A stretch of 64,000 nucleotides of DNA from Eledone cirrhosa. Lineage: Eukaryota. Below are positions 1-64,000 of this stretch, one piece after another. The notes below the pieces were generated by a model. The model was not told where the DNA came from, did no database searches, and saw only the letters and a program-made list of their open reading frames with translations. A program made the translations under genes and the position numbers. Where the stretch lies: contig OZ024741.1 in assembly GCA_964016885.1 (NCBI GenBank), forward strand, positions 179,366,001 to 179,430,000, in the 5' to 3' direction. Positions within the stretch are counted from its first letter, which is position 1. Each line of letters begins with the position of its first letter.

Positions 1-39
1 GAATAACCCAAGTATTTCATCTCTGGCTTCTGTAGGATT
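1..39 (-). CDS. ADAM10: ADAM10-like metalloprotease, coding exon 7 (partial, runs off window); NPTEARDEILGLF
   Basis: Minus-strand acceptor ttttcattacag| at 42-40; phase 0 matches the previous exon; the peptide resembles the early catalytic-domain helix of ADAM10 (human TREAVIAQISSHV region). Confidence 0.75.
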
Positions 40-842
40 CTGTAATGAAAATTGACATGGGTAATTGCTGGCCTTGTGCCTAAAGTAGAAACAATTATTG
101 ACACCAATGTCATTGACAGAGTCATCATCATCATTTTACATCCACTTTCCATTTTGAGTTGGATGCGCTGTCCTGGTCTAAGACTAGACAGATCGAAGAG
201 ACCTCAGCTTGCTCATAAGTTCTCCATATAGCATGGTTTCTACAACTGGATGTAGTTTCCAATGCTACCCACCATAAAAAGTGTACTGGGTGTATTTCAG
301 TGTGGCACTAGCTCTGCCACTTTACAGAGTATACTGAGTACATTTCATTGTGGAACAAGTATTAACACTTTACAGAGTATACTTTACAGAAGTCATATGA
401 TTGGCCATATAGTGTCTACATTTGATTGTCAACCATTTTAATAAGACTACCAACTGCACTCCATTGTGATACAAACATGAGAAAGATTGTCAGATACACA
501 ACAAGGCCAGAGAGTCCTCTCCACTCTATGTTTTCCCACACAGCCATGCTTGCAAATAACAACTTTTTTGAAAAATTAATATTGTCTTTATAGAAAAAAA
601 TAAATGAAATTTACAGCGCACATCTGTGCAGGTTTAGCTGGCATCCTACATGGTTGTATTGCAAAAGAAGGTTTCTCAGGTGTTTTTACAAGCCCCAGTC
701 TGATCATGAAAAGCAATGTGAAATGAAGCGTCTTGCTCAAGAACACAATGTGCCACCTAGTCCAGGAATCAAGCATGTAACCATATAATCATAAGTTCAA
801 CACCCAAACCACTAGGACACACACATTTATATATTTTTTATT

Positions 843-1150
843 TTTTATTTTATGTCCGCTTTTTCCCTGCTTGCAAGGGTGGGACGGGAACTGATTCTGG
901 CTTGATTTCTACAGCTGGATGCCCTTCCTAACACGAACCACATTTACAGTGAGTGCTGGGTGCTTTTTTTTTTTGCTGTGGAATGATATGGACCCCAGTC
1001 CCTATCATCTCATTTCTACAGCTGAGTAAACTGGAGCAATGGGAAATAAAGTGTCTTGCTCAAGGAAACAACACATCACCCGGTCTGAGAATTGAACTCA
1101 CAACCTTTCGATTGCAAGGCCAATGCTCTAACCACTAAGCCATGTGCCTC
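843..1150 (-). mobile_element. Same tRNA/CORE-like/RTE-tail SINE
   Basis: Reverse complement of 12046-12417 with fewer internal subrepeats. Confidence 0.82.
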
Positions 1151-1283
1151 CATATCTTGTCTTTATAAATGTAACGTTCATGTAATATTATATATTATTT
1201 ACACCATTAGATTCACATAGATTGTGCTACCTTTTTATAAAACTATGATAAAGTTTCAATTGAATAGTCTTAAGTGTACTTAC

Positions 1284-1424
1284 ATATGTTAATGTCATAT
1301 ATTTCCATAATTCTGGATCGGACTGGAGAAATAATGTACATGTTCGGTTGCGTAATGTATTCTTTTCATACTGATTAGCATTCCTAGCATATCGTAACTT
1401 GCCTTCAGACTCACTGGAAACCTC
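1284..1424 (-). CDS. ADAM10: ADAM10-like coding exon 6; EVSSESEGKLRYARNANQYEKNTLRNRTCTLFLQSDPELWKYMTLTY (start of metalloprotease domain)
   Basis: ttttacag| acceptor and |gtaagt donor; 141 nt, phase 0/0, no stops; TCTLFLQSDPELW matches ADAM10 NTCQLYIQTDHLFF. Confidence 0.9.
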
Positions 1425-1497
1425 CTGTAAAAGATAAACAATAAGAAACAGATATCAATTAGTTCCATTTGATGGTGTTTAACAGGTAGCGGGATTA

Positions 1498-1613
1498 TGT
1501 CTACTACCCTTGTTAATAAGGGTTTCTAATTTTGGCACAAGACCAACAATCTGGGTGTCTACTACCCTTGTTAATAAGGGTTTCTAATTTTGGCACAAGA
1601 CCAACAATCTGGG
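1498..1613. repeat. 58-bp perfect tandem duplication
   Basis: tgtctactacccttg...caacaatctggg occurs twice. Confidence 0.9.
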
Positions 1614-3083
1614 GTCATGGAAAGTTAATTATATCAACACAAGTACTTGACACCAGTACTTTAATTGGTGCCTGAAAGGGTGAAAAGCAAAGTTAACCTC
1701 GTCGAGATTTGAACTCAGAATGTAAAGGGCTGTGGCTGAATACCTCAAAGCATTTATTTTGTCTGATGCTCTGATAACTGCCAATCTACCACCTTACCTT
1801 TGTTAATGATGGTTTGCTGGAGTTGTTATGTGGACGAAATTTCAAATATCTCAGTAAGGTTACCATCATCATCATTTAAACGAATGTAAAATGATGATGA
1901 TGATGATGATGACGATGATGACAATGATCTTATTGGGAATTTTTTAATTTCATCCATATAACAAATCTGGCAATCTATAAATTTTTAACAAAATAATTTT
2001 CTTTTATTCTTTTACTGGTTTCAGTTATTAAACTGTGACCATGCTGGGGCACCACCTTGAAGGGATTTAGTCAGTCATACAGGTCCCAAAACTTTTTTTT
2101 TTAAAGTCTGGTAATTATTTTATCAATTTCTTTTTTGTATGTCAAACCACTATATTCAGTACATAAACAAACAGTAAACTTAAACACAGACATTGATACA
2201 TACACACATTTATATAATAAGGGTAAAAACCTAAAAGACTAAGTGGGGAAAGTTAAGCCAGCAAATTTTCAAGCACAATGTGGTTCAATGATCAGTACAA
2301 AGATATGAATCAATTCATCCAAGGTGCAACCAATATGGAATTAAACTTTGAGTAAAACAATCCAGGGTGTTGTCTGAATGTAGGTGCACAGAGCATTTAA
2401 CTCTTTAGTATTTAAACTGGCTATATCCGGCCAGAATTCTCTAGCCTCTTTCTGTTCAAACCGGCCATAACCGACCACTCATACTGTTTTCAAAATAAAT
2501 ATCATCATCAAAATCTCATAGATTTGATATTATGTGAGATAAAGCCTTTACGAGGAAAATGGGAAAATACAATAGTAAATATAGAGTAATGTAAATGCTA
2601 AAAGGTTAAATAATAGACAAGAATGATGAAGAAATTTAAGACATTTTATTCGTCTTACACATGTCTCAAAAGGAGAAATACGAAATAAGAAAATAGCAAA
2701 AATTTCAATTAAGCTTCATTTTTAATATATAACAATATATATGCACATTATAATCTGAGTGAAATTGGGTGGGCAGAAACTGTTTAGAAGCCCACCAGAT
2801 GGACTGTACCTGTAATTCAAAGGACCAACCATGTCACACACTGTGCGATGCTGAATCTCCCTGAGAATTACGTTAAGTGAACATGTTTCTGTGGATTGCT
2901 CAGCCATTTACATGTTAATTTCATGAGCAGGCTGCCCCATTGATCGAACAACTGGAACACTCATCATCAAACCGACCTATTCCATATATATATATATATA
3001 TATATGCGTGTGTGTGTGTGTGTGTGTGTCAGAATAGAGAAGTCATAATTTTCAAAGTATATACCATACTATTCAAGCCTTAC

Positions 3084-3216
3084 CCGTTTCTGTCGACCAT
3101 TTGATTTTATCACAGATAACTGAACTGATTTCATCCATTCTTGGACATCGTCATTAGCACAGCTTCCTAAATTTTTATTGTACTTCAATTCTTTCTGTTC
3201 CTTTTCTCTTCTTTCT
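3084..3216 (-). CDS. ADAM10: ADAM10-like coding exon 5; ERREKEQKELKYNKNLGSCANDDVQEWMKSVQLSVIKSNGRQKR (cysteine-switch-like GSCA; furin site RQKR)
   Basis: tttctacag| acceptor and |gtaagg donor; 133 nt, phase 2/0, fits both neighbours; GSCA..V.E.M resembles ADAM10 GGCADHSVFERM. Confidence 0.9.
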
Positions 3217-5845
3217 CTGTAGAAATAATTATATATTGGTATAGTTGTTGCAGTTAAGTGTTGTTTAAAGCAATGGGAGAAAAATCCATGTTAGAAAATA
3301 ATGAAGTAGCAAAATATTATATTAGTTTAGAAGAGTATAAATGAACAAAATATATATCGAAACAAAGGTAGACAGACAGATATAAAGATAAATAGACAGT
3401 CAAGTGGATAGATAGATATGGATGGATGGATGGAGGACAGATGGATAGACAGAGAGATAGATAGATACATAGCTAGGCCTTAGAATCTTGAAATAAGTTT
3501 AAATGACAAAAAACACACACCATTTAATTAAATGATAGGTCTGACAATCTCTGACAAGACATACACCATTTAGTTAAATGATAGGTCTTACAATCTGTAT
3601 AAGCATTTAACTGACAACAACAATACATACATCATTTAGTTAAATAGTGAGCTATATAATATCTAAGTGTACATGACAACAATGTCACATTTAGTCAACA
3701 CTGCATCATAAGTATTGGGCTTCCTTTTCAAATCCAGAAAATATGCTGACCATATACAAATACAACATACACTCCAGTACTATTCCTAAATTTGGGGTGG
3801 TGCAACCATCATTCACACTCATACACACACATTCCAAGTATCATCACTCCAACTACCACCAACCATCCTCTCAACCAATACCACTACCACCACCTACAAA
3901 AATAAACAATCAACTTCCTGATAAGTAAAGTCCAACAATCAACACTAAAATCACTGGCTAACCACTGCTATCCACCCTCTCTCTTCTCTTACTAATACAT
4001 TAGTCTCTACTTCTCAGAATTGCTAAAACACAATGCTCTGGTTTGGCATTACTCATCATATTCATACTAAGTATTATATTACACTGTAATCCTTTCCTTA
4101 CCCAGATTTCCCTTCCAAACACCAACTTGCAGCAGTTCTTAAATGACTGAAGCTCACCAGGTCATACCTAATGAGAGATGGAATGGTCCCGTGTTGGTTT
4201 CAACAATAAGTGTCCCAGTTGTCCAATCAGCAGAGCAGCCTGCTCTTGAAATTAACATGCAGATGATTGAACATTTCACAGACACAAGTGCACTTAAAAT
4301 TCCAAGAGATTCAACGTGACAGTATGTGACAATGCTGACCCTTTGAATTACACAGAAAGTCCATCTGACAGGCTTCCAAACAGTTTCTGTCCATTCAATT
4401 TTAAATACAAGACTTGAGTCAACCCAAGGCTATGGTAAATGACACTTGCCTAACATATCCTCTAGACACTTGATATATTATACTAGTCATGAGGTCCGTT
4501 TTGAGGTATTGTTTTATGGCTAAATGCCCTTCTTGGTGCCAACTCTTTTAATCGCCCCACTTACAACACACATAAAAATATCATGTACCTATTCTAAACT
4601 AAATACATAATTTATAGAAGTGAGGCATAGGTGATGAACAAGGAGTGACAGAGAAGGCTAGAAAGAACAGAAATGAGAATGATCTGATGAATGAGTGGAA
4701 TATTGCAGAGAGGGAGGAATACAAACAACGAATTGCAAAAGATGACAGGACTAGCAGTAGTGATGAATGTGATTGGGTGACAGGAGTGAGGGAAAGGAAC
4801 ATAGAAAGAAGTAAAGGGATGGGAAGACCAAAAGGGGCATGGCTAAAAATGGAAGTGTGAATGGAAGTCATTAGTGACAGAGGATGCTGATGATAGGGCA
4901 AAATGGAGAAGCTTGTTATGGGGCCTGCAAGGCTTTAGCATGGAAAATGGCCTTAAAACACTTGTTGTTCACTTGGCATATTATCTAGACACTAAATATT
5001 TTATATGGGCATTAAATCATCATCATCATCATCATCCTTTAACGTCCACTTTCCCTGCTAGTAAGGGTTGGACAGGTCTACATAGACCAAATCAGTACTG
5101 AAGCAGCGCCACTGACATACAGTAATTTTAGAGTGCAGAGAAGTTGCGTCTTTTGATACAAACTGAAACATCCTCCTAAGTCCTTCTTTGGCAAGCTTTC
5201 TAAAGCTGGATGCCCTTCCTAACACAAACCACTTTCCAGCGTGTACTGGGTGCTTTTATTGGGTAGATCACAAGCACTAGGAATAGGAAAGGTGCCATGT
5301 CCTTGACATAACTAAAGGATCCTCCCAACACTTTATTCGGAAATCTTTCTACTGCTGGATGCCCTTCCTATCACCAACCATTTTACAGCATGTACTGGGT
5401 GTGTTTATCATGTAGATAACCAACACTAGAAAGGTTGTTGTGTCTTTGATACAGCTGAAGGGTCCTCTTAACCCTTTTAGGCATGATTTCTATAGCTAGG
5501 TGCCCTTCCTGTTGCCAACCACCCATATGGAGTATACATTGGCACCATCACATTGTTGGTCATAGACCCAACTGTAAAGCCCTCTCAGCTCTGGGGAACA
5601 AGATAAGTATCAAGGTGCTTGTGAGGATGGGTAGGGATGGCCGATTAGTGTATGGGGATGTAGTGGTGTGGGGGAATGTGCTCAATAGAGAGGGCAATTT
5701 GTGGTGGAAAGATAGAAAAGTGGGTAGTGAGGGAATAAGGGATGGTAATGGAGAGTGAACAAGGGGTAGAGTGAGTAGCTACTAGAGTGTAGTGGTGAGG
5801 ATATCTAAAGTCTATATCCATATCAGTGCAATCTTCTCTCTTGCA

Positions 5846-6395
5846 CACTACATCCAATTCGTCTTATACCAAGTTTTCCTCTCAGTTCACTTATGCTACG
5901 TCATTCATACACACTAACATTACACATCCATCAGAGTGCACTTGCTTCATTTCTCTCCAGCCTTTGCAGGTCTTCTGTGGTTAAGGCCCATGTTTCACCA
6001 CCATGTAGCATTTCAGTTTACACACAGGCATCATATAATCTACTCTTTACACTGAGTGAGAAGCCCTTTGTTGTCAGGAGAGGTATTAGCTCATTAAACT
6101 TCTTCCAGCCTGTTCTGATCCTGATTATCATACTTCCAGGGCATCTTCCCCACTGCTAATTTGATTGCCAAAGTAACAGTTGTTGACAGCTTCTAAGGAG
6201 CCTCCCTGTGGGCTAAAGGAATCTACTTCACATGAGTTCTTAGTGTTAACTTCTCCTGTGCATCTGCCACATATAAAGTCTATATTTTCCATTAATCTAC
6301 TTGCGATCCCACTACATCTGTTATGTGTCCATAGATTGCACTGTGTGCATCTTATAGAATTTCTGCTCACCCTTTTCTGACATATCGAACAAAGT
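5846..6395 (-). mobile_element. RTE LINE internal fragment, decayed
   Basis: RNSIRCTQCNLWTH..CSGI...FICGRC zinc motif plus downstream homology to 60950-61500. Confidence 0.8.
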
Positions 6396-6404
6396 ACATC
6401 AACA

Positions 6405-6641
6405 AAACACTAAATATATTAACTAGACACTAAATATACTATCTGAACACTAAATATACTATCTGAACACTAAATACATTATCTGAACACTAAATACATT
6501 ATCTAGACACTAAATATATTATCTAGACACTAAATATATTATCTAGACACTAAATATATTATCTAGACACTAAATATATTATCTAGGCACTAAATATATT
6601 ATCTAGGCACTAAATATGTTATCTAGACACTAAATATATTA
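6405..6641. repeat. 20-bp minisatellite (acactaaatatattatctag), ~12 copies
   Basis: Visible 20-nt periodicity with stepwise variants. Confidence 0.92.
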
Positions 6642-7775
6642 GAGGTATATATGGAGATATATACAATAAGTTTGTGTATAATAAACATATGTAAGTCTCA
6701 TTATGAACCACACTACATTATTGCAACTGATAACTAAATACATTATCTGGACACTAAATATATTACAAGTTCCCTTTCAAAAGAGATTATAGCAAACTTT
6801 CCATGCAAAGGCATAGTTGGATGACTAAGGAGTTCACTCTCAGTGTGTGACACCTTAAGCATCTTCTATAGCTTCATTGTGAATGAAATGTAGTACACAG
6901 AAGTTCTTCTTGCATGTGTGTGGGTTTGCATCTCTTTGTATCTGTATTGATGTCCCATAAGTTCCCAAGAGAGATCGATAAAATAAGTACCAGACTTAAA
7001 AAAACAACAACTTAGTACTGGGATCAATATGATCGCCTGAATCTCTTTAAGGCATTGTTACAGTATGGCCACAGTCTAAAAGTGAATAGTCAGAGATATT
7101 TTTGGTGTATATAAATAATGAACTTGAAACAATCAACATGTTGATTTTGGCTGCAGAAGTACAGTTTACAGAGACCTCTAGATACAGAAGTATCTGCTAG
7201 GTTATTGGGTGGCTGGGCGGATATGCAGGTAGATAGGTTGGTGGGTGAGTAGGTAGGTAGATAGATAGGTAGATAGATGGGTAGATAGGTAGGTAGGTAG
7301 GTAGCAAGCAGATAGTTAAGTAGATTTGGCAAAGACGGATGTGATTATTTAGGCAGGGACCCAGAAAATGCCAAAACAATTGAGAAGGAATGAAAACTGA
7401 AAATATGTAAAACCACTCTAACCCTTTTATCACCTAATTGCCTCTATTTTAACAATTTTTTCTAACATAGGCACAAGACCAGTAAAATTTTTTTTTTGGG
7501 GGGGGGGGCATGCAAGTAGACTATACGGACGCCAGTACTTATTTTATTTTATCGACCCCAGAAGGAAGAAAGGCAAAGTTTTCCTCAGTGGGATTGGAAC
7601 TCAGAATGTAGAAATTCATAACTAAATACTGCAAAGCATTTTGTCCAATGCTCTACTGAAACTGTCAATTCACTGGTCTGGGAATCATATTAATAATCAA
7701 AGTACAAAGACAGTATATACTCTTGTTAAAAACATTTTCACAAAAAAGTTAAAAGCAAAAAAGTAAACCACTTAC

Positions 7776-7950
7776 TTATAAGGATCAATGTTGAGATCTT
7801 TTTCAGAGTAAATAATTGAATGGAATGGCTGTGTGGTATTGAAAAATCTTGTAGAAGGCTCTATGTGATAAGTGGGTTCATTTGGGATTGCAATTTCTCC
7901 ACGAAATAATTTTGCTATAATCACTCCAAATACTTTGCTGTGTGAATAAC
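7776..7950 (-). CDS. ADAM10: ADAM10-like coding exon 4 (prodomain); GYSHSKVFGVIIAKLFRGEIAIPNEPTYHIEPSTRFFNTTQPFHSIIYSEKDLNIDPY
   Basis: tttatttag| acceptor and |gtaagt donor; 175 nt, phase 1/2; YHIEP..RF....PFHSIIY matches ADAM10 FYVEPAERY...PFHSVIY. Confidence 0.93.
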
Positions 7951-9132
7951 CTAAATAAAGTTTAAAAAAGATCATCATAATTTTTGTATGAAGCATTAGA
8001 AGATAGGTATCAAAAAATGTTTTAGGAAAGCCTGTACAAGTTAGAAATAAAGGAGTGAAAGTAGGAGTGAAGTAAGACAAAACAAAACAACAGTTTACAT
8101 ATTTATTTTATATTTCCAAAAGAAAAATAAAAGGAATGAGATAGTTGTGGCCAACTCGGCTCTTCTGTATTGCAAGCAGTAATTAAATAATAACTAAGGT
8201 CTAGGAGGGAAGATGAGCACTGCCAAGTATTTCAGGGGCTCACTGAACTGCCATGATGGACACAATCAAACACCTAAAATGTCACCCTAACAATTGGCTG
8301 CACTAGTTATGGGAACTTTATTGATTTTTAACTGAATATCTAAGGTGGTGAATTGGCAAAAATCATTAAAATATGAAATTAAAGGCTTTGTGGTATATGT
8401 TTCAGCCGACTGCAATCTGAGTTCAGGGTAGTGAATTTGTGGAACTGTTACCACAGTGAAATTGATTTATAGCAGTATGTGTCCCAGCTCTGTGCTGTTA
8501 AAGTTGAGATTACATACCCTTGTCACTGGAAAATATAGTGACATGATAGGAGTGAGACCCTGTCATTAAAACAAACATAAAACGTCTTAACAAATATGAA
8601 CTCATAGGAGGCCAACAAAGCCTGCACAGGTGTGACCCGTAACAACAACAAAAAAACTATTCAACTGATACTTCATTTTAGCAACTCTAGATTAATGAAA
8701 GGCAAAGCTGACAAAGAGCAAGGTGCTTCCATGGAATTTTTAAACATAAAAAGATGTATTTTTCAGTGGATTGTTGAAGTACAAGGAATAGTAAAGAGGC
8801 AAAGAAAAGACTAAAACTATGGCTATCACATGCAATCAAGGATGACTTGGTAGTATGTACCATGTTTTTTGTTAAGGATTTTAGGTACATATAGACATTA
8901 GACACCTTCTCAATCCAGTGGAGCATACAGAATATGATAGCTGGAAGACGATAGGGTTTCACCAGCATCAAGCTGGTACTTTCTTCACTGACCCCTCGAA
9001 GATGAAAAGGCAAAGTGGATGTTGATGAGATTTGAACTCTGAGCCCAGAGCCAGAACAAACATCCAATGTGCTAACAACACTACCAAATCAACCAGAACT
9101 GACAACAAGTATATATATATATATATATATAT

Positions 9133-9591
9133 AAGGAGCGCGATGCTGCATGGTAGTGAGACATGGGCAGTAACTGCAGAGGATATACGACGGCTGGAGA
9201 GAAATGAGGCAAGCATGCTCCGTTGGATGTGCAGTGTAAATTTGCGTGAACGACCCAGCATAAATGTGTTGAGAGAGAAACTGTGTCTGAGAGGGATAGA
9301 ATGTAGTGTACGGGAGAGGAGACTGAGGTGGTATGACCAGTGATGCGCATGGAGGATGACCGATGGGTGAAGAAGTGCCAGGAAATGCCAGTTGAAGGAA
9401 GACGTGGCAGAGGTAGACCACGAAAAACATGGGCGGAGGTGGTGAGAACAGACCTCAGATCATTGAAGCTCTCAGTGGAGATGACGAAGGACCGTGACGA
9501 GTGGAGAGATGCTGTGCTGAATAAGACCCGTCCCACCCTTGCAAGCAGGCAAAAGCGGACGTAAAATGATGATGATGATGATGATGATGAT
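9133..9591 (+). mobile_element. RTE LINE 3' fragment (short-tail family)
   Basis: [11 protein letters not shown]...RRLRWY / MRMEDDRWVKKC...GRGRPRKTW; ends gcggacgtaaaa(tga)n. Confidence 0.9.
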
Positions 9592-11217
9592 ATATATAAA
9601 TATATACTGTAGAGTGTGTTATAGGCAGCAAACTGGCAGTTGTTTGAGTGTCAGGTTAAAATAACTTCAATGAGATTTGAACTAAAGTGCAGAAATACCA
9701 AATTATTTAAGCCAATGACAAAAAGCACCCAGCCCACACTATAAGGTGGTTGTGTAGGTGTCAAGACAAAAAGAACCGAGCCACACTATAAGGTGGTTGT
9801 GTAGGTATCACAACAAAAAGCACCCAGCCCACACTGTAAATATGGTTGGCATTAGGAAGGGCATCCAGCTGTAGAAATCTAGCCAGAAAGTTTTATATGA
9901 GCAAGACACAGTCACCCAACCCAACCTGCCTCAAATGAGACAACCCAGCTAACCCATGCTAGCGTGGAAAAATGGACGTTAAATGATGATGATGATGATG
10001 ATGATGATTATCTGACGATTTTGCCAATTTACCAACACCAAAACTTCAAAATTTTTACACATAGGCACTCAATTAAACACACAGATTTAATCACAGTAGA
10101 AACAATACCAATTGATAAAAATAATTAATTAAAATTAGTTGAATTAACTATCTATAGTAAGTAGATGATATATATAACTTTTTTTTATAATAATAATTGT
10201 TTCTACGTTAGGCACAAGGCCAGCAATTACCCAGTGCATTACTGGTACTTTACTTTATCGACCCCGTAAGGATGAAAGGCAAAGTTAACCTTGGCGGGAT
10301 TTGAACTCAGAATAGCAAGGGCCGTAACTATGCGTCAAAGCATAAAGGTTTCTGATTTAGGCACAAGGCCAACAATTTGGGGGGAGGGAAAGTCAATTAA
10401 ATCAACCCCAGTGTGTTACTGGTACTTTATTTTATTGACCTCGTAAGGATGAAAGGCAAAGCTAACCTTGGCAGGATTTGAACTCAGAACGTAAAGGGCC
10501 GTAACTTTTCCAACACTCTATCGATACTGCCAATCCACCAATAATAATAATGATGATTATATTACATAAAAAATTCATAGATATTGGTAAAGTAAAAGGA
10601 TTTAACAGATTAAAAAGACCCTCGTCTCCTTCCTCTTAATTTTCTTTTGCTTCCTATGGAACATGGCGTGATGAGAGATTTCCATTTCACACAATTTCAA
10701 GCTTTGTGATAGGCCTGCTACCAGGTCAGGACCATAACTTCCTCCAAAGACCTAAACCAGGTTTTAACCGGCATGCCTTGTTTCCTATGCCCACATTCTG
10801 ACTTCCATTTGAGGGAGGATTTCATTGGTCTTTGTGCACATGCATAGCACATAGCCAAGCATTGACGATCTGTTCATGGTTTTTGTAGCAATTTTGATTA
10901 ATGGAGGTTGGTAGCTAGCCTCCTGCTCCAGTCTTCCTCCCTTCTCAAGACAGGCCAAAAACTAACCAAGTGTTTTGAAGTGTGTGTGGGGAGGAGGTGG
11001 GGCATAACACTGAACAGGAGCCCATTCCAAGTACTGTCAGCAGGAGCCAGCTGAACCTAGGATTCAAAGCACCTCACTCTACTTTTAAAGGGACATTAGA
11101 AACAGTTTTGAAATAACGTTTATTTAAATCACTTCATTATATTTTCAGAGAGATAAGTACCTCTAAATACTGACAAGCCATCAAACCCTTGCAAGAAGGG
11201 AAAACAGATGTTAAATA

Positions 11218-11250
<33 letters not shown>

Positions 11251-11898
11251 GTATGTGGGTTCACATATGCATTTATTTTGAATCACAGTTAGTGCTATCA
11301 CTAATCAAACTTGTCACCTTTAGCATTTACATTGCTCTATAATTACTATTGTATTTTCACGGTAAAGGCTTTACATCACATAATATTGGATCTATGAGAT
11401 TTTGATGTTATTTATTTTAAGTTAAAGTTGGTATGAGTGGCCAGTTATGGCCGGTTTGAACAGAAAGAGGTGAGAGAATTCTGGCCAGATGCAGCCAGTT
11501 TAAATGCTAAAGGGTTAATACTGTTTTCCTACAAGTTGAACGGTGGTGGTGAATTGGCAGAGTTGTTAGAATGTCAGATGGAATGCTTTGAGATATTCAT
11601 TCCAGGTCTCTGAGCTCAACTTTGCTTTTCATCTTTTTGAGATCAACAAAAAAAAAATGTACCAGTCCAGAAATGGGGTCAATTCTCTCTCCCCTTTTCT
11701 GGAAGGAATTGGTTGTTCTGACCTGGAGAGGGAAAGGGCTCTGCCAGGTTTAAAAAATATGCCTAAGACATTATTAAAGCAACCCTACAACTCCATCAGG
11801 AGTTACAGGTCCATACATACCTACATAGGTTGAATGAGCCCAAACATTGATACATGATGCAGTTGTCCCTTAAAAGAATGCAATGTATGACTAGTTAC

Positions 11899-12020
11899 CT
11901 AATACTGATCCTTTGTATACAAATGATGTGTCAACCTCTTCTTTAGTACCATTTGAATGTTGGTGGGTGTGATCTGGAGCAAAAATTGAATCATCTTTTT
12001 CAAGTTTCAATCTGAAGTTT
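11899..12020 (-). CDS. ADAM10: ADAM10-like coding exon 3 (prodomain); NFRLKLEKDDSIFAPDHTHQHSNGTKEEVDTSFVYKGSVL
   Basis: ttttattacag| acceptor and |gtaact donor; 122 nt, phase 2/1; matches ADAM10 HFNLRMKRDTSLF...DTSHIYTG. Confidence 0.92.
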
Positions 12021-12045
12021 CTGTAATAAAAAAAAGAATTGAGAA

Positions 12046-12417
12046 TGGCTTAGTGGTTAGAGCATTGGCCTTGCAATCGAAAGGTTGTGAGTTCAATTCT
12101 CAGACCGGGTGATGTGTTGTTTCCTTGAGCAAGACACTTTATTTCACATTGTTCCAGTTTACTCAGCTGTAAAAATGAGATGATAGGGACTGGTCCCTAT
12201 CATTCCACTGCAAAGAGGTTGTGGAGGTGCCACGAAGATAAAAGCACCCAGCCCACACTGTAAAGTGGACGTGTAGGCGCCACAGAAAAAAAAAAATACC
12301 CAGCACTCACTGTAAATGAGGTTGGTGTTAGGAAGGGCATCCAGCTGTAGAAATCAAGCCAGAATCAGTTCCCGTCCCACCCTTGCAAGCAAGGAAAAGC
12401 GAACGTAAAATGATGAT
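12046..12417 (+). mobile_element. tRNA-derived SINE with CORE-like body and RTE 3' tail
   Basis: A-box tggcttagtgg, B-box gagttcaattc, ccttgagcaagacac core-like block; tail nearly identical to the RTE end at 9527-9570. Confidence 0.85.
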
Positions 12418-13847
12418 TCATAAAACAGCAAATGTAATCAAGAATTACAACAAGCATTTTATGACCATTATCCTTGGAGTCCTTTTTGAGGTAATGTTTT
12501 ACAGCTGGATATCTTTCCAGACATGAACACTTTTAGTTGCCTCTCATGACATGCAAGGGTACATTTTACCTCTTCCAAGCCAGATACACACAGATCTACC
12601 ATAATCATGGATTAAACATATCAATAAAAAGAAACAAAAACTACTGAGCAAATAGATCTTAGATAGCAATGGAAATGGTAAATTATGTTGTTGTTATGTT
12701 TATAGCTTTCTTCAGCAATATTGTTCTGACGAGTGCTCCAGTTGATTCAATCAACAGAGCTGCCTACTTGTGAAATTAATGTGTAAGTGACTGAGCATTC
12801 CAAACATAAGCACCCTTAAAATAATTTGTAGGAAAATTTAGCATGACAGTGTGTGTGACAAAGCTGGCTCCTTGAATTTAATTTACAGGTACAGCTCACT
12901 TTCGCCAGTTGTGTGGACTGAAGTAACATGAAATAAATTGTCTCGCTCAAGGACACAAGGTGCTGCTTGGTCCGTGAATGAAACTCATAACCTTTCGATT
13001 ATGAGCAAAATGCCCTAACCAAATATATGACTTTACCACAGCAATACTAGCAACATAATTTCCAAGGGGAATGTACGTTCACATCTTTTAGAAACAGAAA
13101 CTCTTTGTAAAAATATACAATAAAAAAAAAATTAAAAAAATAAAAATCTATGTTGGCTTTTTGATACTTATTGTATTAAATAGGTTAACTCCTTTATTAC
13201 CATATTTCTAATAAATGACACTATGATTTTCAAATAATTTCAAAAATAATCAAGAATTTTGAGGGTTTAGTAATATAACAAATTTTCTCATTATTTATTT
13301 GATGTTAAGAGTGCCAGCTAACAAAGGTTCTTACATAAAATTTTACAGGAAGATTTTAGATAAATATAAACACCTTATGACTAGTTTCAGGTGTTTTGGT
13401 ATCAAAAGGGTTAACACTATCTTTAAATCTGTGTACCACTGGGAAAGGGGTATCTGATGTTTTGAACAAAGTCCTTCAAGGGAGAGAAAGGAAGATTTTT
13501 ATCCTTAGTCTATAGTAGAGAATAACATTAAAAAAACCCTTATCATATTCACCTTCAGAATGTAAAAAAAATTAAACGGAAAAAAAGAAAAGTGACATTT
13601 AAAGCTCACACGTAGGCAGGTTTAGCAGACCTCCTTTAAGGTTTTATTTATAGGTGGTTTCTCAAGTGTTTACGAAAATTTGGAATAAATTAAAGACTTT
13701 AATTTTTAATGTAATGCAGTCATAGTACTGTTTTGTATTTTTCATGCTAATGCAGTTACAAGCAGTACAGGACAACATTAAGGGTTAAAGTTTTAAAATA
13801 AACTGAAGAAAGATATTCGCAGTTAAAATATCTTTTATTCCACTTAC

Positions 13848-13983
13848 CGATTAAAGGCATTGAAAGAAAGTAGAATATGGTTACTCAGTGAGCGTTTATA
13901 ACGTATATGGTTTCTATCGAGTTCGTGATGATCATAGCTGACTGGATGGTAATGTGTTATATAATCATCTAAAATATTTTTGC
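13848..13983 (-). CDS. ADAM10: ADAM10-like coding exon 2 (prodomain); KNILDDYITHYHPVSYDHHELDRNHIRYKRSLSNHILLSFNAFNR
   Basis: aatttcag| acceptor and |gtaagt donor; 136 nt, phase 1/2; matches ADAM10 LNKYIRHYEGLSY...HQRAKR...LRLDFHAHGR, including the upstream convertase site RYKR. Confidence 0.92.
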
Positions 13984-14188
13984 CTGAAATTAGAAAGAAA
14001 AAAATTAAAACAATCTATATTATAATAACCGTATGGCTTTTTTGTACGTCTGCCACACACAAATGTTACAAACTTTAAAATGTTCCCAAAAATTTTATTT
14101 AGAATTCATGGAACACAAATGTATGACAAAATGAAAAGAAGTAGTGGCAAATGCTAAATGTTTTAAAACATTCTCTCCCAAAGGTGTT

Positions 14189-14237
<49 letters not shown>

Positions 14238-16030
14238 TAGATATAGATATATAGGAGTGCTCATGCACAGAGATGCTATAAAATAGCTTATAAAATTGGG
14301 TGAAGATTCTAAGACAAAAAAGTTGCCATCGGCCTCTATGAAATATATATATACAGTATATGTCTGTCTATTAATTTATCAATCTATCTCTCTAAGTATG
14401 TATGTGGTGGTTACACTGATTATATAGGAGACCAATGCCAATTACATAATGGTGTAGTAGTCGCTACAGGGTAATATGACGGCTGCAGCCTGATGACAGC
14501 CGTCACCCCCATGCCAGTAATTGAAGCAAGTTGGCTGTTGTTTTATTGAGGGCTGGGATATGGTTTTGAAAGACGATTTTGAACTGAATTTATGTCTTGT
14601 ATGATGTGCCTTGTGTGTGGATTTGATTGTATGATTTCGATTTGTATTTGTGAGAGTTCATAGATATTATGGGTTTGGTTTAGATTTGTTTACAATCTAA
14701 TTAAGACAATTGACAATCTTAGTTATGAATAAGTTAGTATTAAATAGATTAAAAAAAACAAAAAAAAAAACAAGAGAGGGTTGGTGTCAGCATGGAAAAA
14801 TGGTCATAAAATAGATGGTGGTGGTGGTGGTGATGTTTACTGACACATTCCATCACTACTTAGCTCGGATTCTACTCTTCTACTGAGTTACAAACACTAT
14901 TCAACAAGACGAATTTGTGTGTGAACCTTTCTAAGAATTCTTGAAATGTTTTGAAACAAATGAAATGTAATCACAGAAGCTATCATGTTAGGCTACTTTA
15001 ACTGTTGTTTTGTAGATGTTTTTCTCACACCCATTTACATGTAGATTAGGTCTTTACTAAGACAATAACTAGTTTAGTAATTTGTTTATTGTTTTTCTTT
15101 TATAAATAATCCATTGTTTGACAAAGGGAAGAAATGATATTCAGTTTTATCATATTTCTTTACATAAGTACACACACACAAAAGCATGAAGACATTTATA
15201 TCACATACATACAGTAACAGTGTGCATGCGTGTGTAAAATCGCCAACATCAACATTTTTTTGTGAACTCTTCCAAAGCTGGCATGGGTTGGATGGGACCT
15301 ATTAAGGCAATGTTTGACAGCCAGGTGACCATCGTGGCTGTAACACTTTTAGTCACTTCTTATCACACACAGGAATGCAATGTACCAATCCTAAACTGGA
15401 TACACAATGTTGTGTGTGTGTGTGTGCGTGTCTAAACAGCTTGACTACCATTTACAAAAGAGAGTTACAAAAAAACTCTTCAACAGTACTCTCTGCAAAT
15501 AACATATCAGTTTTATTGCCTTCTATTAAACTCGGGTGCTTTTATTCACTCCACTGCTTCCATACTTTCATAAACACTTCAGAAATTTCTATCTATCCAG
15601 ATTCTCCCAGCGATTAGCCAGCAATAAATTACATGGGAGGATCATCATCAACACACACACACACATTATGTATTCTACATGCCGCATCAAAGACATTTTG
15701 TGAAAACCAGTATCTTATAGCATAGTGATAATAACCTTACTGATAACAGAATTTTCAGTTTTGTAATTTCATGCAAAAATAATTTATGAAAATGCTTTGT
15801 GAATATTCTGCTATGAATTTATTCAAAAACATTTTCACTCACATGAAAAATAAACACACACACCCAAAGACTATATATAGATATATCATCATCATCATCG
15901 TCATCATCATCATCACCGTTTAATGGCCATTTTTCCACACTAGCAAGGATTAGACGGGTGTAAAATGATTATATATATATATATGAATATACATACATAA
16001 ATGTGTCATACATATAATACATATATATGT

Positions 16031-16226
16031 TTATCCTGGGTTCAATCGGGGGGGTAACCACAGTAAGGTAGTCAATACATAGCAGAGTATAAAAATTTAA
16101 TATAGAAATGGCTTCTACAAAACTAAAACTGTTTCATTCTGGGGAAATCATCAGGAAAGCCTGGGCATTCCTGATGATTCCTCCCGAATGAAACAGTTCT
16201 AGTCCTGTAGAAGCCATATTTTATAT
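16031..16226. mobile_element. Short fold-back hammerhead element (family B), head-to-head inverted copies in (TA)n
   Basis: Minus copy 16162-16031 and plus copy 16163-16226; ggc(a/t)ttc-CTGATGA-...GAAT-GAAACAG-ttctagtc-CTGT-A-gaagcc. Confidence 0.72.
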
Positions 16227-17758
16227 ATATATATGTGTGTGTGTATATATATATATATATAATATGGAGTGTCTGCAATGCGAAGACTGGGGAGATCACA
16301 AAGAGTATATATATATATATTAATGTGTGTGTGTGTTGGCGTGGGTTGAGGAGGCACTTGAGCCACGTCAAGGACATGACAACCTCTAGTGTTGGCACCA
16401 TGCTAAAATGGTAAACTCTGTAAAGTGGTTGGCATTAAGCAGGCCATCCAGCTGTAGAAACCATGTTAAATACATGCCAATTAAATAGTTGCCTGGTCTG
16501 TAACAACTATACAACCCATGCAAGTATAGACAATGGGTGTAAAATGGTGGTGATATATATATGAATGTACACATACGCATACATATATCTACAGACATAC
16601 ATAAACTCACACACACACACACACATATATATATATAATGGAAGATGCATGATACCTGTGTATGTTATATAATGTTACATGTTTGAGCAAGACATTGTAT
16701 ACAGAGGATGTGAAAAGGTTGGGAACAAATGAAGCAGCCATGTTTTGCTAGGTGTGTAAAGTGAATAATGAAGCTGCATCAACTGAGAGAAAAACTGGAG
16801 ATAATATAGGAATATAGGGTTGAGAGAACTTTTCAGTGTTGTCAAATACATGACAACCCCCCTAATGCAGGTACCATAAGATGCACTCATTATATTCTTT
16901 GAAGTGAATTGGCAGTATCGGTAGAGAGTCGGATGCCCTGCTTTCCAGCATAGTTACGTCTCTTTATGGTCTGAGTTCAAATCCCGCCGAGGTTAACTTT
17001 GCCTTTCATCCTTACGGGGTCGATAAAATAAAGTACCAGTAATGTACTGGGTAATTGCTGGCCTTGTGCCAAAAGTAGAAACAATTATATTCTTTTGAAG
17101 TGTTAGTGTTGGTGTGTCACAATAAAATGCACTCAATACACCCTTCAAAGTATTAGTGTTCATGCCATGATAAAATGCACCCAGTACACTCCCTAAAATG
17201 GCTGGCATTAGGAAGGACATCTAACAGCAGAAACCATGCCAAAATATAGAACATATGAGCAAGGTGTGGTTCACCAACACATGCCAGCATGGAAAACAGA
17301 TGGAAAATGATAATGCATGATCATGATGATATATATGAGCAAATGAAAAAAATAATTGATTATATTTAACTGTTATGTGTCTCTTGATAATATTACAATA
17401 GTAAAAAGGATATGGTTCCACAGAAACAACCATTCTCTGAAAGTATCACTTAATTAATTATAGAACAATCAGTGGAAACAACGCAAAGGAAATTGGCATT
17501 TCCAAGTTAACTAAAGGAGTTTATCATTACATTGATTATTCATGAAGTGAGCACATTAAGTAATTAGCTGCAAATGGTTTTATAATCTTGGGAGTTAGCT
17601 GATTATTATGACATGGCATCAAATCAATAACCCCTTTCTTCTAACACTATTTACTGGCCCCATTTACAGGGGATTATATATATATGTGTGTTGTGTATAT
17701 ATATATATATATATATATATCCTTGCAAGCGGACGTAAAATGATGATGATGATGATGA

Positions 17759-17796
<38 letters not shown>

Positions 17797-18664
17797 AACT
17801 AGGACTGTTGTGTCTGATTAGTAATAAATGTAGATAGGAAGAGATGAGATGTGAAGTGACTGAAATAGATGCATCCATGTGGTATGTTGTTAATGTAGCT
17901 GCATCGTCATATTAATCCATGGCAGGGCCTCTAGGTTTTCAAGTATTTCAGGCCCCCTCTGACACTTCAATCTTTCACTTTACTACAGCTGACTGCCTGG
18001 GTAATATTAACCAATTGCAGGCCCCCTAGACTTATATGTATTTAACTCCTCTAGTACTTCAAATGTTTACTCCATTACAGCTGACAGCCAAAGCTTGATA
18101 TGGTATATCTAATATAATAAATTAACATAAAAAATTGAACAATATACAGTGAAATAACATTTGCAGTTAACCATTGGTACCTTAGGGTACAAATAACAGT
18201 GCCTTAGTGAAAAAAGAAATTGTCAGGACCCTAGCTGACCCCTCGTCAGCCTTATGAATAACATGGACCTGTGTAACATCTAAGTTTTATACAAAGGAAA
18301 GGAATCCATTCGTAAAAAACCTACCAAAGAATCAGGAGGACTGTTCAGCTGTGTCAAAAACATGACAACCTCCCTAGTGCAGGTGCTATGAGAAAATGCA
18401 CTTGGTAGAGCATGGGAATGTTTATAAGTGAGATGTGGGCTCCCTGGCCCAACTGAGAGACCAGTTCTTCTTGAGTAATGACACAGTTTCTGACAACCCA
18501 TTCCACCCTTGAGAACAGGGAAAACTGATGTATGATGATGATGATAGCAACAGTGTAAAAGCTATCTATTCTCAAAACCAAATTAACTTCAGGGAGTTAA
18601 CTGACTGTTATGGTTAATGAAACAGAATATTAGAACAAAGTAAAATATTACACTAATATATATT

Positions 18665-18925
18665 ACTAGACGACCTGTGAGCCGTTGGGTCACGTTCACT
18701 TCAAATTATTTTTTTGAAATCTTGTTTACTTAAAAATAATTTTTAAATAATTAAAATATACACAGACATGTATATAATGTGAAATGAAACTGGAACGCCC
18801 ATATATATATATACACGTGTGTGTATGCATATATATAAATGTGTGTGTATAGATATGTATGTGTGTGTGTGTGTGTATATATATATGTGGTATCTGGGAT
18901 CTATATACACTGGTCATAGACACTT

Positions 18926-19002
<77 letters not shown>

Positions 19003-19313
19003 ACACCACCACCAGCTCTCATTCTCTCTCTTCTGTCTCTCTCTCTCTATGTCTCTCTTTCAATCTACTCTCTCACAACCACTATCTCTTTCTCTCTATC
19101 CTTCTCTCTCTCTGTTTATGAAGGTACCCAGAAAACCCCATATCTCGGGAACCCGAGCTTCGATTTATGCGAAACTTGTTTGATTCCATTTGTATTCCCA
19201 TTCCAGGGGCAACTTCCTTTCAAAGTATTTTCCCATCATGCGCCCTTTTTGGTTGCATTACATTACAGACAAGCAAGCAAGCAAGCAATTACAGAGTTTT
19301 AGTAACATATAGA
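18665..19313 (+). mobile_element. Possible non-autonomous Helitron/Helentron-type element
   Basis: Starts actagacgacc...cgttg; internal microsatellites; ends (gcaa)n...gagttttagtaacatatagat. Based on architecture only. Confidence 0.4.
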
Positions 19314-21186
19314 TAGATGTAACTATTTTCTCTTTTGAGACCATATCATTATCATTCTACATCTGTTTACTATGATGGCTTGCGTGGAGTGGGTTGTCAC
19401 TGCCCCAAACTAGATGGGTCAGAGAATTATATCTTCCTCATTTTTGGCATAATTTCTATGGCTGGATGCTCTTCTTAATGCCAACTACTTTACAGAGTAT
19501 AACGTGTTCACTTTATCATGGCACCAATACTACCACTTTAAAGAGTGTACTGGATGCATATTATTGTGGCATCAGAACCCAACTTTACAGAGTATAATGG
19601 GTGCATTTTATCATTTTACCAGCACTACCACTTTACAAAGTGTAATGAGTGTATTTACTTGTGGTACCAGCACTACAATTTTATAAAGTGTAGAAGGAGC
19701 ATTTTGTCGTGACACCAGCTCTACCACTTTATTGGATGTATTTTATTGGATGTATTTTATCATGGCACTAATACTACCACTTTACAAAGATTTATAAGTG
19801 CATTTTCTTACAGCACCACCAATAAAGAGACCATTAAGCCCTCAGCTAATTTAAAAGATTCTTCGAGCCATCATGGGCCTCTAACCATAATGAACTCCAA
19901 CCCAAATGTGAATCTATGCAATGAATATGATGAAATGGACAACATATTTTTTTTTTATCAAAGAAGATCTATAATGTCCCCAAAACAAATACTGAGTTGC
20001 TATTTCATTTGCTTCAATAAACAATTTAATCTATCAGTTTGTATGTACACACATAGCACTAGATGAAAATTTGCTTATATAGGAGAGTGTCATTCCTTCA
20101 CAGCACACAACCACTCATATATATTCTGGACTGTATCCAACAGGCCATTTAATTGATTAACAATTCTTCACTCCACACCAATATGCTACTATCAGTAACA
20201 TACTGACATGTGTTAGGAGTTACCATTGACAGATAGTATCTTCATAGCTTCTTTGTTCCTGTTGGGAGTTGCTACTAGCAGATAGTATCAGCATAGTTTC
20301 CCAGTTTCCTTGGTCCAATCTCGCAGTTGCTTTTTTCTTCTTTTTTTTTTAATATTTTAACCACAGCAAATTTCTCTCCTCTTCTGAACTTACAAATCAT
20401 ATATATCATAATTATCGTTTAACATCCATTTTCCACGCTAGCATGGGTTAGACAAGTTGTCCCACCGAGAGACAAGTCAGATCAGGTGACCTTTATCTTG
20501 TTCATACAGAACTGTATGAGCAACATTTACAGTGTTGACTGGGTACTTTTTCATTATGTTACCAGCATGACTACCTTACAAGGTTAACCAGATGCTTTTT
20601 GTTGTGTTACCAACATCAACACCTTAGGCTGGGCTGGGTATATATAAACATCATCATTGTTTAATGGCTGTTTCCCATAGTTGCATGAGAAATAGATGGT
20701 TGTCATGTTATGAGGCTAGGCATATCAAGTAACCATGTCTTGCTCATACGTTGTTTTTGTGATGACTCCAGCACAACCACCTTACAGAGTGGACTCAGTG
20801 CTTTTTATTGTGATACCAGTATAACCACTTTACAGGAGGGACTAAAAGTTTTTTAGTTTTTTTTTTTTTTTTTTTAAATATGTTCCTGTCCTGTTGAAAG
20901 AGTTCCCACCTAGATTGTTCTGAAAACCACCTCAAGCACCAAACCCTAGTGACAGGCCAGGGCAGAGCTGAACCCCTCTCCATGTCTGAACACAGCAGCT
21001 TTCTTCTGGAGAAGGAGAGCGATGGTGAGAAAAAATGAGAGGAGATATTGAGGAAGACTCAAACTAGTATTAGACTTGTACTTTTTTTTGTTAATCGACC
21101 TTGAAAGGATGAAAGGCAAATTCGACCTCAGTGGAATTTGAACTTGCAGAGAGACAGAACACATACTGCAAAGTATTCTATTTCAC

Positions 21187-21890
21187 TCTTTGAGTTTAAG
21201 TAAATATTGTTCAGAGATGACAAACCTTGTAAAGGAGTCCCACATAAAATCTATTTGAATGGTACCAAGATATGTTGTTTATGTCTGGATATTATAAGGT
21301 TTGTCATCTCCGAACAATATTTACTTGAACTCAAAGAGCAAAATGTTTAGGGGATGGCTCCATCTCAAAACCCAACTGCTTGCTAAGTGAAAATATTCAA
21401 CAAATTCGGCTGATTTTGAACCACCTTAATTTGATTTATATACTTCTGTTATATCATTCTTTCTCTTTCCACACTTACATAATACAATACACTTTCTATA
21501 CTACTATACTCCATACCTTAATAAATATTACCATCTCTATATTACATTCCACCACATAATACAATACTTCTGCTATAGTATAAGAACACAAACATATGGT
21601 CGATCTCAAATTTCAAAATTTACATCTTGGAGTTATTTCCCTTTGTTATATTAGGGTCTTTTTCATAAACACGCGCTCTTCACAAACTTTACTTTTAACA
21701 GTATATTATAAACTTGTATAAGTCCCTGAAGAAAGGTCTCTAATTTGATGCCTTTGTATTCTGGAAGTATGGTCAAGTTTGGGCCTTGAAACTTTGTTCT
21801 ATGCACAAACATAAAAAAATAATATAACATTTCTGCTCTTTTCCCTATTGAGCACTGTTTTCCTTTTCACACCTACGGATATAGACACAC
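21187..21890 (+). mobile_element. Decayed second PLE: endonuclease C-terminus, small 5' inversion and degenerate hammerhead
   Basis: 21242ff translates HKIYLNGTKICCLCL..., then after a frameshift YLNSKSKMF (cf. FCNLCILE...LLNRKSEIF); 21187-21232 inverts 21291-21338; CTGAAGA-AAGGTCT...GGGCCTT-GAAAC at 21726-21792. Confidence 0.6.
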
Positions 21891-24182
21891 ACACAAAGTG
21901 GCTAGCAGCTGCTACAGAGAATTAAATTCTTTAAATATCATGGGCGCTGTCCTTCCCTTTCTAACCACAATTTCCAACAGAGAATCGAAAAAGCTATGCA
22001 TTTTGTGAATGAATAAAATTGATTAAATCAATTCCAACACTTAATTTATCAACCTTAGGAATGTACAGGCCTTGACAAGTTTTGAACTGAAATCAGAGAA
22101 AGTGTAACTAAACACCACAAGGCATTTTGTCCCTCACAAAGCTATACATTTTTGAAAATAAAGCAATCAATTAAGTCAACTCCAGTGTAATGGTTTGGAA
22201 GTCTGTCAGAAGGATTATAATTCAAAGGGCCAGCCTTGTCACACTATCATGTTGAATATCTCTGAGAATTATATGAAAGGTACACTTGTCTGTGGAATGC
22301 TCAGCCACTTAGGCTGTTCCATTGATCAAGCAACTGGAATACTCATATCATCATCATCATCGTTTAACGTCTATCTTCCACGCAAGCATGGGTTTAGACG
22401 GGAATTGTCCCACTTGAGGTAAGATTGGTTGTCTTGCTCGTATAGAATCCCTGTTTATATATATCTAGAAACCTTCCATCATAATTTTATTTATTAATAT
22501 TTTTGAAGTTATGTTCCAAACACCGACTTAATAACGTGAATGTTATATAACTAAATCCCTCTAAATTCTTGATTATTTTCAAAATTATTTGCAAATTCTA
22601 AGCAGTATCTTTCATTAGAAATATGGTAAAAAAAGAGTTAATAAAAGTGTGAATATTAATATATCTATTATGAAATAGTTTAACAATTGTGGGCTAGTAT
22701 GACCATCAGATCATCATCATCATCATTTAACATCCACTTTCCCAGCTAGCGTTAAATGGGTTGTCATCACACCAGATGGAGACTCAAAAGGAGCTACTGA
22801 TCAGATGAGCCAGCAGCCTGCATCTCACATACATTCCCATATTCTACTGAGTGTTTAGACTGGCCAGCGGCCCACAGCTTGCTTACATACAATGCTATGC
22901 TCTACCAAGTGTATTTTATTGTGTCACCAGCACTATGGATGTTGTCATGTCTTTGACACAGTTGAAGGGTCCTCACAACCCTCTGTTTGGTCCTTACCCT
23001 CATCAGTCACTTTACAAAGTGTACTGGGTATGTTTATTGTGAGGTTCATCAACACTAGAGAAGTTGTCATATCCTTGATACAACTGGAGAGTCTTGTCAA
23101 CCCATTTTTGGTGTGATTGGTGATCATATTTCTATGTATGAGGAAGTATTAGGCAGGGCATCCAGTCATAGAAACTATGCCAGATCAAAGGACTGACAGG
23201 AGTCTTCAGTTGCATTAAGGACATGACAACCTTCTTAGCGCTGCTGTCACAATAAAGTGCACCCAGTCACACTGTAAAGTGGTTGGTGATAGGAGAGGTA
23301 TCCAGAACCTTTGTAAGCGAGATGAGGCCTCCTGGCCTTTCTGAGAGAACTTCGATTAGGTACTAACTTCATCAGTACTGCCAACGTGCAAAAGTGGATA
23401 TTAAACAATGATGATGATAATGATATAATATATTTAGGTGTGTATGTGTTTGTTTATTTCTCTATGTCATAGTTATAAGATTTTTATTTTCATTTTGTAT
23501 GTGTCATGAGTTGGTATGTATATAGAGTAAATTGTCATTTAATAGATACTTAGGTTACGTAAGCGAAAAATACCGGTTTCTTTAGAACACACAAGTTATT
23601 TTTATCAAAAAGGATTGTCCTTCGTAATCTTTTTTAACAAGCTGTTGTATCATAAATACCTTTTTTACTTTTTGCATACAATAGATCACCTCATGGTTAA
23701 CAGATCACCTCATAGTTAACAGATCACCTCATTGGTGAATACTGAATATATATATATTACATAAATATACCAGTTGGTGACTTCTCAAGGCATGCTATTG
23801 AAAATTTTTTTTCAGTGTTGTGTTGTGGCATTGATAAATCATGTGGAATGATTAAATCATTAACAGCATAATCATTATCGTTAGTATTGTCGTCATGACC
23901 ATCATCCGTGTTGTCATTTTAGGTTCTGATTAAGTAAGGAGGGGAAGGGGTGTCATTGCAATATCAGGCCACATTATATTGGCATACATGGCAAGAGAGA
24001 AAAAACCTGCCAATTTGTAATGCTATCTATACTATTCTATTTATTTATTTATTTATTTTATAACTTAAAATAAAGTAAAAATAAAAAAAATATCTTTAAC
24101 ATATTCAAGTCTGTTCAGGGAGTGATATTTGAGTTGTTGGTTTTGTAACTTCTGTGAATGTTGTGTGTGTATGTATTTATAT

Positions 24183-24222
<40 letters not shown>

Positions 24223-24227
<5 letters not shown>

Positions 24228-24414
24228 GGTATGACCCCGACGGCAGAGCTCAAGCCGTTTCGACAGCTATTTCTGGACGCAGTCCAAAAATAGCCGTCGA
24301 AACGGCTTGAGCTCTGCCATTGGGGTCATACCTTTTCCTATTCCCACTCTACTACCTTAAGTATTGACTACTCTGGTGCGTTATGGTCCATCTGGTTCCT
24401 TACCACAATTCCTT

Positions 24415-24418
<4 letters not shown>
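24223..24418 (+). mobile_element. Palindromic half-hammerhead element (family A) in (TA)n
   Basis: ~55-bp inverted arms (24223-24336) plus a tail; right arm has GAA-ACGGC-ttgagctct-GCC(A)T-T-gggg, a decayed stem III and cleavage site. Confidence 0.7.
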
Positions 24419-24471
<53 letters not shown>

Positions 24472-25170
24472 ATTTATGTTAGGCTGTTTACCAATGGGTA
24501 GAACTGGCGGCTCCTGTTTGTATATATATACACACCATAACACACCAGAGTACTCAATACTTAGGGTAGTAGAGTGGGGTAATTGGAAAAGATATATATA
24601 TATGTCATCACCGTTTAATGTCTATTTTCCTTGCTTACATGAGTTAGACAGGCTGTCCCCCCTTACAAAGTGGGTTGGGTACTTTTTGTTGTGGCACCAA
24701 TACAACCATCTTACTTTTATATAGTGGTTGTTGAACCTCCATTAGCTCTGCCAAGGAAAATTTTAGTTGTTTGAACAACAGAACAACCTGCTGCAAGGAA
24801 TTGAATGCTCATTGAGCTGAACACCCTTAACTCAAACCCCCATGCCTTTATATATATATACTTATGGTAAATATTGATGCAATTCAATTCAAGCATTCAA
24901 CATACTTTTTCCACATAGGAATGATGGAGTATATTCAGAATAAGTTTCAGATGTTAAAGTCCTTTATTGATAAGGCCGTGATACCAACAGTGACCACACA
25001 ATTCCGCATACCCAGTGCCATGATCTCATCAGACAGCTTCTTACATAATAAGGTTACGTTCTCAAGGAAATCCAAATTAAAACGACAAGGGAACGGACAA
25101 AGATGATGTTCTTAAAGCCTTCACCCGTTCCCTTGTGAGCCCTAATTGTTCTCTCTCTCTCATATATATA

Positions 25171-26413
25171 CAGGGTGCGGACGATGTTTGTTATGCAAAT
25201 TTTTTTTACTTCCGTTGTCACTCTTGTCTTCATAAAAACAGTGACTATATTTCCATTATTTATTTTCAGAATAATTGATTATGAATAATTTTGAACCTCC
25301 AAATTCGTGGAAGAGACACAGAGTTCTTCTTGGAATCCGCGCCGGGAGGACAAATAAGGAAATTTCAGAATTTCTCAGCGTCAGCAGGAGAATGGTGGAA
25401 AAGATCAGAAAGGAATTGGAAGATTCAGGATTCGACTACGAAGCAACATCAAAGAGGAAAACACATGATTGACGATCTGACGCCCGAGTTCATCGCTGAA
25501 GTTCAGGATATCATCAACAATGAACCTAGCAAGTCGATGCGTGCCATTGCAAGGGAGAAAGGCGTGGATGAAAAGCTCATTAGGCTGGTGGTACATGAAG
25601 ACATTTGCTATGTTTCATACAAGATGAGGAAAGGACAATTTCTTTCAAAAGCGATGCAAGAAAAGCGACTGAAGCATGCAAAGAAGCTGATCAACAAGTT
25701 GAAACACCCACTGGAGCCAGACATGCTGTGATTTTTCTCCGACGAGAAAAACTTCTGCCAAGACCAGAAGATCAACTCCCAGAACAACAGGTGGCTTGCT
25801 GTCTCATCCAAAGACGTGCCCAGAGTCATGCAGACAAAGTTTCCAGCAACAACATTGGTCTTAGGTGTCGTCATGCCACCTCCCTTCTTCCCTGAGGGCC
25901 TCAAGCTGAACACCAATGGCTACATCCGCGTTCTGAGCGAGGTAGTAAAGCCCTTGATAGACCAGGTAGCTGCAGGTAGGCCGTACGTGTGACAGCAAGA
26001 CACAGCGCCCTGCCATACCAGCCGAAAGACCCAAGCCTGGCTGTCAGAGAACTTCGTCGACCACACTTCACCTGACATCTGGCTTCTCAGCTTACCTGAC
26101 TGCAGCTCGCCTTGACTTCTTTGTGTGGGGCACAGTGGAACGAGACACCAACAGATCTAGCTGCAAAACGAAAGACGATCTGAAGGCCAGGATCACAAGT
26201 GCCCTTAGGCTAAGTCGAGGGACGAAGGCCTGTAACCGGTTCCGAGGCTGCCTTGAGGCCGTCATCAAAGCCAATGGCGGGTTTATCGAGTGAGATCGAA
26301 AGAACAAGTCATGAAGACAAACTGATCCAAATTTGATAAATATATCTTAAAAAATAAAACTACTTTGTTATTTTTTCCTAGACAGTAATCTTGCGAACAA
26401 ATCTCGTCCGCAC
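25171..26413 (+). mobile_element. Tc1/mariner-superfamily DNA transposon, DD37D (maT-like), defective
   Basis: TIRs cagggtgcggacgatgtttgtt / aacaaatctcgtccgcac with TA flanks; transposase pieces KSMRAIARE, FSDEKNF, QQDTAPCH and PDC..LDFFVWG (37-aa spacing), with stops and frameshifts. Confidence 0.88.
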
Positions 26414-26420
26414 ACATATA

Positions 26421-26640
26421 ATTCAGGAACGATCGACTTTCGTCAAATCGGACCGAGGAAACAATGTTTCCGTTGGTCTTTCCAATTGCTAATACTAGCT
26501 ATCGGTCACAACTCCAGGTAGAAGGAGCAACGTGAAATAAAGTGTCTTGCTCAAGGACATAACACATCGCCTGGTGCAGGAATCGAACTCACACCCTTAC
26601 GATTGCGAATCCAATTCTCTAACCACTCAGCCACACGCCT
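26421..26640 (-). mobile_element. tRNA-headed SINE with a related head/core but a different 3' part
   Basis: aggcgtgtggctgagtggttagag...gagttcgattcc...ccttgagcaagacac on the minus strand. Confidence 0.75.
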
Positions 26641-26710
26641 TCACACATATATATATACATATATATATGTGTATATATATATATACATACATATATATAC
26701 ATATATATAT

Positions 26711-26817
26711 ATATAAACAAGGTTTAGTAAATAATGAAAAAGTTTCAAAATAAATTTTAAAAAATTGACTTTACCTACTATAGTTACCTTTACCGATCGG
26801 TTTCGAATCCCAAAAAT
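26711..26817 (-). repeat. Inverted partial copy of the 483-bp unit (equivalent to 27086-27192) at the array's 5' junction
   Basis: atataaacaagg...taccgatcggtttcgaatcccaaaaat is the reverse complement of the unit segment spanning the 3' half of the hammerhead. Confidence 0.92.
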
Positions 26818-27033
26818 TACTACTACCTCCACATACGTTGAGAACAAACCGGGTCATTCCGACTGCTGCTGATAACAGCGGTGGCTAGTTCGACCTACCT
26901 CCTTTTGCCTCTATCTTTACTACGGCCCTTGATAAACCTGTTCTACATCATCCACTCTCATCCCAGGAACAGTCTTTGATAGCGCTGGTTTGTGATTTAA
27001 ATTCAGGAATTTTATATTCTTTGAATGAAAAGA

Positions 27034-27117
27034 ACCTTCTGACGAGAATCTCTCTTTGCAACGAAGGCCGTATGGCCTACGTTTTATTTTTGGGATTCGA
27101 AACCGATCGGTAAAGGT
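27034..27117 (+). ncRNA. Type I hammerhead ribozyme, unit 1
   Basis: Stem I ACCTT/AAGGT; core CTGACGA; stem II GAATCTC/GGGATTC with a long insert; GAAA; stem III ACCG-at-CGGT (palindrome ACCGATCGGT); cleavage after GUA (27112). Confidence 0.88.
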
Positions 27118-27516
27118 AACTATAGTAGGTAAAGTCAATTTTTTAAAATTTATTTTGAAACTTTTTCATTATTTACTAAACCTTGTTTATATTTGTTCTG
27201 GCTCGTTAATTTATTAACCCGCCATTGAACCACACTGGCACTTGGTTGGACAATACATGCGTACCTTGACGCCTTGTGCGTGAAAGGACGTATTTCATAT
27301 TACTACTACCTCCACATACGTTGAGAACAAACCGGGTCATTCCGACTGCTGCTGATAACAGCGGTGGCTAGTTCGACCTACCTCCTTTTGCCTCTATCTT
27401 TACTACGGCCCTTGATAAACCTGTTCTACATCATCCACTCTCATCCCAGGAACAGTCTTTGATAGCGCTAGTTTGTGATTTAAATTCAGGAATTTTATAT
27501 TCTTTGAATGAAAAGA

Positions 27517-27600
27517 ACCTTCTGACGAGAATCTCTCTTTGCAACGAAGGCCGTATGGCCTACGTTTTATTTTTGGGATTCGAAACCGATCGGTAAAGGT
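27517..27600 (+). ncRNA. Type I hammerhead ribozyme, unit 2
   Basis: Same sequence as the unit 1 motif, +483. Confidence 0.88.
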
Positions 27601-27999
27601 AACTATAGTAGGTAAAGTCAATTTTTTAAAATTTATTTTGAAACTTTTTCATTATTTACTAAACCTTGTTTATATTTGTTCTGGCTCGTTAATTTATTAA
27701 CCCGCCATTGAACCACACTGGCACTTGGTTGGACAATACATGCGTACCTTGACGCCTTGTGCGTGAAAGGACGTATTTCATATTACTACTACCTCCACAT
27801 ACGTTGAGAACAAACCGGGTCATTCCGACTGCTGCTGATAACAGCGGTGGCTAGTTCGACCTACCTCCTTTTGCCTCTATCTTTACTACGGTCCTTGATA
27901 AACCTGTTCTACATCATCCACTCTCATCCCAGGAACAGTCTTTGATAGCGCTAGTTTGTGATTTAAATTCAGGAATTTTATATTCTTTGAATGAAAAGA

Positions 28000-28083
28000 A
28001 CCTTCTGACGAGAATCTCTCTTTGCAACGAAGGCCGTATGGCCTACGTTTTATTTTTGGGATTCGAAACCGATCGGTAAAGGT
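28000..28083 (+). ncRNA. Type I hammerhead ribozyme, unit 3
   Basis: Same sequence as the unit 1 motif, +966. Confidence 0.88.
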
Positions 28084-28482
28084 AACTATAGTAGGTAAAG
28101 TCAATTTTTTAAAATTTATTTTGAAACTTTTTCATTATTTACTAAACCTTGTTTATATTTGTTCTGGCTCGTTAATTTATTAACCCGCCATTGAACCACA
28201 CTGGCACTTGGTTGGACAATACATGCGTACCTTGACGCCTTGTGCGTGAAAGGACGTATTTCATATTACTACTACCTCCACATACGTTGAGAACAAACCG
28301 GGTCATTCCGACTGCTGCTGATAACAGCGGTGGCTAGTTCGACCTACCTCCTTTTGCCTCTATCTTTACTACGGCCCTTGATAAACCTGTTCTACATCAT
28401 CCACTCTCATCCCAGGAACAGTCTTTGATAGCGCTAGTTTGTGATTTAAATTCAGGAATTTTATATTCTTTGAATGAAAAGA

Positions 28483-28566
28483 ACCTTCTGACGAGAATCT
28501 CTCTTTGCAACGAAGGCCGTATGGCCTACGTTTTATTTTTGGGATTCGAAACCGATCGGTAAAGGT
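28483..28566 (+). ncRNA. Type I hammerhead ribozyme, unit 4
   Basis: Same sequence as the unit 1 motif, +1449. Confidence 0.88.
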
Positions 28567-28749
28567 AACTATAGTAGGTAAAGTCAATTTTTTAAAATTT
28601 ATTTTGAAACTTTTTCATTATTTACTAAACCTTGTTTATATTTGTTCTGGCTCGTTAATTTATTAACCCGCCATTGAACCACACTGGCACTTGGTTGGAC
28701 AATACATGCGTACCTTGACGCCTTGTGCGTGAAAGGACGTATTTCATAT

Positions 28750-28782
<33 letters not shown>

Positions 28783-28784
<2 letters not shown>

Positions 28785-29535
28785 TCTCCTCTTCCGACCA
28801 TCTCTTCATGGAATACTCACATGTGGAACTTGACCACCGTGGAATCTACTACCATCATAGGAGTTTACCAACATTTCAACCACATCCTCTTACGGAATCA
28901 CCTATATAACTCACCCACACACACACCCACAACACGCTTAAACCCCACACGCACGTGCTTTCCACCACATATTTACACCTTCAGCCTCCGGATTCCTCTC
29001 CCCCCACCCCTCTATCCACACACGCACACACACTCCGACCTACACCCCACCCACACACACCTCTTCCTGAAAATGCAACCCCGTTCTTCCCCCAACCCTT
29101 GCTTTCACATACACACATACACACGTACACCTACACACACACACCACCTTCAGCCCTCCTCGCTCGGACACCCCGTCTCCCTCTCCCCACCCGCCACCAC
29201 CCCTACACACCCTTCCACCACCTGTTTTACCCCTTTTTAATTTCAGTTTATTTTGATCATGCTTTTATATTTATTTTTATTTCATTTCATTTAATTTTGA
29301 TCATGCTTTATTTTTATTTTCATTCGCACCAATTCCTCCCACCCCCTTTTCGCTATATGTCTCTCCACCACTCCCCTACACACCCTTTGAACTCTCTTCC
29401 CACACACTTCTCACCTGAGGAAGGGCTTATGCCTGAAACGTCGTTCCCCACCACCACCCCACTCTCCAGAGCATGAAATTAATAAACATTCGTTGTACTG
29501 CCTCTCTGTTTTGTTCCTGTTCAAATTTTCCATTA
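28783..29535 (+). mobile_element. Probable PLE 3'/pLTR remnant with a minimal hammerhead (29412-29445)
   Basis: ac-CTGAGGA-AGGGC(ttat)GCCT-GAAACGTC-gt followed by AATAAA; C/A-skewed UTR-like sequence; TA tracts on both sides. Confidence 0.6.
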
Positions 29536-29539
29536 TATA

Positions 29540-29575
<36 letters not shown>

Positions 29576-29914
29576 CATATATACATATACATATATATAC
29601 ATATATATACATATACATATATACATATATATACATATACATATATATACATATATATACATATACATATATACATATATACATATACATATATATACAT
29701 ATATATACATATACATATATACATATATATACATATACATATATATACATATATATACATATACATATATACATATATATACATATATACATATATATAC
29801 ATATACATATATATATATACATATATACATATATATACATATATATATACATATATACATATACATATATACACATATATATACATATATATATATACAT
29901 ATATATATATACAC

Positions 29915-29948
<34 letters not shown>

Positions 29949-30150
29949 ATATACACATATATATATATATATACACATATATATACATATATATATATAT
30001 ACATATACATATATATATATATACATATATATACATATATATATACATATATATACATATATATACATATATATACATATATATACATATATATACATAT
30101 ATATACATATATATACATATATATACATATATACATATATATATATATAA

Positions 30151-30199
<49 letters not shown>

Positions 30200-30281
30200 C
30201 ATATATATATATACATATATATATATACATATATACATATATATATATATACATATATATATACATATATATACATATACA

Positions 30282-30313
<32 letters not shown>

Positions 30314-30380
30314 CATATATATACACATATATATACATATATATACATATATATATACATATATATATACATATATATAC

Positions 30381-30437
<57 letters not shown>
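29534..30437. repeat. (TA)n/(TACA) microsatellite, ~0.9 kb
   Basis: Direct inspection. Confidence 0.97.
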
Positions 30438-30438
<1 letters not shown>

Positions 30439-30917
30439 CATCATCATCATCGTTTAACGTCCATATTCCACGCTTGCATGGCTTTGGACGGGGGTTTTCC
30501 AACTTGAGGCAAGAGTGATTGTCTTGCTCGCATAGGACTGTCTGGCGGGTTTTCTACAGCTGGATGCCCTTCCTAACACCAACCACATTTGGAGTGTGGG
30601 ACTGGGAGATTTTACTGTGTTGCCTACACGGCCACATTACAGCGTGGACTTTGTGTTTTTTGTCATGACACCTACACGACCTCATTTGTTTCGGGCTGGA
30701 TGTTGTGACACCAACATAACTTTACATTGAAGGGGTGGTGTGGATGGGGTGGGGGTAGTGGGACGGGGTGTATTTTGTTAGAGGTGCCTACTGGCTGTAG
30801 TAGGTTTCACTTTGTACTTAGGTAAGGCGGGTCTTCTCTATTACTGTGAAGCGCCAAAGCTCTCGGTCCAGTGACATTGTCTTGGAGAGGTGTAAGTGTG
30901 TGAGGTCAGAATTTATC

Positions 30918-30918
<1 letters not shown>
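30438..30918 (-). mobile_element. RTE LINE 3' fragment (same family as 31597-32430, opposite strand)
   Basis: Reverse-complement match to 31935-32430; [22 protein letters not shown]. Confidence 0.88.
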
Positions 30919-31016
<98 letters not shown>

Positions 31017-31155
31017 CATATATATATGTACATATATACATATATATATGTACATATATATATATATACATATATATATACACATATATATATACATATA
31101 CATATATATATACACATATATATATACATATATACATATACATATATACATATAC

Positions 31156-31188
<33 letters not shown>

Positions 31189-31209
31189 CATATATATATA
31201 CACATATAC

Positions 31210-31304
<95 letters not shown>

Positions 31305-31335
31305 CATATATATATATACATATATATATATACAC

Positions 31336-31366
<31 letters not shown>

Positions 31367-31596
31367 CATATATATATATACACATACATATATATATATA
31401 CATATATATATATACATATATATATATACATATATATATATACATATATATATATACATATATATATATACATATATATATATACATATACATATATACA
31501 TATATATATATACATATACATATATACATATACATATATACATATATATATATATACATATATATATATATGTGAGGCATATACATATATATATAA
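30919..31596. repeat. (TA)n/(TACA) microsatellite, ~0.7 kb
   Basis: Direct inspection. Confidence 0.97.
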
Positions 31597-32430
31597 ATGA
31601 AAGGCAGGTTGTACGATGCCTGCATACGAACAGCAATGCTGCATGGCAGTGAGACCTGGGCATTGTGTGCAGAGGATATACGCAGACTAGAGAGGAACGA
31701 AGCTTGCATGCTCCGCTGGATGTGTAACAGTAATATACGTGAACGGCAAAGCATAAACGAACTAAGGAAAAAATTAGAGATAAGAGGGATCAGATGTTGT
31801 TTACTCGAGAGAAGGCTACGTTGGTATGGACACGTGATGCGCATGAAAGTCGATAGCTGTATAACAAAGTGCAGGGCAATAAAGATAGACGGTAGTCACG
31901 GAATAGGCAGACCTAGAAAAACCTGGGACGAGCTGATAAACTCCGACATCACACACTTACACCTCTCCAAGACAATGTCACTGGACCGAGACCTTTGGCG
32001 GTACTCAGTAACAGAGAAGACCCGCCTAAACCTAAATATATAGTAAAACCTACTCCAGCCAGTAGGCATCTCTAACAAAATACACCCCGTCCCACCACCA
32101 CCCCCCACCCCATCCACACCACCCCGTTCTATGTAAAGTTATGTTGATGCCGCGCCATCGAGGCCGAAACAAATGAGATCGTGTAGGTGTCACGACAAAA
32201 AAAACACACAGTCCACGCTGTAATGTGGCCGTGTAGGCAACACGGTAAAAACCTCCCAGACCCACACTGTAAATGTGGTTGGTGTTAGGAAGGGCATCCA
32301 ACTGTAGAAAACCTGCCAGACAGTCCTATGCGAGCAAGACAATCACTCTTGCCTCAAGTGGGACTACCCCCGTCCAAACCCATGCAAGCGTGGAACACGG
32401 ACGTTAAACGTTGATGATGATGATGATGAT
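31597..32430 (+). mobile_element. RTE LINE 3' fragment
   Basis: [21 protein letters not shown]...[12 protein letters not shown]...GRPRKTW; 3' UTR and (GAT)n tail. Confidence 0.9.
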
Positions 32431-34051
32431 ATATACATATATATATATACATATATATATATACATATATATATATACATATATATATATACATATATAC
32501 ATATATATATATACATATATACATATATATATATATATACATATATACATATATACATATATATATATACAAATATACATATACATATATACATATATAT
32601 ATATATATACATATGTATATATATATACATATGTATATACATATATATATACATATGTATATACATATATATACATATGTATATACATATATACATACAT
32701 ATGTATATACATATATACATATATATATACATATATATATACATATATATATATATATACATATGTATATACATATATACATATATATATATACATATAT
32801 ATATATACATATGTATATACATATATACATATATATATATACATATATATATATACATATATATATACATATATATATATACATATATATATACATATAT
32901 ATATATATATACATATATATATACATATATATATATATACATATATATATACATATATATATACATATATACATACATATATACATATATATATACATAT
33001 ATACATACATATATACATATATATATACATATATACATATATATATACATATATATATACATATATATATACATATATATACATATATATATATACATAT
33101 ACATATATATACATATATATATATACATATATATATATATACATATATATATACATATATATATACATATATATATATACATATATATATACATATATAT
33201 ATACATATATATACATATATATATATACATATATATATATACATATATATATATACATATATATATATACATATATATATATACATATATATATATACAT
33301 ATATATATATACATATATATATATACATATATATATACATATATATATATACATATATATATATACATATATATATATACATATATATATATACATATAT
33401 ATATATACATATATATATACATATATATATATATATACATATATATATACATATATATATATATACATATATACATACATATATACATACATATATACAT
33501 ATATATATACATATATACATACATATATACATATATATATACATATATACATATATATATACATATATATATACATATATACATACATATATACATATAT
33601 ATATACATATATACATATATATACATATATATACATATATATATACATATATATATATACATATATATATACATATATATATATATACATATATATATAT
33701 ACATATATATATATATACATATATATATACATATATATATACATATATATATACATATATATATACATATATATATACATATATATATACATATATATAC
33801 ATATATATATACATATATATATACATATATACATATATATATATACATATATATATACATATATATGTATATATATATATATATATACATATATATATAC
33901 ATATATATGTATATATATATATATATATACATATATATATACATATATATGTATATATATATACATATATACATATATACTTATACAATATATATATATA
34001 TACACATATATATTTATACATATATATATATATACATATATACATTTATAC

Positions 34052-34082
<31 letters not shown>

Positions 34083-34115
34083 CATATATACATTTATACA
34101 TATATATATATATAC

Positions 34116-34158
<43 letters not shown>

Positions 34159-34260
34159 TACATATATATATATATATACACATATATACATATACATATA
34201 TATACAGATATATATATATATATACATACATATATATATACATATATACATATATATACA

Positions 34261-34310
<50 letters not shown>

Positions 34311-34337
34311 CATATATACATATATATATACATATAT
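32431..34337. repeat. (TA)n/(TACA) microsatellite, ~1.9 kb
   Basis: Direct inspection. Confidence 0.97.
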
Positions 34338-34945
34338 GTCAGGTCACCAGTTGGTGCTACTGGTAACATGTATCCCAGTACAACCTGTTTCATGGTCGGG
34401 TCGTTGGCGACTAAACTGGCAACCCCACCAAGGTTTCTTGGTGAGGAGGGTGACTTTGGACATCCTGCAGGACTAAAAACAAAACCTGTCAAAGGGCAAA
34501 GGAGCTCTTAAGAGTCAATGGCCATCCAAAATCACCGGGAGAGATGACCCATTAGCCTTTGTCAAGGCAGAATTCTAGGAGAAGGAAAACTCTGATATAA
34601 CACCTGCAACCCTGATGGTATCCAATGATGTTGACTTGTTTTACTTTTTGGTAAATATCATCTTGGTTAAGAGAGTGGGACTGGCTCTGTGCAATGCCTT
34701 TGCTCACTATAAAAGCTTCATGGCACAGGCATTGCTTTATATCTGGAGATCTCTCTGCACTTGTCGTCACATGGTACCATGGGCTCAGCACTATGTGTCA
34801 ATAATTGTCACAAGTGTAGTGTTTGTACCAGAGTTTTCAAGTCGCTGGCTGGACTAAAAAGCCACACTCGTTCAGCGCATCGGTAGGGGTTCTCCTACAT
34901 GGATATAAAGTAGTGGCCGTACTCAAAAACGAGTTGGCAGCCACC

Positions 34946-35061
34946 ATATACATATATACATATATATACATATATATATATATATACATATATATACATA
35001 TATATATACATATATACATATATATATATATACATATATACATATATATATACATATATAC

Positions 35062-35098
<37 letters not shown>

Positions 35099-35107
35099 CA
35101 TATATAC

Positions 35108-35204
<97 letters not shown>

Positions 35205-35294
35205 TACATATATATATATATATACATATATACATATATATACATATATACATATACATATATATACATATATACATATATATATATATACATA

Positions 35295-35390
<96 letters not shown>

Positions 35391-35536
35391 CATATATACA
35401 TATATATATATATATACATATATACATATATATACATATATACATATATATACATATATATACATATATATATATACATATATACATATATATACATATA
35501 TATATACATATATACATATATATACACATATATATA
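34946..35536. repeat. (TA)n/(TACA) microsatellite, ~0.6 kb
   Basis: Direct inspection. Confidence 0.97.
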
Positions 35537-35728
35537 GGAAAAAGTATGACCCTGACGGCAGAGCTCAAGCCGTTTCGACAGCTATTTCTGTCCAGAAATA
35601 GCCGTCGAAACGGCTTGAACTTTGCCGTCGGGGTCATACATTTTTCCTATTACCCACTCTACTACCCTAAGTATTGAGTACTCTGGTGCGTTATGGTCCA
35701 TCTGGTTCCTTACCAAAATTCCTTTGTT

Positions 35729-35730
<2 letters not shown>
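35537..35730 (+). mobile_element. Palindromic half-hammerhead element (family A) in (TA)n
   Basis: Same family as 24223 with a shorter loop; GAA-ACGGC-ttgaacttt-GCCGT-C-ggggtcatac; tail contains gtattgagtac. Confidence 0.72.
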
Positions 35731-35805
<75 letters not shown>

Positions 35806-35806
<1 letters not shown>

Positions 35807-36110
35807 CATCATTTTATGTCCGCTTTTCCCTGCTTGCAAGGGTGGGACGGGAACTGGTTCTGGCTTGATTTCTCCAGCTGGATTCCCTTCCTAACACCAA
35901 CCTCATTTACAGTGTGGGCTGGGTGCTTTTTTGTCGTGGCACCTCCACGACCACTTTGCAGTGGAATGATAGTGAACCCAGTCCTATCATCTCATTTCTG
36001 CAGCTGAGTAAAGTGGAGCAATTTGAAATAGTGTCTTGCTCAAGGAAACAACACATCGCCCGGTCTGAGAATTGAACTCACAACCTTTCGATTGCAAGGC
36101 CACTAAGCCA
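35806..36110 (-). mobile_element. Same tRNA/CORE-like/RTE-tail SINE
   Basis: Reverse-complement match to 12046-12417. Confidence 0.82.
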
Positions 36111-39100
36111 TATATATATATATATATATGAAACTATGCTTTTATTCTAACAGGGATCTTCAGAAACTTAGAGGGTGCTTCAGATTGGTCACAGTCTAGC
36201 AATCAAAAGAATATAAGACTAAAGGACTAGCTAGTGAGTCAAGCTATCATGCACCAATTGCTGCATACTTAGTCTTGTTTGCTATACTGATAGTAAAGTT
36301 ATGCTAGCAGTGAGCATAAGATAATCAATAGTAATGTGTGATAATAGAGTGAGATCAAATATCACTTCTGGATAAAGCCAACCAGCCAAAATAGAAACCA
36401 ACTTACAGAGGAAAACAACAGGTTGAATACCATGACAATAATATGGACAATATTTATTGGCAAAATAATTATAAAGTGCTGCATAATAATTATAATTTTG
36501 TTTCTTCATAACTTTCTTAACCCTTTCACTATCATAACCCTGCTTAAACCTTTTGTTACCTTATTTGTAATGGAAGACACTGCTTAACCCTTTTATAACC
36601 ACGGTGTTAGGAAGGGCATCCAGCTGTAGAAAACCCGCCAGACAGTCCTATGCGAGCAAGACAATCACTCTTGCCTCAAGTGGGAAAACCCCCGTCCAAA
36701 CCCATGCAAGCGTGGAACACGGACGTTAAACGATGATGATGATGATGATGATTTCAAACAAAAAACACTGCTTAAGAAAGACATAACTACAATTAAATGC
36801 CCCTACTCAATTTTGTTTCTTCATAAATTTTCCTGTTTCTAAGGATTGACACTGTTTATAAATTCTGACTCATTTCGAAAATAATCAAGTATTAGGAGGG
36901 GCTTAGTAATATAACTTTCTCATTATTACTCTGGTATCTGGAGCATAACTTAACAGAGGTGCTGACATTAAAATTATGATTGAAGATTTAAGATAAACAA
37001 GTTTATATCAGAATCAGTTATGAATATTTTCTTTATGAGATTTTGCAGAGATTAGGTTTTTATGACAGTATTTCTAATGTCTATGTATTACAACTAATTT
37101 TTAAAATAACCAAAACGGAGGAATTTAATAAAATAGTTTTGCATTAGTAACTGCTATTTAGAACATTACTAAAAAATGTTTGCAATAAAATTATGATGGA
37201 GGTTTAAAATGAGCAGTTTTGTATCATAAATATAGGGCAGTTTGATATCAAAAGATTTAAACATATCAAAAGGTTTAAACTAAATTTATCACCTACGATA
37301 ACAGTCAAAGAAATTTTTATAGTTGATTTCAAAAGAATTTGATTATTAATAACCAAAGACTGCATAAATACAGTAATTAACTGGAAGCCTAACGAAAGAG
37401 GATCTAGATAGAATCAACAGGCATTCATCATCATCATCGTTTAACATCCATTTTCCACACTAGCATGGGTTAGACGGGTTGTCCCAGAACTGATTTTGGC
37501 TAGGTTTCTATGGCTGGAAGCCCTTCCTAATGCCAACCACCTTTACAGCATGGGCTGGGTGCATTTTGTTGTGACACCTACACAACCACATTTACAGTGT
37601 GGGCTGGGCACTTTTTGTTGTGACACCTACACAACCACTTTACAGTGTGGGTTGGGTGCTTTTTGCCATGACTCCTACATGACCACTTTATAGTGTGGGC
37701 TGGGCACTTTTTGTTGTGACACTTACACAACATCATTTACAGTTTGGGCTGGTGTTTTTGTCATGACACCTACACGACCATTTTACAGTGGGCTAAAATA
37801 TGATGGTAGAAATGAATTAAAAGAAATTAAGTCTTCATCGACATTATAAGAATCAAAATAGTAATGATAATCACCATTTTTCCCACTTTGGCAAAAGGCC
37901 ACAAATCTGCAGGAACGGAGTATAATAAATTATATTTTGATAATTGATTTTGTCTTTTTTTTTTGTATAATGCACATACATATTAACTAGTGTGCTGAGT
38001 TTTATCAATGCCGGTAAAATTATCAGCTCAAAATGTAACTAAAGGACACAAATGAAATTAAATTCAACTAGGCATTTAGTCTGACACTGTATTTGTTTTG
38101 CCACTAATGTGTTTTATTTGGTTAATGTTGGATTGAATAATATGTGAGATAGAGATAGATAGACAGAGTTGTCCCACTTTTTCTCTCATGTCTGATGAAA
38201 AGCATTCTAGCACTATGAGTTTCATATCTTTTTTTTTTTCTTTTTTTTTCAATTTCAGGCAGTGGGCTGCATTGTCCAGTGTATTATTCATTTTTCAAGA
38301 TGGTAAGGTGTAAATTTGGGAAAGATTGGGCTGCTATTTCTAGCAGGTCAAACATAGAGGTTCATTTGTTAGCGTGTGCTCTTAAATATCTCAGCGTTCT
38401 ACTTAAAGCATAACTAGTTTAGGGTGTCCCTCTATGCTGGTCTTGTTTCCTCATAAATTTCTTGGACAGCATTAATGATGTCTATCACTTATTTTTAATC
38501 ATTTTCACGTGTCAATAATAAACAGAAACTATATGGCTTCTCTTATGCTGACCATTGATTTATCAAAATTCAAATTTGCCAGTTTGTATCATTGTTCATA
38601 CAGTAATCATTGTATATATGGCATACCAGTCCTGGACTTCAAAAATCAAATATGTTCAATGCTATAGAGTCAGTATTGACAGCACAGGTCCACTAGTAAA
38701 AATACAACACTGTGTGACGTCTTATAAACAACATGTTAAAACGTTTTTCAACAAACCACACCACTATAAACTAAATGTCTCTCTTATTCTGCACTGTTTC
38801 CTTCAGACTACCAAAAATAACACAAACAACAAGCTAGCAGTAACAACAAGTAGTTAAAGTAAAATGGTAATGATAATACTTTAGCTGGGAAAATATAAAA
38901 TATCAACAAAGAATCATGTATACATTCACAAGAATAAGATTATATTACAGCCTTCATGTTTACTGATTCATGACAGGGAAAACAATATGGATATTATAGA
39001 CAATGGATCTCAAAATAAGAAAATGAAAATAATTTGGATGATTCACTGGATTCTTTTTGAAGTAAATTTTTACTAATAAACCCATCTCCCTCCAGTTAAC

Positions 39101-39524
39101 TAAAAGACAAATAATTTTCAATCAATTTTATGGTCAGATTTGTTTGACACATCAAAAACCATAGATAGGAGAAACTTACATTTCACCTCCAAAGTAAGAC
39201 AGGTGTAATAGTAAAAATTGACCCTTTTTTGCATGCTCTGTTCATTATATTGCAAACACAAAGTCCAATAAGGAAACACTAACTCAAGCAAACTGGAATT
39301 ATAACCTTAACATGTATATATGCAATGAATTTGGTGAATGAGAAGAGATTTTTGCTTTCATATTTCAAGACCTATTTTCAAGGACAAATATTTATGTATG
39401 TGTAAGCAATGAAAAACATATCTCCAGAGATTGACTGACAAGTTGAACTGTCTGTGTTTCATTCGTTTTTTCTGTTTTCGCCCATATTTTTTTTTTAATG
39501 TGTGTGTGTGCGTGTGATGCATGT

Positions 39525-39842
39525 GTGCAAAGTACGATGCTGCATGGTAACGAAACATGGGCAGTGACTGCAGAGGACATGCATAGTGTGGAGAGAAATG
39601 AAGTTGATGGATGTGCAATATAAATGTGAGAGAAACTGTGTTTAAGATGAATCTCTAAGTGGTGTGCATGAGAGAAGACTGCATTGATACAGACATGTGA
39701 TGCGCATGGGTGGTGATCGTTGGATGAAGAAGAGCCAGGAAACCCCAATGGTCGGAAGCTGCAGAAGAGGTAGACCAAAGAAAACTTGGGTGGAGGTGAG
39801 GAAAGCTGATCTCAAAAACGTACATGAAAAACGATGATGATA
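39525..39842 (+). mobile_element. RTE LINE 3' fragment, heavily decayed
   Basis: gatgctgcatggtaacgaaacatgggcagtgactgcagagga homologous to 9142ff; (GAT)n end. Confidence 0.7.
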
Positions 39843-40739
39843 TATATATATTCAATAACAGTTTCGTTATTTCCATGGGCTATGGCTTTTCTGATACAAA
39901 CTTCCTGGCATATGGCATCACACCATTAGATTATATAGTTTTTATGGCTTATATTTTGTCTCGGTGGCTCATTTATAAGAGTTTATTTATAGTTCAAGAG
40001 ATGTAAAGAAAAGGTGGGGCACAACCTATTATATAATGAGGTTGCTGCAGATAAGAGTTTTATTACACAGAAACTACATAATATGATGACTGTAGTTTGT
40101 GGTGGCTGGTGCAGGTCTTTAATTGGTTTACGGAATATAAGAAAGAATACGATAGTGAATAGTAGCAAAAGTGGGGTTCCTCTGAAGGATCTTTAGAATA
40201 ACGTTACTTGATAGAGTGCGTAGCTCGAAGATCACAGAGTCACCCAAGGTATAGCCACTACTTCTTCGAATTAAGAGATCACAGCTCCGATACTATAGGC
40301 ATGTGTTTAGAAGGTCTCAGGAAAGAATCGCTGGACAGATTTTACAGGCAAAACCAACCAGCAGGAGACCCTGGGATAGACTCCAAACAAGATGGTTGGA
40401 CAACATTCAGGAGCTTGACTGGTCTTGCTTGTGGATACAGCCAGACCAGTTGGAGACGGTTGCTTCTGACAGGACCCGCCGGAAGGAGTGTCTGAGGACT
40501 CTGCCCCCACGACACTCAAAGGAATAAGTGGACAAAGAAGAAAAAAGAAGTGGTTTAACAGGAGTTTTGAATGTGAATAAGTGGTTGGTTTAACAGTATT
40601 TCTGTGTGTTTTGTTTACGGGTTAGGGCTATTAACGGTTATATATATATAAAGGATAGGGTAATGACCCCCTTCAGTCATGAATGATCGTGAGATTTGCA
40701 CCTAGAAAGTTCCCCTCTGAGGCACATGTCTGGGCAAGA

Positions 40740-42061
40740 TTGCACCTACCTCACCAACATCTTCGACAAATGCAATAGCGTCATTTTGGCTTTGCAGGGG
40801 AAGAAGATCACCTTGCTTAAAGCAAGGAATGCTGTGAAAACATTCCTGGCCAAATTGAATGTCATCGAAAGGAATCTTTGTTGACGGGAATTCTATAATT
40901 TTCCTAGTGTCGCCAATGTTCAAAACATTGTAAGCGATGACCAACTCCAAATTTATACCACTCACCTCCGTGCACTACAAGACAACATGAGAGAATGGTT
41001 TGTCGACCTTTTGCCGATGGCCATGCCAATGTGGATAGCAGATCCCTTCATAGCTAACGTCGATGATTTGGACGTTAAATTTCAAGAAGAATTCATTGAA
41101 CTCAAGCAGATGACATGATCAAAATTAGATTTCCCAAAATAGGTGAACCGCTTTTTGGGATGCAAGAGGAAATTCAGCGTTGATTTCCACACCTACATGC
41201 AGAGGCTAAGAGATTTGCTCTGCGTTTTCCAAGCTCATATTTAGTCGAGAGGAGGTTTGGTGCTGTTTCCAGACTGCACAGTAAGTCTCACAACCGCTAC
41301 AATGTAATTACACGTGGAGATCTCTGGCTACATCTTAGGAAAATTCAGCCTCACGTCAAAGAGTTAGCTAGACTCCATGAAGCTCAAGGGTCCCATTGAA
41401 ATGAGGTCAAAGTTAAAGTAAGTTAATTTATCCGAAAACTTAGATATGCTATTGTTACAAAGCAAACTGACAATTTTTTTATTTGTAGTTGCAGTCTGAC
41501 TGGACTGGAAACCATCTACTACAATTCAATTACTCATTTGTTGTATATATTTTACCATTTACTAATAAATATACCCTCCCGCGTGGTCATGAAAACTCTC
41601 TTCCATGGTCTCTAAGCTCACAAAGCAGAGGGGACATCAAGTTAGATATAAACATTTATTCTGTCCATTTCATTAAAGGGAAAATTGAAAGCCTTGAAAT
41701 GATATAATTGCCACTTTCTTCCAGATACTACTCTTGGGGTAGACAGAATTGCTGTTGTATAAATGTTCAAAATAGCTAGTATCGCCTGCTGGGAATATAA
41801 CAAATTCAACTGGTCCTTATTCATAAAAAAGAACATTTATTTTCTTTTTTTTTGAAATTTATATATTTCCCTTCAAGGAATGTATTTATACTCTCAGCTG
41901 CCTGCAATGGTATCTTTGGAATATTGTTAATCAATTTTTTAGTAATCTACTGATATCAAAATCAGTAGTATATTGAAAAATGGAAAAATAGGGTAGCAGG
42001 GCGTTTCGTGATTTCGAGGGACAAAAGAGGGCGTTTGGCCTAAATAGGTTGAGAACCTGTG
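40740..42061 (+). mobile_element. hAT (Buster/Charlie-like) transposon 3' remnant
   Basis: YLTNIFDKCNSVILALQG...; 41220-41399 reads FPSSYLVERRF...RGDL.LHL..IQP.VKELARLHEAQGSH*; terminus ggttgagaacc followed by ctctagac. Confidence 0.8.
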
Positions 42062-42384
42062 CTCTAGACCATAGATCCCAAAACATTCTAGACCACTGAC
42101 CCCATTCATGGAATCCTTAACACCCTCTCATTGATCCCCTTCATAAAATTCTTGATACCTCATTGACTTCTTCCTGGAATCCTTGGCTGTCAACCTCATT
42201 GACCCCAGGCAAATAAATAAGTAAATAAATAAATCAGTAAACAGAATATAAAATAGACAATAAAGACTAGTTATATATAAATCAGAACCCTGTATAAGCA
42301 AGTAGCAAATTATTGTATTGTTTTACGTATTTTCATTTCTTATACAAATATCAGGTTTTTGCCCCAAAAGTTCAATTGATCCCT

Positions 42385-42554
42385 TAACCCTTTAACATTT
42401 ACATTACTTCATATTTAGTATTATATTTTCATGGTAAAGGCTTTACCTCACATAATATCGAATCTATGAGATTTTGATATTATTTATATTCAGAACAATA
42501 CCTTAACATCAGTATGAGTGGCCAGTTACAGCCGGTTTAAATGCTAAAGGGTTA
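42385..42554. mobile_element. TTAA-flanked (piggyBac-like) MITE; relatives at ~2397-2609 and ~11317-11518
   Basis: TIRs ttaa-ccctttaacattta / taaatgctaaaggg-ttaa; shared internal sequence among three copies. Confidence 0.7.
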
Positions 42555-43664
42555 AGTAATCCCATCAATCCCTGGAGGTTGATATTGACCATAGGGATCT
42601 CTAGTAACAAATGTTTGCTAAGCCTGTTAGAAACAGCAGCCAAATTTCCTTCAGACTACATATTAGATAATGCAGTGAGCAAAAAGCAGGGGATGGTGTA
42701 GGCAGGAATGTATTTATTTAATCCTATGCCTGTTTGTTCAGGGCTTGATTTGAGACTAAACAACAAATACAAACTGTACAAAAAAATGTGTTAAACTGGC
42801 CACGATGTTGTAGTTTAGCGCCAGCACAACACTTATTGATGGGACATGCAATGAAAGGTACTCCAGCAGTGACCATCCCATCTTTTTGGAGTGAAGGGAT
42901 AACTATGATTTCATCATTTATAATGACAGGAAGGTGTGAATTAAGCGTGACTTGGATGCTATGTCTAGCTGATCAAGCGGGCACATAAAAAAAGCTTCCT
43001 TGTTGGCTGATCCCGGATGTCAATGAAAACTTCTTAACGCTCTCTTTAGTTAATTGGGACATTTTCTTAGTATTAATTACAGGAAGGATAAAGAAAGAGA
43101 ATGAAAGGAGATACAGAGAGAGTGGGAGGGGGGATAAAAGAAATGATATAATACAGAAGTAGAAAATGGAGAGAGAGAGAGAGAGAGAGACAGAGAAGAG
43201 GGGGAGAAATGAAGGAAGAGAAATAGGATGATATAAAGAGATGGATAGATAAAAATATATACTATGAACCGTATAGTCAGAGAGAGAGAGAGAGAAACAG
43301 AAGTAAACAATATAGAGTGGAGAGACATGTTAATAAAGGGAAAAAAGAAATGCTATAGGTTAACAGTGTGTTGGGAGAGGGATAGTGAAGAAAAAGAACA
43401 AAAATTTAGAGAGAAAAAAAAACACCAACGGATGAAAGACAAAACGATATAATATTTAACTGTCAAATATTACATTGCGTGACATTTTGTTTCTGGTTTT
43501 TGGAATATATATATATATACATGTATATAGGGATACAGACACACACACATATATATAATCATCATCATCATCATCATCGTTTAACGTCCATTTTCCACGC
43601 TAGCATGGGTCTGGACGTTTTAAACCCAATGAGTGTCATATAACCTCGCAATATATATATATAC

Positions 43665-43831
43665 ATCATCATCATCATCATTTTACGTCCGCTTTTCCCT
43701 GCTTGCAAGGGTGGGACGGGTCTTATTCAGCACAGCATCTCTCCACTCGTCACAGTCCCTCGTCATCTCCACCGTGAGCTTCAATGATCTGAGGTCTGTT
43801 CTCACCACCTCCGCCCATGTTTTTCGTGGTC
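43665..43831 (-). mobile_element. RTE LINE 3' fragment (short-tail family)
   Basis: RPRKTWAEVVRTDLRSLKL..., nearly identical to 9416-9590. Confidence 0.88.
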
Positions 43832-44539
43832 TATATATATATATATATATGGCTGTTTCATTCAATGAAATTGTGAGTATTTTAACGTTTTTCATATGTT
43901 AATCTGTCGATACAATAATTACATTGTTTCCATAGCTTTAAGGCTCTGGCTGGGATGTTATATTACAATTACTCCTTCGCATATGCTCCAAATGAATTTG
44001 AGAAAATTGTAAACAACAAGATCAAAACAACATCATCACTGTTTAATGTCCATTTTTCCATGCTATTTGAAGAAAGTTGAGGTCAGATGACCATGTCTTG
44101 CTCATACATGGCTTGGTTTCTATAGCTGGATGCTCTTCCTAACGCCAACCACATTTACAGTGAGTACGGGACGCTTTTGGTCATGTCGCCATCACAACCA
44201 CTTTAGGATTTAATGATCCTAATAGTCCTAAATAGAACAATGGTTACAATTATATCTGCATACACACCTCAATCTGGGTAGTTAGTGACTATTGATAGAG
44301 CTAGACAAACTTGGAGACAGACAACCTGGAGAAGATTATGGAAGTTAAAAAAGCCCTCAGCCAGTAACAAATTCAGAGGTATTTTGCTGCATGCTTATGA
44401 CAGTAAGGAAGAACAATATAAAGGAGCATTGGGAGTTCCTGAAAGGTAATCTGCTGATTACTGAATGAAGAGAATGCATGGAAGCAAGATGGTCTACCCT
44501 AAGTAGATCCAACAGGGGATCCAGCTGTACAAGTCAGCA

Positions 44540-45015
44540 GCAGCATAGTAAAACAATTAAGGATATGAAGACAGGAAAAGCAGCTGGTCCATCAGGGATA
44601 GTCGCTAAGATGTTGATTGTAAACCAGGTAATACTAAATGGTGTCATACTTAATGATTGGTGTAACAGCATCATTGTCAACCGCAACAAGGGTAAAGGAG
44701 ATGCACTAGATAGAGAAAACTATAGAAGCATCCAATTATAGAACCAGGTCATGAAGGTAACAGAAAGAGTTATAGTACAGCTGATTAGGGACCAGGTTAA
44801 CCTAGATGAGATGCAATTTGGATTTGCGCCAGGTAAAGGTACTACTGATGACCTCTTCCTTGTGAAAAAACTACAGGAGAAGTACTTAGCTAAAAGTAAG
44901 CCCATCTACCTGGCATTTGTTGACCTGAAGAAAGCTTTTGACAGAGTCTACCATGCAATAATCTGGTGTTCTCAAAGAAAATTAGGAGTAGATTAGTGGC
45001 TTGTGAAGGCTTTAC
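44540..45015 (+). mobile_element. RTE LINE RT N-terminal fragment, decayed
   Basis: KTGKAAGPSGI, KGKGDALDRENYR, QFGFAPGKGTTD, FVDLKKAFDRV. Confidence 0.85.
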
Positions 45016-45176
45016 TGATGTTGATACAGTGAAAGTCTAGATATTTTTGTTAGGGATTTAGGAACAACCTGCAAAGGGTTCATTACAGAAATATGAAAAA
45101 CAAAAAGACTTCAAAAATACATGTCTCCAAGAAAGGTTTTTCCACACACACACACACTTTATATATATACACACAG

Positions 45177-45696
45177 GCCTAGAAAAACCTGGGACGAGCT
45201 GATAAACTCCGACCTCACACACTTACACCTCTCCAAGACAATGTCACTGGACCGAGACCTTTGGCGGTACTCAGTAATAGAGAAGACCCGCCTTACCTAA
45301 ATACATAGTAAAACCTACTACAGTCAGTAGGCATCTCTAACAAAATACACCCACGTCCCACCACCCCCACCCCATCCACACCACCCCCTTCTATGTAAAG
45401 TTATGTTGGTGCCACACCATCCAGGCCGAAACAAATGAGATCGTGTAGGTGTCACGACAAAAAAACACACAGTCCACGCTGTAATGTGGCCGTGTAGGCA
45501 ACACGGTAAAAGCCTCCCAGCCCCACACTGTAAATGTGGTTGGTGTTAGGAAGGGCATCCAACTGTAGAAAACCTGCCAGACAGTCCTATGCGAGCAAGA
45601 CAATCACTCTTGCCTCAAGTGGGAAAACCCCCGTCCAAACCCATGCAAGCGTGGAACACGGACGTTAAACGTTGATGATGATGATGATGATGATGA
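45177..45696 (+). mobile_element. RTE LINE 3' fragment (long-tail family)
   Basis: Near-identical to 31910-32430. Confidence 0.88.
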
Positions 45697-47019
45697 CACA
45701 TACACATATTGGATGGCCTCTCTATGTGTGTCAGTCAAAATCAAACCCCTCACTCCAGTGTTTGAGTACAGACCAGTCTGTGACAAAGTGTTCCAATGTG
45801 TGTTGACAGATAATAGTTGTTAGATGATGATGATGATATGTATAAATTATCAGTCATGGCTTGGGTTGACTGATAATACTGAGGGAATCAATAGATAACA
45901 TATGAAACTTTAATCCTTCATTATCTCATCCAGATTTAGCAATAATTCTTTTCTGTTACTGAAAACTACAATATAAATAGATGCAGATTTTTGTAGCTAC
46001 GTGCAGGTTATACACATATATATATCATCATCATCACTTAAAGTCCATTTTCCCATGCTTGCATGTGTTAGACAAGTCGGCCATGTTACGAGGCATGTCT
46101 GGTGAGTTGGCCACTCCCTACCTTGCTCAAACGGAACTGTATTTTGACTGGTTTTTTTACATTGTGGAACTGGGTGGTCTCGTTATAAGAACGGTCTGGC
46201 CAGTTGATCACGCTGTACCCTGATCACAGCAGAACCTCATTTTGAGAGCTGGGTAGTCCCATTAAGATAGAGGTCTGGCCAATTGGCCATTCCATACCTT
46301 GCTCACAGTAGATCACGTTTTGGCTGGGTTTTTGCAATGTGATATTTGTTCTGGCTTTATGATGTTCTGAGTTCAACTACCACCAAGGTTGACTTTGTCA
46401 TGACTAGTCCACTCAATACAAGAGTTGATTCTTCTTCACTTTCTCATTCTTTCTGGAAGCAATTGACTGTGTTGAGATCTAAAGAGGCAGTGGTGGGCAC
46501 CACAATGTTTTAAATACCCAAGATGGCACCCCTACCACTCCATCAGGGATTTAGATTATCATGGTGGAAACAACTTCAATGTTCTTATTGGGACTATTTC
46601 AGAAACTTTACATGTCATTATACATTTTAATCTGTGGAAAATAGACAGAAAATAAGAATGGTGAGGATGACGGATCCTTATCAGACAATCTTTAACCTGG
46701 AAAACTTGCAAAGTGAATATGTTTCACTGATGAGATCTAATAAAATCAAAGCATGTCAGTTGCTTTCACCAAGTTGACTTGTAGAGAGTTCCAGAAGATT
46801 ATATCAGCCAGGTCTGTAGGAATTATCTCTCTTGTTTGCTTCAATGTACTATGTACCTCTAGATTCAGACTCAAGCTTAAAATTACAGATAAATAATGCT
46901 AGACATTAAATTGACTCAGCAAATGAAAAAAACACGCTGTAATCGTTGCCTAGGAATACAGTGATAGCTTCCTTCTTGAAAGTTGCCCAATACTTCATTG
47001 TCAATGAAACATCAATAAC

Positions 47020-47665
47020 AAGTAGTGTGCCCCAGGGAACTATCTTGGGACCACTACTGTTTGTGGTGGCTCTCAGACATTCCCTCTGTAGTACAGACAG
47101 CCTCCCTCACTAACTATGTTGATGGCAAGAAAGTAGCACAGGCAATCAAGGAATTGGCTGATGCTACTTTCTTACAACAAAATTTGGATGCCATCTACAA
47201 ATGGGATGAGAACAACAATATGCAGTTTAATGCCGAAAATTTCAAGCCCTCCGCTATCAACCTACCACAAACTAAAGGCCACTACTACAAAACTACACTG
47301 GACCGGGAGGAATCGAAATACCGAATCAATCATCAAAATGCTGGCAATGTGCAGACACCGAGCAGATTGGATTCTGAGGACACTCATTACAAGAGTCAGA
47401 GGAAACCATGTCTATTGACTGGAGGGTATTTGTATTCAGTCAAGTGGACTATTGCTCTCAGCTGTAGTTATCCCACAGTGTCAAACTAAACATAGAACTT
47501 GAATCAATCCAATGAAGCTACACCAAAGAAGATTGCTCAATGAAGGAGATGAGCTACTGGGAGAGGCTGAAAGAACTAAAGCTCTACTTGCTGGAATGAA
47601 GACAGGAATGATACGCAGTGATATACATATGGAAGATCCTGGAAGAACTAACACCAAACTTTAAC
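47020..47665 (+). mobile_element. CR1/L2/Jockey-group LINE RT fragment, decayed
   Basis: SSVPQGTILGPLLF; LQQNLDAIYKWDENNNMQFNA; MSYWERLKELKLY. Confidence 0.75.
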
Positions 47666-48181
47666 ACGGAGCTATCGATCTAAATCCCTATTATAGTTAC
47701 CCTGATAGCCTTGTCTTGTCAGTTACTTTAAAATTGATAGCTACTCTAGCAGAACACATGGGTATTGCCAGTTTGGCTTTGCCTCTCTTTGGAGATGATA
47801 TGGATTTTGGGTTACTTTTAGAACAACTTTCTGTCCAAATTTCCTGATAACTTGTAATTAGCAAATTTTCCATGGGTCAAAACAGCACAGTCAAAGCATT
47901 TAAAATATAAGTCTTAACTTTTATCTGCTTTATGTATATACATAAATATATCATCATTATTTCATTTTACGTCCACTTTTCCCTGCTTGCAAGGGTGGGA
48001 CGGGAACTGATTCTGGCTTGATTTCTACAGCTGGATGCCCTTCCTAACACCAACCTCATTTACAGTGAGTGCTGGGTGCTTTTTTGCCATTCTGTATTTA
48101 TACAGATATAACTTTATCATACACTTCGTTCGGCTGCTAGTGCATCATCATCATCACCGTTTTACGTCCGTTCTTCCACGA

Positions 48182-48225
<44 letters not shown>

Positions 48226-48340
48226 TGTATATGTATATATATATATATGTATATGTATATATATATATGTATATATGTATATATGTATATATGTATATAT
48301 ATATATGTATATATATATATGTATATATATATATGTATAT

Positions 48341-48374
<34 letters not shown>

Positions 48375-48803
48375 ATAAATATACATACATGTATATATAT
48401 ATATGCAAGCAGGGAAAAGCGGACGTAAAATGATGATGATGATATATATTTATTTTTCTACCCGCCGAAATGCGATTCTCGGTGAATTTATATTTGTATT
48501 AATCTCCCGAGTCTTACAATTAACCCGTTAATAATTCTATTGACAGATTAATTGCATAAGTTTATTTTTAAAACTATCCGGTCGAGAGCTTATTCGATTT
48601 GTGCGATTTATGCAATTTTTTGCATGGATTTACACATACTGAATTCATTTGCCAAAATCTGGACTTTTCCCCTGTGAGTTACACATGTGCTTTTACAAAA
48701 CACTGTGTCATCTACAACACTGGCACAGAACAAAATACCTGTTGATAACGTGATATTCCTCGTTCGATCATTATACCAAATGATTATCATTTTAAGCAGA
48801 CAG

Positions 48804-48995
48804 GGCGGTGGATTGGCAGTATCGGTAGAGGGTCGGACGCCATGCTTTCCAGCATAGTTACGTCCCTTTACGATCTGAGTTCAAATCCCGCCGAGGTTGA
48901 CTTTGCCTTTCATCCTTACGGGGTCGATAAAATAAAAGTACCAGTAATGCACTGGGTATTTGCTGGCCTTGTGCCTAAAGTAGAAACAATTATTG
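48804..48995 (+). mobile_element. Second tRNA-derived SINE family (Meta-domain-like body) with a 14-bp TSD
   Basis: gagttcaaatc B-box; gcctttcatccttacggggtcgataaa...gtaccag body; TSD ttttaagcagacag at 48790-48803 and 48996-49009. Other copies near 16907-17083(+), 10196-10540(-), 53003-53190(-) and 7463-7680(-). Confidence 0.85.
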
Positions 48996-49370
48996 TTTTA
49001 AGCAGACAGTATTATTGATTTAGGTGTCGCAGAAACCCTGTACTGGATTTTACCATCAATTCTAAGGGTCCAGGTTTGCTATATATATATACATATATAT
49101 GTTTATATATATATATATATGAATATGTCATTTATTTTGTCTGATCTGTTTAGCTTGACTTGATTTTTGGCTTAGGTAGTTAATGGCTTCTTGACCGCCT
49201 TCTCAGTTTGTATGCCCTTTATAACCTATGTTCATTACTCTGGTCTTTTTAGCCCATGGAGCACTTGCCAGCATGACTCAGAATTTGCGTTACGTTTCGC
49301 TTTTTCTACCCGCCGAAATGCGATTGTAGCTGAATTTATATTTATATATATTATTATTATATATATATAT

Positions 49371-49542
49371 AAGTTATTTCGGGTTGAATCGGAGGTAACC
49401 ACAGTAAGTAAGGTACTCAATACATAGAGTATAAAAGTTTTAATATAGAAGAGCTTCTACAGGACTAGAACTGTTTTATTCGTGAGAAATCATCAGGGAA
49501 CTCCCTGATGATTTCTCTAGTCCTGTAGAAGCTCTTCTATAT

Positions 49543-49546
<4 letters not shown>
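49371..49546. mobile_element. Short fold-back hammerhead element (family B), second copy
   Basis: Homologous to 16031-16226; inversion centred at catcagggaa|ctccctgatg; the plus arm has an internal deletion; TA flanks. Confidence 0.7.
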
Positions 49547-49585
<39 letters not shown>

Positions 49586-49645
49586 CATACGTGTATTATT
49601 TATATATATATATACACACACACACATATACATATATATATATAT

Positions 49646-49757
49646 CAGGATAGAACCAGTTTAAAACTAGTTAGACCACCACTCAACAGAGTACTCGGTA
49701 CTTGAGGTTGTAGAGTATGGCTATATTATAAAGAGTCGGGTCCCAACATTTTATAAT
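49646..49757 (-). repeat. Short TA-embedded element (family C), related to the family A tail; second copy at 62719-62830
   Basis: caggatagaaccagttt...agtactcg.tactt....gtagagtatggcta occurs twice, both times between TA tracts. Confidence 0.65.
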
Positions 49758-49934
49758 ATATATATATATATAAGGTTGGCATCCCAAAGCAGATCGGATT
49801 ATAACTACAGTTAAATAAAGTACTCAATGCGTTAGCAGAGAATTAGCATATTTATTTTATATAGAAATGAAATAGTTCTAGTCCGGTAGTAGTTAATTCT
49901 ATTATATATATATATACACACACACATTTATGAA

Positions 49935-50068
49935 AATGTTCAATACCCCGACGGCAGAGATCAAGCCGTTTCAACGGCTATTTCTGGACTATTACCCACT
50001 CTACTACCCTAAGTATTGAGTACTCTGGTGCATTATGGTCCACCTGATTCCTTACCACACTTCCTTCG

Positions 50069-50071
<3 letters not shown>
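49935..50071 (+). mobile_element. Family A element with the right arm deleted
   Basis: Left arm accccgacggcagagatcaagccgtttc joined directly to the tail tattacccactctactaccctaagtattgagtac. Confidence 0.65.
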
Positions 50072-50107
<36 letters not shown>

Positions 50108-51206
50108 CACACACACACAAGAGAGAATAATAATTTTAAGGTAGAATTAGTGGCCTGCTACACTGGAGTTTCTCCTGTATGATTGATTAATATATGATCA
50201 GACAACTTCCGGTAATTCCCCTCAGTGAAAATGACTATTTTAATAATAAACATAATCATAATCTACGAAGATTACGAATATGTTTATAATCACTAAGTCA
50301 AGAGGAGGTACTGAACTATAGTGTGTACGTGCGGTGCATTACTTAATATATATAAATACATAAATGTATGTATGTATAATGTTCAATAAACGGTATTACA
50401 TGTAACATAGATGACTTTTTAACATATGATAAGCAAATCTAAACGTGTTTGTAAGCCATGTTATGGCAACTATGGTGACGGAAAATCGAGATATCTCCAT
50501 TTTGTATTGTTGGTTAAATATAATTAGGATAAAAAGTAGATGGTTTTGTTTTCTCTCTGTTGGTAGGTTTGAAATAACTGGGAGATAGAGGAACAATTGA
50601 TATATAGACTGGGAAAATGACATAGACATGTCAGTTACAAGTGTGTTCGTTTCTATTAGGCAAATCATGTAGGGCATGTCGGAAAGGCAGCTACAATTAC
50701 ATATAAGTACATCCTTATATAAGCGAAACTTGTGCTGTATATATATATGTTTGTGTGTGGTACATATGTGTGATTTTGTAAGTGTGCGTGTGTCTGTGCT
50801 GCATATATGTGCCTGGTGTATAATATATATACGTGTGTGTGTGTGTGTGTTTATTAATGTATGTGGTGTATGTATGCTCTCTCTCTCTCTCTGTATATAT
50901 ATATATATATAATAGGTGAGGTGTATGATATATATATATCTAATGGGTGTTTTAAATATATATATATAAAAGGTAAACAGAAATAACAACACAATCGGTA
51001 CAGTATATGGAAAGAATATTGTGTGTGTGTGTGTGTATAACCAAATTAAAAGATGTATGTTTATAGAGGGAGAGAGAGAGAGAGGGCCATATATCGTAAG
51101 ATATATGAGCTTACTTATTAAGAAACAACATTCTAAGCATATCTGTAGTTTTGATTTATCATTTGTATACATCTTAACTATAATAAATATATATAATGGG
51201 TGTATG

Positions 51207-51245
<39 letters not shown>

Positions 51246-51320
51246 TATATAATGGGTGTATGATAAATATATATATATATAATAGATGAATGATATATAT
51301 ATATATATTATAGATGTATG

Positions 51321-51387
<67 letters not shown>

Positions 51388-51395
51388 TTACTCAC

Positions 51396-51513
51396 CTGTA
51401 GATGCCGAAGTAAATACGAAACAGCCATGCCAGCAGAGAATCTGCAGCAACAGTATACAAAGCTTCAACAACATATAGCTGTTCCATGGACTACTTCCAG
51501 TTAGATCCAACAT
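51396..51513 (-). CDS. ADAM10: ADAM10-like coding exon 1 (signal peptide); (MLDLTGSSPWNSY)MLLKLCILLLQILCWHGCFVFTSAST
   Basis: In-frame ATGs at 51513 and 51474 with an in-frame TGA upstream; hydrophobic signal-like core; G|gtgagt donor in phase 1, which exon 2 requires. Linkage across the 37-kb intron is inferred. Confidence 0.75.
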
Positions 51514-51727
51514 CTCGTTTAGGAAGACAGGGAATCATGAAATTGTCCTAGTTCACAGTTCTCACAGCTTTCATCAGCTGACAAATGTCATTAAATTTTA
51601 TCGAAAATAATCCATTTCGTATATTTCCGCCGCTATATCTGTGCATAAAGATAGAGAAAGGAACGACTACATACACACATTATATAAATATACGAAGCGA
51701 TTGTGTATATGAGTGTTTAAGTGCTTG

Positions 51728-51788
<61 letters not shown>

Positions 51789-53639
51789 ATACGAGTGATT
51801 TAAGAGTATGTGTATTTGAGCGCTTAAGAGTGTGTCTGCGTGTTTATTTATATGGGTGTGTAATTCTAGATGTTTGGTTGAGCTCTTCCCATAAGTTGGT
51901 TACATACATTCACACTGTTGACTCACGATATGTCTCCAAAACTAGATTACTGACATATAAACTATTGTTGTTGTTATATCAGCAATTAAAATGTGTAGTT
52001 TGAAAGTTAAAAAGAAAGAGAAGGCAGAAAGAAATCCTTTTTTAAGTTACTATACTGTATCAACACTATTTACTACTTTATATAAATATATATATATATA
52101 CATACCAAATATATACATATATATAAATATATATATATTAATACAGCAACTATGAATAAGTTAGTTCCTGCCTGAACCTTAATGTTCCTTCTTAGTTGGA
52201 GCAGGCGCAATCGTTCCCATCCGGTAGTGAACATGCAGCAAGTTAACAAGAGTTATCGGTCTTTACTAACATGCTTTACTACAATTGTTATTCTTTCTTA
52301 CTCATCTGGTGCCTTAATTTAACGAAACTAATTGTTAGTATTTAATTAACCCTTAGCTGTTCCTGATCGATGACTAGGCGTATGGTCAAAGACATTCAAG
52401 TCGTGGACGTCACCAATCTTATTTTAGAGATATAATTTATCGACATCATTAAATATATCTTTTTGATATATATCTTAATGTGTTGAGAAATTGCTCGCGA
52501 TTCTTTCAGAAAGATATATTCTTTCAATGTTACAATATTAAAGAAAATATAAAGGAAGGGGTGAACAACCGAGCAAACACCAGAGCGAAAGACAGCACGT
52601 CGCGAGGAGTACCGGGAAACCTCTCTAGTGATTTTTGAGGCAAGCCAGCACCATATTGAGAAATATATATTTTTCTTAATGTGTTGAGGCATGTTTTAGG
52701 GTAATCTTTCATATTAGGACCGTAAAATGAAGAGAAAAACCGGATACAATATGTGGTTAAAGATGTTCGTTTTTTAATAAGGTAATATGTGATTTAAGGA
52801 ATTTGTGGGGATTTTTTCACATTACAGCCATAAGTACAAACCCGGAATAAAATACATAACTAAATTTGTTCACGTTTTAATAGAGTAAGCCGCAATTTAG
52901 GGTAGACATATATATATATATATGAAAATATTTTATTCACAGTTGTATAAATAACATTACAAATTGATCAGTTCTATTAGGATGAAGATATAAACATATA
53001 TAACTGTTTCTACTTATGGCACAAGGCCAGCAATTATCCCCGTGCATTACTGTTGCTTTATTTTATCGACCCCCGTAAGGATGAAACGCAAAGTTAACCT
53101 CGGCGGGATTTGAACTCAGACTATGAAGGGACTTAACTCTATGATGCAAGGCATAGCGTCCGACCTTCTACCGATACTGCCTATCCACCAGATATAATGA
53201 ATACAATTAACTATTGCTAGGAACCTTACAAATATACGATCAAAGCGAGAGAAAGAAAAGAAGGAGGGTGCGCAAAAACGACCATCAATTCACCACTAAA
53301 TGCAACAATCGGCCGCACACCACAAAGGTGAACGGAAATTTTTGAGGCAAGCCAACACGCTCGCAGCATTATCGCGGGTGAGGGCGTGGCTAAGGAGCTA
53401 AAATAACCAGGCACCCTCACGGACGGGCATCACCTGACACCTGGGTAAGGCGAACCGCCAACAATGACAAGAGCTTCTCTGTCAGCATCTCCAACACCAC
53501 AGACAGGAAAAAATAATTGTTCAATAGTTCCCTGTTGTGTGTATATGTGTGTGTGTTATACATGAGTATATATATATGTACTCACATATATATAACATCG
53601 TCATCATCGTTTAACATCCATTTTTTCTGCGAATCTTTC

Positions 53640-53990
53640 CAATCTTCGCAAGACCTCTGCACACAGCGCCCAGGCCTCACTACCATGCAACATTGCTTTT
53701 CGTATACATGCATCATACAATCTGCTCTTCATTTTGAAGGAAAAGTCTTTTGTAGCTAGCAGTGCTAGTAGCTTCATGAACTTCTTCCATCCATCTCACT
53801 CTGGGTACTTTACTTTTGTAACACCCACCCCTGCTACTAATTTGGTCACCCACATAGCAGAAGCTGTCTACAGGCTCTACCAAGCCTTCCCAGAATTTGA
53901 TAGTACTGTTGTCGTTTGCTATTTACTGCTCTGGTGCAACAGCTATATGTAAAATCTACGTTCTTAGCTAAACTACCTATGATCCCACTA
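53640..53990 (-). mobile_element. RTE LINE fragment, decayed
   Basis: Reverse-complement similarity to 61000-61370 (WKKF.EL, AMLHGSE). Confidence 0.7.
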
Positions 53991-55161
53991 AACAAACACA
54001 CACACTATATATATATATATATATATATAAAATATGAGAAGAATGAATACTGCGTGGTTGCACATGGGTTACATATGATAAAAATAGTCCTTCATCAGTG
54101 ATTTTCCAACCTTCATTGGTATTTCATCGCTTTAAAAATCATATAGCTCCAGTTGGTGCGAGCAATAGCTAAATAAAGCTATTGGGACAAGTAAATCTCG
54201 TAAAGCGAGCGAGACAAGTAAACAAACATAGAAGGATAGCAACGCAAAGAGAACTTGGGGAGATGACCAAACACCAAGATAGAGAAGGGGGAGCTTTATG
54301 AACTCTGCATAGTCTTCTTGAGGATGATCTCCAGAAGCTGTACAGTCAGTAGATATTTAACCATCTCCTCCCTCTTTTGCTTATAAAAATCTTCCATGGG
54401 ATCGTCATTATCCAGGATTATGAGACTTATCAATGGAGTCCCAAAATTCCTGGAACTTCTTTTAACATTGGGATACCAGGACCAGACGATGGGAAAAAGA
54501 TCTTGAAAACTTTCTTCAAAACCAGTTTAAGAATGTGGTGGCAGCAAGCCAATCACAAGAGGGATTTTTTCTGAGCTGCTTCAATTTTCATGTTGGCTCC
54601 TTGGTGCATGCCAGTGTTATCAAACGACATACCAATTATTCTATCCTTAATTTTGATTCATAGAATTTCCTTCAAAACAACTTCAACAATTTGTAGTTTC
54701 CTTCCTTTTCCTGCCACTCATGATTTGTCTCAAGCAGCCAAATGACCTTTCCAGTTTCTATTTTCTTTTCTCTGTGGAAGATGAAAAGCAAAATCAATCA
54801 ATTTTATTTTAACAAGACTTTAGGTTCTTAAATTTCCAGAATCCGTTCAGGCTATGAAAAGCAAAAAAGAAAAAAATTATTTCGTAACTTTATAACAATG
54901 AATGGACCTAGACAATAATCAGTGTTTACTACTAGCTAACAAAACCAGCACTGAACTAACAATGCAATGAACCTTGCATTGAAACCTGATTATTAACTCA
55001 TTATCTTGCTGAATTGTCTAAATATAGAAAAACTCACCTCTTCACCCTGATACCAAATACTTCTTTTTACGAACTTTTATATATATATATGATATAATAT
55101 ATGTGTGTTGGTATACATATATATATATATATGTATGTATGCGTATATAAACATATATATG

Positions 55162-55210
<49 letters not shown>

Positions 55211-55429
55211 TACACATGCATGCATGTATATAATGGCTGCATCTCAGTTTCGAGAATTGCCATCCCTTGGACACCATATCAAGGATTTCCATGTCCAGTA
55301 TATATAAGAGTGTGTTTGTGTGAGTGTAAGTATAAGTATGTATATATATATGTATATATATATATATATTATTAAAAAATTATAAAAATTATAAAAAATA
55401 AACAAAGAAGCCTTCAATACATCAAAAGT

Positions 55430-55486
55430 CTTTATTAGCTGACAGTGTTTCGTCCCATTAATAGGGACTCATCAGAGCAAGTAAAG
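55430..55486 (-). ncRNA. Minimal type I hammerhead ribozyme in the inverted PLE arm
   Basis: Reverse strand reads GCT-CTGATGA-GTCCC(tattaat)GGGAC-GAAAC-act-GTC-AGC with a perfect stem II. Confidence 0.88.
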
Positions 55487-56602
55487 AGACAAGAAGTATT
55501 AACGGCCAGAACAAACCAAAACTCAGAAGAACAGGGAATTTATATCTATGAAAACTTAGGAAAGACATCATGTAAATATATGCTAAAGCTAAAAGTGTGT
55601 ATTTGCAAATATAGACTATAGGGCAAGAGAGCGAGTAATATGTCAAACCCACGTTGAAAGTACAGTATAAGACAAATACATGAAACACAACATGGTAATA
55701 CAATGTGAGAATTATAATAAGATATAGAATACAATATAATGGATAATGAATACAATATAATGGATAATAAGAAATAAAAAGCTTAATATATATATATATA
55801 TATATATATATCCATATATATACACATTTACACAGACACATACTAACACTTATTTAAATATTTAAATATAAATAAACTCTTTATAATATAATAATCATTA
55901 TAATAGAATAACCACCCTGACGGTGTGCATAAACAATACCAAAAACAATGGAATAATATACTGACATTACAAAATATATAAAACTACATCATACGTATCA
56001 TTTAAGGTCAACAATTTGTATATAAAGTTTTTCACAGGGTAAGAAAAAATATCAAATAAAAATAAAGTATGGTGAAAAAAATATATATAAATATATATAA
56101 TATTGACAATAAATATACAGAGGTATAGGCAGTTCAAATTCATAAAATATTACAAAACAGTACCTCAATATCGGACATATATTTATAATTCAATTACATA
56201 AAAATAATATGACATATTAATGTTAATATTACAATAGCAGACACAGAATCAATGGAAAATGCTTAAGACATATTTACGCGATGAACACAAGGAGACATAT
56301 TATGAGACAATAACAGATGATAGGAAAACAGACAGCATGTGGTAGTAAAAAATAAATAAAATAAAAACGAAGAACAAAAACAAAAACAAGCACAGACACG
56401 TAGGCGTTACAAGTCATTAGGTAAATATAGATGATATTACTATTCTAAATCAAAGAATTGAATTGAAAATCTTATTAAATTAATTAATACTAAAATTGTT
56501 TAAAAGACATCATGGGTCACTTCACATTCAACAGAACCCAAGTCATCAAAGTCGAATAAAATCAAGATATTTCAATAAAAAAGCTAAAAGATCTATCAGG
56601 AT

Positions 56603-58894
56603 ATATTACGATCCGTCCCGACGAATAACGTTATCAAAGAAAAACTTAAGAATATTGTTAAGGATGTTAAAGGGAATAAGTCTATTCTTGTCCCGGCTGA
56701 CAAGACTAAGAATCTTTACTCTATGGATTATATTGCCTACCGTAATTTTATTTATAAGGAGCTACATAAAAATTACAAAAAGACAACGCAGGATAATTTA
56801 GATCAAATTAATAATGAGGGCCTCAAGATAGTTTCCGATCTGGGTCTTGATAAGTATACCCAACCATATTACGCCAGGGAACCGAGATTCACACTTAAGG
56901 ATCATAAGGTAGACTTCTTAAGTAATCCTACTGTTAGACTTATCAGTCCTTCTAAGTCTGATATAGCTATAATTAGTAAGAAAATTCTTGACCTGATTAT
57001 ACCTACCGTTAGGGAAAAGGTTCATTTTAATCTATGGGGGAATACTGTGGATGTTATTGATTGGTTCTCTGGTATTAATAAGCTTAAGTCTAGTAAGTTT
57101 ATCCAGTTTGATATAGACGCCTACTACACGTCGATATCACCTATCCTCCTTAATAAAGCCTTAATTATGGCCATGCGAATGTCTAGTCTTACGAGACCCC
57201 AGATTGATGTTATACTAGCCGCCCGTAGGACTATCATCAAATTCGAGGATACACTTTGGACGCGTAAAAACACACCCAACAACTTTGACGTTACCATGGG
57301 TTCGAGTGATTCTGCGCAGGTAACTGATCTTGTTGGGCTGTACCTCTTGAACGAACTTTATGTTAGCTTTCCGCACCTTAAAGGTGGACTTTATCGTGAC
57401 GATGCATTATTTGTGATAAACTCTAGTACTAATAGCATTGAACATACTAGGAAGAAGTTATATAAATTTTTTTTAAATGTTAACCTTTCGATCACGATTG
57501 ATAAGAATGATAGAGCAGTTAACTTTTTAGATGTGACATTGGACTTGGTCACTAATGATTATAAACCCTTCCACAAGCCAAATGAGACACTCTCTTACGT
57601 TAATCCTAATTCCAACCACCCTAATTCTATGATTAGTTCTATTATTAATGGTGTATCTAATAGAATCTCCACACTCTCTAAAAATATAGGAATCTTTAAT
57701 TCACATGCTGAGTATTATAATAATGCCCTAACCAATTCTGGTTACTCTGGTAGAATACATTATAAAGATGACAATCTTGGAATTACTCCGATTACCCATA
57801 ATAACGTGATATCCCATAATATGGCTTTGAACGGGAGAAGAAAATTTAGGAATCATAGAAATTTTATAGATATATCCAAACCGAACCCTATGTATAGCTA
57901 CCGCAATAGTAATCGTAATAGTCAGTCTAATGGTACACATTTCGAGATTAGTTCTAATAGGCACGATAGGCGCTATGTACGTTCACCCAGTGGTAATGTT
58001 TTAACGGCTTCTAATAGTGTTAATTCAACTGGTCCTCGTATTAACCCTGATCCTAATAATAGGATACGAGATAGAAATAGAAATAGTAAAGGTAAGAATA
58101 GGAGGAGGCTCAATACTTACTTTAACCCGCCTTATAATCATGAAGTATTAACTAATATCCCTAGGTCTTTCTTTTCTATTTTAGAGAAAAATTTCCCTCC
58201 TACTAATAAATACCATAGTGTCTTTAATAAGAATGTAATTAAACTCTCCTTCTCTACCACCTCTAACATTAATTCTCATCTAGCTAGTACTAATAATAGG
58301 AAAATTAGGGACAGCTACTGCTCTTTGCTTACCATTAATCTAGATAGCTCTAATAATAACTTACCACCCGAGCAGATCTTATCTTCTAATAACCCTAGGA
58401 ATAATGCATCGCGTAATCAGCTAATCACTAGTACCCGGAAGTGTAACTGTAGATTAAGTAATAACTGCCTTTTGAATGGTCACTGCCTCTCTATGAATAT
58501 TGTTTATGCATGTGAAGTTAAGACTAATTCTTCTTGTAGAACATATATAGGCTCCACATCTAATACTTTAAAAACTAGGTTTAATTCACATGTTTCTAAT
58601 TTTAAGCATATCAAGTTTAAGAACTCTACTTCTTTGGCACACCATATCTGGGATTTAAAAGGGGCTGGTATACCATATAGCCTAAATTGGCGTATAGTAG
58701 CACAATCTAATCACCTTTCAACACACGCTAAATTCTGTAATCTTTGTATCTTAGAGACCCACTCTATAATTTTCTCTAGGAACGTATTACTTAATAGAAA
58801 ATCTGAAATATTTTCGTCCTGTCCGCATGCTATTTCTAATTCCTTCTTCTATTATAGACCTAAAAACTCTGGTAGTTTAAACCGCATCCATTAG
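56603..58894 (+). CDS. PLE reverse transcriptase + GIY-YIG endonuclease (N-terminally truncated; frame is open upstream of Met 56723)
   Basis: VPADKTKNLY upstream of the Met, TLKDHK, RLISPSKS, FIQFDIDAYYTSI, FDVTMGS, GLYRDD, VNFLDVTLDL, FNPPY, CNCR..CLLNGHC, IVY...TYIG, RFNSH, CNLC..E, LLNRKSE...CPH; no stops or frameshifts. Confidence 0.95.
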   Translation: MLRSVPTNNVIKEKLKNIVKDVKGNKSILVPADKTKNLYSMDYIAYRNFIYKELHKNYKKTTQDNLDQINNEGLKIVSDLGLDKYTQPYYAREPRFTLKDHKVDFLSNPTVRLISPSKSDIAIISKKILDLIIPTVREKVHFNLWGNTVDVIDWFSGINKLKSSKFIQFDIDAYYTSISPILLNKALIMAMRMSSLTRPQIDVILAARRTIIKFEDTLWTRKNTPNNFDVTMGSSDSAQVTDLVGLYLLNELYVSFPHLKGGLYRDDALFVINSSTNSIEHTRKKLYKFFLNVNLSITIDKNDRAVNFLDVTLDLVTNDYKPFHKPNETLSYVNPNSNHPNSMISSIINGVSNRISTLSKNIGIFNSHAEYYNNALTNSGYSGRIHYKDDNLGITPITHNNVISHNMALNGRRKFRNHRNFIDISKPNPMYSYRNSNRNSQSNGTHFEISSNRHDRRYVRSPSGNVLTASNSVNSTGPRINPDPNNRIRDRNRNSKGKNRRRLNTYFNPPYNHEVLTNIPRSFFSILEKNFPPTNKYHSVFNKNVIKLSFSTTSNINSHLASTNNRKIRDSYCSLLTINLDSSNNNLPPEQILSSNNPRNNASRNQLITSTRKCNCRLSNNCLLNGHCLSMNIVYACEVKTNSSCRTYIGSTSNTLKTRFNSHVSNFKHIKFKNSTSLAHHIWDLKGAGIPYSLNWRIVAQSNHLSTHAKFCNLCILETHSIIFSRNVLLNRKSEIFSSCPHAISNSFFYYRPKNSGSLNRIH

Positions 58895-59940
58895 CTGCTA
58901 TATTTCCTTATCTCTTTGGTTTTAGTTCATTATTATCACCATTATTAGTTTTCTACGGTTTTTCGTTTTTAGTTTTCATAGTCTTTTTAGCTATCTTACC
59001 CTATCTATCATCTTAACCATTATTACATTTTTACTCACCATTGTCGCCTTATAAGTTCCTATCTTTATTTTCATCCCTGGTTGGAGGGTATCTTATTGAA
59101 TAGTTTAATTTTAGTCTCCTACATCTAAGGCTAATGAACCTCGTCCTTTCTACACCTAATAGATCTTTTAGCTTTTTTAGTGAAATATCTTGATTTTATT
59201 CGACTTTGATGACTTGGGTTCTGTTCCATGTGAAGTGACCCATGATGTCTTTTAAACAATTTTAGTATTAATTAATTTAATAAGATTTTCAATTCAATTC
59301 TTTGATTTAGAATAGTAATATCATCTATATTTAACTAATGACTTGTAACGCCTACGTGTCTGTGCTTGTTTTTGTTTTTGTTCTTCGTTTTTATTTTATT
59401 TATTTTTTACTACCACATGCTGTCTGTTTTCCTATCATCTGTTATTGTCTCATAATATGTCTCCTTGTGTTCATCGCGTAAATATGTCTTAAGCATTTTC
59501 CATTGATTCTGTGTCTGCTATTGTAATATTAACATTAATATGTCATATTATTTTTATGTAATTGAATTATAAATATATGTCCGATATTGAGGTACTGTTT
59601 TGTAATATTTTATGAATTTGAATTGCCTATACCTCTGTATATTTATTGTCAATATTATATATATTTATATATAGTTTTTCACAATACTTTATTTTTATTT
59701 GATATTTTTTCTCACCCTGTGAAAAACTTTATATACAAATTGTTGACCTTAAATGATACGCATGATGTAGTTTTATATATTTTTTAATGTCAGTATATTA
59801 TTCCATTGTTTTTGGTATTGTTTATGCACACCGTCAGGGTGGTTATTCTATTATAATGATTATTATATTATAAAGAGTACATTTATATTTAAATATTTAA
59901 ATAAGTGTTAGTATGTGTCTGTGTAAATGTGTATATATAT

Positions 59941-60036
<96 letters not shown>

Positions 60037-60331
60037 CTTTTTATTTCTTATTATCCATTATATTGTATTCATTATCCATTATATTGTATTCTATATCTTA
60101 TTATAATTCTCACATTGTATTACCATGTTGTGTTTCATGTATTTGTCTTATACTGTACTTTCAACGTGGGTTTGACATATTACTCGCTCTCTTGCCCTAT
60201 AGTCTATATTTGCAAATACACACTTTTAGCTTTAGCATATATTTACATGATGTCTTTCCTAAGTTTTCATAGATATAAATTCCCTGTTCTTCTGAGTTTT
60301 GGCTTGTTCTGGCCGTTAATACTTCTTGTCT

Positions 60332-60388
60332 CTTTACTTGCTCTGATGAGTCCCTATGAATGGGATGAAACACTGTCAGCTAATAAAG
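60332..60388 (+). ncRNA. Minimal type I hammerhead ribozyme in PLE 3' region
   Basis: GCT-CTGATGA-GTCCC(tatgaat)GGGAT-GAAAC-act-GTC-AGC; stem I extends via cttta/taaag; GUC cleavage triplet. Confidence 0.85.
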
Positions 60389-60595
60389 AATTTTGATGTA
60401 TTGAAGGCTTCTTTGTTTATTTTTTATAATTTTTATAATTTTTATAATTTTACGGCTCTGTTGAATTACATTGAGCTATACCTTTACTGTCATTTCTCTA
60501 ATACGACGAGTGTGTTTAACTCCAACGCACTCAAGTATTTTAATCTTATATATATATATATATATGTATGTGTATATGTATATATATATATATAA

Positions 60596-62110
60596 AGAAA
60601 CAGTCAGCAAGGTTAGAATTAACAATGAATATAGTGAAGAATTTAGCGTAAAAGTTGGTGTTCATCAAGGCTCTTTCCTTAGCTCCCTTCTATTTACTAT
60701 TGCCCTTCAGGCTATAACAGGAGTTTAAGACTGGCTGCCCATAGGAACTTCTACACACAGATGATCTAACTCTAATAGCTGAATCTATGGCTGAACTAGA
60801 GAAGGAATTCCAAACATGGAAGCAAGGCCTAGAATCAAAAGGCCTTAAAGTTAACTTGTCTAAGACTAAAGTTCTAGTATGTAGAAAAGAAAATAGGGCA
60901 CAGGTGCCCTCTGGGAAATGGTCATGCTCAGTGTGTTGGAAAGGAGTAGGTAGAAATTCCATTTTATGTCCCAAATGCAAACTATGGGTACATAAATGAT
61001 GTAGTGGGATCACAGGTAAGCTATCTAAGAACGTAGATTTTATATGTGGCCGATGCTCGGGTGCAATAAGTAGCAAGTGTGCCCACAGGATACTAGCTCC
61101 TTCTATTGCCCAGATGGTTCTATAGAAATAGTGGACACTTTCCGTTACCTGGGTGACAAAATCAGCAGTGGTGGAGGGTGCTCTGAAAGTACAGTAGCCA
61201 GAGTCAGAACGGGATGGAAAAAGTTCAGAGAGCTTATACCGCTGTTGGCCACTGAAGGTTTCTCTCTAAAAATGAAAGGCAGATTGTATGATCCCTGTAT
61301 ACAAACAGCAATGTTACATGGCAGTGAGACATGGGCATTGTGTGCAGAGGACCTGCGCAGACTGGAAAGGAACGAAGTATGCATGCTCCGTTGGATGTGT
61401 AATAGTAATATACACGAACGGCAAAATATAAATGAACTAAGTGAGAAATTAAGAATAGAGGGATCAGATGCTGTTTACTTGAGAGGAGACTACATTGGTA
61501 TGGTCACGTGATGCACATGAAAGATGACAGCTGTATAAAAAAGTGCAGTGCAATCAAAATTGCTGGAAGTTATGGAGTAAGTAGACCCAAAAAAACCTGG
61601 GACGATTTGATAAATTCCAACCTTACACACTTGCACCTCTGTAAGACAATGTCACTGGACCGAGATCTTTGGTGCCACACAATAATACAGAAGACCCGCC
61701 TTGCCTGTGTACAAAGCGAAACCTACAGTCAGTAGGCACCTCTTAACCAAATATACACCCCAACCCACTACCCCTACACCATCCTCCCACTCCCACCAAC
61801 ACCACCCTTCCTCTGTAAAGTTATGTTGGTACCACAACATCCAGTCCAAACTAATGAGGTTGTGTAGGTGTCACGACAAAAAAAAACAGTCCACGCTGTA
61901 ATGTGGTCGTGTAGGTAACACGGTAAAAAGCTCCCAGTCCACACTATAAATGTGGTTGGTGTTAGGAAGGGCATCCAGCCGTAGAAAACCTGCCAGATAG
62001 TCCTATATGAGCGAGACATGGTCACCCAACCAATCTTGCCTCAAGTGAGAGAATTCCCGTCTAACTCATACTAGCAAGGAAGATAGACGTTAAACAATGA
62101 TGATGATGAT
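60596..62110 (+). mobile_element. RTE LINE, 5'-truncated and decayed (RT C-half plus 3' tail ending (GAT)n)
   Basis: [54 protein letters not shown]; tail ...gacgttaaacaatgatgatgat. Confidence 0.9.
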
Positions 62111-62671
62111 ACACAAAAGGCAAAGAAATCACAAAGCAAACGACACAGTACAATGAAGAAATATATTATTAGATTTAAGCTTGATATAGTAGGAACAGAG
62201 TCTTAACGTTTCAGGTGCGACTGCTTCATTAGAAAAGAAGAAATTGAGGAGACGGGCTGGGCAGAAACAGAAAAACATTTTTTAGAGAAAAATAACATGT
62301 CCATTCATGTTGCCAGCGCTTGGAAAACTGTAGATGCAAGTGTTTGAAAGGGAAAAAAACGTTTTGTATATAGAGCTGTAGGTCTGCGCATGCATATATG
62401 TGTGCGTGTGTGTGTACAGAGCTGTGAAGGTACATATAGAGCTGTGTGTGCATTTTTTTGTTGGTCTGTATAGGCTGTAAGAGTTTATGTTTCTGACCAT
62501 AACAAAGCCATAGGGAGTGAATGTATGTGCGCATGTGCAACAACGGATGGGGTAAAGGTGACAGTGGCAAGGGATAGAGAAGTAAGGACAACCGTATATG
62601 GGTAAGATTAAAGAAATTAGTGAGGGGAGTTGAGTCCATTGGGGAAACTTGTCCCAAAGCAGAAAATCAGA

Positions 62672-62721
<50 letters not shown>

Positions 62722-62889
62722 GATAGAACCAGTTTTAAACTAGTTAAAGCATTACTCAACAAAGTACTCGTTACTTGGGATAGTAGAGTATGGCTATATC
62801 ATAAATAGTCAGGCCCCAACTCTTTATTATATATATCCATATATAACCCATGCTAGTGTGGAAGATGGATGTTAAATAATGATATGTAT

Positions 62890-63480
62890 ATATAACAATG
62901 GTAGCACCATTTATCCAGACACAAATATTCGTATAGAGACATCAGATCAATAAGAAGCTGACCATCAATCCCATACTTCTACAGAACCTCCCACAGAAGG
63001 TCCCATGGAATGCAGTCATATGCCTTTTTGAGGTTGACAAAGCTAGAATACACCTCTTGACAGTACTCCCATGATTTTTAAAAGAACTTCCGCAGTGTGA
63101 ATATTTAGTCAACTGTGCTGCATCAGGGGTAAAAAATCACACTGTTCATTAGCTAGCTTGGACTTGACAATCTTCCTACATCTCTTGTCCAAATACTTAG
63201 CATAGACTTTACCAGGGAGGCTTAACAAGGTGATCTCCCTGTAATTGAAGCAATCCCTCTTGTCTCCCTTTCCAGAGATCAGGGCCACCCAGCACACTTG
63301 AGTCAGCCAAAGAATAACTTTCTCTATTTAAGGCTTTTAACATCTCGGACTGGATTTCATCCTCACTGGCGGCCTTACCACATTTGAGCATTTTAATTTC
63401 TCTTCTGACTTGAGCCTCTGAGAGATTATTCACCACTCCCAGATGTACTTTGTGTACATCAGTAGATGCTGTTTTGATGA
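62890..63480 (-). mobile_element. RTE-clade RT fragment (distinct family)
   Basis: IKMLKCGKAASEDEI.SEMLKAL, KGDKRDCFNYREITLLSLPGKVYAK. Confidence 0.8.
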
Positions 63481-63639
63481 TTTAGGGGATCAGCAATTTA
63501 TTCTCTCCACCTCGTGAAAATGCACCTCTCTGAAGATAAGAGAACCCCAGATGTGTTCCTTATAGAATGTGTAGAGGAGGACTTCTTATTACAAAGTTGG
63601 CCGATTGTCTGCCAGAACACTTTATTTGCTGATCTAAAG

Positions 63640-63676
<37 letters not shown>

Positions 63677-64000
63677 TTAACGTCTATCTTCCACGCTAGC
63701 ATGGGTTTAGATGGGAATTGTCCCGCTTGAGGCAAGATTTGTCGTCTCGCTTGTATCCATGTCTTAACTTTGGACGCCTTTACTGTCTCTGCTCCAATTC
63801 TTTATGTCAGCTTGTACTGCAAGTGCAAGAAGGAGAACTTATTTCCAAACCAAGCTTTGTAGGCTTCCTTCTTTGTTCAGATGAGATCTTTGACTTCTTA
63901 ATTGAACGAAGGGATGGTCATGCCATCTGGGACCACACAAAGCCTCATTCGCCCACAGCATGTAACAGCTGAGGCAGAAACTGCTGAGCTGAACAATCTC

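Follow-up and report, generated by a model that had tools for sequence, protein, structure and literature searches.

A dispersed hammerhead repeat family in Eledone cirrhosa, probably mobilised in trans by a Penelope-like element

How the RNAs of retrozymes return to genomes, and how Penelope-like elements (PLEs) come by inverted ends with a tail on one side only, are two questions that meet at one locus of Eledone cirrhosa. Within the window, by which we mean the whole stretch of 64,000 nucleotides that was analysed, a short array of hammerhead-bearing units lies between two (TA)n tracts with an inverted partial unit at its left end, and a PLE lies in the same window. What inserted this array, and from which template? 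We think it probable that the array is a young insertion from a dispersed, non-coding, hammerhead-bearing family, that is, a non-LTR retrozyme, and that this retrozyme is likely mobilised in trans by a PLE, probably of the Hydra clade, through two TPRT events on a likely circular 483-nt RNA.

The array and its ribozyme

TRF reports a tandem array at 26816 to 28754 with a period of 483, 4.0 copies and 99% matches; unit comparison gives 4.01 units of 483 bp for this plus-strand sense arm. The copies begin at 26818, 27301, 27784 and 28267 and differ at only two positions among all four, 26987 and 27892 (unit positions 109 and 170), as expected from the four near-identical head-to-tail units of the initial annotation. 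That annotation had also recognised an inverted partial unit at 26711 to 26817, and this minus-strand arm is indeed a 107-nt, 100% reverse complement of unit positions 269 to 375. It carries only the 3' half of the ribozyme and joins the sense arm with a 2-nt overlap at the junction. The 3' end of the inverted arm corresponds to what we call site A and that of the sense arm to site B, so that in this copy site A lies on the left and site B on the right. The (TA)n tracts claimed on both sides are found by TRF at 26647 to 26715 and at 28753 to 28780. A non-duplicated tail, placed by the arm-end positions at 28642 to 28754 on the plus strand, extends from site A (unit 375) to site B (unit 483 to +8); it measures 113 nt, close to the 115 nt or so first estimated, and starts with a predicted hairpin at 28646 to 28672. 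The GC content of the unit is 39%, and the longest ATG-started frame in the array has 44 codons and the longest stop-free stretch 81, in agreement with the earlier view that the units hold no credible protein ORF. The impression that the unit is unusually long did not survive comparison, 483 nt being unexceptional beside the ranges of 150-450 bp (PMC7229834) and 51-972 bp (10.64898/2026.07.22.740005) given for retrozymes.

Each unit has a type I hammerhead with a 5-bp stem I (ACCTT/AAGGT), the core CTGACGA, GAAA, a GUA site, a stem II of 7 bp with a 39-nt extension, and a palindromic stem III, ACCGATCGGT. The motif scan places the four plus-strand copies at 27034 to 27117 (predicted cut after 27112, unit position 295; also supported by covariation and fold), 27517 to 27600 (predicted cut after 27595), 28000 to 28083 (after 28078) and 28483 to 28566 (after 28561). 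The complete hammerhead annotated in every unit is thus borne out, with core and three stems in all four and covariation support. In the first copy the active-type fold has -24.2 kcal/mol against a minimum of -26.3, a gap of 2.1 kcal/mol. The predicted 483-nt monomer RNA between two cuts (27113 to 27595 on the plus strand), which would form the circle, has a folding z of -3.2 as a linear and -3.3 as a circular molecule. The Rfam check proposed for the hammerhead was negative: no family reached the gathering score across the window, and the 18 matches at E<=10 in 26600-27800 did not include any hammerhead family, probably because stem II is long.

Support for the ribozyme comes instead from natural variation. 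Pairing holds in 96% of cells over 67 distinct natural copies, and both sides have changed in eight of the 21 pairs; the covariation score of 0.213, which counts related sequences and not independent events and so gives support, not a probability, was reached by none of 500 shuffles, and slid controls stayed at or below 0.061. On this comparative evidence the ribozyme fold is conserved across the family. The centre of stem III is AU in 54 copies, CG in six and UA in five, with self-complementarity kept, and a manual count found a palindromic central dinucleotide in 93 of the 100 listed matches of a pattern search allowing four dinucleotides. That stem III stays palindromic fits cleavage as a dimer, a behaviour described for PLE hammerheads (PMC6765202). 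Conservation over 72 older insertions is 0.98 in the core and 0.996 in GAAA, compared with 0.865 at positions 1-100; for the hairpin after site A it is 0.986, a figure inflated by the selection of one sample. Of the retrozyme dimers of Xenopus, eight out of nine gave no cleavage in vitro (10.64898/2026.07.22.740005).

A dispersed family with two insertion ends

A search of the 3.0-Gb genome with the unit returned 1617 candidates, and the 40 that were scored are 40 separate loci. Exact matches number 1,142 for a 25-mer of the hammerhead and 1,808 for a 22-mer of the tail, with none for the reversed controls. Three samples were taken: the best 40 loci; 40 of the 42 loci that the first 100 hammerhead matches on one contig (C1) added; and the first 40 that the first 100 tail matches added to these. 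Four further loci, adjoining PLEs, entered by chance, which brings the tally to 124 loci and 131 blocks (L114 being one insertion split by a later one). Extrapolation from the density on C1 gives an estimate of more than 1,000 loci, of which the tally covers about one tenth. Copies are 75-100% identical, and unit length is steady at 483-489 bp. As 107 of the 131 blocks have fewer than three units, the family is not satellite DNA; the largest block has 12 units, and single arms reach 10. In place of the single locus or satellite blocks that had been entertained as an alternative, what emerges is a set of dispersed, TA-flanked loci, at none of which, in our samples, is an LTR-internal-LTR layout seen. 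The targets are (TA)n, where any target-site duplication cannot be delimited. The family seems to be undescribed, as had been suspected: a literature search lying mostly outside subscription journals found no description of it, of the end pairing set out below, or of haplotype evidence for rolling-circle insertion.

The 3' ends of 184 of 193 arms lie at one of two fixed sites, A or B, which are about 110 nt apart on the unit. Site A is unit position 375, exact in 100 of 105 A ends, while B ends fall at 483 (43 arms), +2 (16), +5 (14) and +8 (4), always after TA. TA-rich sequence follows the 3' end of nearly all arms of both kinds, 100 of 105 for A and 77 of 79 for B. Two head-to-head arms are present in 62 of the 131 blocks, with the combination AB in 57, AA in one (L095), BB in none and a damaged end in four; A+B thus holds in 57 of 58 scorable cases (p 2e-16 versus 50%). 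The aligner overlooked short second arms in at least L041, L121 and L154, which are A+B by eye. Insertions of the oldest subfamily use the same sites, with off-site arms in L203, L225 and L256 (all outside the tally). Where arms meet, there are overlaps of 0-8 nt (8 being the aligner's maximum) or fillers of 1-19 nt. With dispersal, TA flanks and inversions now scored genome-wide, both the retrozyme-like nature of the array and its PLE-type signature hold; the signature consists of TA targets, head-to-head arms and A+B pairing, and the enzyme behind it would be that of a PLE.

Templates and a proposed mechanism

Can one arm be derived from the other? A fold-back or antisense origin of the inverted arm has been proposed for PLEs (PMC3846280); here the first cDNA would prime itself by folding back, or an antisense template would be used, and the offset between A and B would come from endonuclease resolution. 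Such an origin would account for the haplotypes common to both arms, and a few junctions are near-palindromic (L036) and six pairs start within 10 nt. Overall, however, the spacing of the two 5' starts follows a uniform distribution (KS p 0.38), the longer arm is sometimes A (16) and sometimes B (24), four of 57 AB insertions have arms of which neither contains the other, and the two arms of L151 come from subfamilies 12% apart. We give this origin hardly any credence. The arms of one insertion share 580 minority alleles, with 40 informative disagreements in 53 insertions; ten of these disagreements lie in L151 and many others at one homopolymer edge. The pattern suggests that both arms were copied from RNA, usually from one and the same, a rule that is not strict since the arms of L151 differ in subfamily. 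In L1-style twin priming the arms do not overlap; here they overlap and often both exceed one unit, which disfavours that route.

The arrays might also have grown in place, after solo PLE end repeats or single units had inserted, through unequal crossover or slippage; for vertebrate retrozymes arrays are ascribed to local expansion (10.64898/2026.07.22.740005). The unit does have a pLTR-like layout (hammerhead, site A, tail, site B), and in the arrays L057 and L066 adjacent units share variants, so some local duplication or conversion occurs. As a source of the arrays in general this is improbable, given that 14 of the 40 AB insertions in the first two samples have more than one unit in each of their opposed arms, that variant genealogies within arrays are star-like, that arm lengths show a constant stop rate tied to RNA landmarks, and that a unit of 483-489 nt persists over 25% divergence.

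The distribution of variants points instead to a single unit behind each insertion. In columns with at least three copies (first two samples), 160 variants occur in a single copy and only four are shared by a subset of copies, these four representing two events in adjacent units and one homopolymer edge. There are also 22 variants confined to a single insertion and present in every one of its copies, seven of them in both arms; L126 has two such variants in 12-13 copies over both arms. Among 36 young insertions there are 19 haplotypes, and the units and both arms of an insertion nearly always have one haplotype. Gradual homogenisation is disfavoured because it would leave many intermediate states, and a new variant could not come to be fixed in all units through linear copying of donor arrays, which argues for a monomer bottleneck. 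Copying of a cut linear monomer would limit arms to 80 nt (A) or about 190 nt (B), a limit that the arms pass with their many crossings of the cut site. The simplest reading would be that a covalently closed monomer was copied repeatedly, and we regard it as rather likely; amplification of a DNA circle before transcription is possible.

The places where arms stop offer a second view of the template. Stops at positions 289-306 occur in 26 of 316 passages (8.2%), compared with 154 of 6172 elsewhere (2.5%), an excess of about 3.3-fold over a rate that is otherwise about 2.5% per 18 nt; this interval was chosen post hoc but spans the predicted cut, and the scan-corrected p is <0.001. The stops are spread across 289-306, and some are attributable to TA microhomology. 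A sharp stop at exactly 296 was considered and rejected, as only one start falls in 294-298 among 127 arms. There are 299 crossings of the cut site, two of them with an indel. The stops may come from a polymerase running off a cut end, stalling where the RNA was ligated or pausing at structure, and their excess fits a circle and partly cleaved linear multimers equally well.

Those linear multimers are the core of another account, in which the RNA that a PLE uses for twin priming is linear, a long donor-array transcript that the ribozyme has partly cut, and no circle is reverse-transcribed; homogeneity would then come from homogeneous donors or from earlier DNA amplification, for example on a transcribed extrachromosomal monomer circle. 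Seamless crossing of the cut site is what uncut RNA predicts, the excess of stops near the cut is seen also in arms longer than one unit (17/104), and the ribozyme of the anole PLE is dispensable for insertion in vitro (PMC11167929). Copying a linear template, however, can neither make an array longer nor carry a new variant into all units, and this account has to face the many haplotypes of the young insertions, the ten-unit arms, the rarity of intermediate states (4 versus 160) and three sites, 248, 310 and 316, that are never an A/G mosaic. We consider it unlikely, if worth keeping in mind.

At these three sites the state is all-or-none within each insertion. All seven site conflicts in the young group involve A>G at 248, 310 or 316, and parsimony as we interpreted it gives seven to nine A>G origins against one T>C (Fisher p 0.059 to 0.024, post hoc); when every cluster is included, fixed variants show no significant surplus of A>G (p 0.065 and 0.26). 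With statistics that are borderline and post hoc, A-to-I editing on one RNA circle is a lead only, and recombination between templates explains the conflicts too.

Returning to a circular template and a PLE acting in trans, we propose the following sequence. Tandem copies would be transcribed and cut by their hammerheads, which probably act as a dimer held by the palindromic stem III, and the monomers ligated into circles, by analogy with known retrozymes and as the covariation suggests. A dimer of a PLE RT/GIY-YIG protein would then cut both strands of a (TA)n tract, the target being observed and the enzyme putative. Priming from one DNA end would take place at site B, and from the other end 110 nt upstream of it on the RNA, at site A, a step suggested by the observed end positions and A+B pairing. 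Each polymerase would run for a variable distance, often several laps, to judge from the length statistics, with a chance of stopping of about 2.5% per 18 nt that rises to about 8% near the ribozyme junction. Finally, short microhomology or a few filler bases would link the two cDNA ends head-to-head, as the observed junctions suggest; if one side failed, a one-armed insertion would result. A PLE studied in vitro cuts both strands and extends them, starting at two internal sites between which the tail lies (PMC11167929), and tandem cDNA made by a PLE RT on a circular template has been put forward as a hypothesis (PMC7229834).

We also advance, more tentatively and as a conjecture that may well prove wrong, a stronger version: these insertions would record rolling-circle twin TPRT in the animal germ line, in which the A and B polymerases of one PLE dimer chase each other round one circle with strand displacement. 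Any change in the RNA, including A-to-I at 248, 310 and 316, would be stamped into every unit of both arms. If this is true, the A+B rule would explain in general how PLEs come by an inverted pLTR and a tail on one side.

Candidate mobilisers and known systems

The PLE of the window is a separate, 5'-truncated element at 55371 to 60547 on the plus strand, identified by its RT/GIY-YIG frame, motifs and A+B layout and here named Hydra-1. Its frame of 768 aa (56588-58894) has RT followed by a C-terminal GIY-YIG, with the motifs DKT, a CxCX5C linker, CxxC and CxH; hammerheads lie at 55475 on the minus and 60343 on the plus strand, and the target is (TA)n. RWK falls within the missing N-terminus and is present in a second family, Hydra-2. 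By match to the motif set of the Hydra clade (PMC8557442, section 11) the element appears to belong to that clade; a Naiad identity was dropped on domain order and motifs. Pfam returned no family for three PLE frames, that of this element among them. Hydra-1 (20 loci and the window copy) ends about 51 and 152 nt after the cut, with A+B in all six cases in which both outer ends were seen, and Hydra-2 (10 loci) ends at 33 and 111 nt after the cut, with A+B in three of three. The Hydra-2 hammerhead resembles that of the unit (CTGACGA, long stem II, GGTA), and a hairpin beginning GCTC lies just past site A in all three armed TA-targeting types.

The initial annotation had matched the layout of the array to that of the PLE at 55.4-60.5 kb. 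The geometry is indeed common to both, but the match does not extend to significant shared sequence. Comparison of the unit with the ends and pLTRs of Hydra-1 and Hydra-2 gave no significant match, and a site-A motif apparently shared with Hydra PLEs when aligned by eye was rejected, because 151 to 742 of 1000 shuffles score equally. As alignment scores are no better than shuffles, the Hydra assignment rests on geometry, target and ribozyme style. On these features we find it reasonably probable that the Hydra clade mobilises the unit, the window PLE being a candidate representative of the clade and not a proven partner. The canonical PLE family, a member of which has its 3' end to the right of the array, is disfavoured as a partner, with head-to-head insertions in 0 of 20 cases.

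A further explanation is that the unit belongs to a rare autonomous PLE as its pLTR and that transposition of this PLE leaves the arrays behind as truncated by-products. The likeness to the Hydra-2 hammerhead agrees with it, a PLE gene fragment abuts a damaged unit end in L179 and L189 (with no common layout), and about one tenth of the 1,000 or more estimated loci has been examined. Yet none of the 124 loci has the unit as the pLTR of a PLE gene (RT and GIY-YIG in cis), none of 59 loci of the oldest subfamily, which partly overlap the tally, has a unit in pLTR layout downstream of such a gene, and the pLTRs of Hydra-1 and Hydra-2 are not homologous to the unit. The PLE pieces near units are separated from them by TA tracts or face the wrong way, and the would-be parents L070, L104, L116, L119 and L121, which lie beside Hydra genes, are separate insertions with TA between. 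This alternative, which the initial annotation had itself raised, is shown by no sampled locus and strikes us as very improbable, with the proviso that a parent at a few percent is still conceivable since about 80 loci were chosen regardless of similarity.

To the two questions posed at the start the family offers testable answers at the level of sequence: the start sites are fixed and used in pairs, an insertion carries as a rule a single haplotype, and there is a signal for stopping at the ribozyme junction. Mechanistic work on PLEs has been called for (PMC8557442), and the reagents for it can be named, namely the 483-nt RNA and the Hydra-clade frames, which in this genome have 719 to more than 900 codons. 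For tools of RNA-templated insertion, an RT acting in trans and able to copy small circles into (TA)n would be of interest.

The retrozyme class, its link with PLEs and the range that includes a 483-nt length are already in print. The class of metazoan non-LTR retrozymes was defined in coral, mussel and axolotl by Cervera and de la Pena in 2020 (PMC7229834). Like these, the present family consists of non-coding tandem repeats with one type I hammerhead per unit and a GC content below 50%, dispersed as dimers to multimers and coexisting with PLEs. It differs in that its 483 bp lie slightly above their 150-450 bp, in that it inserts in (TA)n with no definable target duplication, and in that the sections of that paper compared here contain no account of head-to-head arms whose ends are fixed at A and B; the unit is known here from its DNA, the retrozyme RNA and its cleavage being predicted. 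For vertebrates, Li, Clavereau and Pollet (2026, 10.64898/2026.07.22.740005) argue from co-occurrence and pLTR trees that non-LTR retrozymes are PLE derivatives. The present family resembles those retrozymes in being non-autonomous and PLE-linked, in falling inside 51-972 bp and in having mostly fewer than eight units. Unlike them, it has yielded no pLTR homology, and the evidence comes from insertion ends and haplotypes; the main text of that work uses none of the terms junction, tail, target site and mollus-. Among the sequence-level features of retrozymes and of PLE-type insertions that we compared, 3' sequence shared with an autonomous partner is the one that this family does not show.

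Among the PLEs themselves, the closest parallels are spread over three systems. The Chlamys PLE MRC1 (Craig et al. 2021, PMC8557442) is, like our unit, non-autonomous and forms multicopy head-to-tail insertions, but the Chlamys PLEs are green algal, belong to a clade without canonical hammerheads, and their non-autonomous elements share 3' sequence with autonomous partners. With the Hydra-clade PLEs of the same study the family shares (TA)n targeting, canonical hammerheads and a tail at either end, while it is non-coding and has no significant match to the two families tested. The Poseidon PLE of the anole (Frangieh et al. 2024, PMC11167929), a predicted dimer that extends both strands, likewise has two internal start sites downstream of the hammerhead which bound a tail, and an AT-rich target. 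Its tail is 30-40 nt long, whereas that of the present family is about 110 nt; its sites are non-homologous, whereas both sites here end in TA able to pair with the primer; and the anole element shows no strand difference in site use, whereas here the two ends of an insertion almost always use different sites.

Retrozyme copies with unusual arms or interruptions

At locus L151 (4068-4601; L-numbers denote loci sampled elsewhere in the same genome), a two-armed retrozyme insertion joins an A arm and a B arm, named for the two fixed 3'-end sites of the unit, from subfamilies that are 12% apart. This is one event involving two RNAs, and the pairing is still A+B. Later insertions interrupt two further copies, at L106:2183 and L114:226-2452, and the T-rich sites that they hit almost coincide (unit 343-351).

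Neighbouring elements, and others that bear hammerheads or insert into TA

Directly to the right of the array lies the 5'-truncated 3' end of a canonical Penelope-like element (PLE) of a young family (window 28781-29535), inside which there is a minimal hammerhead at 29415. The family has 1479 candidates genome-wide, and upstream of its copy at L146 the C-terminus of a GIY-YIG-type frame was read by eye. At L070:6657-7510 a retrozyme B arm and a 70-nt 3' end of this family stand head-to-head without TA between them; either the two were co-inserted as a mixed pair, or one is nested in the other. To the left of the array, window 25500-26290 holds a decayed frame, which we take to resemble a Tc1/mariner transposase.

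A second hammerhead-bearing tandem family occurs at L073:8052-9207, where an inverted arm is present, and at L075:7990-9901, with spacings of about 531 and 562 bp; there seem to be several retrozyme families in this genome. More long-stem-II hammerheads lie at L033:442, L075:754 and L107:3300-3420; each finishes with GGTA, after which come a short end and then TA. A small, abundant element (L078:8035-8243, L136, L138, L145 and L194) also inserts into TA; it contains a long hairpin, its arms are often head-to-head, and no hammerhead was noticed in it.

Abundance of Hydra-clade PLEs

A first look at the whole genome gave 91,216 and 44,194 candidates for Hydra-clade PLEs, with stop-free frames from 719 to more than 900 codons. 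These elements are very abundant and young in E. cirrhosa; Hydra families outside cnidarians are described as few in number (PMC8557442).

Follow-up and report, generated by a model that had tools for sequence, protein, structure and literature searches.

The 3' tails of Penelope-like elements (PLEs) in the 64,000-nucleotide stretch of the Eledone cirrhosa genome analysed here (the window) contain a conserved motif which is a predicted base-paired, bulged stem, ATTGAGTAC being only its local spelling. Two such hairpin patterns (A and B) with covarying pairs are observed, element ends are fixed just 5' of each hairpin, in contrast to the scattered 5' ends, and two-armed insertions combine one end at A with one end at B. 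From these observations we infer RNA folding, binding by the reverse transcriptase (RT), an RT dimer and twin priming. It is likely that each hairpin positions one RT and that a single RNA serves both nicked strands of (TA)n as the template on which they prime, the tail representing the stretch between the two starts. There is about an even chance that the hairpins constitute a duplicated, phylum-spanning RNA docking element, through which a telomerase-related RT dimer starts on both nicked strands, on one RNA, at two programmed sites. If true, twin priming would explain the one-sided tail, the inverted pseudo-LTR (pLTR) and retrozyme mobilisation together in Hydra-clade PLEs. The small covarying candidate element, the numerical offset rule and the one-start-per-arm rule can be tested with an existing in vitro assay. 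The hairpins also tie non-coding retrozymes to PLEs through a concrete cis feature, and can be used to set element boundaries in repeat curation.

Form, enrichment and covariation of the hairpin

A sequence-only reading of the window had listed six elements with a shared motif in their tails. The motif is present in all six, and their alignment by eye yields a single form, consisting of N-CUC, a stem-loop of 2-4 bp, a 2-nt bulge and GAG-N'. The motif is a covarying bulged hairpin and no linear box, and full-length units usually contain two copies of it. A short conserved stretch, most often ACU, usually flanks the hairpin on its 3' side. An unbiased sample of 800 kb from the 3.0-Gb genome (80 stretches taken at fixed steps from four chromosomes) contains 33 occurrences of the complete structural pattern, compared to 2-4 per local dinucleotide shuffle (n=5). 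In the sense strand of 78 related loci from marine metagenomes, drawn from the best 80 of 370 confirmed, the pattern density is 3.06/kb upstream of the ORF versus 0.31/kb within ORFs.

Covariation was evaluated on 81 unique anchors from the 78 metagenome loci, picked without regard to inner pairing. Inner pair 1 is Watson-Crick in 74/81 anchors (50 C-G, 24 T-A) against a permutation mean of 58.5, inner pair 2 is paired in 54/75 (mean 30.4) and inner pair 3 in 41/53 (mean 20.6), each with p ~5e-5, values which are optimistic since the families are related by descent. Inner pair 4 (20/44 paired, permutation mean 15.3) shows no significance. Switches are also evident at the two outermost positions, the outer pair being G-C, A-T or T-A and the second pair C-G or T-A; only the switch counts as evidence here, as pairing at these positions was required by the pattern. 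The bulged stem is returned by RNAfold in only 41/78 cases. MAFFT applied to 45 hairpins left loop gaps unopened. By sequence, the predicted bulged hairpin is real and conserved across Hydra-clade PLEs of marine animals. Among the best 150 of the 172 Rfam rows for the window, none of which reached the gathering score, there is nothing at 60444-60547 and no hammerhead, these rows representing microsatellite-driven miRNA noise.

A 60-nt stem-loop is inserted in hairpin B of two loci (L215:1390-1464 and L046:3446-3520), and since hairpin B tolerates this insertion, only the base of the stem appears to be constrained.

Carriers in the window and their clade assignment

The features identified in the window are collected in Table 1. 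The ORF of the window PLE is a single ORF coding for an RT with a C-terminal GIY-YIG domain, the real frame of which begins at the inversion junction near 56598; no Pfam family was matched for this ORF. DKG is changed to DKT in the window ORF and its relatives (PADKT in the window ORF and alignment A1), and the window ORF contains the CxCX5C linker as well as CxxC and CxH around E/N, and is without CCHH. These features are given as marks of the Hydra clade (DKT, CxCX5C, CxxC/CxH, no CCHH) in the text of Craig et al. 2021 (PMC8557442). The N-terminal motif is RWR in the window family and family A, and RWK in most of the A1 rows shown. As in Hydra-clade PLEs, the pLTR contains a predicted hammerhead and the insertion site is (TA)n, while the window arm (3.95 kb) and the family A period (~3.5 kb) exceed the soft "<3 kb" feature of the clade. 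The nearest anchor is P0026 (E 5e-110), and this relative (P0026/L111) matches, by eye, the hammerhead and protein of Penelope-1_NV as printed in the supplement of PMC8557442. By motifs and by this by-eye match, the motif-bearing families are assigned to the Hydra clade of EN+ PLEs. Nematis was dropped for Hydra as the clade label after comparison with the text of PMC8557442. The carriers had been taken for otherwise dissimilar hammerhead elements; the motif is indeed common to them, but the families appear to belong to one PLE clade.

Table 1. Predicted features of the window PLE, the 483-bp repeat and the other motif carriers (window positions)
Feature	Position	Strand	Remarks
Inverted arm of window PLE, ~1.2 kb	55374..56597	-	Left edge approximate (short AT repeats)
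Mirror hammerhead copy in inverted arm	55448-55475	-	Pattern match
5'-truncated ORF, RT with C-terminal GIY-YIG	56588..58894	+	Hydra-clade motifs DKT, CxCX5C, CxxC, CxH
Type I hammerhead, minimal pattern with its core at 60343	60338..60380	+	Pattern match only
Window PLE tail, short end to long end	60445..60549	+	Long end 60547-60549 in (TA)n
Hairpin A of window PLE	60455..60476	+	G-CUC / UGU-loop-ACA / UU bulge / GAG-C
Second stem-loop in window PLE tail	60500..60539	+	Family-specific; sequence differs between families
Non-coding 483-bp tandem hammerhead repeat	26711..28754	+	Inverted arm and about 4 units
Variant hairpin A of 483-bp repeat	27195, 27678, 28161, 28644	+	GUUC/GAAC
Hairpin B of 483-bp repeat	26826, 27309, 27792, 28275	+	
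Family A two-armed insertion	35534..35730	+	Hairpin A 35656-35679
Further family A insertion	49942-50075	+	Hairpin 49998-50021
Further family A insertion	24229-24423		
Family A hairpin A	24552-24575	-	
Family B two-armed insertion	49367..49556	-	Hairpin A 49415-49430, 3-nt deletion
Second family B two-armed insertion	16031-16212		
Hairpin A of 49772-49893 element	49822..49841	-	Outer pair mismatched
Hairpin A of family C	49693..49716	-	CC bulge
Further family C copy	near 62730-62800	-	
Decayed hairpin A	21835..21853	+	Upper stem broken

Families A and B are classed by sequence comparison as 5'-truncated insertions of autonomous PLEs. No link to an ORF was found here for family C or for the 49772 and 21835 elements, and no read-through, ORF-bearing copy of family C was found among the 3 and 15 of 133 matches inspected. 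The long end of family B is sharp, yet it is without a canonical hairpin B, with a plain 4-bp hairpin located 7 nt further on instead. The 3' flank letters are retained in family B (L191:1450-1470) despite the lack of a canonical hairpin B, suggesting that part of the signal may reside in the single-stranded flank. Hammerhead elements do not all carry the motif: no hairpin is found at the hammerhead-bearing element end in (TA)n at 29400-29535 (the 29415 element), which probably belongs to another PLE clade, nor in several families of a hammerhead census that missed the known window family and thus undercounts. This distribution suggests that the hairpin may be restricted to the Hydra clade.

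Several further features of these elements were observed. At G000:C1:91474419-91487271, at least four units of family A with open frames follow one another head to tail with a ~3.54-kb period. The family A hammerhead (L219:1350-1440) has a U3-A8 core in place of C3-G8 and a long stem II, the U3-A8 variant being known in schistosome PLEs (PMC4209133). A 310-bp hammerhead repeat in tandem (L072:3649-4800; L010; L078), which ends in (TA)n, contains at most a degenerate motif. The linker of the window PLE protein contains Asn/Arg-rich insertions relative to its relatives, at 57780-58100 and 58330-58430, and N-rich inserts have been reported in rotifer PLEs (PMC3846280). (TA)n runs also occur inside the 3' region of the window PLE itself (59905-60035 and 55790-55830), and the element therefore carries its own target. 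A decayed LINE-like RT fragment (60590-61700) adjoins the (TA)n junction of the PLE.

The 483-bp repeat, which the sequence-only reading had missed and a variant scan exposed, has a hairpin A in which C-G is replaced by U-A. Its unit has a longest frame of 81 aa and a type I hammerhead pattern, and identical copies occur at many loci, with 40 fully identical matches to a 241-bp part of the repeat among those scored. On these characters the repeat appears to be very young and retrozyme-like, and would fit the class of non-LTR retrozymes, described as short non-coding tandem hammerhead units in the literature consulted on this class.

Element ends and two-armed insertions

Two hairpins are located between the hammerhead and the AUG in 26/32 metagenome intervals and one in 6/32, with at least one in 32/32, the 32 distinct intervals including about six near-duplicates. 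A single hairpin is found in L163, while the second hairpin is degenerate in L174 and L176. Hairpins A and B are spaced 55-83 nt apart in the read-through references (29 unique), 99-102 nt in the window family and 114 nt in the 483-bp repeat. In metagenome units a hairpin lies 15-42 nt upstream of the AUG.

The motif was stated to lie near the TA junction, and is located 32-73 nt before the microsatellite junction, with a distance of 21 nt in one truncated copy. The element ends are fixed relative to the hairpins: in five families of the E. cirrhosa genome, 120/156 element-microsatellite junctions fall within -9..0 of a hairpin, a zone which contains only 19/126 of the TA dinucleotides of the references. 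The remaining 36/156 junctions outside the zone are partly alignment noise in AT runs. The motif is hence both enriched (33 versus 2-4 in shuffles) and fixed in position, the two properties on which the sequence-only reading had let its proposal stand or fall. At nearly all junctions 2-4 nt are common to the element and the (TA)n target, and the offset of the ends is given as a range because the ends overlap this TA microhomology. B ends are over-represented among the window-family and family A loci, as these loci were fetched with tail queries.

Nine metagenome junctions from eight families end at -2 to -7 from a hairpin. This set excludes four rows of M144, which match through TA alone, and a single row of M114 at -18. 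Also excluded are seven rows with ends 43-86 nt upstream of hairpin A, of which six represent hammerhead-only homology between different families and the seventh is L118. In the 483-bp repeat, which served as an out-of-sample case, 15/16 distinct 3' ends are located at a hairpin, at -2 from hairpin A and -3 from hairpin B, while 21 5' ends are scattered.

The second hairpin is missing from most insertions because its position is just beyond the long end. Copies of the window PLE elsewhere stop either just before hairpin A or ~95 nt further on, and 3/30 fetched copies of this family (L004, L005, L015) read through from the tail to hairpin B and the AUG of the next unit. The long end of the window PLE lies 4-7 nt 5' of hairpin B, and the outer end of its inverted arm is a short end, just 5' of the expected start of hairpin A. 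An inverted arm that stops just before the motif had been described where such an arm exists, and this holds for the window PLE and families A and B. The MFE fold of 60445-60549 returns hairpin A.

One end at hairpin A and one at hairpin B is the arrangement in 58/59 two-armed insertions (59/60 rows, one insertion being listed twice, in the window and in L273); the exception is a single A+A insertion, and B+B was found in none. The tail, which occurs on one side only, is the stretch between the two ends, one short and one long, in 58/59 insertions. Among the 58 insertions in the arm-length set, which leaves out the window/L273 duplicate and the A+A case, the longer arm is A in 20 and B in 14, and the arms are about equal in 24. 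In 8/58 the B arm does not extend past site A, as expected for two enzymes on one RNA. Fold-back (snap-back) copying of the B-started cDNA was considered as a source of the second arm and rejected, the A arm often being far longer than the B arm (881 v 95, 1534 v 185 and 775 v 34 nt).

Proposed initiation at two hairpins and comparison with known systems

In the proposed mechanism, a read-through RNA from a tandem unit would serve as the template and the GIY-YIG domain would nick both strands of the (TA)n target. An RT docked at hairpin B would be primed by one strand and an RT docked at hairpin A by the other (twin priming), probably as an RT dimer, with each RT beginning to copy about 2-8 nt upstream of its hairpin. 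Head-to-head joining of the two cDNAs would generate the inverted arms and leave the A-to-B stretch as a one-sided tail. As a start hairpin would not be copied by its own start, hairpin A is confined to the tail, and hairpin B occurs in read-through copies only. Hammerhead repeats which are non-coding but keep both hairpins would be mobilised in trans. If twin priming holds, a portable tag of ~20 nt would determine at which nucleotide an arbitrary RNA is written into (TA)n, and may serve as a start-site tag for RNA-templated insertion tools.

The motif had been proposed as a shared cis signal for RT recognition, 3'-end formation or promoter function. The shared signal and its probable link to RT use are retained, the ends being fixed relative to the motif, while the two other options fare less well. 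Hairpins that direct RNA 3'-end formation, through cleavage or termination just upstream, with the RT then starting at the free 3' end, would likewise give fixed ends 5' of a conserved stem. Such processing appears improbable, as it predicts A+A and B+B insertions (1/59 and none seen) and fits poorly with the strict one-end-per-hairpin rule, and the Poseidon_Ac (PAc) RT initiates internally on unprocessed RNA (PMC11167929).

It is also unlikely that it is as single-stranded DNA or antisense RNA that the hairpins work, either being recognised by the endonuclease or stopping synthesis on an antisense template. Hairpin B is not part of the inserted DNA, the sense strand carries the hammerhead and snap-back of the B-started cDNA is excluded by the arm lengths, even though the D. 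virilis tail is needed for endonuclease recognition, as cited in PMC11167929, and an antisense template has been proposed for PLEs (PMC3846280). The antisense fold of the hairpin region is, furthermore, more stable than the sense fold in 52/78 cases, and stacked G-U number 5 against 3 A-C (p 0.73, few cases).

A role in the 5' UTR as a promoter or translation element, with nearness to the ends being incidental, would suit the short distance between hairpin and AUG, and a tissue-control region has been reported near the 34-bp repeat of D. virilis Penelope (PMC2377424). Promoter function is considered very unlikely because the pairing covaries and the ends follow the motif, both copies being followed within a few nt, and the 483-bp repeat retains both hairpins although it is non-coding. 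That the ends are set by TA microhomology with the (TA)n target, the hairpins being unrelated remnants, would account for the nucleotides shared at nearly all junctions but is scarcely credible, as the few TA sites near a hairpin take most of the ends and hairpin conservation extends over families with ~35-65% protein identity.

A short 3' stem-loop selects the template for the RT in stringent LINE/SINE pairs. In L1 twin priming, two target strands prime on one RNA, with the second priming site unfixed, while in the hepadnaviral epsilon a bulged stem fixes the start site and protein priming takes place within the bulge. The Hydra hairpin would work like the LINE/SINE stem-loop without being a member of that group, as it lies beyond the copied end that it marks, and differs from LINE, L1 and epsilon in being outside the copied part, present twice and fixing both starts.

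Internal two-site initiation has already been published for another PLE clade, while the Hydra hairpins as a candidate cis signal are undescribed in the literature searched. In the only in vitro study, the PAc RT initiates internally, its two start sites delimiting the tail (Frangieh et al. 2024, PMC11167929), with RNA 3' of the start being required; it cuts and extends both target strands and a dimer is predicted, all features in which it resembles the mechanism of two RTs on one RNA proposed here. It differs in its clade and in starting inside the ORF, in a stem-loop that is AC-rich, with a binding motif that is only hypothesised. No duplicated conserved hairpin, offset rule or one-start-per-arm rule is described in the consulted text of PMC11167929, and a search of its three text supplements gave no matches; its figures S1-S2 may show a fold.

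Non-LTR retrozymes have been proposed to be moved by PLEs (PMC7229834; bioRxiv 10.64898/2026.07.22.740005), and the text consulted from these sources names no cis signal for RT use. The 483-bp repeat and Hydra PLEs have the two hairpins and the two end positions in common, as well as the structure of inverted arm and tail. No description of twin hairpins was found in the searched literature, a scope without subscription papers and Repbase notes. The tails observed here are 55-114 nt in length, compared to the 30-40 bp given for PLE tails (PMC8557442, PMC11167929). In PMC8557442 the tail is credited to endonuclease resolution, hairpins being unmentioned in the portion of its text covered here, and "hairpin" has 0 matches in its supplement text. 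Both hairpins are displayed, as seen by eye, in Hydra-1_Ajap, the sea-cucumber consensus of the Hydra clade from the same source.
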